IMG/VR virus record: IMGVR_UViG_3300017648_000009 | Location: 1-39,642 of that record | Length of the DNA stretch: 39,642 nucleotides | Reading direction: 5' to 3' (one strand) | From: a virus | Lineage: Duplodnaviria; Caudoviricetes | Shown here: one piece after another, positions 1-39,642 of the stretch | Layout: each line of letters opens with the position of its first letter | Position numbering within the stretch: position 1 is the first letter of the stretch | Notes under the pieces: generated by a model | What the model was told of the DNA's origin: nothing | The model's input: only the letters and a program-made list of their open reading frames with translations | The model's database searches: none | Position numbers and translations under genes: made by a program

Positions 1-1
1 C

Positions 2-151
2 AAACACGACGTGCGGCCGGAGAACCTTGCGGCACTCTGCCAACGGTGCCACCTGATCGAGGACATGGCCGATCACATCCGCAACCGCGCCGATAACCGA
101 CGTCAGCGGCAGATCGAGGCCGGCCAGTCGGCGCTACCGGGGGTGCTGTGA
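2..151 (+). CDS. HNH endonuclease-like protein, C-terminal fragment (5' truncated)
   Basis: Frame 2 reads KHDVRPENLAALCQRCHLIED...PGVL*; NL..LCxxCH is the C-terminal half of an HNH motif; its TGA overlaps the next ATG. Confidence 0.7.
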   Translation, partial: KHDVRPENLAALCQRCHLIEDMADHIRNRADNRRQRQIEAGQSALPGVL

Positions 152-651
152 TGGCTCGCTACGCTGAGGGAACCACCGTCTCGATCGAATCGTCGCAGGC
201 TGAGATCGCACGGCTCATCATCCGCTACGGCGCTCGGAAATATGCCAGCGGTTTCGATGAGGACGCTCGATTGGCCGTGATCCAGTTCGAGGCGCACGAC
301 CGGCGCGTGCAGTTTCGGCTGCACATGCCGGACCCGCGCGACGGCCAATTCCGCTTCACCGAGCGTGGGCGCGCGCGCACTGACGTTCAGGTACAGAGTG
401 CCTACCAGGCGGAATGCCGCCGCCTCTGGCGCTCGCTCGTCATGGTCATCAAAGCCAAGCTCGAATCCGTGGAATCCGGGATCGAAACGTTCGAGCAGGC
501 GTTCATGGCGAACGTGGTGCTGCCCGGTGGCATGACCGTTGGCGAGTACATGTCGCCACAGATCGCTGAGTCCTATCGCACCGGCCAGATGCCGCCGATG
601 TTGCCGGGCGTGGATCCGTCGGTGCTGGCGCTGGGCAGGGGGCAGGCGTGA
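151..651 (+). CDS. Conserved phage hypothetical protein
   Basis: 166 aa, coupled by TGATG to the HNH gene; protein-like composition. Confidence 0.75.
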   Translation: MARYAEGTTVSIESSQAEIARLIIRYGARKYASGFDEDARLAVIQFEAHDRRVQFRLHMPDPRDGQFRFTERGRARTDVQVQSAYQAECRRLWRSLVMVIKAKLESVESGIETFEQAFMANVVLPGGMTVGEYMSPQIAESYRTGQMPPMLPGVDPSVLALGRGQA

Positions 652-866
652 GCATTTGCATCTATCCGACCATCGCAATGGCGCGCGATGACAAGTCGGC
701 AGTTCAGTGCATGCACTGTGGCTGCATCGCGGTGGTGCCATCCAAGCGCGTCTATTCCCGCACGCAGCCACTCGGTATCTGCCCGGTGTGTAGCGAGTAC
801 CGCTGGAAACTGCAAATCATTCCGGTCGGTGGAATCGGCGTGCGTGGTGACGAGGGCGAATCGTGA
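648..866 (+). CDS. Small zinc-ribbon protein
   Basis: Two CxxC pairs (CMHC, CPVC); GTGA overlaps at both ends. Confidence 0.6.
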   Translation: MSICIYPTIAMARDDKSAVQCMHCGCIAVVPSKRVYSRTQPLGICPVCSEYRWKLQIIPVGGIGVRGDEGES

Positions 867-1087
867 GCATCCCGCCAAAAGTTCTGCTTGCTGAGCTGCG
901 CCGCTACGCCGTCGCCTGTGAGGCGGAGGCGGCTCGTGCTCGTGTCGTGGCTGACGACGCCTGGCGGCAGCTCCGACAAGCGCGGCAGGACGTGCGGGAT
1001 GACATATTCGCGGCTGCTGACGCGATCTGGCAGGCACGGCTGGAAAACGCGCGCCGGATTCTCGATCGGACAGGAGATCGGCGATGA
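863..1087 (+). CDS. Hypothetical helical protein
   Basis: 74 aa, coupled to both neighbours by 4-nt overlaps. Confidence 0.65.
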   Translation: MSIPPKVLLAELRRYAVACEAEAARARVVADDAWRQLRQARQDVRDDIFAAADAIWQARLENARRILDRTGDRR

Positions 1088-1470
1088 CGATCTCGCAGCA
1101 CGAGTACCAGCGCCAGATCGGCACGCGCATGAGCGAAGCGCAACTGATGAAGCTGGTAATCGACGCTGCGCAAAAACTGGGCTGGATCGTCGCCCACATC
1201 AACGACCGCATGTACTCGCTGGCGATCGCGGCCGGACGTCCGGATGTGATGGCCGGGGCGAAGGGCCTGCCGGATCTGATCATGGCGCGTTCTGGCCGGG
1301 TCATTTTCGCCGAGTTGAAGTCCGCGAAGGGGAGGGTCCGCGCTGACCAGCAGATGTGGCTCGACGAGCTGCAGGCGCGCGTTCCAGACGTGACTCACGA
1401 GGTCTACACCTGGCGACCGGCTGACTGGTTTGACGGGACGATTGAAGCAGTTCTGCGAGGTGATCTATGA
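1084..1470 (+). CDS. VRR-NUC domain nuclease (Holliday junction resolvase-like)
   Basis: SEAQL...GLPDLIM...FAELKSAKGRV..DQ..W PD-(D/E)xK signature; AGGAG SD. Confidence 0.9.
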   Translation: MTISQHEYQRQIGTRMSEAQLMKLVIDAAQKLGWIVAHINDRMYSLAIAAGRPDVMAGAKGLPDLIMARSGRVIFAELKSAKGRVRADQQMWLDELQARVPDVTHEVYTWRPADWFDGTIEAVLRGDL

Positions 1471-1530
1471 ACCTGCGAGACTTCGCAATAGCAAACGTGT
1501 GCGCATACGCACAGCGCATGTTTAGCAATC

Positions 1531-1806
1531 ATGCGAACATTCGTCGTGCGGCCTGTAGTATTCAGCGGTGGTTCTTGCATGCCCTCCAGACGCGACATGC
1601 ACTGGGAATTCGATGTGATTGCCGCCGACGGTCGGCGCTACAAACATCAGTGGTGTGGATCCACAGACATCCTGAGACCGACGATCTATTGGCTTCGCAC
1701 GCGCTATCCCGGCGGGGAGGTCGTCTGCGCCACGATCGATGGTCAACCGCTGGACCTCGGTCCGGTGCCCTTGTACCTCAGACCGATCACGCGACGGGAC
1801 GTGTGA
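1531..1806 (+). CDS. Hypothetical protein (start uncertain)
   Basis: Most protein-like frame in this interval; no clear SD. Confidence 0.45.
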   Translation: MRTFVVRPVVFSGGSCMPSRRDMHWEFDVIAADGRRYKHQWCGSTDILRPTIYWLRTRYPGGEVVCATIDGQPLDLGPVPLYLRPITRRDV

Positions 1807-1883
1807 CCAACTTCTCACGTGGTCCGCCATTTCCAGATCACCCAGCGATCTATCGGACCTACTGACCATCTGAGGAGATACAC

Positions 1884-2219
1884 GTGATCCGACGCATACT
1901 CACCGCACTGATCGCCGCGATGCTGATGCTGGTATCCGTTACCGGCATCGCCATGGCGGCACCGCCTGACCCGTGCGTGCCGGGTGTGACTGTTTCGTCG
2001 TTCACCGACTCGGTGACGCACAACAAGGTCCAGGTGACGACGACCGTCACGTGCCACGCTGACGGCACGGTCGATGACATCAGCTATGAATACGAAACCC
2101 TCGCAGTTTGGCACGCTGATTCTCGTGGCAACGGGAGACTCGTACCCGTGGGTGAGATCACGCGGCCCGGCCCGTGGCAGCCGTGCGGTCCACCGCGCGC
2201 CAGAGATGTCTGCAACTGA
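1884..2219 (+). CDS. Small secreted protein
   Basis: GAGGAG SD; N-terminal signal peptide ending AMA-A; 4 Cys. Confidence 0.7.
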   Translation: MIRRILTALIAAMLMLVSVTGIAMAAPPDPCVPGVTVSSFTDSVTHNKVQVTTTVTCHADGTVDDISYEYETLAVWHADSRGNGRLVPVGEITRPGPWQPCGPPRARDVCN

Positions 2220-2283
2220 CTGAGCCGTTGATCTATCAGGGGAGCGAGACCGGACCTCGCGGCCCTGTCGCTGGAGGACATCG

Positions 2284-2688
2284 GTGATCGCTGTGTACCT
2301 GGAGGCTACCGTGGAGGAGCAGGAGACCTACTACAGTCCGGAGCGGGTGATCGCGCTGCTGCGCCTCTATCCGTACCTCCTGGACTCGCGACCGCCGAAG
2401 GATCCGGAGCTAGGACGGCTGGCGCGCTCGACATTCGGCCCGAGTGGCTGGCGTGAGGAAGCGGCTGCGAAACGGGCGGATATTTGGAGCGCGATCCAGC
2501 AGCTGGAGCAGCGTGACTGGCGTGCGGCCTACTGCGTCCGAGCGTACTATGCGGTCGGACTGTCGCTCACCGCGACCGCATCCTATCTAGCGCGCCAGTG
2601 CGGTCGCGAGTATCACCACAGCACGATCCGAGAGCTCATGGACGCGGGGATTGACTGGATGGCGCGCGATCTTGGGTGGAATGGTTGA
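2284..2688 (+). CDS. Late transcription regulator with C-terminal sigma4-like HTH (Q/RinA/ArpU position)
   Basis: GGAGG SD; AYYAVGLSLTATASYL...STIRELM HTH-like end; last gene before terS. Confidence 0.7.
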   Translation: MIAVYLEATVEEQETYYSPERVIALLRLYPYLLDSRPPKDPELGRLARSTFGPSGWREEAAAKRADIWSAIQQLEQRDWRAAYCVRAYYAVGLSLTATASYLARQCGREYHHSTIRELMDAGIDWMARDLGWNG

Positions 2689-2724
2689 CGCAACCCGCAG
2701 AAACACCTAAGATTTCAGTAGGAT
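2685..2724 (+). promoter_or_regulatory. Late sigma70-type promoter with downstream -10-like pause element
   Basis: TTGACG(2685-2690)-17 nt-TAAGAT(2708-2713), then TAGGAT(2719-2724). Confidence 0.7.
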
Positions 2725-2737
2725 CGAGAAATTGTCG

Positions 2738-2766
2738 AAACCGCCCACCAGGGGCGGTTTTTTGTT
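2738..2766 (+). terminator. Intrinsic terminator between late promoter and terS
   Basis: AAACCGCCC-ACCAG-GGGCGGTTT followed by TTTGTT. Confidence 0.85.
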
Positions 2767-2796
2767 GCTCAGCGACACGGAGCCTGTGGTCGATGC

Positions 2797-3324
2797 ATGG
2801 CGAAACCAGTCAGTGCCGAGGAACGCCAGCAGATTATCGAGGCGTTCGCGACCGGCAAGTCATGCCGTCAGATTGCCCGTGAATTTGGGCGCTCAACGAC
2901 GACGATCAGCACAATCGCCAAAAGCGTTGGTCACGAGTTTGGACAGATAAACACCGAACGCGCGCGAGCCATCAACCACCGCTATGGCGCAGAGTGGCGC
3001 GCAGACATGCGCCAACGGCTGGCCGATGAGGCTGGGCGCCTGTTGGATGACATGCGGAAGCCAGCGCTCGTGTTCAACTTCGGCGGCAAAGAGAATAGCT
3101 ACAACGAACACATCATCGAAGAGCCGGATTTCCGCTCAAAGCGGGATTTGATGCAGGCGGTTTCAACCGCGCTCAAATCAATCCGGGACCTCGACGCGAC
3201 CGACAGCACGACCGGTAACCTCGGTCAGCTCGGCGAGTGGTTCGCTGCGATAGATCGGGCTGCCAGTGAGTATCACGATCCTGCCACCAGCGGGGAAACA
3301 GGCGTGGTCGATCGCGCAGAGTGA
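2797..3324 (+). CDS. terS: Terminase small subunit (N-terminal HTH)
   Basis: GKSCRQIAREFGRSTTTISTI HTH; directly upstream of and overlapping terL. Confidence 0.8.
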   Translation: MAKPVSAEERQQIIEAFATGKSCRQIAREFGRSTTTISTIAKSVGHEFGQINTERARAINHRYGAEWRADMRQRLADEAGRLLDDMRKPALVFNFGGKENSYNEHIIEEPDFRSKRDLMQAVSTALKSIRDLDATDSTTGNLGQLGEWFAAIDRAASEYHDPATSGETGVVDRAE

Positions 3325-4483
3325 CGCTCGGATCAACCTGTGGGACGGCGCTGTTCGCTCTGGCAAAACGTACGCATCTATCTGGCGCTGGATACGGTTC
3401 GTGGTCGAAGGGCCACCGGGGCCGCTGCTGATGGTCGGCAAAACCGAGCGGACGCTGAAACGAAACATCCTCGACCCAATCGCCCAGATGGTTGGAAACG
3501 CTAATTTTCGGCACGTCATCGGTGCTGGCGAGTGCTACCTGTATGGGCGACCGATCATGTTGGCCGGCGCGAACGATGAGCGCTCCGAGGGCAAGATCAG
3601 AGGCATGACGCTCGTCGGAGCCTACGGCGATGAGTTGACGCTGTGGCCTGAGTCGTTTTTCGGCATGCTGCTGTCGCGGCTGTCGCTGCCGGGGGCGCAG
3701 TTGTTCGGGACAACAAACCCGGATAGCCCGTTTCACTGGCTCAACGTCAACTATCTGGAGCGTGAGGCTGACCTGAGCCTGCGGCGCTTTCAGTTCCGGC
3801 TGGAGGACAACCCGTCGCTTCCGGCAGAGTACGTTGAACAGCTCAAACGCGAGTACACCGGGCTCTGGTACAAGCGGTTCATCCTCGGTCTGTGGGTACA
3901 GGCAGAGGGCGCGATCTACGACATGTTCGATCCGGACATCCACGTGGTGGATGAGGATCCAGAGACGGTTGGCATCGTCTACGTCGGCGCTGACTACGGC
4001 ACTGCCAATTCGACCGTGTTCATCGTCGTTGCCTGGGACGTGGAGAACCGGCGCTGGATCGCGCTGCATGAGTACGTGCATGACAGCCGAAAAACCGGGC
4101 GGCAGAAAACGGACGCGCAGTACAGCGAAGACTATCGAGCATTCATGCGGGACGTGGGGCTGTTCCCGCAATCGCTTGAACTCGACCCGAGCGCGGCGTC
4201 GTTCGCGCTGCAATTGCGCCGTGATGGCGTGCAGCATGTCCGGGCTGCTGATAACGCGGTCTTGGACGGCATCCGGGACGTGGCGCGAGCGTTCTCGACT
4301 GGACAGCTCGTCGTCCATCGGCGCTGCCAGCGCCTGATCGCATCGCTCCTCAGTTACACGTGGGACCCGAAAGCCCAAAAACGCGGCGAGGATGCGCCGT
4401 TGAAACAAAACGATCATGAGGCTGACGCGCTGCGCTACCCGGTGCGGCGAGCCATGAGCCGGCGACTACTGGACGCCGCCTGA
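3266..4483 (+). CDS. terL: Terminase large subunit, PBSX-like
   Basis: Walker A GAVRSGKT, Walker B YGDE, TTNP motif, nuclease GADYG and DHEADALRY. Confidence 0.97.
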   Translation: MSITILPPAGKQAWSIAQSDARINLWDGAVRSGKTYASIWRWIRFVVEGPPGPLLMVGKTERTLKRNILDPIAQMVGNANFRHVIGAGECYLYGRPIMLAGANDERSEGKIRGMTLVGAYGDELTLWPESFFGMLLSRLSLPGAQLFGTTNPDSPFHWLNVNYLEREADLSLRRFQFRLEDNPSLPAEYVEQLKREYTGLWYKRFILGLWVQAEGAIYDMFDPDIHVVDEDPETVGIVYVGADYGTANSTVFIVVAWDVENRRWIALHEYVHDSRKTGRQKTDAQYSEDYRAFMRDVGLFPQSLELDPSAASFALQLRRDGVQHVRAADNAVLDGIRDVARAFSTGQLVVHRRCQRLIASLLSYTWDPKAQKRGEDAPLKQNDHEADALRYPVRRAMSRRLLDAA

Positions 4484-4495
4484 CGTGAGGACAGC

Positions 4496-5941
4496 ATGCT
4501 GACCGATCTGACATTCCTCGATCCGGGGCAATCGTGGCCACCGGCGTCTGAGGCGCAGCGCCTGCAGCAGTACTGCGATAACGCGCTGCTGTTCAAGGGC
4601 GAGCATCCAGCCGTGTTCAACGACTGGTACCGGCTGCTGCGCAAGGATCAGCAGGCAACGCTCGAAATCGTCATCAACCTCACCAAACGGCTGTCCACAC
4701 TCTGGGCCGATCTGTTGGTCGGCGAGCCGCCGACAGTGACGGCGTCTGACGAATCGTCAGGCGAGCAGGACGCGGTCAACCGCCTGTTCAACGACAACGA
4801 CCTCGCGATCGTGATGTATGAGGCGGCGCTAGATATCAGCCGATTTGGCGACAGCGTGCTGCTGATTCGGCTCCCGGCGGAGCGTTCGCGTTCAGCGATC
4901 ATCGAGGCGATCTCGCCACAGGTGTGGTTCCCGGTGGTGAGCGCGACCAACGTGCGCGACATCACGGCGCACGTTCTGGGCTGGACATACGACGTCGGCG
5001 CTGGGCGCGAGAAACGCACGTATCTGCGTGTCCAAATCCACACCGCTGGCTGGATCGAGAATCGCCTGTATGAGATCGAGGCGGGTCGCATCCGGCAACA
5101 GCTGGACGGCGCGGCGCTGGAACCCGGCTGGGTTGACAGTGAGGAGACTCGCGTCGATCGTCCGCTTGTCGTGCAGGTGCCTGGGTTGCGTACCAGCGAC
5201 CAGCTGCACGGGCTGGATGATTACGGCGACATCATCAGCATCGTCCAGGAGATGAGCGCACGCGTCGCCCAGATCAGCCGCATTCTCGACAAGCATGCTG
5301 ATCCGTCGATGTACGGCTCAGACGAGAACGTGAAGGTCGATCCGAAGACGGGCGAGACGCAGGTCGACGCAGCTGGAGGTCGCTATTACACGGTCCGTGA
5401 GGGTCAGCAACCGCCGGGTTACGTCACGTGGGACGGGCAGCTCGACGCGGCGTTTCGTGAGCTGGAAGTGCTGCTCGAGTATTTCTATCTGACCAGCGAG
5501 ACGACACCAGCCGCATTCGGCCAGCTCAAGGCGGGGCTTGCCGAGTCAGGATCTGCGCTGAATCGCCTGCTGCTGGCACCGCTAGCAAAGACCAACCGCA
5601 TCAGGCTGCGGATGGACCCACGTATTCGCATTGCGATTCAGACGGCTGCCGATCTGGAGCGCATGAACGGGCGCGGGACACCGGAGATCAAGGGCCTGAC
5701 GATCAACTGGAACGACGGTCTGCCGGATGACATTCGCGAGCAGGTGCAGCTCGAAACGTGGCGCGTCGGCAGCGGCATCAGCAGCCGCTACAAGGCCATT
5801 CAGCGGCTGGATGGCGGTGACGACGAGAGCATTCAGGACGAGATCGACCGCATTGATGAGGATCAGGCCAGTGCTGCCGGCGTGCTCGCTGGCGGCATGG
5901 CACCGGGTCGTCTATCGCTGAATCCTGACGAGGGCCAGTAA
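4496..5941 (+). CDS. Portal protein (SPP1 gp6/A118-like)
   Basis: 481 aa after terL; ESGSAL motif, acidic C-terminus. Confidence 0.9.
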   Translation: MLTDLTFLDPGQSWPPASEAQRLQQYCDNALLFKGEHPAVFNDWYRLLRKDQQATLEIVINLTKRLSTLWADLLVGEPPTVTASDESSGEQDAVNRLFNDNDLAIVMYEAALDISRFGDSVLLIRLPAERSRSAIIEAISPQVWFPVVSATNVRDITAHVLGWTYDVGAGREKRTYLRVQIHTAGWIENRLYEIEAGRIRQQLDGAALEPGWVDSEETRVDRPLVVQVPGLRTSDQLHGLDDYGDIISIVQEMSARVAQISRILDKHADPSMYGSDENVKVDPKTGETQVDAAGGRYYTVREGQQPPGYVTWDGQLDAAFRELEVLLEYFYLTSETTPAAFGQLKAGLAESGSALNRLLLAPLAKTNRIRLRMDPRIRIAIQTAADLERMNGRGTPEIKGLTINWNDGLPDDIREQVQLETWRVGSGISSRYKAIQRLDGGDDESIQDEIDRIDEDQASAAGVLAGGMAPGRLSLNPDEGQ

Positions 5942-6996
5942 TGGACGAACGAGTGATCGCAACGCTGGTCGGGATCTACCGATCGGCGTTTGACGAGCTT
6001 GTCCAGCGCCTGGTACGGGCGGTTGAGCGCGGCACTGATACGGCGTTCCTCCATGCACAACTGATCGACGTGATGCAGCTGCTGTCTGAGTTGGACGCCG
6101 AGGCGCAGCGCTGGATCGGCCAGCACCTGCCCGAGGCGTACCGCGCTGGGCAGCATGCGGCGCTCCAGTCGCTGCAGGATGCAGGCGCCGTGTCACCGAG
6201 GCTGACAGCATCGTTCGCTGGCGTGCATCGGACGGCTGTCGAGCTGCTGGCCGACAACCTGGCGTCTGATCTCAGCGAGGCAACGGCGCTGGTTGGGCGG
6301 CGGGTGCAGGACGTGTATCGCGAGATCGCACTGCAGACGGCGGCGCAGATGAAGGCGACCGGAACGCTAGCGCGGCAGGGCGCGCGAGACATGCGTGACG
6401 AGCTCGTATCGCGTGGCCTGACCGGCTTCGTGGATGGCGCTGGCAGACGCTGGCGTTTGGATGACTACGCCGATATGACGATCCGTACGACGGTGATCGA
6501 GGCGGGGAACCTCGGGCGCGTCAATCAGCTCGCTGACACCGGGCACGATCTGGTGCGCATGACGGAGCATCACCCAACCTGTCCGATCTGTGCGGTCTAT
6601 CAGGGGCGGGTGTACTCAGTCAGCGGGGCCGATCCACGCTACCCAGCACTGTATGAGACCGCGTTCAGCCGGGGCTACAACATCGTTCATCCTCGATGCG
6701 GGCATTCTGTCGCACCGTACATCGAGCATCTAGCCGACGATCCTGAGCGCGATCGGGAGCGTAGCGCAGCGCCGTTCGATGTAGACCCGCGCTCACAACG
6801 ACAGCGTGATGCCTATGAGGCTGGACAGCGGCGCAAACGGCAGTTGCGGCAGGACCGCAGGCAGTGGGAGCGGTACATGCTCGTGCTGCCGGATGAGACG
6901 CCAACGTTTAGCGGCTTCCGGCGGATGAAGAAGGCGAACAGCCGCCGGTGGCAGGACTTGCAGGCAGCGTATCGAGAGAGTCGCGCAGCGGCGTAA
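5941..6996 (+). CDS. Minor capsid / head morphogenesis protein
   Basis: DGAGRRWRLDDYADM, CPICAVYQGRVYS, HPRCGH motifs typical of phage minor capsid (gp7/MuF-related) proteins. Confidence 0.88.
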   Translation: MDERVIATLVGIYRSAFDELVQRLVRAVERGTDTAFLHAQLIDVMQLLSELDAEAQRWIGQHLPEAYRAGQHAALQSLQDAGAVSPRLTASFAGVHRTAVELLADNLASDLSEATALVGRRVQDVYREIALQTAAQMKATGTLARQGARDMRDELVSRGLTGFVDGAGRRWRLDDYADMTIRTTVIEAGNLGRVNQLADTGHDLVRMTEHHPTCPICAVYQGRVYSVSGADPRYPALYETAFSRGYNIVHPRCGHSVAPYIEHLADDPERDRERSAAPFDVDPRSQRQRDAYEAGQRRKRQLRQDRRQWERYMLVLPDETPTFSGFRRMKKANSRRWQDLQAAYRESRAAA

Positions 6997-7008
6997 GGGA
7001 ATGACGAC

Positions 7009-7551
7009 ATGGCGAAGACCTACACATGCGATGTCTGCGGCGTACAGAGTGATTGGGCAGGCGTATCTGAACTGGACTGGCTCGAAGTCACAATGATGGA
7101 CGGGATGTTGATGGATCGGCATTTCTGTTCGTGGGATTGCGCAGCGATTGAAGCGCGAAAGCAGATCGTGCAGCGAGGTGAACGCGGCGAGGTGGGAGTG
7201 TCGATGGCGGCACTTCAGAAACTCGGGGCGATGGTGCGCGAACTTTCTCCGTGGCGCGTATCGAACAGCGTTAGTGACAGAAGCTCGCCAGACGGATTGA
7301 CGTATGACATCGAGTTCACGTTCTCGCCACATCCTGATGTGCCAGACGGAGTGACCGTACGTCGCAGCATCACTCTGAATGAACTGATTGATCGTGCCGA
7401 GCACGGCACGCTGAGGGCGCTGGCAGAGGGCATTGTCAACGACATGATGCTCGCTGCCGTGCAGCCGATCGCAACAGAGCACAAGCCGGTGCGGCTCTTC
7501 TACGGCGATCAGATGCTGGCGACGTTCTACCCCAACGACACAACGGACTAA
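7009..7551 (+). CDS. Hypothetical protein with N-terminal Zn-finger (CxxC...FCSxxC)
   Basis: CDVC and HFCSWDC motifs; AAGGGA SD. Confidence 0.6.
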   Translation: MAKTYTCDVCGVQSDWAGVSELDWLEVTMMDGMLMDRHFCSWDCAAIEARKQIVQRGERGEVGVSMAALQKLGAMVRELSPWRVSNSVSDRSSPDGLTYDIEFTFSPHPDVPDGVTVRRSITLNELIDRAEHGTLRALAEGIVNDMMLAAVQPIATEHKPVRLFYGDQMLATFYPNDTTD

Positions 7552-7560
7552 TCCCACACA

Positions 7561-7605
7561 GGGACGGCAGGTGCCGACGTTCCGGTTCGATTCCGGATCG
7601 TCCCG
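7561..7605 (+). ncRNA. tRNA-like minihelix (acceptor stem + T arm) in the scaffold leader
   Basis: GGGACGG/TCGTCCC 7-bp stem, TCCGG-TTCGATT-CCGGA T arm, 13-nt linker in place of D and anticodon arms. Confidence 0.55.
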
Positions 7606-7664
7606 CTCCGCACGGCGCGGTCAAGCCGGTTGTACGTCGACGGACGGAATAAACGGAGGATCAT

Positions 7665-8351
7665 ATGGTGCTGGATTTCATGCCACATAAGCTGCTGCCC
7701 TATCTCGATGCCGAAGGCGGCACTGGCTCCGGTGGGGCTGGCGGCGATGAAGGCGGAGAGGGTGACGAGGGCGGTGAAGGGACGCAGGGTGGCGGTGACG
7801 CTGGCCGAACGTTCACGCAGGCGGACGTTGACCGGATGGTCGCACGTGAGAAGAAGCGCGCGGCCGATGCGGTGCGTAAGCAGATCGAGGACGAAGCGGC
7901 GAAGGCTGGCCAGTCCGAGGTTGAGAAGCTGAAAAGCGACTTGGCCGAGCGTGACAAGGCGGTCGCGACCGCGACCGAGCGCGCCAATCGTCGGGCCATC
8001 TCGTCTGAGGCGCAGGTGCAGGCGCTGGCCGCTGGCATCCGTGCTGATCGTGTGGCCGCTGCGATCCGGCTGGCTGACCTGTCGGACATCGAATGCGATG
8101 ACGACGGCGAGCCGGACGTTGAGGCGATCAAGTCCAGCATCGCGGCGATCCTGAAGGACTATCCCGAGTGGGCCGCTACGTCATCGGGCGAGGGCGGAGG
8201 CGTCGGGAGCGGCGCGAAGCCCGCCAGCGGTGGCGGTGGCGGCGAGAAGAACCCGTGGTTGCCGGAGCACTTCAATCTGACCGAGCAGGGGCGCATTCTG
8301 CGTGAGAACCCTGATCGGGCCGCGAAGCTCAGGGCCGCTGCGGGTCGGTAA
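7665..8351 (+). CDS. Capsid scaffolding protein
   Basis: RTFTQADVDRMV coiled coil; KNPW...FNLTEQGRILRENP C-terminus; GGAGG SD; precedes major capsid. Confidence 0.9.
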   Translation: MVLDFMPHKLLPYLDAEGGTGSGGAGGDEGGEGDEGGEGTQGGGDAGRTFTQADVDRMVAREKKRAADAVRKQIEDEAAKAGQSEVEKLKSDLAERDKAVATATERANRRAISSEAQVQALAAGIRADRVAAAIRLADLSDIECDDDGEPDVEAIKSSIAAILKDYPEWAATSSGEGGGVGSGAKPASGGGGGEKNPWLPEHFNLTEQGRILRENPDRAAKLRAAAGR

Positions 8352-8382
8352 GTTCATAACCGACTGACAGGAGACATGGCAC

Positions 8383-9348
8383 ATGGCTACGACCAGAATC
8401 ACGGATGTTGTGATCCCTGAGGTATTCAACCCGTATGTTGTACAGCGCACGATGGAACTGTCGGCGCTGTTCGATGCTGGCATTGCCCAGCGGACGCCGG
8501 AATTCGACCGGCTGGCATCGCAGGGTGCCAAGACGATCAACATGCCGTTCTGGGGCGATCTGAGCGGCTCGGACGAGGTTCTCACTGACAGCGGCGCACT
8601 GACGCCAGACAAGATCGCCGCCAATCAGGACGAGGCGGTTATCCTGCGGCGTGGTCGCGCCTGGGGCGCTAACGACCTGGCTGGCAACCTCGCCGGTGAC
8701 GATCCGATGCTGGCAATCGCCGATCTCGTGGCTGCCTACTGGGCGCGCCGTCTGCAGGCCACGCTGATTAGCACGCTCAAGGGCGTCTTCGCCGATTCCA
8801 CCATGTCCGGGCTGGTGCATGACATCAGCGCCGGTACTGGCGGTGCAGAGCTGATTAGCGCGACATCATTCATCGACGCCAACCAGAAGCTGGGCGATGC
8901 GAAGGGCCAGCTGACCGCCGTTGCGATGCATTCGGCCGTCAACGCCTATCTCGCCAAGCAGAACCTGATCGACTACGTCCACGACTCCGAAGGCTCGCCC
9001 GCTGTCCCGACCTACATGGGCAAGCGCGTCATTGTCGATGATGCGCTGACGGCGTCCAGTGGCGTCTACACCACGTACCTGTTTGGTGTCGGCGCGCTGG
9101 CCTACGGCGAGGGCAACCCGGTCGCGTTTGTGCCGACCGAGACGGACCGTGACTCGCTGGCTGGTGAGGACTACCTGATCAACCGCAAGACGTTCATCTT
9201 GCATCCGCGTGGTGTTGCGTTCCAGAGCGCGTCGGTGGCCGGTTCGTCGCCGACCAACACGGAGCTGGAGAATGACGCCAACTGGGCGCGCGTCTACGAG
9301 GTGAAGTCCATCCGGATCGTGCAGTTCAAGCACAAGATCGGCAGCTAA
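8383..9348 (+). CDS. Major capsid protein
   Basis: MATTRITDVVIPEVFNPYV, INMPFWGDL, ILHPRG, NWARVYE features of a siphovirus coat family; AGGAG SD. Confidence 0.93.
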   Translation: MATTRITDVVIPEVFNPYVVQRTMELSALFDAGIAQRTPEFDRLASQGAKTINMPFWGDLSGSDEVLTDSGALTPDKIAANQDEAVILRRGRAWGANDLAGNLAGDDPMLAIADLVAAYWARRLQATLISTLKGVFADSTMSGLVHDISAGTGGAELISATSFIDANQKLGDAKGQLTAVAMHSAVNAYLAKQNLIDYVHDSEGSPAVPTYMGKRVIVDDALTASSGVYTTYLFGVGALAYGEGNPVAFVPTETDRDSLAGEDYLINRKTFILHPRGVAFQSASVAGSSPTNTELENDANWARVYEVKSIRIVQFKHKIGS

Positions 9349-9390
9349 TCCCGGCGCTGATTCGTCGGAACAACGCGAAGGGATACAAAC

Positions 9391-9885
9391 ATGGCTGAGA
9401 GTTTGGCCGAGCTGCGCGAGACGATGCGTCAGGATCTGTTCCGGCATAGCCTCGGGTCGCTCTACGACTATCTGGAACTGATGGAGTTGTTCCTCGCCGG
9501 TGATGTGAAGTACTGGCAGGGGACAGCACCGGATACAGATCCAGCGGAGTTGTCAGCGGCGGCGATCAACGCTGCAATCGGCGCAGACGGCGAATACCTC
9601 GTCACGATGCGGTTCAAGATCATCGACGATGACTCGGGCGACGTGTTGGTCAAATACTCCAATGCGACGAAGCACACCGTGAACGTGTCCAAGACCTCAA
9701 CGTCTGGCGTGGTGGCGCGCGTCGGTGACGCGGTGCGCCCAGTCGACAAAGGCTGGGGCGAGTGTGTCGTGAGACTGACCGGCACATGGGCCAGCGGTGA
9801 CACGATCGTGTTCGCCTGTGGCTCAGTGTTCTACGGGCGCTACACCATCGCGTCCAAGTCCTACACGGCGACGCTCGTCGCCTAA
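9391..9885 (+). CDS. Putative head decoration / structural protein
   Basis: Follows the capsid gene; beta-rich C-terminal half. Confidence 0.55.
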   Translation: MAESLAELRETMRQDLFRHSLGSLYDYLELMELFLAGDVKYWQGTAPDTDPAELSAAAINAAIGADGEYLVTMRFKIIDDDSGDVLVKYSNATKHTVNVSKTSTSGVVARVGDAVRPVDKGWGECVVRLTGTWASGDTIVFACGSVFYGRYTIASKSYTATLVA

Positions 9886-9926
9886 ATCTCTCCGAATCCA
9901 GGAACACCGAAACGAATCGAGGGCAC

Positions 9927-10268
9927 ATGACCCTGACGGCATTCAACCGTCGGCGGCGCGAGCTTGCGGCGCAGGCTGAGGCTGCGCGGGAAGAGGCTGA
10001 GAAGCCAACGCCTGTCGTCACCGAGACTGCGCCAGCCGAGAAGCCGCTGTCTCGCATGAACAAGGCGGAATTGCTGGCGGCCGCTGCTGAACGCGGCGTC
10101 GAGGTAGTAGAGACGGCGACCAAGAAGGAGATCATCGCCGCGCTCACGGCTGCCGAGCCTGCCGACGAACAGCAGGAAGACACCCAGCCGCCCAACGCCC
10201 AGCAGTCCGACGACGAGGGCGACGGCTCAGGCGATCAGTCTGAGACCGCAGAGAACGAACAGGAGTAA
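9927..10268 (+). CDS. Rho-N/HeH(LEM)-like domain protein
   Basis: LSRMNKAELLAAAAERGV..ATKKEIIAAL motif; acidic tail. Confidence 0.7.
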   Translation: MTLTAFNRRRRELAAQAEAAREEAEKPTPVVTETAPAEKPLSRMNKAELLAAAAERGVEVVETATKKEIIAALTAAEPADEQQEDTQPPNAQQSDDEGDGSGDQSETAENEQE

Positions 10269-10271
10269 CGC

Positions 10272-10742
10272 ATGACGCTGATCGTGGGGGAGACGAGCTA
10301 CGTCGACGTCGCGACGGCGTCTGCGTATCTCGCAGATCACATCGACGGTGCCGCGTGGACTGCCGCGTCCGAGGAGCAGAAATCCGCTGCGCTCGTGAGC
10401 GCAACCCGCGTGATCGACCGGCTGCCGCTGCGTGGTGCGCCGGTCGATGCCGACCAGCATCTCGCATTCCCGCGCCGCGAACGCACCGGCTACGGCTGGT
10501 CACAGCAGAGCGCGGTACCGCAGGCGGTGCTGGACGCGACCTGCGAGGAAGCGTTGGCCCTGCTGGATGGTGAGCGACGGCAACGGCAGCAACTCCAGGC
10601 TGAGGGCGTCGCGTCGTTCAGCCTCGGGGCGCTGTCGGAGTCGTATCGCGCTGGTGTAGTCGGAGCGTCCAGCGATGGTGTCGTGTCGCAGACTGCCCGG
10701 TACCTGCTGCGGCCCTACATCGCGAGGACGTTCCGGCTGTGA
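10272..10742 (+). CDS. Head-tail adaptor (DnaT-like annotation family)
   Basis: SYVDVATASAYL...ATRVID...QHLAFPR...VPQAVLDATCEEAL. Confidence 0.8.
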   Translation: MTLIVGETSYVDVATASAYLADHIDGAAWTAASEEQKSAALVSATRVIDRLPLRGAPVDADQHLAFPRRERTGYGWSQQSAVPQAVLDATCEEALALLDGERRQRQQLQAEGVASFSLGALSESYRAGVVGASSDGVVSQTARYLLRPYIARTFRL

Positions 10743-11038
10743 TGGGGGCGTATCTGGCGCAGACAGCCACGTGGCGTCGTCGCACCGGGCAGGACGGCTA
10801 CGGGGTGCCGACGTTCGCCGCCGACGCAACGATCACGTGCCGCTGGGAGTGGAAGCGCCGGATGGTGCGATCGCTCACTGGTGACGAGATCGTGTCCGAG
10901 GCGCGCGTGTTCACCCGCGATGCCGTCAACGCCGGGGATGTGCTGGTTGATCCGGCCGGCCGCGAGTGGACGGTCATCGGTGCCAGTCCACAGTACGCGT
11001 TGAACGGCTCGGAGCTGTTCCGGGAGGTGGCGCTATGA
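10742..11038 (+). CDS. Head closure / head-tail joining protein
   Basis: DGYGVPTF, ~100 aa beta-rich, neck position. Confidence 0.75.
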   Translation: MGAYLAQTATWRRRTGQDGYGVPTFAADATITCRWEWKRRMVRSLTGDEIVSEARVFTRDAVNAGDVLVDPAGREWTVIGASPQYALNGSELFREVAL

Positions 11039-11388
11039 AGCTCGAAGGGTTGGCAGCAGTTGAGGCGCGGATTGCGGCTGAACTGGCCGGAATGAAACAA
11101 CGCGCCGACGCCGCGATGCACGAGAACGCGCTGGATCTTCAGGGCCGATCGCAGCAGGCAGCACCGATCGAATACGGCGAACTGCGTGCCGCGGCTGATG
11201 TTCGGAAAGTCGGCGAAGGCGAGTATGAGGTCGGTTTTTATGGGCAGGGTATCAAGGCGATCGTCCAGCACGAACGGCTCGACTTCAACCATCCACGCGG
11301 CGGCCAAGCCAAATACCTCGAAGGCCCGTTGAACGAAAACTCCCAGCGCTACATCGAAAACGTCCGGCGCGCTGCCGGATCACGCTAA
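11035..11388 (+). CDS. HK97 gp10-like neck / tail completion protein
   Basis: APIEYGELR, VQHE, GGQAKYLE motifs; GGAGG SD before ATG 11035. Confidence 0.8.
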   Translation: MKLEGLAAVEARIAAELAGMKQRADAAMHENALDLQGRSQQAAPIEYGELRAAADVRKVGEGEYEVGFYGQGIKAIVQHERLDFNHPRGGQAKYLEGPLNENSQRYIENVRRAAGSR

Positions 11389-11417
11389 CACCAACACACA
11401 ACTGACAGGAGACGCAC

Positions 11418-11765
11418 ATGGCGCGGACCAGTCTGACGCCTCAGCAGGTCGTGACGACCGGGCTGGAGGCGACGTATACGGCTGCCAACGTGGACGGCCA
11501 CATGTTCGCACCGGGCGAGTCCCGCATGCTGCACGTCGTCAACGGCGGCGGTAGCAGCATCAACGTCACGGTGCAGGCGGAGTACACCCGCGACGGTCTG
11601 GCGTTGCCGGACCGCGTGGTCGCGGTGCCAAACGGCGAGGACCGCATGATCGGGCCGTTCGATCGCGAGACCTACGCCCAGCGGTCCGGCAATGACCGGG
11701 GCAAGGTCTACGTCGATTTCAGCGCCGTCACCAGCGTGACGGTCGCGCTGGTCGACGTGGGCTAA
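11418..11765 (+). CDS. Virion structural protein (beta-sandwich)
   Basis: AGGAG SD; LHVVNGGGSSINVTV...RMIGPF; within neck module. Confidence 0.65.
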   Translation: MARTSLTPQQVVTTGLEATYTAANVDGHMFAPGESRMLHVVNGGGSSINVTVQAEYTRDGLALPDRVVAVPNGEDRMIGPFDRETYAQRSGNDRGKVYVDFSAVTSVTVALVDVG

Positions 11766-11769
11766 ACCG

Positions 11770-12165
11770 ATGAGCGTCGTACAGGACATCGCCGCGTACC
11801 TCGAAGAGCGCCAGATCGTGGCGTTCGGGATCGACCTGTTTGTCTGGGCCCAGCCGGATCAACCGAACGCGCTCGTGGCGCTGTTCGACTATCCCGGCAT
11901 CGGTGGTCAGTACGAACACGATCAGCCGGAGCCAGCGATCTCATTCCCGCGATTCACCGTCAACGTCCGTGATGAGCGACCCGAGGACGCGGAGAGCCGG
12001 TCACGGGCGATAGCGGCAGTCCTGGAGGCGGTCAGGAACCAGACGATCAACGGAACACGGTTTCTCGCGGTTCGGCGCGTCGGCTCAGGCGGGCAGATGA
12101 CCGGACGCGATGACTCGGACCGCTACATCTACGTCACCAGCTACGAGGCGACGATTTCCAGATAG
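11770..12165 (+). CDS. Tail terminator / minor capsid-type protein
   Basis: DLFV..QPDQP..LVALFDYPG, GRDDSDR; precedes tail tube. Confidence 0.75.
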   Translation: MSVVQDIAAYLEERQIVAFGIDLFVWAQPDQPNALVALFDYPGIGGQYEHDQPEPAISFPRFTVNVRDERPEDAESRSRAIAAVLEAVRNQTINGTRFLAVRRVGSGGQMTGRDDSDRYIYVTSYEATISR

Positions 12166-12177
12166 GAGCAACAGAAC

Positions 12178-12615
12178 ATGGCTACCAAGACCTTCGCGCA
12201 GGGGGCGAAGCTGAGCATCGGGAACGGCGACGGGCCACCGGAAACGTTTTCGAAGATCGGCAACATTCAGGACATCACAACTCCAAGCGCGACCACCGAC
12301 CTGATCGATGTCACCGATCACGATTCCGCAGACCGCCGCAAGGAGTACTTGGCCGGCCTGACGGACTCGGACGAGATGACGTTCACGATCAACTGGGACC
12401 CAGAAGACACCGTTCACGATGACGTCGAGAGCCGGGTTGGCGAAAACGCCAACTTCAAGCTGGAGCTGAACAACAAGATCAGCTCCAGCGGCACAACCTA
12501 CGCATTCAACGCAGTGCTGCGCAAGTTTGTTGGACGCGCGCCGATCAACGGGCAGCACACGGCGGAGATTACCCTGAAGCCGTCCGGCACCGTGACCAAG
12601 ACACCAGCCGCCTAA
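12178..12615 (+). CDS. Major tail tube protein
   Basis: IDVTDHDS..RKEYLAGL.DS.EMTFTINWDP; AGGAG SD. Confidence 0.88.
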   Translation: MATKTFAQGAKLSIGNGDGPPETFSKIGNIQDITTPSATTDLIDVTDHDSADRRKEYLAGLTDSDEMTFTINWDPEDTVHDDVESRVGENANFKLELNNKISSSGTTYAFNAVLRKFVGRAPINGQHTAEITLKPSGTVTKTPAA

Positions 12616-12640
12616 TCCCTACCGAATCGAACTGCCGAAT

Positions 12641-12672
12641 AGCCGGAGGCGTTGAGTCTCCGGCTTCTGTTT
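12641..12672 (+). terminator. Terminator/attenuator after tail tube gene
   Basis: AGCCGGAGGC-GTTGA-GTCTCCGGCT followed by TCTGTTT. Confidence 0.65.
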
Positions 12673-12694
12673 CCCTATCAGATGAGGTGAGAGC

Positions 12695-13126
12695 ATGCCT
12701 GAATCGCTGCCGTCCCTGGTTGAGGACGTCGAAATTGAGATCGGCGGGAAACTGCGCCATCTGAGGATGGATTTCCGCGCCATCGCGGCGGCTGAACGTG
12801 TCACCGGCAAGAACCTGCTGCGTCCAGGCTCCGTCGCAACGGCTGGTGCATCTGAGATGACCGCGATCTTGTGGGGTTGCCTGCTGCACGAGGAACCTGA
12901 CCTGACGCTGGATATCGTGCGCTCATGGATCCACTACGGCAACGCCGCTGACACGTTCGTCGCGGTGATGGATGCCGTAGCCCGGTGTTTCCCCGATCCT
13001 GACGACGTTATCGAGACAGGGGACGACGGCGCAGAGGACCCTACCGAGGCAGTCCAGGATGGCCCGAAATCTGGGCGTTCGCGCGGGTCCAGCTCCAAAT
13101 CTCGACGAAGGAATTCTGGCGACTGA
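12695..13126 (+). CDS. Tail assembly chaperone (gpG-like)
   Basis: Between tail tube and tape measure; IEIGGKLRHLRMDFRAIAAAE. Confidence 0.85.
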   Translation: MPESLPSLVEDVEIEIGGKLRHLRMDFRAIAAAERVTGKNLLRPGSVATAGASEMTAILWGCLLHEEPDLTLDIVRSWIHYGNAADTFVAVMDAVARCFPDPDDVIETGDDGAEDPTEAVQDGPKSGRSRGSSSKSRRRNSGD

Positions 13127-13332
13127 CGCCGCGCGAGCATCATGCGTTGACGAAGCAGTGGTACGCCGCCGAACGAATGCTCGACTTCCGCGCCGGGCTA
13201 GTGGTCGCGACCATCGCCAACGTCAACCGTGGCCGGAATGCCGAACCGTTCGATCCGTCGGATTTCTTCCCGCGATTGCGCCAGAAGCGCGACATGGAAG
13301 CGGAGCTTGATCGGCTGTTCGGCCTGGGCTAG
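13003..13332 (+). CDS. Tail assembly chaperone -1 frameshift extension (gpT-like)
   Basis: -1 frame is open 13003-13332 and reads WPEIWAFARVQLQISTKEFWRLTPRE...ANVNR; EFWxLTPxE is typical of gpT; no own SD. Confidence 0.75.
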   Translation, partial: RRYRDRGRRRRGPYRGSPGWPEIWAFARVQLQISTKEFWRLTPREHHALTKQWYAAERMLDFRAGLVVATIANVNRGRNAEPFDPSDFFPRLRQKRDMEAELDRLFGLG

Positions 13333-13787
13333 TCTGCGTCGTTGAGCGCTTCCAGCGCATCGTCCCACAGGTCGCGGCAACTCTGCGTGAACGTCATGGC
13401 GTTGCTGATTTGTGCGGATGAGCCACTCAGCAACGCGTCGCGCATCATCGGCGGGTAGTCGGCCATGCATTCCAGCGCCTTCAGATAGGCCGTATGAGCG
13501 CCTTCCAAGTCAGCCGGTGGCCTGACGGCCTTCGCGTCCTTGAGTGTCGCTTCCACCGTCCCGACGGCATCGTTGAAGTCGCGGCCCCAATCGCTGTTTG
13601 AGATGAGGGCTGGCCTGTCAACTACCTGTTGGAACAGGTCGGCGACATCCTGCTGGGCGGTCGTAGATGTCTCGCCGATTTCGACCATGCGAGCGTGATA
13701 GTCACTGGCAGACATTCCGTTATCGCTACCACCGCAGGCGGTAATCACGGCACCGAGGATCAACAGGGCAAACATCGTCCGAATCAT
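13329..13787 (-). CDS. Lipoprotein moron on the opposite strand
   Basis: MIRTMFALLILGAVITA-C lipobox; GGAG SD; helical body. Confidence 0.8.
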   Translation of the reverse strand: MIRTMFALLILGAVITACGGSDNGMSASDYHARMVEIGETSTTAQQDVADLFQQVVDRPALISNSDWGRDFNDAVGTVEATLKDAKAVRPPADLEGAHTAYLKALECMADYPPMMRDALLSGSSAQISNAMTFTQSCRDLWDDALEALNDAD

Positions 13788-13870
13788 CACACTCTCCATC
13801 GCACACAGCACGTTCGCCACATAGTACGCGAACCAGAACGCCTGGAAATCTATTTTGAGGAGCAGCCGAC

Positions 13871-16800
13871 ATGTCGATGTCAGTCGGAGATCTCACCGCA
13901 CGCCTCGGCGTGGAACTAGACGACAACGGCATTGTCCAGAAGTTCCGGGCGCAGGTGCGTGCGCTGGAGGATATTCCCGATCCTAAAATCAGCGTCGACA
14001 CGTCGGCGGTTGACGAGAAAATCGCGCGCACCCAGCGCATGATCGTCCAGATCGCCGGGCAGGATGTCGAGATCGAGGTCGATGCCAACGCGAACCCTGC
14101 ACTCGCCGAAATGGCGAAAGCAGAGCAGGCGGCAAAGGCGCTGGAACGGTTCGCGCCAGAGGTGCGCGTTGCTGCCGAGACAACCGGCGCCGAACGCGAT
14201 CTCGGACGGCTGAGCAGCATCCTCGATAGCGTGGATCGGGCTGAGCATCACGCGCGCGTCGTGGCCGAGACAGATGCAGCGATGCGCGAGCTGCAGATCC
14301 TGCGCGCCCAGCTGAACCAACTGGACGACCGGCCCGCGCACGTCGAGATTCGCGCCGACACTGACCGTGCGATCGCCGATCTGCAGGCGCTGCGGCGGCA
14401 GATGGGCCTGATCGAGCAGGACACGGTCGCCGTGTCCACCAGCATGGCTGGCATGAGCACGACGCTCGCTGGCCTCGGGCAAAAAGCGATTGCGCTCGGT
14501 GCTGGATTTGGCATCGCTCAGGCGGGCATCGGGCTGATCAGTCGCGCGGCGGGTTTCCTCAAAGAGGCAGTTTGGGGTGCGAACAACTCACTGGACCAGA
14601 TCACGATCCGGATCAATGCATTCACGCGAGACGCTGATGCGACGCAGCGCATTCTGGACGGGCTGCGGCAGAAGGCCGCTGATCTGGGCATGCCGTTCCT
14701 CGACCTCGCCGAAGCCGTTGCGACCATCGGGCCGATCGCGAAGCAGACCAACCAGCCGTTGGATGAACTGCTCGATACCGCGATTCTGCTCTCTGCGGTG
14801 AATCCTGCCGAGGGGCTATCCGGTGCCATTTTCTCGATTCGCGAGGCGCTGTCAGGCGACTGGATGTCCCTGATGGACCGCTTCAACATGCCGCGCAACA
14901 TCATCAATCAGATGCGCGAGGACGGCGTCCCGGCGCTCGAAATCATCAATGAGCTGTTGCGTCAGCAGGGCGTTGATATGGAGATGGTCGGGCAGATGGC
15001 TGGGGTGGCTGACAGCCGTACACGCACGCTGTTCAGCAATCTCACGATGGCGGCTGCGCAGTTGGGTCGGCCAGCCTTCGACGCCGTGTCCAGCGTCATC
15101 GACCGGCTCGCGACCTACACCAGCAGCAACGCATTCCAGGAGGATCTCGACACCATCGGCAGGATCGCAGAGGGCATCGCCAACCTGCCGCCGATCAAGC
15201 TGGTCGAGGTGCTAGTCAGCTTCACGGTCGCACACGGCGACGATATCGCGGCGGCGCTCGGGTACACGTTCTCGAACAACAACGCACCGTTGGGCCTCGG
15301 GTACAGCGACGACGTTGTGCAGGTGATCTACGCCGCGACCGCTGGCACCGTGGAGTACAACGAGGCGCAGAAAGAGGCTGTTGAGCTTGCTGGTGAGCAC
15401 GCCAGCGCCTACCAGCAGTTCATTGATGCGCACGCCTACGATGCACAACTCCAGTTCAATCAGGAGGAGCTAAACCGGCAGGCAGAGGCGTACCACTTTC
15501 AGCAGGAACAGATCATCGCCGGGGAGCAGCGTCGCAAACAGGCCGCTGAGGAACGTGCGGCCGCAGAGGCGCAGGCTGAATCGGATTTCCAGCCACAGAC
15601 GAGCAAGCCGACATGGCAGGTGCCGGATATCTCGTCACTGTCGGCGGCCGCGCAGGCGATGTACGAGATTGCCGCGGCACAGACGGCGATCAATCGCACG
15701 CAGGACCGGCTCTCTGAGGCGTACCAGATCGGGCTGCAGATTCAGGCTGACTACACGGCGCAGGGGTCGGAGTACGCCCAGCAGCAGAGCATCATCGAAG
15801 AGGGCAACAAGATCCTGAAGGAACAACTGGATTCCGGCCAGATCACCCAGGAGCAGTACAACGCCGAGATTGAGCGCGGTGAAGGCGCGCTCGCACGCTT
15901 CAAGGGCGGACAGGAAGACGCGACGCTCACGGCACGCGATTACGCCATCCAAAACGGCGAGTTGATGAGCATTCAGGATCAGATCAACGAGCAGTTCCCC
16001 AACCTCGTGCGCGGTTCTGACGAGTACAACAAGAAGCTCCGGGAAGCTGCCCAGGCTGCTGGCATCAGCGACGAGGCGATCGACGGCATGATGGGCAGTG
16101 CCGGCAACCTGACGGGCACAATCGCCAACGAACTGATACCCGCGATTCTGCGGCTGATCGAAAAGCTCTCTGAACTGGACGGCAAGCACGTCACCGCGAC
16201 GGTCGAAACCAAGTTCATCACGACCGGCTCTCCGGTCGGGCAGGTCTACGGCCAGCAGGTTAGTGGCGGCTACATCGGTCTCGAAGAGCACGCCGCCGGC
16301 GGCTACATCGATCAGCCGATGGTCTCGATGCTCGGCGAGGAAGCGCCAGCACATCCTGAATGGGTCATTCCGACCAACCCGGCGCGACGTGGCCGTGCGA
16401 TGGATCTCTGGATGCAGGCTGGGCACTCTCTGGGCGTGCCGGGTTTCGCAGACGGTGGCGGCGGTCGTTCGCTGGCTGGCAACACCGGCGGTGTCGCGGC
16501 GGGGCAGCCGGTCGGCAGCTCGACGATCGATTGGTCGTGGCTGTTTGCCGGTCTGGACGCCGAAGCCGAGGATTACGCCGAGCGTGCGGCGCAGAAGGTC
16601 GTCCAGTTTTTCGGCAACATCGACAAGCTGGTTGACGGCTCGATGCTGCGTGACGCGCAACAGAAACTGGCTGATCTGTTCCTGATTCGCCAGATCATGA
16701 TCGACTCCGGAGCCAGCGATGCCGTGATTGCCGGGCTGGATGCCCAGATCGCTTCCGCGCAGGCAGACGTGCAGGCGATCGGGGCGGTGATGGGTTCCGA

Positions 16801-17758
16801 CGTGATCGCAGGCATGGCCGAAGAGATGGCGTCAAAGGAGTCGCAGGAGAAGATCAACGCATCGCTGAAGCAGACGCTGGAAGGGCTGACCAGCGCTAGC
16901 GATCCGTTCCAGAAGGTCCAGGGACTCGGGGATCGGGTCAAGGATCTCAGGGACGCGATCGCCGTTGCTGAGGCGATGGGGAATACGGATCTCGCGGCGT
17001 CACTCCGGGAAGACCTGGCTGAGGCGCAAACGGAGTTCCTCAACGCCCAGAACCAATTCACCAAGATGTTGCAGCTCGGGTTGATTGACGACGAGACGAT
17101 CAAGGCGATGGCAGAACGCGGCGGCGAAAGCTTCCGGAAGGTCTACGATCAGGTGTTCGGCGAGGGTGCGTTGGCTGCCCTGCAGGCCGGTTGGTCAGCA
17201 CTCAGCGCCGAGCAGTACAGCCAGTTGGAGGCGTACGTCGCACAGGGCGGCAAACTGACCGACCAGATGGTGTCCTCGATCGTCCAGGGCATGCAGGACG
17301 GCGCGATCACGATCGACCAGGCGATGCAGTTGCTCGGCGACCAGCAGGGCCGATTCGCCAAGGACCAGCAGATCCAACTGTGGCAGTCGCTGCAATCGAC
17401 TGAGGACCAGTTGATGCAGGCGATCGCGAGCGGCGATCAGGCGCGCATTGAGGCGGCGCAGGCGTCGTATGACGCGTTGATGGCGCTCATCATCGCCTAT
17501 GCCGAGGCGACCGGCCAAACAGTCGAGGACGTGATCGGCAAGTGGAAAGCGGCAGCATCCGCTGCGGCGAAAGTACAGATTCCCAGCGTCAGTATTCCGA
17601 GTACATCACCACCGCGATTCGATAGTGGCAGCGTCGGGGGCGGTGGCGGCGTCTCGCTGAAGGCCGCGCTGAACCTACCGGACGGCCGGACGATCGGCGA
17701 GTGGTACGCCTACGAGATTGAGCGCTCAGCCGCGCTGACACCCATCGGAGTCGTATAG
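13871..17758 (+). CDS. Tape measure protein
   Basis: 1295 aa, Ala/Gln-rich helical; SVGDLTARLG start; HAAGG..MLGEE..EWVIP motif; GAGGAG SD. Confidence 0.93.
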   Translation: MSMSVGDLTARLGVELDDNGIVQKFRAQVRALEDIPDPKISVDTSAVDEKIARTQRMIVQIAGQDVEIEVDANANPALAEMAKAEQAAKALERFAPEVRVAAETTGAERDLGRLSSILDSVDRAEHHARVVAETDAAMRELQILRAQLNQLDDRPAHVEIRADTDRAIADLQALRRQMGLIEQDTVAVSTSMAGMSTTLAGLGQKAIALGAGFGIAQAGIGLISRAAGFLKEAVWGANNSLDQITIRINAFTRDADATQRILDGLRQKAADLGMPFLDLAEAVATIGPIAKQTNQPLDELLDTAILLSAVNPAEGLSGAIFSIREALSGDWMSLMDRFNMPRNIINQMREDGVPALEIINELLRQQGVDMEMVGQMAGVADSRTRTLFSNLTMAAAQLGRPAFDAVSSVIDRLATYTSSNAFQEDLDTIGRIAEGIANLPPIKLVEVLVSFTVAHGDDIAAALGYTFSNNNAPLGLGYSDDVVQVIYAATAGTVEYNEAQKEAVELAGEHASAYQQFIDAHAYDAQLQFNQEELNRQAEAYHFQQEQIIAGEQRRKQAAEERAAAEAQAESDFQPQTSKPTWQVPDISSLSAAAQAMYEIAAAQTAINRTQDRLSEAYQIGLQIQADYTAQGSEYAQQQSIIEEGNKILKEQLDSGQITQEQYNAEIERGEGALARFKGGQEDATLTARDYAIQNGELMSIQDQINEQFPNLVRGSDEYNKKLREAAQAAGISDEAIDGMMGSAGNLTGTIANELIPAILRLIEKLSELDGKHVTATVETKFITTGSPVGQVYGQQVSGGYIGLEEHAAGGYIDQPMVSMLGEEAPAHPEWVIPTNPARRGRAMDLWMQAGHSLGVPGFADGGGGRSLAGNTGGVAAGQPVGSSTIDWSWLFAGLDAEAEDYAERAAQKVVQFFGNIDKLVDGSMLRDAQQKLADLFLIRQIMIDSGASDAVIAGLDAQIASAQADVQAIGAVMGSDVIAGMAEEMASKESQEKINASLKQTLEGLTSASDPFQKVQGLGDRVKDLRDAIAVAEAMGNTDLAASLREDLAEAQTEFLNAQNQFTKMLQLGLIDDETIKAMAERGGESFRKVYDQVFGEGALAALQAGWSALSAEQYSQLEAYVAQGGKLTDQMVSSIVQGMQDGAITIDQAMQLLGDQQGRFAKDQQIQLWQSLQSTEDQLMQAIASGDQARIEAAQASYDALMALIIAYAEATGQTVEDVIGKWKAAASAAAKVQIPSVSIPSTSPPRFDSGSVGGGGGVSLKAALNLPDGRTIGEWYAYEIERSAALTPIGVV

Positions 17759-17760
17759 AC

Positions 17761-20700
17761 ATGGCACAGCAGTTCTGGCTCGGTCTGGATGACGGACCGA
17801 GCGGTACCTCCCTGCTCGATCGCGGGCGCATCACGGTTCTCAATCGTGGATTCTCTGCGCCGCCACTGGCTGACGGTATGCGGGTGCGCGCTGTGACGCT
17901 ACAGCTGCGGCTGAGCGGTTCGGAGAACTACACGTGGCAGACGGTACGTGACGAGCTCAACGCGCTCCTGACCGAGATTGAGGCGGCTGCACGGCGGCGG
18001 CATCGCACGTCCGGTGTCCTGTCGATCACGCTGGACGGCGAGACGTGGACGTATATCGACGTCGTGCGTGGCGTGCTGGAAGTCACCGAGATTCTGCCGC
18101 GTGGCCGGGATGCGTTCGCGACCCTCACGCTGACATGTCTGCCGCTGTTTCGTGGGGCACCGATGCAGGCGCAGAACCTGTTGGCTGCGCCGTGCGACCC
18201 TGAGGACGCGGCCTGGACGCTGACCAACATCACGGCCGCGAGCAACAACGCCACCGCGCCGGATGGCTCCGAAACTGCCGCGACGATCCGCGAGACGAGC
18301 GCGACCGGCGCGCACGAGATGCGCCAGCAGATCGCGAAACCGGCTGAGAGTGCGCCGTATACGCTGTCGGCCTACGTCAAGGGCGACGGGCGCTCTGCCG
18401 TGTCGCTCTATCTGGCCGATGGCAGCGGCACGAACGGGGCCTACGTCGGGTTTGACGTGACGGCGGGGTACCGGCTCTATCCGCCGGGCACGTCCGGCAC
18501 GGGATTCAGCGCTGCCAGCGCGGCGATTGAGAACGCGAATGATGGCTGGTACCGCGTCAGCCTGACAGCCACGGTCAACACTGATACGGCACTGCGAGCC
18601 TATATCCAGCTGCACGATGGCTCCGGCACATCCTACGCAGGCAATGCCAGCCTCGGGCTGCTGGTCTGGGGTGCGCAGCTCGAGGAGGGTGACAGCGCCG
18701 GGCTGCTGCTCGTGCCGCTGACACTCGCGCCAACGGTGCGTGCCGCATACACGAAACCTGGCTACGAGTACGTTGACGAGGACTACAGCGCCGACCCTGA
18801 CAACCTCTGGGGTGCCTCGTCATGGAATGTCACGAACCTCACGGCAACAACCGGACAGGCTGATCCGTCGGGTGGGACCGGCGCGACGCGCTACACCGAT
18901 GACAGCACCATGAGTCAGAAACGATGGATTCGGAACAACACGGCTGTCTCGATGTCGGGGCTTCCGAAAACGTACACGTTCGCCGTCTACCTGAAAAATT
19001 ACGCAGGTCGCGACGCATATATCGGCCTGCTGACGAATAGCAGCACATCGCCCGATGGATTCGGGGTCTGGACGCGGGTGAATCTCAGTACCGGGGTCAT
19101 GGCCGCAAACTCAGCCGGTACTGGTTACTCGCTGATCGATCGAACGTCCACCGACCTCGGCAACGGCTGGTGGTTCGCGACACTCACGGCGTCGGTGCCG
19201 TCCGGCGCTGGATCGTCACTCTACGGCTACGTTGCGCCGAACGGTTGGAGCGGCTACGTCGGCGAGCCCGCTAAAGGGATCATCGTCTTCCGCCCGCAGA
19301 TCGTTGAGGGCGCGACGATTGATAACCCACTCACCACGGTTGTTGTCGACACCGAAACCGTACCGGCAACGACGATCTCCGAGGGCAACCTGTCTGGTTT
19401 TTACCTGTACGGCGTTCCCGGCGACGGGCCAGCAATCTATCGCGTCGAGCTGGACGATGACACCAGCGCCACGGATGTCGCGGTCAACCGCCTGCACATC
19501 GGCGCATGGTCGGGCGAGGACGTGCAACTCGATGGGCTCACGCCGATGTCATTGCTGGACAGCGCCGAGAACGCTGTGCTGTCTAGCGGCGAGACGCAGG
19601 TCGGCGAGCAGGTCCCCGGCATCGCGGCGCAGCCTGCATGGCAGCCGGTCGCAACGCTGAGCCTTGATGATCTAGTCGGCCCACGAGGCTGGTTCAGCCC
19701 AACGGCACGGGTGCGCGACATGTCAACGTTCCTGTCGCAGCCGGGCAGCCTGTCTGTCATGGCGACAGACGGCATCATTGCCAAACAGGTGGCCCGTGTA
19801 TCGGCGAAATTAGCACCGCCAACGTCCAGCCTGTCGTTCGGCATCCCGCGCACAACGCCCGGATCGACGCTGGTCATCATGACGAGCTGGATCAATATGC
19901 TGACCGACGGGACACCATCGATCTCTGCGAATGGCGGCGTCACCTGGTCAACGCTGCACACCATCCCGGACACTGGCCGCTCCGGCGTCGCGATGTGGTA
20001 CGCGCCGAATGCCCCGGCGCTCAGTAGCACGCTGACCGTCTCGTGGACAACGGCCGTCGATGAGCCGGCGATTACGTTGATTGAGATTCCCGGCGCGGCG
20101 GCGTTGCCGCTGGACGGCACCGACGTCGACTACCTCAATTCGCGGGAGGCGGACACGATGTCTGGCTGGGCCAGCATCACGACGACGCAGGCCGCAACGT
20201 TGCTGCTGTCGGCTGGCCTCGGGCTCCAAAATTTCGCGCAGGCGTACACGCTCCCGGTTGGTGATGCAGCCTGGTATGGCGTGTCGAGCCTGAACAACGG
20301 CGCGATCTACGCCAAGACCGTGGCAAGCGCCGGTACACAGACAGTGCGCTGGACGCGATTCGACATCAACCGCGGCGTCACGCCACCGCCTGAGGGCTGG
20401 CTGGTCACGCTGGCCGCGTTCAAAACGGCGGCATCCACCGGTGCGAATGTCGGCACCGGCCAGTGGGCCGTTGTCGTGACCGCGATCGCGGACGACGGTA
20501 CCGAGAGTTTGCCAACCGGGCAGGTGTCGGTAGCGGTGCAATCGACCGCATCGGCGGTCAATGTCCGCTGGACGCCGCCTGCTGTGGGGTCGCCGGACGG
20601 GTATCGGGTCTACCGGAATCGCGGTACGGGATGGGCCTACGCGGAGGTCGACGCCAACACGCTTGAATACACGTTCCTCGACGAGCTCTCACTCATTAGC

Positions 20701-21261
20701 ACCGATCCGCCGAGTACATCACCGCCGGTCATCGCGTGGCGGCTGTCGGTGTCGCTCCCCAGCGGCGAGACGTTGTGGCGCGCACTGACGAGCGTCCAGA
20801 GTCGCATCGCGAACGGCACATGGGAGGATCTACCGCTCGGAGATGTGCCACTGCCGCCGATACCAGCTGGTGAGGGCGAAACGCCGACTGGGGCGATGCT
20901 GACCGTTGAGGCGGCGCACATCCGGGGCGCACAGGGCGACGTCAACGGGCTCTGGCTCATGGATCGGGCCAGCGGCCAGATGATCGCCTATCGCGACAGG
21001 TTGGATGCCACGAATCCCGTCGGCTGGATCGTCGAGACGAACCGCGACGAGATTAGCGCCGCGTGGTTCCGCGACAACACGGGGACTGAGACGGGGCAGG
21101 CAGTGATCGAGCCGGGTGTCCTCACGCTCTGGCCGGGCAACGCTGTTGTGAGCATTCGCCCAGAGGTAGCGGGCGGCGAATCTGATCTGACGCACAGCGC
21201 TCTACAGGTGCGTCGTGTCGTCGTTACGCCGCGATTCGACTGGCTGAGAGGACGGCGCTGA
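17761..21261 (+). CDS. Large tail/baseplate protein with repeated carbohydrate-binding-like domains (evolved Dit / receptor-binding candidate)
   Basis: Directly after tape measure; two related NL..W...(A/D)P.G...A..GW(Y/W) beta-sandwich modules; FN3-like VRWTPP..DGYRVYR. Confidence 0.7.
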   Translation: MAQQFWLGLDDGPSGTSLLDRGRITVLNRGFSAPPLADGMRVRAVTLQLRLSGSENYTWQTVRDELNALLTEIEAAARRRHRTSGVLSITLDGETWTYIDVVRGVLEVTEILPRGRDAFATLTLTCLPLFRGAPMQAQNLLAAPCDPEDAAWTLTNITAASNNATAPDGSETAATIRETSATGAHEMRQQIAKPAESAPYTLSAYVKGDGRSAVSLYLADGSGTNGAYVGFDVTAGYRLYPPGTSGTGFSAASAAIENANDGWYRVSLTATVNTDTALRAYIQLHDGSGTSYAGNASLGLLVWGAQLEEGDSAGLLLVPLTLAPTVRAAYTKPGYEYVDEDYSADPDNLWGASSWNVTNLTATTGQADPSGGTGATRYTDDSTMSQKRWIRNNTAVSMSGLPKTYTFAVYLKNYAGRDAYIGLLTNSSTSPDGFGVWTRVNLSTGVMAANSAGTGYSLIDRTSTDLGNGWWFATLTASVPSGAGSSLYGYVAPNGWSGYVGEPAKGIIVFRPQIVEGATIDNPLTTVVVDTETVPATTISEGNLSGFYLYGVPGDGPAIYRVELDDDTSATDVAVNRLHIGAWSGEDVQLDGLTPMSLLDSAENAVLSSGETQVGEQVPGIAAQPAWQPVATLSLDDLVGPRGWFSPTARVRDMSTFLSQPGSLSVMATDGIIAKQVARVSAKLAPPTSSLSFGIPRTTPGSTLVIMTSWINMLTDGTPSISANGGVTWSTLHTIPDTGRSGVAMWYAPNAPALSSTLTVSWTTAVDEPAITLIEIPGAAALPLDGTDVDYLNSREADTMSGWASITTTQAATLLLSAGLGLQNFAQAYTLPVGDAAWYGVSSLNNGAIYAKTVASAGTQTVRWTRFDINRGVTPPPEGWLVTLAAFKTAASTGANVGTGQWAVVVTAIADDGTESLPTGQVSVAVQSTASAVNVRWTPPAVGSPDGYRVYRNRGTGWAYAEVDANTLEYTFLDELSLISTDPPSTSPPVIAWRLSVSLPSGETLWRALTSVQSRIANGTWEDLPLGDVPLPPIPAGEGETPTGAMLTVEAAHIRGAQGDVNGLWLMDRASGQMIAYRDRLDATNPVGWIVETNRDEISAAWFRDNTGTETGQAVIEPGVLTLWPGNAVVSIRPEVAGGESDLTHSALQVRRVVVTPRFDWLRGRR

Positions 21262-22415
21262 TGAACTTTCGGGTTCGCATCGGTAGCCCGGCGATGGCCG
21301 GTGGAGCGGTGCGACCGCTGCTCTCAATGGGGCTGCACATCACGGCGCTGCGCTGGTCATGGGATCAGGCGGGGCCAGCGGGGGCGTCAATCTCGTTCGA
21401 TCCGTACTACTACACCGCGCCTGCCGTTGGGGTGCTACCCGATCCGATCGACGTGCCGCTCCGTGGGCATGTCGAGATCGTCGCTGGCGGACGCATCGTC
21501 TGGGAGGGATTCGTCCGCACACGCGAGCGTGGTTACGGCGGCGTCGTGACCGCGATCACGGCGGTCGGCTATGCACAGTCAATGAGTGACCGCTGGTGGA
21601 CGCGCGAGGACGACGACACGATCACAGGCCGCACATCGGGCGAGGTGTTGCAGACGGCATTGCGCGAACTGACGCCGTGGCTCTCGCCGGGGGTCATCGG
21701 CGAGCAATGGATCGATCCATACGTCAACCACATCGGCGGCATGGACGATTTTACCCGTATGACCGTCTCGCAGATCGCTGACCAGATCCGCCAGGCAGGC
21801 GATACACGCGGCCGCGAGGTCTGGGTGTCGTGTATGCCGGGCCGGAATGTCTGGCTCCTGCCTCGGATCGCGCCGAGCGAGCCGGACTACCGCGTTGCAT
21901 TCGACCATCGGATTCAGCGTTGGACGGAATCGGATGAGGGCATGGCCGCGAGCGTGGCGGTGGAGCGCGGGACGGCCGGGAGCGCCACGCTCGGGCCGAC
22001 GGCCACGAATGCAACGTTTCTGAGCGATCGCGGTTTCGCGCCGTCCGTGATCGTTACTGCCGGCGACATCACCGAAGCGGCCGCGACCGCGCTGAGGAAT
22101 GTCGAGCTGCGCAAGCGCTCGCTGCCGAAACTCTCGGTTGCAATCGGGGCGGCGCGAGACCCGGCGACGTGGCTCTCGAATCGGCATGGGTTGCCAGTTC
22201 CGTACTGGATGCCACAGACAGGCGAGTGGGTCGGGGTGGCAGGCGAGGACCCGCTGCCGATCGTGGGCGTTGACGTCGACGGATTTGCCGAGACGGCCAC
22301 ATACGAACTGGGCGAACGGAACATGCACCGGCCAGGGCGACAGACGGTGATCGCGGAAACGACGGCGGCGCAGTACAGAGGGCTGGTCGCACCATCGGGC
22401 GGCAGGCTGAGATGA
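21261..22415 (+). CDS. Baseplate hub / Tal-like tail protein
   Basis: HVEIVAGGRIVWEGFV hub-like motif; coupled to the upstream gene. Confidence 0.7.
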   Translation: MNFRVRIGSPAMAGGAVRPLLSMGLHITALRWSWDQAGPAGASISFDPYYYTAPAVGVLPDPIDVPLRGHVEIVAGGRIVWEGFVRTRERGYGGVVTAITAVGYAQSMSDRWWTREDDDTITGRTSGEVLQTALRELTPWLSPGVIGEQWIDPYVNHIGGMDDFTRMTVSQIADQIRQAGDTRGREVWVSCMPGRNVWLLPRIAPSEPDYRVAFDHRIQRWTESDEGMAASVAVERGTAGSATLGPTATNATFLSDRGFAPSVIVTAGDITEAAATALRNVELRKRSLPKLSVAIGAARDPATWLSNRHGLPVPYWMPQTGEWVGVAGEDPLPIVGVDVDGFAETATYELGERNMHRPGRQTVIAETTAAQYRGLVAPSGGRLR

Positions 22416-22426
22416 GCGGAGGAGCA

Positions 22427-22882
22427 ATGAACGGCGGTGAACTGCCGGCGTGCTCGCTGGAGGACTGGCAGGAAGACATCCGCGATCGGCTTGCCGACAT
22501 CGTGGAGAAAGTCGATCGCATTGAGGACCAAACCACCAAGACCAACGGGCGCGTTACCGGATTGGAGGCCAAGATGGTAACGGCGAACCGCGAGCGCCTC
22601 GAACTCGCGACACAACTGGAGGTGATTCGATCACAGGCGATCCCTGAAATCGAACGGGTTGTGCGAGATGTCATCACTCACGAGCTGAAGAAACGCGAGA
22701 CGGAAACTGATGCGGCTGCTTTCCGAGCAATGAAAGACCAGTTCGGCGACCCAGTCGCCAAGATGAAGCAGCTGGATCGGATCGAGCGATTCCTGACGTC
22801 AACACTCTCAAAGATATGGATTCTGGTCGTTACGGCAGTGACGCTCGCCATCATCGCGGTGGTCGCGGACAAGGTCTTCTAA
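22427..22882 (+). CDS. Coiled-coil protein with C-terminal TM helix (lysis-module membrane protein)
   Basis: GGAGG SD; QTTKTNGRVTGLE; C-terminal IWILVVTAVTLAIIAVV. Confidence 0.75.
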   Translation: MNGGELPACSLEDWQEDIRDRLADIVEKVDRIEDQTTKTNGRVTGLEAKMVTANRERLELATQLEVIRSQAIPEIERVVRDVITHELKKRETETDAAAFRAMKDQFGDPVAKMKQLDRIERFLTSTLSKIWILVVTAVTLAIIAVVADKVF

Positions 22883-22914
22883 CTCACCCCACATGATCCA
22901 AGGAGACAACCAAC

Positions 22915-24285
22915 ATGTTCAGCGGAGATTCCCCGATCATCGGTCAGGGGGCGGTTAGTGCTGCCGCCGTTCAGGCGTGGCTAGAACGGCAGGGCAAACG
23001 CTATGCACCCGCCTTTGCCCCGGCGGGTGTGTACGTCCCAATCCCTTCAACACTCGGGCAGGTCATTGTTACTGAGTGCCGCCGCTATGCCGAATACCCT
23101 GTCGGCTGGGAAATGGTTGCCGCTCAAATTGTCCATGAGACGGCAGGATGGCAGTCCGTTTTCGCACGCGAGCGGAATAACCCAGGTGGTATCGGCGCGA
23201 TCAACAGCAACCCAGATCAGGCAATCTGGTTCTCCTCGGTGGAGGCAGGTATTCGAGCGCACGTAGCGCACCTACTGGCCTATGCGGTCGGTGACGGTGC
23301 TTGGCGGGCAGATGACCCTCGATTCGATGCTGTGCAGCGCTACGGATGGCTCGGAGTTGCCAGGGACTGGCGCGACCTGAACGGTCGCTGGGCATATCCG
23401 GGCGAGACCTACGCGCAGCAGATCGCCAGTCTCGCGAACGACCTTGTGAGATTTGCCAATGACGGCCCTTGGGATACGGAGGTAACTGTGCCGACCCTGA
23501 CTCCGCCGGCAGGCTGGAAGCCGCCTGAAATCGTCCGGCGCATCCTGCCGCGTGACGCTTCGAACACCCCGCAAAAACAGATGGACTGGCAGTTCATCAT
23601 CGGGCACAACACCGGTAACCCCGCAAAGACCGCTGACGCGCTTCATCATGCCGACTGGCTGGAGAAACTGGCGCGCGAAGGTGCATCTGAACCATCGTGG
23701 GGATACACCGTCGATGACACGCGGATCGTTCAGCATCTGGAGGACGATCAGTGTGGCTGGCACGCATCCGATGGCACCGGCCCTTGCAACATGCAAGGGC
23801 TTGGAGTCGAGATGTGCGAAATCGGCGACCAAGAGCTCGTCCTATGGAACGCTGGCTGGCTGATCGGCTCACGATTACGGGAACGCGGCTACGGTAGCGA
23901 TCGTGTCCGCCAGCATCACACCTGCGCTCGTGATGGAAAAGACTGCCCTCGCTTGCTCCGAGCTAATGGCGGTACTGGGTGGAATCGCCTGATGTCGATC
24001 GTCGAGTTGTTTCGCGTCGGAGACGATCCTGCAGTGCCGGCGAATCCGGTGCGTGTGTTCTCTGAGACGGGCCATGGCATCGGTGGCGGCTTCCGTTGGT
24101 ATTGGGAGCACAACGGCGGTCTGATGATCTTCGGCTATCCGCTTACCGATGAGATCCAGGAGGACGGGCGCACTGTCCAGTATTTCGAGCGTGCCGTCTT
24201 TGAATATCACCCCGACAACGACGATCCGTACAAGGTGCTGTTGCGTCGTCTCGGCGCAGCTGCGCTAGAGCATAAAGCTGCATAG
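22915..24285 (+). CDS. Modular endolysin: glucosaminidase-like + Amidase_2 + Chloroflexi-type cell-binding domain
   Basis: AQIVHETAG..NNPGGIG; IIGHNT..YTVDD..GWHASDG..GVEMCE..QHH...KDCP; FSETGH..GFRWYWEHNGGLMIFGYPLTDE..VQYFERAVFEYHP. Confidence 0.92.
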   Translation: MFSGDSPIIGQGAVSAAAVQAWLERQGKRYAPAFAPAGVYVPIPSTLGQVIVTECRRYAEYPVGWEMVAAQIVHETAGWQSVFARERNNPGGIGAINSNPDQAIWFSSVEAGIRAHVAHLLAYAVGDGAWRADDPRFDAVQRYGWLGVARDWRDLNGRWAYPGETYAQQIASLANDLVRFANDGPWDTEVTVPTLTPPAGWKPPEIVRRILPRDASNTPQKQMDWQFIIGHNTGNPAKTADALHHADWLEKLAREGASEPSWGYTVDDTRIVQHLEDDQCGWHASDGTGPCNMQGLGVEMCEIGDQELVLWNAGWLIGSRLRERGYGSDRVRQHHTCARDGKDCPRLLRANGGTGWNRLMSIVELFRVGDDPAVPANPVRVFSETGHGIGGGFRWYWEHNGGLMIFGYPLTDEIQEDGRTVQYFERAVFEYHPDNDDPYKVLLRRLGAAALEHKAA

Positions 24286-24293
24286 GAGGGCAC

Positions 24294-24542
24294 ATGGAGA
24301 TCAACGTTGCACTAGCGACCGCTCTCGCGGTGCTGGTGGGCATCATCGTGCAAGCCATTCGGGAGGCGTTCCAGCCTCGAAGTCAGTACGTGCCGATCAT
24401 CGCGCTCGCAGTTGGCGGTGCGTTCGGTGCCATCGTCGGGCTGCAGTTCGGCTCGCTGTTCGATAGTGTCGTTGCCGGGGTTGCAGCTGGCGCGATGGCT
24501 GCGGGTCTGTGGCCGGGTGCGAAGGCCGTGCTAGGGAAGTAA
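24294..24542 (+). CDS. Holin
   Basis: 82 aa, 2-3 TM segments, directly after endolysin, GGAGG SD. Confidence 0.85.
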   Translation: MEINVALATALAVLVGIIVQAIREAFQPRSQYVPIIALAVGGAFGAIVGLQFGSLFDSVVAGVAAGAMAAGLWPGAKAVLGK

Positions 24543-24579
24543 GCGACTAACTGTCTCTACAGACCGTTGACCACCTTAA

Positions 24580-24616
24580 GTGAGCACGTCCAGATAGATT
24601 GTCTGAACGTGCTCAC
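24580..24616. terminator. Long hairpin between convergent lysis and accessory operons
   Basis: GTGAGCACGT-C-CAGATA-GAT-TGTCTG-A-ACGTGCTCAC. Confidence 0.65.
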
Positions 24617-24626
24617 GTTTCTCGGA

Positions 24627-25037
24627 TTAATCCTTCAGATCATCTGGATAGACGTTCCCCGAGAACCCAATTTCGCGTTTGGGATGATCCGGAGTGTTCT
24701 TTAGCCGACGCATCACAACCTGTACAGTCGACACGTGAGCAAGAACGGAAACCTCGTTCCCTTGTGAGTCTAATCCCCATATATAGAAGAGGTTCGGATT
24801 ATGGTACCCAAAGTCGTAAGCGACAATTGTCTCGCCGTTCGAGAGAACAACGTGTGCTTCGATATGCTCGTCTTCAACTGTGTTCGTCTCAAAGTCTTTG
24901 ATGCCCTCTTCTAGGCGATCGTAAAATGTGCTAGCCAAGTCACCAGAATCTACGGTACCTCGGACGTTCACGGGCGGTGACTTGAGCGTCTCGGCAATAT
25001 TGAATTCAGGAAACTGCGGCGGTTTGAAGCCTGTCAT
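24627..25037 (-). CDS. DUF6173-like protein
   Basis: LAS.FY.RL...I.DFE, GYHNPNL..I.G, KREIGF pattern recalled for this family; GAGG SD. Confidence 0.7.
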   Translation of the reverse strand: MTGFKPPQFPEFNIAETLKSPPVNVRGTVDSGDLASTFYDRLEEGIKDFETNTVEDEHIEAHVVLSNGETIVAYDFGYHNPNLFYIWGLDSQGNEVSVLAHVSTVQVVMRRLKNTPDHPKREIGFSGNVYPDDLKD

Positions 25038-25306
25038 ACTGACCTCTCTCGTTGTGGGTGCGGATGATTCCTATGGCGACTGGTGAGCTAATCGGCCGCG
25101 TTTGACTCGCTGGCATGATTGAGGTGATCCACGTCACTGGTCGGAAGTGGCGCAGGCGAGATGGAGCACCGCCGGGATCGCGGGTGGTGACGTGAGCGTC
25201 TCGGCACAATGGAATTCCAAGCAAGCAGGTAATTTGAAGTCTGGCATTTCTACATCTCGTTGTAGAGATTCTGACTGGTTTGACGTCGCCTATCTAACAG
25301 TGCCAG

Positions 25307-26071
25307 TTAGTCGCTATGCGCCTCGTCTAACTCCTTCAAGAGATCGTCAATGATACGGTCAATTGAACTAAAGAACTGGCGTTTCTCCTTCTCATATGTC
25401 TTTCCTGACAGCCGGAGTCGGTATTTCCGATCCAGAAACCGCTTCTTCTTACCGTGCAGTCGCCTCTCGATATACGCATAGCTCGAGCTTTGAGTGATTG
25501 CGTCTGCTATGGCCTGTTCACGTATATCAGTAAGGCCACGCGCTATGTATTCATAAAGGGGGCCATAGTCACCTTTGTCGGCAAGGCTTAGACTACGCAG
25601 GTACGGCTCGCGCAGAAGACCAAAGTACTCAAATAGATGTTGTGGCGGCTCCAGGATGCCCATGTTGTACGAAGCAAGTAAGTGAAATGCTCGTGCTGTT
25701 CGGCCGTTTCCGTCCTGGAATGGATGGATACAGAGAAGTCTGTGCAGTAGTTCGGCTGAGAGCATTACAGCCTCGGCATAGGTAGGTTTCTTTGCGACCC
25801 TCTGTTCCACGTCGTCACAAAGATCTACAAGATCGCTGCTGATCATGTGGGCCGCAGCGGGAGTAAATGGCGCTCCGCCTACGACTACCTCGTGTATAGC
25901 TGTCCGTTTCTGTCCGGCAAAGTCATAGAGATCTGATGATATTATGGAATGCAATTCGAATATAACACTTGGGTGATACGGATTTCGGTCGGGCGTCTCA
26001 GAATGAAACGCGACCACGCGTGCAAACGCGGTCGCGTTATTCTCGATCTCAAGTAAGCTAACGTCCGTCAT
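25307..26071 (-). CDS. Fic-domain toxin (AMPylase)
   Basis: Canonical HPFQDGNGRTAR motif. Confidence 0.92.
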   Translation of the reverse strand: MTDVSLLEIENNATAFARVVAFHSETPDRNPYHPSVIFELHSIISSDLYDFAGQKRTAIHEVVVGGAPFTPAAAHMISSDLVDLCDDVEQRVAKKPTYAEAVMLSAELLHRLLCIHPFQDGNGRTARAFHLLASYNMGILEPPQHLFEYFGLLREPYLRSLSLADKGDYGPLYEYIARGLTDIREQAIADAITQSSSYAYIERRLHGKKKRFLDRKYRLRLSGKTYEKEKRQFFSSIDRIIDDLLKELDEAHSD

Positions 26072-26340
26072 CTAGACGCTAAGGCTGGCCGATTCATGAA
26101 ACCCTCACGAATCTCCTCAAGAGTGATGGTTGGATCCTCCGCCGCCAGGTTCCCCCAGACAGCCGTAATGATCTCTTCATCGTTGGGTAATCGTCCCCTT
26201 GATACATTGAGCGACGGCGATTCATATTGGTCGAGCAACGATTGAAGCTCTTGCGCGAGCTTCGCATTGAGGTCAGTGTTACGCTGTCCGTCCTCTCTGC
26301 GTGCCCTGCGGATAAAGCGTCCAGTGATCCGTCGAATCAT
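26068..26340 (-). CDS. Putative FicA/VbhA-like antitoxin
   Basis: 90 aa, ATGA-coupled upstream of Fic; AVWGNLAAEDP resembles the (S/T)xxxE(G/N) inhibitory helix. Confidence 0.65.
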   Translation of the reverse strand: MIRRITGRFIRRARREDGQRNTDLNAKLAQELQSLLDQYESPSLNVSRGRLPNDEEIITAVWGNLAAEDPTITLEEIREGFMNRPALASR

Positions 26341-26389
26341 GCGTCCCTCTCAGGCTGGAAAGCCTCAAGTCCTGGTCATGACTCCGTTG

Positions 26390-26473
26390 TCATTCCAGTA
26401 TCGGCCACCGATTCCAGTATAGTCGCATATTCCAGTCCGCGACACTGTACTTCTTAAACACATGACTCGTCAT
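26390..26473 (-). CDS. Putative 27-aa Trp-rich peptide
   Basis: Strong GGAGGT SD; MTSHVFKKYSVADWNMRLYWNRWPILE*. Confidence 0.35.
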   Translation of the reverse strand: MTSHVFKKYSVADWNMRLYWNRWPILE

Positions 26474-26679
26474 TGCGTTACCTCCCCCCCTCGCACAGTC
26501 GTCCTTGCCGCCGGTCTCCACCTGCCATGATGGGTGTTGAGGCTGCCGGCGGGAGCGAAGGCAATTCTCGAGAAGAGCGGATCGCATCGTGACCGATAGC
26601 CGTCTTCACCCATAGCAGCGGCCATCGTCATCATTGACGTCAACGGGCAACAGATTACTCCATTCCCATCTCGCGTTGT

Positions 26680-26703
26680 GGGTCGGCCGAGATCGGCCGA
26701 CCC
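26680..26703 (-). terminator. Perfect inverted repeat just after the 26707-27204 stop
   Basis: GGGTCGGCCGA-GA-TCGGCCGACCC; no U tract. Confidence 0.5.
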
Positions 26704-26706
26704 GTT

Positions 26707-27204
26707 CTATGCCGATTGAATTGCCTCCTGGAGTTGTTCCAAAGCGGTCTTTAGTTCGTCAGTCACATTGTCGTGTAACGCATTCATGTACGAGATGACT
26801 GTTGGGAAACGTTCTGGCTTGATAGGTCCGCCAGCGACATAAGGGTACAAGCTCTCGACACGGTCCATAATTGCGTTCACATGATCTGCCTGAACAAGAT
26901 ATCTATGAATATGACCACCGATCCGCGTTCGAAGCTTGCGATCTACCAGTGGAGAGGAAAGAAAATCCGAGTATAATCCGGTTTGGAAGCGGATAAATGC
27001 GAATGGGTGATGGATCTTTGCGTTCGTAATGGACTGTACTGTATGTGATATCAACGCCATTTGAGTCGTTATGTCTTCATGCAGAGTCGCTATCATTACG
27101 TTAGCAGACTTGCGATCTGCATTCCAGTCGCGCAGGATTTGGATAATACCTGAGCCTAAAAGGGCGACAATGACTGTGGTCCAATCAACGGAAATGTCCG
27201 CCAT
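26707..27204 (-). CDS. Membrane-anchored hypothetical protein
   Basis: N-terminal TM WTTVIVALLGSGIIQIL; lower GC. Confidence 0.7.
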   Translation of the reverse strand: MADISVDWTTVIVALLGSGIIQILRDWNADRKSANVMIATLHEDITTQMALISHTVQSITNAKIHHPFAFIRFQTGLYSDFLSSPLVDRKLRTRIGGHIHRYLVQADHVNAIMDRVESLYPYVAGGPIKPERFPTVISYMNALHDNVTDELKTALEQLQEAIQSA

Positions 27205-27232
27205 TGTGGTTCTTCCATCTCTTGAGACTCAA

Positions 27233-28789
27233 TCACCCCTCACAACCCCAGCCGTCCTTGTTGCCATCGAGTCGATGCGGGTCAGGATTCGGCACGTTCC
27301 ACAACACACGGATTGGCTTCTGTGACGCTGAGAAGTCCGAGCAGTTGAGATCCGGCGGTGGCGGCGGGATGCAGAAGTTCGGGTAGCTCGGATGGCACGC
27401 GCTCGACGGTGGTTTCGTCGGTGTCGCAGTGGGCTGCGCCGGCTGTGTTGGCGTCGCCGTTGGTTGTGCTGGCGGCTGCGTCGGCGTCGCATTGCATCCT
27501 GCCCACAATCCACGGCCGGCCGCCTGAGCCTCATTCTGCGCCGCTGCTAACTGCTGCGAGTGCGCGACGTCCGGCGGATAGGTACTGGCATAGGCGTAGC
27601 CGTTGCGCACAAGCCAGTCGTTCACAAAGAGGTCGCCAACGTAGACGTAGCGGAGTAGCCGGTCGTACCGGTCGGTGTTTGAGACGTCCTTCACCAGCCG
27701 GACTACTTTGCCCTCGATGAGCTGCTTGGTCGCGGCCGATGCCTCCGGCCCGTAGCAATCGACGCCGCCGTACACCTCGGGTGTGTCGATGCCGATCAGT
27801 CGGACGCGGTACACGGTCCCGTTAAGGTCAACATCGAACGTGTCGCCATCGACAACGCGCGTCACAACACCGTGCTCGCCGACCGGTGCAGGCTCGGCAC
27901 CGGCATAGCGCCAGTCAAAGTAGTGCAGCCCGACGTTGCCAGCCTCGACCTGCCAGCCGACCGGGTTGCTCGATGTGTAGGTGAGGCACCGGCGCTCGAA
28001 GCACTGCCACAGAACATCCTTCTGTGCCCCGGCTACTTTCACAGTCAGCCAGTACGCCTCGGTGATCGGGAAGCCGGTTGCGTAGAACGGATTCGGGAAG
28101 AGCTTGTCAACGGCGCTGGAATCGCCCTGGCGGATCAAGCCCTCGGAGTTCATGAAGTCCCAGAAAACCGATGCCACGGTGTGATTCGTCTCAGGGACGT
28201 AGTACGCCGCCGTGACGCCGCTGCCGTGGTACGGATCGCCCATGCTCTCGTGACCAGCGCGAGTGATGTACCCCCAGATTAATTCGCCCACGGCGCGCGC
28301 CGGCCGGTTTCGCAAGTCGAACGTGGCGATGTCCGCGTAGGTGATGCTGGGGATCTGGGGCAGGATCTGGCCGTCAGTGTCACCTGCGACAGGAATTGCT
28401 GGCGGGTCGATCGTTTCGCCGTATTGACTATCGCCGATCTGGACCTGTCCACTGACCATCTCGGAGACCAGCAGGCCGTTGGTGACGTACCACAGGCCGT
28501 CATCGACCGCATCAGGATGCGTGATTTCCATGCGGGACTTGTCGAAGTATTGAACGGTGCGATTCTGGCCGGGCGACTGTGCGTACGGTTCGGGGATGGC
28601 GTCGGTAAACGCTTCCGGTCCCCACATCCATGTACGCGAGATTGCACCAGCTGCGACCGGCTGATCTGTCCGCGCCCACGTTCTCTGGAACGCATCGTTG
28701 GCTATTGGTGTTGCGGTGACACCAGGGATCGCTAGAGTCCCCAGCACGAGGCTGAGGAGCACGACGAGACGCATAGTCCGGCTGCGCAT
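27233..28789 (-). CDS. Secreted thermonuclease (SNase) with Chloroflexi-type surface domain and Excalibur-like C-terminus
   Basis: Signal peptide; VQYFDKSRME, GFPITEA, QCFERR; VVDGDT, IDTPE, DRYDRLLRY; CHPSYP..DLNCSDF..LDGNKDGWGCE. Confidence 0.9.
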   Translation of the reverse strand: MRSRTMRLVVLLSLVLGTLAIPGVTATPIANDAFQRTWARTDQPVAAGAISRTWMWGPEAFTDAIPEPYAQSPGQNRTVQYFDKSRMEITHPDAVDDGLWYVTNGLLVSEMVSGQVQIGDSQYGETIDPPAIPVAGDTDGQILPQIPSITYADIATFDLRNRPARAVGELIWGYITRAGHESMGDPYHGSGVTAAYYVPETNHTVASVFWDFMNSEGLIRQGDSSAVDKLFPNPFYATGFPITEAYWLTVKVAGAQKDVLWQCFERRCLTYTSSNPVGWQVEAGNVGLHYFDWRYAGAEPAPVGEHGVVTRVVDGDTFDVDLNGTVYRVRLIGIDTPEVYGGVDCYGPEASAATKQLIEGKVVRLVKDVSNTDRYDRLLRYVYVGDLFVNDWLVRNGYAYASTYPPDVAHSQQLAAAQNEAQAAGRGLWAGCNATPTQPPAQPTATPTQPAQPTATPTKPPSSACHPSYPNFCIPPPPPDLNCSDFSASQKPIRVLWNVPNPDPHRLDGNKDGWGCEG

Positions 28790-28945
28790 CGCCTACCTCC
28801 GAGTCATGAAATGAGTATTGGCGATACGGTACTACGACCGCCTAAGAGGCGCAAGTGTTTCTCCGCACGAATCGTTTCGCATATACTGCACCAGTCCACG
28901 CACCTCAGCTGGACAGCCTGTCTGCGTCTCCGTGCAGTCAGGCAC

Positions 28946-28980
28946 GAGGGCCGGTTGTGCACGGCTGGCCCTCTCTATTT
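28946..28980 (+). terminator. Hairpin/terminator insulating the SOS promoter
   Basis: GAGGGCCGGTTG-TGCA-CGGCTGGCCCTC followed by TCTATTT. Confidence 0.55.
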
Positions 28981-28984
28981 CCTC

Positions 28985-29013
28985 TTGACGATCCAGAACA
29001 CATGTTCTATTCT
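28985..29013 (+). promoter_or_regulatory. Sigma70 promoter with LexA (SOS) box in the spacer
   Basis: TTGACG(28985-28990)-17 nt-TATTCT(29008-29013); AGAAC-ACAT-GTTCT at 28995-29008. Confidence 0.8.
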
Positions 29014-29118
29014 CGAACCACACCGCCTCAGATCGAGCGGGGGACCGGCCTCCAGGACTGTCGTCGGGGCAGTGATGGAGGCCGGATCTATTTCCGGCTC
29101 TCTGAGGAGGCTCCCGCT

Positions 29119-29391
29119 ATGCAGATCCCCGATGGTATTGAGGTGACGTCCACCGAACAGATCTCAGATCAGTTGCAGCGGATCCGTGTGCGAGCTGGCG
29201 GTCGTCGCTGGACGATCATTGTGAAGGCATACGAGGGTGTCAGTGCATCGTCTGCAGGCGGTCGTGCGTGGATCTCGCCAGATGGAACCGGCATGACTGT
29301 CGATCGGGCCATTCAGGCGGCGATGCAGAGTGTGTTGGCGATCGAAGCGGAGCGATCGCGATTGGCACGAAACTCAGAGTCCTTGGCTTAG
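29119..29391 (+). CDS. SOS-controlled small protein (candidate antirepressor/inducer)
   Basis: GAGGAGG SD, 90 aa, lone + strand gene downstream of the LexA-box promoter. Confidence 0.7.
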   Translation: MQIPDGIEVTSTEQISDQLQRIRVRAGGRRWTIIVKAYEGVSASSAGGRAWISPDGTGMTVDRAIQAAMQSVLAIEAERSRLARNSESLA

Positions 29392-30167
29392 TTGCAGATC
29401 ATTCTCTCGGACTCACGCTTGATACCCACTTGCCTGGCAACGTCAACTAGTGACACGTCTACAAGCAGCCGCGGAGAGCCTTCATGGTTTGCAAACGCAA
29501 ACCCCGAGAACTCTGGCCTGGTAGTGAGTTCTTCGATTGGTCCTCGTGCGACGCTTTCCTTGTAGTCGCGAATCCCATCTCGAATGTATTCGTGAAGTAG
29601 GTAGCGGTGAGCCAATATCCAAACGTAAAGACCACCCGGGGTATGAAGTCGCTTGACTGTCTCTTGACTCTCATCTTGGGGCATCACGCATGCTAGCTCA
29701 TCAGCAGTTATCGTTATGTGGAACGCGGTTGTATCTGCGCCATCAGCCATGGGCGGCTCATACCAGTGTAGATTTGGAGTCCCTGTTCCCAAGTCGCCAC
29801 GAGGCGCAAGTTCGCTGTCAGGAACAATGACTGACAAAGTCCACTCGTGGCTGCTCTGTGATAGATCCACAACTGGCCAGGTGTCAATACAGCGCCCATT
29901 GTCAGGATCAAGCACTCTAGGATGGGCTGCTGCGAATTCCTTCGTCCATTGGTAATACCAAGCGTTCGCGTGCCGACTAGCCTTTTGGACCCCACCAAAC
30001 ACACCGTGCATGATGTAAAGGTCTTGCTTGTGGGTCTTGATCTTCCAGATCGCGGACCGAACCTCGGGAGTGCCGACGGCAAACTTGTACTCTGATTTGC
30101 TGGATGACGGCAAGTGCGAACTCCACTGTCCATCTTCTTGTACTGAGGTGCCAATCGATTCTCTCAT
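29388..30167 (-). CDS. Hypothetical protein coupled to integrase
   Basis: 259 aa, lower GC, ATGA overlap with int stop. Confidence 0.65.
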   Translation of the reverse strand: MRESIGTSVQEDGQWSSHLPSSSKSEYKFAVGTPEVRSAIWKIKTHKQDLYIMHGVFGGVQKASRHANAWYYQWTKEFAAAHPRVLDPDNGRCIDTWPVVDLSQSSHEWTLSVIVPDSELAPRGDLGTGTPNLHWYEPPMADGADTTAFHITITADELACVMPQDESQETVKRLHTPGGLYVWILAHRYLLHEYIRDGIRDYKESVARGPIEELTTRPEFSGFAFANHEGSPRLLVDVSLVDVARQVGIKRESERMICN

Positions 30168-31153
30168 AAGTTCAGCTTCAGATGATCCAGAGCCGAATGC
30201 TCGCGTGCGGCTCTTACGAGATCAGCCTCGACGAGCTTCACGTACCGACGCGTCATCTCTAACGAGGTATGCCCGAGCATCATCTGAAGCTCGAACTCTC
30301 GCATGCCGGCGCGGATCGCTGATACTGCGGCTGTATGGCGGAACCGATGGGGGTGGCACGGATCCACGACGGCTGTCTCTCCAAGCAACCTGATGACCCG
30401 TTGCAGTCCCGAGCGCGTCAGTGACGTCCCTCGATAGCCAATGAAGAGTCCGCCAACCTCACCGCGAAACTGACGGTAGCGGAGCCAGTAGCGCCGCACC
30501 TGGCGACGTGCACGCGATCCGAGACGCAACTGCCGCGCTTTGTTCCCTTTGCCGGCAATTACCAGAAGATCACCCGTTGCGATGTCGTAGTGCGATACCT
30601 CGATCGCGCATAGTTCTGATGCTCGCAACCCCACGTCCAAGAGAACCGCAACGATGGCGCGATCGCGCTCCGCCCGGAAATCATCCGGTGCACTCCGGAG
30701 CGTCGCCGCCAGTCGTGCGAGCTCATCGTCATCAAACGGATCCGGCTGTTCGGCTGAGAACTTGGGAGCGCGCACCTTTGACATCGGCGTCTCGTCGAGA
30801 TACTCCTGCTCCACGAGCCAGTTGTAGAACCGCGACAGGATCCGATGGTACGCATGGCGTGACCGAGCGGTCACGGGTTGATGCGACGGCGTGTGAGTAG
30901 ACGGCGCATCCCACCTATCAGTTGTCGTCTGCAGATAGAGGAGAAACGCCCGAATCGTCGATGCAGTGTGGTCCGCCACATCGAGCGGCATCGATTCCTG
31001 TGAACACCACCAATGGTAGCGACGGAGCGCACGTTCGTAGTTGTAAATCGTTCGTGGCGACAGCTCTGCGAGCTGACAATCGTCGATAAACGCAGCGATC
31101 AACGTCGCGAGTTCATCGCGCGAAACGATGCGAAGAATGGGGACTGATGTCAC
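30164..31153 (-). CDS. int: Tyrosine integrase (XerC-like size, no obvious arm-binding domain)
   Basis: GLRASEL, GKGNK, HPHRFRHT, LGHTSLEMTRRY; GGAGGG SD 8 nt before GTG. Confidence 0.95.
   Translation of the reverse strand: MTSVPILRIVSRDELATLIAAFIDDCQLAELSPRTIYNYERALRRYHWWCSQESMPLDVADHTASTIRAFLLYLQTTTDRWDAPSTHTPSHQPVTARSRHAYHRILSRFYNWLVEQEYLDETPMSKVRAPKFSAEQPDPFDDDELARLAATLRSAPDDFRAERDRAIVAVLLDVGLRASELCAIEVSHYDIATGDLLVIAGKGNKARQLRLGSRARRQVRRYWLRYRQFRGEVGGLFIGYRGTSLTRSGLQRVIRLLGETAVVDPCHPHRFRHTAAVSAIRAGMREFELQMMLGHTSLEMTRRYVKLVEADLVRAAREHSALDHLKLNL
31132..31153 (+). repeat. 22-bp direct repeat copy 1 flanking attP (overlaps int start)
   Basis: GAAGAATGGGGACTGATGTCAC; 20/22 identical to 31362-31383. 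Confidence 0.8.
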
Positions 31154-31160
31154 TTTTCGA

Positions 31161-31181
31161 GCCCTCCTGGCGCTGGAGGGC
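31161..31181 (-). promoter_or_regulatory. Hairpin sequestering the int Shine-Dalgarno sequence
   Basis: mRNA GCCCUCC-AGCGCCA-GGAGGGC then UCGAAAA-GUG. Confidence 0.7.
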
Positions 31182-31232
31182 GGCAGTTCGACGCGCGTTT
31201 TCCGCGTCTGGATGCGGATTCTGTTGGTCTAG

Positions 31233-31274
31233 AGCCCTTGTCGGGATTCGAACCCGAGACCTCTTTCTTACCAA
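31233..31274 (-). other. attP core = 3' half of tRNA-Thr(GGT)
   Basis: Minus strand TTGGTAA-GAAAG-AGGTC-TCGGG-TTCGAAT-CCCGA-CAAGGGC-T: anticodon loop to discriminator, 5' half absent; ~80 nt upstream of int. Confidence 0.88.
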
Positions 31275-31361
31275 CTAAGGTGATTCGCCGACCTGCCGCG
31301 CTCTTCCGTTTCCCTATCTACAAGCCAAATCGCTACCTCGTGCGACCCTTCTTTCCAGCAA

Positions 31362-31383
31362 GAAGAATGAGGAGTGATGTCAC
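31362..31383 (+). repeat. 22-bp direct repeat copy 2 flanking attP
   Basis: GAAGAATGAGGAGTGATGTCAC. Confidence 0.8.
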
Positions 31384-31423
31384 ATCCCATCCTGCCCTGG
31401 TCTTTGCCGTCGACACGGAACTG

Positions 31424-32668
31424 TCATCTCTTGGCCGCTCGATACCCGGCGGCTTCGGCGTCCGCGCCGGTTGCGAAGCACTCCTCGGGGATCGTCTTGT
31501 TGTATGCCTGCTGTCCGGGCCGGTGATAGATCCACTCGCCGCTGCTGCTGTGATTGCCCTTGATCGGGTGGCCGTCCGGGCAGGACGATCCCTGCGGCGG
31601 GGCGCTGCCACCACCAGTCGCAGGTGGTGGTTCCGGCGCGACCTGGACCGGCTCTGGCGTCGGTGTAGGCGGCGTCACCGGCACGCCGAAGTCACCGCAA
31701 GATCCCCACAGGCCGCGACCTGTGTCGCGTGCCTCACGCTGTGCGTTCAGGAACATATCAACATACCGGACATCAGGAGGGAACGTGGCGACCTGGGCGT
31801 ATCCGCCGGCGATCAGCTCGAAGTTCAATATCCTCGTGCCGCCATCGTCCTGGACGAGCCACACGTAACGCAGCAGTCGGTCGTAACGATCTCGTTCTGA
31901 GACATCCTTCTCCAGATAGACGACACCACCAGCTCGCCGAATCATGTCCTCAGTGAACGCCGTGGCCTCAGCGCCGTAGCACATGACCGGCGAGTTCGGA
32001 TCCTTCGTCTCGGGTGTGTCCACGAGGATCAATCGGACGCTCTCCGTCACACCGTTGTAGTTCACCTTGATCGTGTCGCCGTCAACGACAGAGACGACAT
32101 CGAAGCGCTCTCCAGGTGGGCCAGTCGGTTCAGGCGTCTCTGTAGCCGGCACTTCCGTTGGCGGAGGCTCAGTCGCCGGAATCTCTGTCGGCGGGACATC
32201 GGTCGGAGCGGGCTGAGCGGCCACCAGTGGCGCGACGGCTGTCGTGTTCGATGATGACGTTGCAGTTGCTGCTGGGCGGCTTGTAGGCGCAGTTGGTACT
32301 GCTGTGGCGGTCGGTGCCGATACGGCTTGCTGCGCTGGTTGAGCGCGCCGCGGTGGTGGATTGCTGTCGCCGCCTCCGTATATCGACTGAGCAGAGATCG
32401 CTGAGATCGGCACGAACAGAATCGCGAGAATGAGCGCGAACCGCATTGGCGTCGCGGTCATGAACCGAGGCGCGCGCCGGAATGCGCGAGACGACATGAG
32501 ACGAGTCACCCACTCTGGGCGCTTCCGAGCCGCCACGACCAACGCGATGAGAGCAGGAATCAGGACGGGCGCAAGCAAGCCTGACAAGTAGATCGCCGCA
32601 ACAACTCCAACCAGCCAGAGCGTCGCAATTACCAGAATACGGACCAAGCTGCGCCTCCACTCCAGCAC
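31424..32668 (-). CDS. Membrane-anchored thermonuclease (SNase) with C-terminal IKGN..YH..GYR domain
   Basis: N-terminal TM helices, Pro/Thr linker, VVDGDT, VDTPE, DRYDRLLRY; CPDGHPIKGN..IYHRPG..ECF..AEAAGYRA. Confidence 0.88.
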   Translation of the reverse strand: MLEWRRSLVRILVIATLWLVGVVAAIYLSGLLAPVLIPALIALVVAARKRPEWVTRLMSSRAFRRAPRFMTATPMRFALILAILFVPISAISAQSIYGGGDSNPPPRRAQPAQQAVSAPTATAVPTAPTSRPAATATSSSNTTAVAPLVAAQPAPTDVPPTEIPATEPPPTEVPATETPEPTGPPGERFDVVSVVDGDTIKVNYNGVTESVRLILVDTPETKDPNSPVMCYGAEATAFTEDMIRRAGGVVYLEKDVSERDRYDRLLRYVWLVQDDGGTRILNFELIAGGYAQVATFPPDVRYVDMFLNAQREARDTGRGLWGSCGDFGVPVTPPTPTPEPVQVAPEPPPATGGGSAPPQGSSCPDGHPIKGNHSSSGEWIYHRPGQQAYNKTIPEECFATGADAEAAGYRAAKR

Positions 32669-32723
32669 CTAGAAGGGAATTCTCTGCGTTCGCCTACCGA
32701 TGTCCCTCAGATCAGGAACTGAT

Positions 32724-33245
32724 CTACTGAAGCTTGGACATCTCATCGAAGAACCGGTCCAACATCTCTGAGTACTCATCGAAAAGAGCTTGAACCTCCG
32801 AGTCTGGCTTGTCAGCGAGGAACGCAATGAATCCGTTAATTGCAGCGTCCATCGCGCCCACCATGGCGTCTTTAGCTGGGACTGCGCATTCGGGCCAGTC
32901 AGCGTTCTGAATGTCTCTCCGGATCTCTTGGAGGCTCGCGATCTGTGACGCCAGCTGCATCCTCGGCGTGCTGTTTGCGAGATCGGCCGCGTCATCCCAG
33001 CGCTGGCCTTCTGTTCGCAAGAGGTCGTAGACCTTATTGCCGTCCTTTGTCGAGCATGCTGGTTCTGGAGTAGCAGTAGGTGTCGGTGCCGGAGTTGATG
33101 TCGGTTTGGGCGTTGCCGTTGGCAGTGGAGTTGGCGACGGCGTCGCGGTGAATTCTGGCGTGACAGTTGCTGCGTCACCAGCAGCACCCCCGCACCCGGC
33201 TACGACAACGCCTAACAGTGCCAGAATGATCACGATCCGCAACAT
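32724..33245 (-). CDS. Lipoprotein (immunity region; superinfection-exclusion candidate)
   Basis: LLGVVVAG-C lipobox, PT-rich linker, helical C-terminal domain; GGAGG SD. Confidence 0.8.
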   Translation of the reverse strand: MLRIVIILALLGVVVAGCGGAAGDAATVTPEFTATPSPTPLPTATPKPTSTPAPTPTATPEPACSTKDGNKVYDLLRTEGQRWDDAADLANSTPRMQLASQIASLQEIRRDIQNADWPECAVPAKDAMVGAMDAAINGFIAFLADKPDSEVQALFDEYSEMLDRFFDEMSKLQ

Positions 33246-33380
33246 TCCGAAGCCTCCTGCCTCCTAAATCGAAATCATTGTGTCTGCCCTACACTCGCTC
33301 TGCCGGTCACCCGTAATGCTGATCTTTGGCGTTTACCTCTTCACCACTACCGGACTATTCGGGATAGACAATCTGCTGGC

Positions 33381-33752
33381 CTAAAAAAGAGAGTCATGAC
33401 TGTCCCAGACGGGAAACAGCCGTGCGAAATCGGACGTGCGCTTCTCCGTCTTGCGCTCCACGAGGTACCCCCACGGAACCTTGCTCCAATAGAGACTATT
33501 GAACGGGAACGCGATGATGTGACCGATCTCGTGCCACGCGCGCCGGGCGAGAATCGTTCCGACTCGCAGATCGCGGAGGAAGACGATTCGGTCCAGGTGG
33601 AAAGCTGCCGGTGCGTCAGTGCGCTCATGGACGATGATCGTGATGTCCCAGTCAGCGGCGAATCGTTCGTATTCATTCCATCTGTACGTGCCATAGAAGA
33701 GCCGAAACCGCTGCACCATCTCTGGAACAACCCACTGCCCCTCAATCATCAC
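33381..33752 (-). CDS. ImmA/IrrE-family metallopeptidase
   Basis: AWHEIGH (HExxH), E..TSDFA; coupled downstream of the repressor. Confidence 0.8.
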   Translation of the reverse strand: MMIEGQWVVPEMVQRFRLFYGTYRWNEYERFAADWDITIIVHERTDAPAAFHLDRIVFLRDLRVGTILARRAWHEIGHIIAFPFNSLYWSKVPWGYLVERKTEKRTSDFARLFPVWDSHDSLF

Positions 33753-34114
33753 TCGCCTTTCGATTCCTCCATGCCCAGAAACTGCTTCGCCATCTCAATC
33801 ATCGCTCGCTTCTGAGCTGACGTCAGACGGTGTTGATTGATCGCTGCGAACGATATCAATGGGTCGGACAGATCGATCGGAACATCTGGCACGGTCTCAT
33901 ACCCTGCCAGTTCCAGAACGTAGTTGGGGTGTACATCGAAGAGCCTTGCGATGCGGATGGCACTGTCCCGGCTGGGCCGATCTTTGCCATTCATCCATCT
34001 GCTGACCTGCGCAGGGTCAATTCCGACTGCACGGGCGAAATCCGCGCGAGTCCATTCATGAACCCGCAGCTGCTCCCACAACCACGCTCTCAATGATTCA
34101 TTGCGTGCGCTCAT
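33749..34114 (-). CDS. XRE-family immunity repressor (ImmR-like, no S24 peptidase)
   Basis: WTRADFARAVGIDPAQVSRWMNGKDRPS HTH; divergent from the cro-like gene; start ATG 34114. Confidence 0.9.
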   Translation of the reverse strand: MSARNESLRAWLWEQLRVHEWTRADFARAVGIDPAQVSRWMNGKDRPSRDSAIRIARLFDVHPNYVLELAGYETVPDVPIDLSDPLISFAAINQHRLTSAQKRAMIEMAKQFLGMEESKGE

Positions 34115-34126
34115 GCGGCCATGATA
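34115..34126 (-). promoter_or_regulatory. -10 element for a leaderless repressor mRNA
   Basis: Minus strand TATCAT-GGCCGC-ATG; no SD. Confidence 0.6.
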
Positions 34127-34146
34127 GCGGGGTTTGCACAGATGTG

Positions 34147-34175
34147 TTGACAATGTGGAGCATCCTCCATATAAT
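34147..34175 (+). promoter_or_regulatory. Early lytic promoter (PR-like), perfect consensus
   Basis: TTGACA-17 nt-TATAAT. Confidence 0.92.
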
Positions 34176-34192
34176 GTTGAGTATGGTCAACA
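34154..34192. promoter_or_regulatory. Two repressor operators
   Basis: TGTGGA-N6-TCCATA (34154-34171) and perfect TGTTGA-N6-TCAACA (34175-34192). Confidence 0.7.
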
Positions 34193-34202
34193 AGGAGTCA
34201 CG

Positions 34203-34472
34203 ATGAAGAAGCCAGTCCAAACCCGAATCTTTGATGTCTTGGCCAGCCGCGGGCAGTCGGTAATGTGGTTCGCGTCGCAGATGGGCATTGAGCGCAGCCG
34301 CCTCTATCGCATCGAGTGGGGAGAGCGGCCGATGCCAGATGACTACCTGGATCGTGCAGCCCGTGTGCTCCAGCTGCCGCGCGAGATGTTGATTTTTTTG
34401 CCCTCGGAATTGCGCACACTCCACGATTCGAAGCGAGAGCGCAATAACTGCCATACGCGGGTGCCAGCATGA
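34203..34472 (+). CDS. Cro-like HTH protein
   Basis: SVMWFASQMGIERSRLYRIEWGERP; AAGGAG SD; first gene after PR. Confidence 0.85.
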   Translation: MKKPVQTRIFDVLASRGQSVMWFASQMGIERSRLYRIEWGERPMPDDYLDRAARVLQLPREMLIFLPSELRTLHDSKRERNNCHTRVPA

Positions 34473-34867
34473 CCGCGACGACTCACCTGCGCACCGTCTC
34501 GACGACCGTACACCCGCGTCGGCGCCCCAACATGTGGCGCACGCTCCGTCCCTACGCAGTCCGCGCTGGCTACACGACACAGGCGCAGCTGGCGCAGCAG
34601 CTCTGCATCACACGCGAGCATCTCTCTCGCATCTGTCGCGGCGCGGCGTGGTTCACCGAGCCAATGGAAGAGCACATCAGTCACCTGCTCCACCTCTCGC
34701 ATGAGGAACGTAACGCAGCGTTCGGGTATCCGGGCAGCAAGCCCTCATCTATGTCAAGTCGATCAGCAATGTTAGGAGCGACTGGTACGGGCGGCGTGTT
34801 GGCGCGCGTCGCGTCTGGATGCGGATCTGTTGGTTTGGGGCGTTCTGCCCGGAGCGCCGAACGATGA
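34469..34867 (+). CDS. Second XRE HTH protein (Cox/excisionase candidate) with low-complexity tail
   Basis: TQAQLAQQLCITREHLSRICRG HTH; ATGA coupling. Confidence 0.7.
   Translation: MTATTHLRTVSTTVHPRRRPNMWRTLRPYAVRAGYTTQAQLAQQLCITREHLSRICRGAAWFTEPMEEHISHLLHLSHEERNAAFGYPGSKPSSMSSRSAMLGATGTGGVLARVASGCGSVGLGRSARSAER
34778..34841 (+). ncRNA. Segment antisense to the int leader / tRNA trailer (putative trans-activating RNA)
   Basis: Degenerate copy of 31170-31235 with a 17-nt identical block; substitutions A>G and C>T only. Confidence 0.65.
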
Positions 34868-34916
34868 CCTCTGCATACTCCTCCCCTCACTCCACCCCAT
34901 CCCTGGCCCCGCTGGT

Positions 34917-35443
34917 GCCGGATGCCCGCCTCTCGGGCGATCCGGCCCAGCACGCAGCGCCTCGTCTGGAGAGTCCGGCTCCAGGTGGGACGCTGCGTGC
35001 TGGGGGAATCGAACCCACCCCCAGTGAATCCCGTGAGGCTGCTGGCGGCGCGCAGATATCCCCACTGCATGCCGTCAGCGATCAGCCGGTCAGGCACCGA
35101 GTCTGTTGCGAGATTCCGTGTGTACTGCCGTCCCTGGCAACGTCTGGCCGGCTGATCGCTGACGTATCGGCGGATGTCAGATGCCGGATTGGGAATAGCG
35201 TCAGCGCTGTACCGCGACATGGAGGTGTCCCATGTAAGCGACCAAATCCAAAACGTAGTGCATTTGAGATGTCCCTTGGGTCTGGCGTCGCCCTCGCCTG
35301 CGACGCCAGCGATCAGCCCACGGTGAGAAATACCGGGTTGCCCGTCTCCTGGTCGCATCGAACGGGCCGTGGGCTGATCGCTGGCGGTGTTGGTCAGCAT
35401 GGCGGCGCTCCTCTCTGCGAGACAGCGTCTCACGAGAGAGAGC
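34917..35443 (+). ncRNA. Large structured non-coding region in the early operon
   Basis: At least six stems of 10-21 bp, including two paralogous long hairpins (35073-35164, 35304-35386). Confidence 0.65.
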
Positions 35444-35475
35444 GGCAGAAATTAATTCCCGGAATGGAGGGAACT

Positions 35476-35814
35476 ATGGCGCGAGATGCCCGATTAGTGA
35501 CAGGCGCGATCGACGAATGTGTCGATGTCGTGGTGGTGGCTCAGGATGTCCGACTGCGCACGATCGCGCGGCTCGCTGACGGTGTGCTGACAGCAGACGA
35601 GCGAGCAGCGCAACTGGCCGACATGGATCTACTGATCACTGAAGCGCACCAGGCTGCGCGCGCGGTCACAGAAGTTGATCTCGCTGAGCGGTGGGCGATG
35701 GCGGCAATGACTGGCCGCATATCAACACTGCTCGCTGAGGACATCGAGCAGTTCGGTTCAACGCTGCCAACGGCAATTCCAGCAGGAGAGCCGATCGGGC
35801 TGGACGTGGTGTGA
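35476..35814 (+). CDS. Small regulatory protein, weakly CII(P2/186)-like
   Basis: GGAGGG SD before ATG 35476; LADGVLTADERA motif. Confidence 0.55.
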   Translation: MARDARLVTGAIDECVDVVVVAQDVRLRTIARLADGVLTADERAAQLADMDLLITEAHQAARAVTEVDLAERWAMAAMTGRISTLLAEDIEQFGSTLPTAIPAGEPIGLDVV

Positions 35815-35878
35815 CGGCCGGGTGAGAGCCGGTCGTCACGAGTATCCGATGTGTGTACGGATGAGGAGATTCTAACAG

Positions 35879-36523
35879 ATGAGCTTGAGTACCAGTACCA
35901 CCCACACACAGATCCACGAAACGTACCCCGGACCTGAGGCTGAACCGGTCGAGGTTCGCGTCGCTGATGCAGATACCTGGTCGGCTGTGCGCACATTCGG
36001 ACAGCAGATCGTTGCGTCGATCGACAAGCGCCGATCGACGCTGGATCACGTTCCTGGCATGGCCGTCTCAATGACTGCGTTCGTTGTGACATCGATCGAC
36101 GCACCGGAACATCGCCAGGGCGTGGTTGTAGCTCGCGAGAGCGGCGGTCATGTCTTCACCATCTGCAGCTGCATGAGCGCGCTTCTGCACCGCCCATGCT
36201 GGCACGCCGCGCTGGCGCTGGACGAGATCGATGCCTGGCCAGCCGACATGCCGCTACGAGATACGCCTGATCGCGTGGTGGCGGTGCGCACCGTCCTCGG
36301 GGAGCACCACAACGCCAGCCGCTGGCACTACGTCGTCGGCGATCTGGGCGACTACATCTCGGTCATGGTCGCTGGACGCATGGCAGCTCCGGCGGTCGAC
36401 GTTGCGATTCGTGACGCGCTGGATGCGCTCCGCTCGTACGGTGTCCGCTGCCGGAAGAGCCGCAATCGCCCGGTGGTCGAAGTCTCGATCACTGCGATGC
36501 AGGCGCTTGAGGCGGTGCGCTAA
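35879..36523 (+). CDS. SWIM-type Zn-finger protein
   Basis: CSC...PCWH; GAGGAG SD. Confidence 0.7.
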   Translation: MSLSTSTTHTQIHETYPGPEAEPVEVRVADADTWSAVRTFGQQIVASIDKRRSTLDHVPGMAVSMTAFVVTSIDAPEHRQGVVVARESGGHVFTICSCMSALLHRPCWHAALALDEIDAWPADMPLRDTPDRVVAVRTVLGEHHNASRWHYVVGDLGDYISVMVAGRMAAPAVDVAIRDALDALRSYGVRCRKSRNRPVVEVSITAMQALEAVR

Positions 36524-36930
36524 TGACGTGCAACGAACTGGCTGTCTCCTACTCATTGTCTGACGCGACGCCAAACGGCATCACGGTTCAGATCGACAAC
36601 CCCATGGTTGCTGAGACGATCGAGCACGTCGCTCGCGTGATGCGCGACTGCATGCCGTGGCCGCGCACAACAAACCATCTGGGCGTTGCGCTGACCGTCA
36701 CCAACATGGCGCGTGAGCGTGTTCCTGTTGGCACTGCCAGTGTTTGGACGAGCGAGCGTGTCCAGTTGCTCCGGACGGGATGTCAGGGGCTGTCCGGGTT
36801 GTCTGCACACCTGTCCGAGTTCCTCGAAGAGTTCGGATTCGATCCGTCCCGTCTCGACGAGGTTACGCATCTGCTGAATCTCGCCGACGCGATGATCCAG
36901 CACGAGCGTCGTGCGGCGGAGGTGGCGTGA
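36523..36930 (+). CDS. Hypothetical protein
   Basis: TAATG coupling, 135 aa. Confidence 0.7.
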   Translation: MTCNELAVSYSLSDATPNGITVQIDNPMVAETIEHVARVMRDCMPWPRTTNHLGVALTVTNMARERVPVGTASVWTSERVQLLRTGCQGLSGLSAHLSEFLEEFGFDPSRLDEVTHLLNLADAMIQHERRAAEVA

Positions 36931-37259
36931 TGGCGACGAAGACTCGTACGTGCCGCCTCTGCGACGGCGAGGGTTACATCTTGAACGACGGGGACACTCG
37001 CGATTGCCCGGCATGTTGCGGCGATGGTTATGAGTTCGCTGGCTACGTCTTCACTGCCGATTCGTGGCTGCACATTCCATCACAGGCGCGGTGGATCAAC
37101 CCGAACCAAGTCGCGCAGATCTACGGAACGCTCACGTTCGGCGTGTCACAGATCACCGGCTACGCAATCCACTTCGATGACATCAACACCGATGTGCTCA
37201 CCGTTGACGATCCCGACGACGTCGCCGCCGTCACGGCGTGGCTGGAGGCGCGGTCATGA
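36930..37259 (+). CDS. Protein with CxxCxGxG (DnaJ-type) Zn motifs
   Basis: CRLCDGEG..CPACCGDG; GGAGG SD. Confidence 0.7.
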   Translation: MATKTRTCRLCDGEGYILNDGDTRDCPACCGDGYEFAGYVFTADSWLHIPSQARWINPNQVAQIYGTLTFGVSQITGYAIHFDDINTDVLTVDDPDDVAAVTAWLEARS

Positions 37260-37534
37260 GCGAGATCGAACGGCTTGCCGAGCGCAAAGACGAGCTGATG
37301 ACGTTGATCGCCGCAGCCAACGAGCAAATCGAGTCCATTGAAGACGAGATCGAAACGCTTGAGTGGGACAAGGAGATTGCAGAGTCCACTTGTCGGACTC
37401 TGCAGAAGGAGTTAGACGAGATCGAGGCGAAGTCCGCCGAGCTGCTCAATGACTGGAACGTCGGTCTGCCAATCATTACTCCCGAGCAACGCATCGCCGC
37501 AGGGCAACTCCCACTGATCGGAGGGCTCCTGTGA
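37256..37534 (+). CDS. Acidic coiled-coil protein
   Basis: GGAGG SD; heptad pattern. Confidence 0.7.
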   Translation: MSEIERLAERKDELMTLIAAANEQIESIEDEIETLEWDKEIAESTCRTLQKELDEIEAKSAELLNDWNVGLPIITPEQRIAAGQLPLIGGLL

Positions 37535-38157
37535 CTGACGACATCCTCATCGCTGAGGCACCGTCCCGCGATCGCTCTCTGCCTGTCCCGCCTGCCGACG
37601 TGACACGCTGGATGGCTGACGAGTACAGCCGTTCGAGCGCGGAGCGGCTCTACGGCGGTCACGGCGAGAGCCTGCCGCTCCCGCTCCCGGCCGTCAGTGG
37701 GGCATCAGGGCAGCCGCCGATCCCACCGTCGCGGCCACCGACGGCCGTCAACCCTGACCCACGACACAAGGGCGGCCTGATGGTGCCTGCTGAGTACGTG
37801 CTTGCTGAGGGCGGCATCGCAAACGGCAAGGCGCTGACGCATCACGCCATCCTGCGCAACCCGGAGGCCGCGCATGCGATCGGCCTGCTCGCAGATTCCC
37901 GACCGGCCACGCTCGACGGCGTGGTCGCCAGCATCCAGCGCATCCGAGCTGAAAACGAACAGATCGACGCGTTGATCGGACGCACGCCGGAGCCGCCAAC
38001 GCCACCGGACCCTGCGCCGGAACCGCCGAGACCATCCACGCAGACAGCGCCACGCACGCTGCCGCGCGATCCGGTGGCGTTCACCGCCTGGACGATGACC
38101 GTCGTTGTCCTGATCTGGGCGGCCGTCCTGACCAGCATCACGGTCTGGGTCTACTGA
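37531..38157 (+). CDS. Pro-rich protein with C-terminal TM helix
   Basis: GGAGGG SD; hydrophobic C-terminus. Confidence 0.65.
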   Translation: MTDDILIAEAPSRDRSLPVPPADVTRWMADEYSRSSAERLYGGHGESLPLPLPAVSGASGQPPIPPSRPPTAVNPDPRHKGGLMVPAEYVLAEGGIANGKALTHHAILRNPEAAHAIGLLADSRPATLDGVVASIQRIRAENEQIDALIGRTPEPPTPPDPAPEPPRPSTQTAPRTLPRDPVAFTAWTMTVVVLIWAAVLTSITVWVY

Positions 38158-38170
38158 GAGGACCGCACCA

Positions 38171-38824
38171 ATGACTGAAGGATCGACGTTCGACCCGACC
38201 CGCTATCTGACGAAGGTGGGCGGCCGGGACTACTTAGAGGTGAAGTGGCGTCTCGTCTGGCTGCGCGCCCTCCATCCGGGCGCACGGGTGGTGACCAACC
38301 TGGTCGAGCACCGGCCGGGCGAGATGGCGGTGTTCGTTGCGACCGTGACGCTGCCGCCGACCGAGGTCGAGGAAACGGATCCGCTGACCGGCGAGATCGT
38401 GAAGCGCCAGTGGTCGCCGAGCGCAACCGGCTGGGGCAGCGAAGGCATCGACGACTTCGGCGACTACCTCGAAAAGGCCGAGACGAAGGCGCTGGGCCGT
38501 GCACTGGCGGCGCTGGGCTTCGGGACGCAGTTCTGCTGGGACTTCGAGTTCGGGGCCGATCAGCAGCGCGTCGTGGATGCGCCGACCGAGCTGCGCGGTG
38601 GCGACCGGCGCCCATCGTCAGGTGGGAACCGGATGGAGGCGACGCCGCGCCAGTTCAAGTACCTGCACGCCGTCGCGCGTGAGGTCGGGCTGTCGAATGA
38701 GGACATCGAAGCGCGATCACAACACGCGTTCGGGTGTGGCGTGGCCGAGCTGAACCGTCGCGACATCTCGCAGCTGATCGAACAGATTCAGGCCGAGCGC
38801 GGCGCGGCGAGTCTCGCGAACTAG
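38171..38824 (+). CDS. Rad52/Sak-like single-strand annealing protein
   Basis: DYLEVKWRLVWLR...EKAETKALGRALAALGFG; C-terminal ATPRQ.KYL helical domain. Confidence 0.75.
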   Translation: MTEGSTFDPTRYLTKVGGRDYLEVKWRLVWLRALHPGARVVTNLVEHRPGEMAVFVATVTLPPTEVEETDPLTGEIVKRQWSPSATGWGSEGIDDFGDYLEKAETKALGRALAALGFGTQFCWDFEFGADQQRVVDAPTELRGGDRRPSSGGNRMEATPRQFKYLHAVAREVGLSNEDIEARSQHAFGCGVAELNRRDISQLIEQIQAERGAASLAN

Positions 38825-38850
38825 GACGCAGGGGATGAGGGAGTAGCCGG

Positions 38851-39642
38851 GTGAAGTGGTTTCGCTTCTACACTGAAGTTCTGGATGATCCCAAGGTGCA
38901 GCTGCTGCCTGACCGGCTGTTCCGGTTGTGGGTGAATCTGCTGTGTCTCGCCAACGAAACCACGCCGCGCGGCACGCTCCCTGACCTGACCGCCATCGCG
39001 TTCCGGCTGCGGATCAGCGAACAGGACGCACAGGAGGCGCTCGACGAGTTCGGGCGTCGTGGGCTGATTGACATCGACGATGCCGGCACGTCATCGCCAC
39101 ACAACTGGGACTCCCGGCAGCGTCGATCTGACAGCTCTGCAGAGCGTGTAACGGCCTATCGCGAGCGCCAGCGCGCTACAGGTAACAGCACCAAAACCAA
39201 CGAACCTGTTACCAGTAACGACACGTCCGACAGCATGAATCATGACGGTAACGCTACACGTAACGCACCTGTAACGTTACAGGTAACACCCCCAGATATA
39301 GAGACAGATACAGAACCAGATCCAGAGGAGAAGACCGGCGCTGCGCGCCCGGTGCCAGCCGAGGACACGCCATTTTCGGTGTTCGAGGCGCTGATGGATC
39401 TGGTTGGCGCGCCGGGGCGGAAGCCACCGTCTCCGGCCTGGAGAGACAAACAGCTCGGGATCGCCAAACGGCTGTTGGAGCAGGGCCACGGCACGGCGCA
39501 GGTGCGCAAGTGCATCGCTTTCATGCAATCGCAGTCCTGGCGCGGCAGTCCGATCGATCTCGGGCAGGTTGAGCGAGTGATCGACGCATGGGAGGTCTCA
39601 GGTGAACCAGAACGCGACACATCACGAGGCAGATCGACACGA
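38851..39642 (+). CDS. Phage replication initiator / replisome organizer (3' truncated)
   Basis: GTG start; KWFRFYTEVLDDPKV..LWVNLLCLA..HNWDSRQ..SAERVTAYRERQ; runs off the window. Confidence 0.85.
   Translation, partial: MKWFRFYTEVLDDPKVQLLPDRLFRLWVNLLCLANETTPRGTLPDLTAIAFRLRISEQDAQEALDEFGRRGLIDIDDAGTSSPHNWDSRQRRSDSSAERVTAYRERQRATGNSTKTNEPVTSNDTSDSMNHDGNATRNAPVTLQVTPPDIETDTEPDPEEKTGAARPVPAEDTPFSVFEALMDLVGAPGRKPPSPAWRDKQLGIAKRLLEQGHGTAQVRKCIAFMQSQSWRGSPIDLGQVERVIDAWEVSGEPERDTSRGRSTR
39148..39287. repeat. Replication origin iterons (GTAAC/GTTAC)
   Basis: Nine GTAAC/GTTAC copies in 140 bp, including the palindrome ACCTGTAACGTTACAGGT (39267-39284), inside the initiator gene. Confidence 0.75.

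Follow-up and report, generated by a model that had tools for sequence, protein, structure and literature searches.

The leader of the integrase message in a temperate phage, likely of Chloroflexota bacteria, has its best complement anywhere in the 39.6-kb phage within an early gene that lies 3.6 kb off and is read from the opposite strand. By the window we mean the whole stretch of 39,642 nucleotides analyzed here. The first-pass annotation had noticed that an early helix-turn-helix (HTH) gene carries complementarity to the integrase (int) leader, and we confirm that observation. The two stretches probably pair as RNAs, and we lean slightly toward the reading that this pairing activates translation of the integrase (Int). 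Directly established are the complementarity and how it ranks in the genome, a conserved leader hairpin and a conserved closing stem, the junction between tRNA and leader, and an Int that lacks an arm domain. Neither the closing stem around the complementary stretch nor the lack of an arm domain figured in the first-pass annotation.

The best complement of the int leader lies in an early gene

30164..31153, minus strand: tyrosine integrase of 329 aa, core-binding and catalytic domains only; the predicted regulated gene
34778..34841, plus strand: stretch complementary to int leader positions 31170-31235 (the key), found by self-blastn, duplex energy and G-U-aware alignment

By duplex energy, the key ranks first among 5243 windows (-101.8 vs a mean of -45.7, sd 7.8; next unrelated window, -74.7). 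With a G-U-aware alignment it came first of 3140 windows, scoring 70 against 34 for the next unrelated window, and none of 1000 shuffles reached 70. Self-blastn aligned 31178-31228 with 34789-34834 (E 2.1e-4), and a block of 17/17 identical positions joins 31203-31219 to 34810-34826. This block, the Shine-Dalgarno sequence (SD), the anti-SD arm and the GTG start all lie where the first-pass annotation had placed them. The genome holds one complementary site, on the opposite-strand int leader.

The differences between the two copies are biased toward preserved RNA pairing. Five substitutions, all of them wobble-keeping, had been claimed; the ungapped blocks contain eight, so that count does not stand. 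Six are A>G or C>T changes (31185, 31189, 31191, 31229, 31231 and 31233) that keep G-U pairs, with no changes of the reverse type (G>A, T>C), and the other two (31186 and 31187) are transversions earlier taken as bulges.

Contigs from RNA runs span portions of both sites, carrying no information on strand or ends, and a contig from a DNA run covers the element around the key to a similar extent; we did not count the RNA-run contigs as support for expression. In run X22, leader changes at 31185 and 31187 would pair better with the window key, a weak observation, since the X22 contigs do not extend over their own key.

The int SD is predicted to be buried in a conserved hairpin

31161..31181, minus strand: SD-sequestering hairpin (the lock), with the anti-SD arm at 31181-31175, a 7-nt loop and the SD at 31167-31161
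31182..31231, minus strand: leader spacer and first hairpin (31218-31201), following the tRNA end; the duplex docking region

The int SD, GGAGGGC at 31167-31161 on the minus strand, precedes a GTG start at 31153. Its computed opening cost of 12.3 kcal/mol is the highest among the 35 genes of the window, the other 34 having a median of 4.05 (IQR 3.05-5.6). The proposed lock is further supported by conservation: the hairpin is kept in all five close integrase leaders, at a cost of 9.6-15.0, with an altered stem in one of them (G016). In the model, pairing with the key lowers the cost of opening the SD from 12.3 to 4.4-6.2 kcal/mol, and with 150 random RNAs it stays at a mean of 11.0 (minimum 6.1); the key binds at -36 to -55, vs a minimum of -17.8 for the random RNAs. 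Both the lock and its opening are modeled features, and the opening is predicted for this phage and not for its relative L001, where the modeled hairpin stays closed.

The same models bear on another reading, in which the RNAs pair but the effect on Int is negative. A duplex of 50-65 bp would then be cut by an RNase III-like activity and the int mRNA destroyed in lytic growth, or the key would dock upstream and leave the SD closed. We consider this unlikely, although several points are consistent with it: the duplex in the window is long and nearly perfect, the L001 key is modeled to dock on the spacer with the hairpin kept, in the model the lock stays at 11.4-12.8 kcal/mol after cuts made upstream of the anti-SD arm, and P4 CI and other known antisense RNAs of phages act negatively (PMC4825925). 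A message that is locked at 9.6-15 kcal/mol to begin with, however, has more need of a key than of another lock, and no other key was found; repression of Int at induction would block excision. The duplex moreover covers the anti-SD arm and loop, ends before the SD and is interrupted by bulges.

Two further features of the leader were considered. The first leader hairpin is terminator-like on the plus strand only. An open reading frame across the tRNA and leader (31113-31274), a candidate for translational coupling, was rejected, with no evident SD and no conservation found.

The key lies in a stem-closed element of the early operon

33381..33752, minus strand: metalloprotease, likely anti-repressor (phrog_87, E 7.8e-5), presumably ImmA-like
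33749..34114, minus strand: Xre-type repressor, by profile matches
34147..34175, plus strand: early promoter PR, TTGACA-17-TATAAT, 12/12 consensus; predicted source of the trigger transcript
34203..34472, plus strand: first early HTH gene (Cro-like), by profile matches
34469..34867, plus strand: second early HTH gene (Xre-type), whose 3' third carries the RNA element
34716..34866, plus strand: stem-closed RNA element with arms at 34716-34744 and 34838-34866, its loop holding the complementary stretch

The key is part of a translated frame and is enclosed by a stem. The arm duplex of the element has an energy of -43.0, which none of 1486 random windows reach, and the fold z is -2.6. All three genomes that have the second HTH gene carry a closing stem around a 110-150-nt element in its tail, matched by 0/1486, 2/1484 and 0/1487 random windows. 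A 10-mer that the window has in common with G001, and the 3' arm that it has in common with L001, are read in different frames. The protein of this gene had been described as Cox/Xis-like, a suggestion we drop: it matches Pfam HTH_31, HTH_3 and, weakly, HTH_Crp_2, with no PHROG match, its homologues match Xre regulators, and its matches are confined to Cro/C1-type (Xre) HTH families with no excisionase family among them.

The pairing is symmetric, so the sequence alone does not tell which RNA controls which. Control might then be reversed or mutual: the leader, a steady tRNA trailer once the phage is integrated, would act on the early transcript, affecting its termination or its processing past the end of the second HTH gene, as a P4 CI-like immunity RNA that senses integration. 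We regard this as quite unlikely. In its favor, besides the symmetry, the tRNA junction puts the leader under the host tRNA, and leader pairing breaks the closing stem in the model. A C-rich tract also follows the stop codon (22 C and 1 G in 34868-34903), and C-rich, G-poor tracts are typical of Rho sites. But this reading leaves the conserved SD lock unexplained. The tract stays unpaired whether or not the leader is there, no such tract is evident downstream of the G001 element, and L021 has one despite the loss of its int and leader.

A second pairing block was sought between the 5' part of the loop and either int codons 1-15 or the upstream 22-nt repeat, and was rejected: cognate pairs gave alignment p values of 0.37-0.85. 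A duplex energy at p 0.01 was seen for G001 only, at a site that ranked 1419 of 4136.

Related phages keep the match in the same place

Complete leader and key pairs number only two, in the window and in L001; G001 is without the leader, and G064, G016 and G073 are without the early gene. Among 1656 windows of L001, the one that best matches its leader sits in the homologous element, at the same place, and the key binds at -19.6 vs a null minimum of -15.1. In the L001 model the key docks on the spacer and the minimum free energy structure keeps the SD hairpin; SD opening falls from 15.0 to 8.2, a value within the null (mean 11.2, sd 2.8, 5th percentile 5.5). L001 shows no G-U bias (38 vs 39), and duplexfold does not place its site among the top 15 of 2224. 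Chance best matches reach the L001 score of 38 in 28 of 129 distant loci, so L001 counts by position only.

Covariation is modest. Among eight differing leader positions, two are double changes from A:U to G:C and two turn a mismatch into a pair. When partners were swapped, the window leader paired with the L001 key at 14/21 and the L001 leader with the window key at 20/21, making the test one-sided. The L001 key is a better fit for the G073 leader (49) than for the leader of L001 itself (38).

These comparisons bear on whether the pairing is functional at all. The match could be the relic of an old duplication, with the leader hairpins serving in termination or in maturation of the tRNA 3' end and the closing stem having a separate function in the early mRNA. 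Leaders in which a tRNA is followed by two hairpins are common among distant integrases, with no key found, and the L001 numbers are weak and the pairs few, as this account would have it. We nonetheless hold it to be very unlikely, since phages whose Int proteins are 60% identical have each retained, in the same position, a match to the leader type they carry, the wobble bias in the window is 6:0, and letters are kept across reading frames.

Least probable of these readings is that the shared stretch is a DNA site, an operator or accessory recombination site to which an HTH protein binds in both locations. The 17-bp exact block is indeed an imperfect palindrome, and a palindrome follows the tRNA in relatives. 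Yet the match extends over 50-65 nt and is collinear and bulged, its wobble pattern is strand-biased, and the L001 key retains the spacer match although most of the palindrome is gone from it. No exact or 1-mismatch copy of the palindrome occurs elsewhere, and none lies at the promoters. This absence from promoters, the stem-closed element in 3/3 and the letters kept across frames support the first-pass view of an RNA rather than a DNA feature.

Wider searches

We also examined a set of distant integrases (27-37% identity, plus L162, which is L001), of which 129 of 239 loci had at least 2.5 kb upstream and a distinct leader. The median best score across the 129 was 33 on the antisense strand and 32 on the same strand, and the three scores of at least 70 came from two tRNA copies and one duplicated gene start. 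SD-burying hairpins of at least 9.6 were found in 17 of 92 distant integrase leaders, with no key found there. In five genomic elements with locked leaders, whose 13-60 kb downstream were read, no key was among the matches listed.

About 30 integrases are 46-72% identical to Int. In a search for additional close relatives, Thermomicrobiales (192 genomes) and a class sample (401) gave the same three integrases, and IMG/VR scans with HTH2, HTH1 and the repressor returned known records or none. The palindrome pattern matched 401 phylum genomes at about control level, and a pattern combining the stem with the 10-mer found G001 and four unrelated matches. Neither HTH1 nor HTH2 had a match in the G064 repressor contig, which ends 238 nt past the repressor gene. 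The Rfam c4 antisense RNA and P4 CI models had no match in 30800-36000 at E up to 10, nor in L001, L245 or L021 at gathering score.

An arm-less integrase behind a host tRNA

31232..31274, minus strand: att core, the 3' half of tRNA-Thr(GGT) from anticodon loop to 3' end, by contig comparison
31132..31153, minus strand: first copy of a 22-nt direct repeat flanking the att core, overlapping the int start; possible accessory recombination site
31362..31383, minus strand: second copy of the 22-nt repeat, by repeat search and self-blastn

Pfam places a SAM domain of Int from residue 17-18 and the catalytic domain at 141-307, leaving no N-terminal arm-binding domain, and the nearest solved relatives are XerA/XerD-like. 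No excisionase family was listed for the 50 window ORFs scanned in PHROGs, though the att core is flanked by a conserved direct repeat. With an Int that lacks the arm-binding domain and no recognized excisionase, Int dose may be the main control.

Host-like contigs match 31232-31274 only, and one contig joins the 5' half of the host tRNA to core and leader with 0 differences over 31203-31274. In G064 and G016, a whole tRNA directly precedes the leader. The claim that int lies behind the host tRNA-Thr is supported as a read-through geometry in the lysogen; the phage itself carries only the 3' half of tRNA-Thr(GGT) upstream of the leader, where ARAGORN finds no whole tRNA gene. L001 has a different repeat at the same two places flanking the att core.

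A model for licensing integrase translation

The best explanation, which we hold with restrained confidence, is that the buried int SD is freed in trans by a stem-closed RNA from the tail of the second early HTH gene. The int leader would fold its SD into the conserved hairpin and block translation. In the lysogen, the leader would be read through from the host tRNA promoter, and after infection it would be read from the leftward operon across attP. Once derepressed, the early promoter would produce the key RNA, which would pair with the leader in trans and free the SD, such that Int would be made only then. Long RNA stems are cut by RNase III-like activity, and the element may act from the mRNA or after cutting of its stem. 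With neither an arm domain nor a recognized excisionase, Int dose would be the main control of prophage stability.

Integration at a tRNA sets int behind a strong host promoter, and with an integrase that works without a directionality factor any leak could excise the prophage. A lock opened by an early lytic transcript would, if real, solve this leak without an extra protein and add a post-transcriptional layer to the lysis-lysogeny switch. Tentatively, the RNA lock and key could stand in for the Xis/CII layer in arm-less, excisionase-free phages by licensing Int translation, and the duplex, whose leader becomes a host-tRNA trailer after integration, may also report the integrated state to the early operon.

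Comparison with known systems

We found no RNA lock-and-key control of an integrase in the open-licence PMC and bioRxiv literature, and the predicted control by an RNA lock that an early lytic transcript opens would be a variant we have not found described. The c4 antisense RNA of P1 and P7 is structured, derives from the early transcript, acts negatively, through termination or translational repression, and has two target sites that flank it in its own transcript. It corresponds to Rfam RF01695 (PMC2864571). The element resembles c4 and P4 CI (PMC4825925) as a phage RNA with structure that is part of, or released from, an early transcript and would pair with phage sequence to steer lysis and lysogeny. 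Unlike c4 and P4 CI, which are negative with flanking targets in the same transcript, it has a single target on a separate, opposite-strand message and no Rfam match.

A parallel is IsrK, an sRNA of the Salmonella prophage Gifsy-1 that is a short form of the very transcript it targets, from the 5' end of that mRNA, and activates orf45-anrP and then AntQ (PMC4825925). IsrK is linked to prophage induction and, by pairing in trans with a phage message that is silent in translation, exposes an RBS (PMC4825925). The element here would act likewise, with the opening modeled for the window and not for L001. Unlike IsrK, the RNA here is written into the end of the coding region of a different gene, 3.6 kb off and on the other strand, and the target is an integrase leader behind a tRNA.

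In simple arm-less integrases, Int level rather than excisionase controls direction (PMC3694055). In the Brujita group and its integration-dependent immunity, Int is limited by targeted degradation and attP sits within the repressor gene (PMC8138268, PMC3694055). The phage studied here shares with this group an Int of core-binding and catalytic domains only. It differs in that attP is a tRNA half (31232-31274) lying 2.5 kb from the repressor (33749-34114) and not inside that gene, and in that the predicted limit on Int is translational.

Synthetic toehold switches place the RBS in a hairpin loop and have an unstructured 5' toehold. The first-pass annotation had called the int leader a natural toehold switch, a label that fits as an analogy of strand displacement and fails in that the SD is in the stem rather than the loop and the upstream leader is folded. 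As in toehold switches and in anti-antisense activators such as DsrA-rpoS, upstream docking followed by strand displacement would open an RBS hairpin; unlike in a toehold switch, the SD makes up the 3' side of the stem, and a further hairpin forms within the docking region.

Phage, host and gene layout

The window is a whole phage record of 39,642 nt; genes for the terminase, portal, capsid, tail, endolysin and holin are present. Its host is likely a member of the order Thermomicrobiales (Chloroflexota), since the three genomic relatives of its integrase (51-59% identity) came from a search across that order. The integration and early regions are arranged as follows:

30164-31153, minus: integrase gene int, behind the 3' half of a tRNA-Thr(GGT)
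31161-31181, minus: predicted hairpin burying the int SD (the lock)
33381-34114, minus: protease, presumably ImmA-like, and Xre repressor, facing the early promoter
34147-34175, plus: early promoter, 12/12 consensus, ahead of two HTH genes
34469-34867, plus: second early HTH gene
34778-34841, plus: complement of the int leader (the key), in the tail of that gene

On each side of the integration module is a nuclease of the staphylococcal nuclease type, predicted to be membrane-bound or secreted (27233-28789 and 31424-32668, minus). Elsewhere, a 254-aa ORF with an HPFQDGNGR motif, which we take to be Fic-like, and the 90-aa ORF before it (25307-26340, minus) are a possible toxin-antitoxin moron; a 40-nt direct repeat in this region (24968-25007 and 25178-25217, 85%) is the top direct self-match (blastn, E 1.7e-5).

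The early transcript is complementary to the int leader

The first-pass annotation proposed that early mRNA pairs with the int leader, the RNA between the tRNA end and the int start, and its coordinates proved correct on re-reading. As a partner of the leader, the key has the best duplex energy among 5243 windows. It also tops a G-U-aware alignment of 3140 windows with a score of 70, where the next unrelated site reaches 34 (0/1000 shuffles). The match is far above chance. That substitutions between the two copies would all be wobble-preserving holds for six of the eight in the ungapped alignment, judged for + strand RNA paired with the int leader; the other two are transversions, and none favours the opposite orientation (orientation scores 70 vs 56).

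A second phage with a complete pair, L001 (Int 60% identical), has its top leader match of 1656 windows (21 kb) inside the homologous element. Its score of 38 (next 34; 0/1000 shuffles) is one that chance best matches reach in 28 of 129 distant loci; orientation scores of 38 vs 39 carry no G-U bias, and the site is absent from the top 15 by duplexfold. A 21-position register holds 19 pairs in the window and 18 in L001. At the eight positions where the leaders differ, the base pair has changed on both sides twice (A:U to G:C) and on one side three times; two mismatches have become pairs and one pair is lost. Swapping was one-sided (14/21 and 20/21 pairs). The leader of G073, a relative missing the early gene, scores 49 with the L001 key, compared with 38 for L001's own leader, and SD opening in this G073/L001 combination is 4.2. 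We conclude that the complementarity is real and conserved.

The key is the loop of a stem-closed element

The key forms the loop of a stem with arms 34716-34744 and 34838-34866. All three phages with the second HTH gene (window, L001 and G001, a relative whose leader is missing) have a closing stem that begins at the same A-F-G codons of this gene. Random windows matched the arm duplex in 0/1486, 2/1484 and 0/1487 cases, respectively, with whole-element fold z of -2.6, -0.9 and -3.7, and the inner stems vary in sequence. A 10-mer common to the window and G001 is read in frames 0 and 2; for the 3' arm, common to the window and L001, the frames are 1 and 2. Because shared letters fall in differing reading frames, constraint on the element, as judged from these comparisons, acts on nucleotides. 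Within the key, the second-HTH homologues P0066-P0068 have L-R-I in place of C-G-S, the pattern that two compensating frameshifts would give.

L021, a relative whose int is cut down to its last 69 codons (9983-10210), with att core and leader gone, has different early genes; blastn found no match there to the stem-closed element, while downstream hairpins do match. It is a weak negative control. In the window, about 600 nt of very stable nested hairpins (34871-35475, plus; MFE -316.6, z -8.4, 40 shuffles) sit between the second HTH gene and an ORF at 35476-35814, parts of them kept in L021; Rfam gave no match for them. Folding predicts pairing between their C-rich 5' end and the SD region of this ORF; the ORF's homologue in G001 has a weak match to a CII-like family.

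The int SD is predicted to be locked, and to open in the window model

The int SD takes 12.3 kcal/mol to open, the most among the 35 genes of the window in which an SD is recognisable (other 34: median 4.05, maximum 11.6). The hairpin is present in all five close leaders readable (window, L001, and G064, G016 and G073, which lack the early gene), at 9.6-15.0 kcal/mol, with varying loops and an altered stem in G016. The tRNA genes used by these close elements are tRNA-Thr, -Gln and -Lys; each leader opens with a first hairpin and begins immediately after the tRNA end. G064 and G016 have a complete tRNA immediately upstream. One contig of the sequencing run X3 is identical to the window over 31203-31274 and then runs on into a host tRNA-Thr 5' half; matches from other runs are confined to 31232-31274. 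This single contig (depth 3.9, 29 letters past the core) is a lysogen junction, and in the lysogen the leader would be read through from the host tRNA. At the G073 locus (L252 7336-16620), a 9-kb element carrying an integrase of its own separates a whole tRNA-Lys from the displaced tRNA half and from the leader and broken int that belong to this integrase family, a tandem use of one tRNA.

Depending on context, the key is modelled to bind the leader at -36 to -55 kcal/mol (150 random RNAs: mean -7.7, minimum -17.8), and SD opening is predicted to fall to 4.4-6.2 (random RNAs: mean 11.0, minimum 6.1), in or close to the upper part of what ordinary genes show. The L001 loop binds its own leader at -19.6 (null minimum -15.1), yet the predicted MFE retains the SD hairpin and opening falls from 15.0 to 8.2, within the null. 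Keeping the closing stem gives a binding of -4.6, a value limited by the incapacity of co-folding to represent pairing within a closed loop. The proposed opening of the int RBS in trans thus stands in the window model and is not clear in that of L001. Because the window model opens the SD but the L001 results are weak, we regard RNA-RNA pairing of leader and key as likely, and activation of Int by the key as slightly better than an even bet. Leader and key are probably an RNA-RNA switch, with activation, modelled in one phage, as the best reading of its direction.

Such control would suit a simple integrase

Int consists of core-binding and catalytic domains alone, like the simple recombinases that PMC8138268 counts in 27 phages, against 410 phages with arm-binding integrases. 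A PHROGs scan of 50 window ORFs listed no excisionase family, and the second HTH protein, initially described as Cox/Xis-like, is instead Xre-type. According to PMC3694055, Int expression sets direction in simple integrases, and a higher Int level makes the prophage less stable. Behind a host tRNA promoter, int would have to be kept firmly off and be switched on by a signal coupled to derepression; the early transcript would give this signal after infection and on induction alike. The int-start region is directly repeated across the att core (window 31132-31153 and 31362-31383; L001 7788-7811 and 8008-8031), differing in sequence between phages at similar distances. These repeats may be accessory sites despite the arm-less Int, and with such a conserved repeat an accessory factor may have gone unrecognised.

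Breadth and comparison with known systems

Distant Chloroflexota elements too have locked int leaders behind a tRNA: of 92 leaders with an SD motif, 17 cost at least 9.6 kcal/mol to open (median 6.6). The search of 129 distant loci yielded no key, and none was seen, among the matches listed, downstream of five distant locked leaders; on this evidence the lock-and-key is confined to a small clade around the window phage. Seven distant loci (L106, L127, L155, L133, L090, L098 and L108) have the order tRNA, hairpin, SD-burying hairpin and start in the ~90 nt before int, the first hairpin having a U tract in some; no antisense key was found nearby.

The literature searched, open-licence PMC and bioRxiv papers, yielded no activating RNA for a phage integrase. 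The element does not belong with c4 or P4 CI, since it has no Rfam match and a single target on a separate transcript. Closest in working is IsrK of Gifsy-1 (PMC4825925); IsrK is an isoform of its own target, whereas the key is not, and is therefore not a member.
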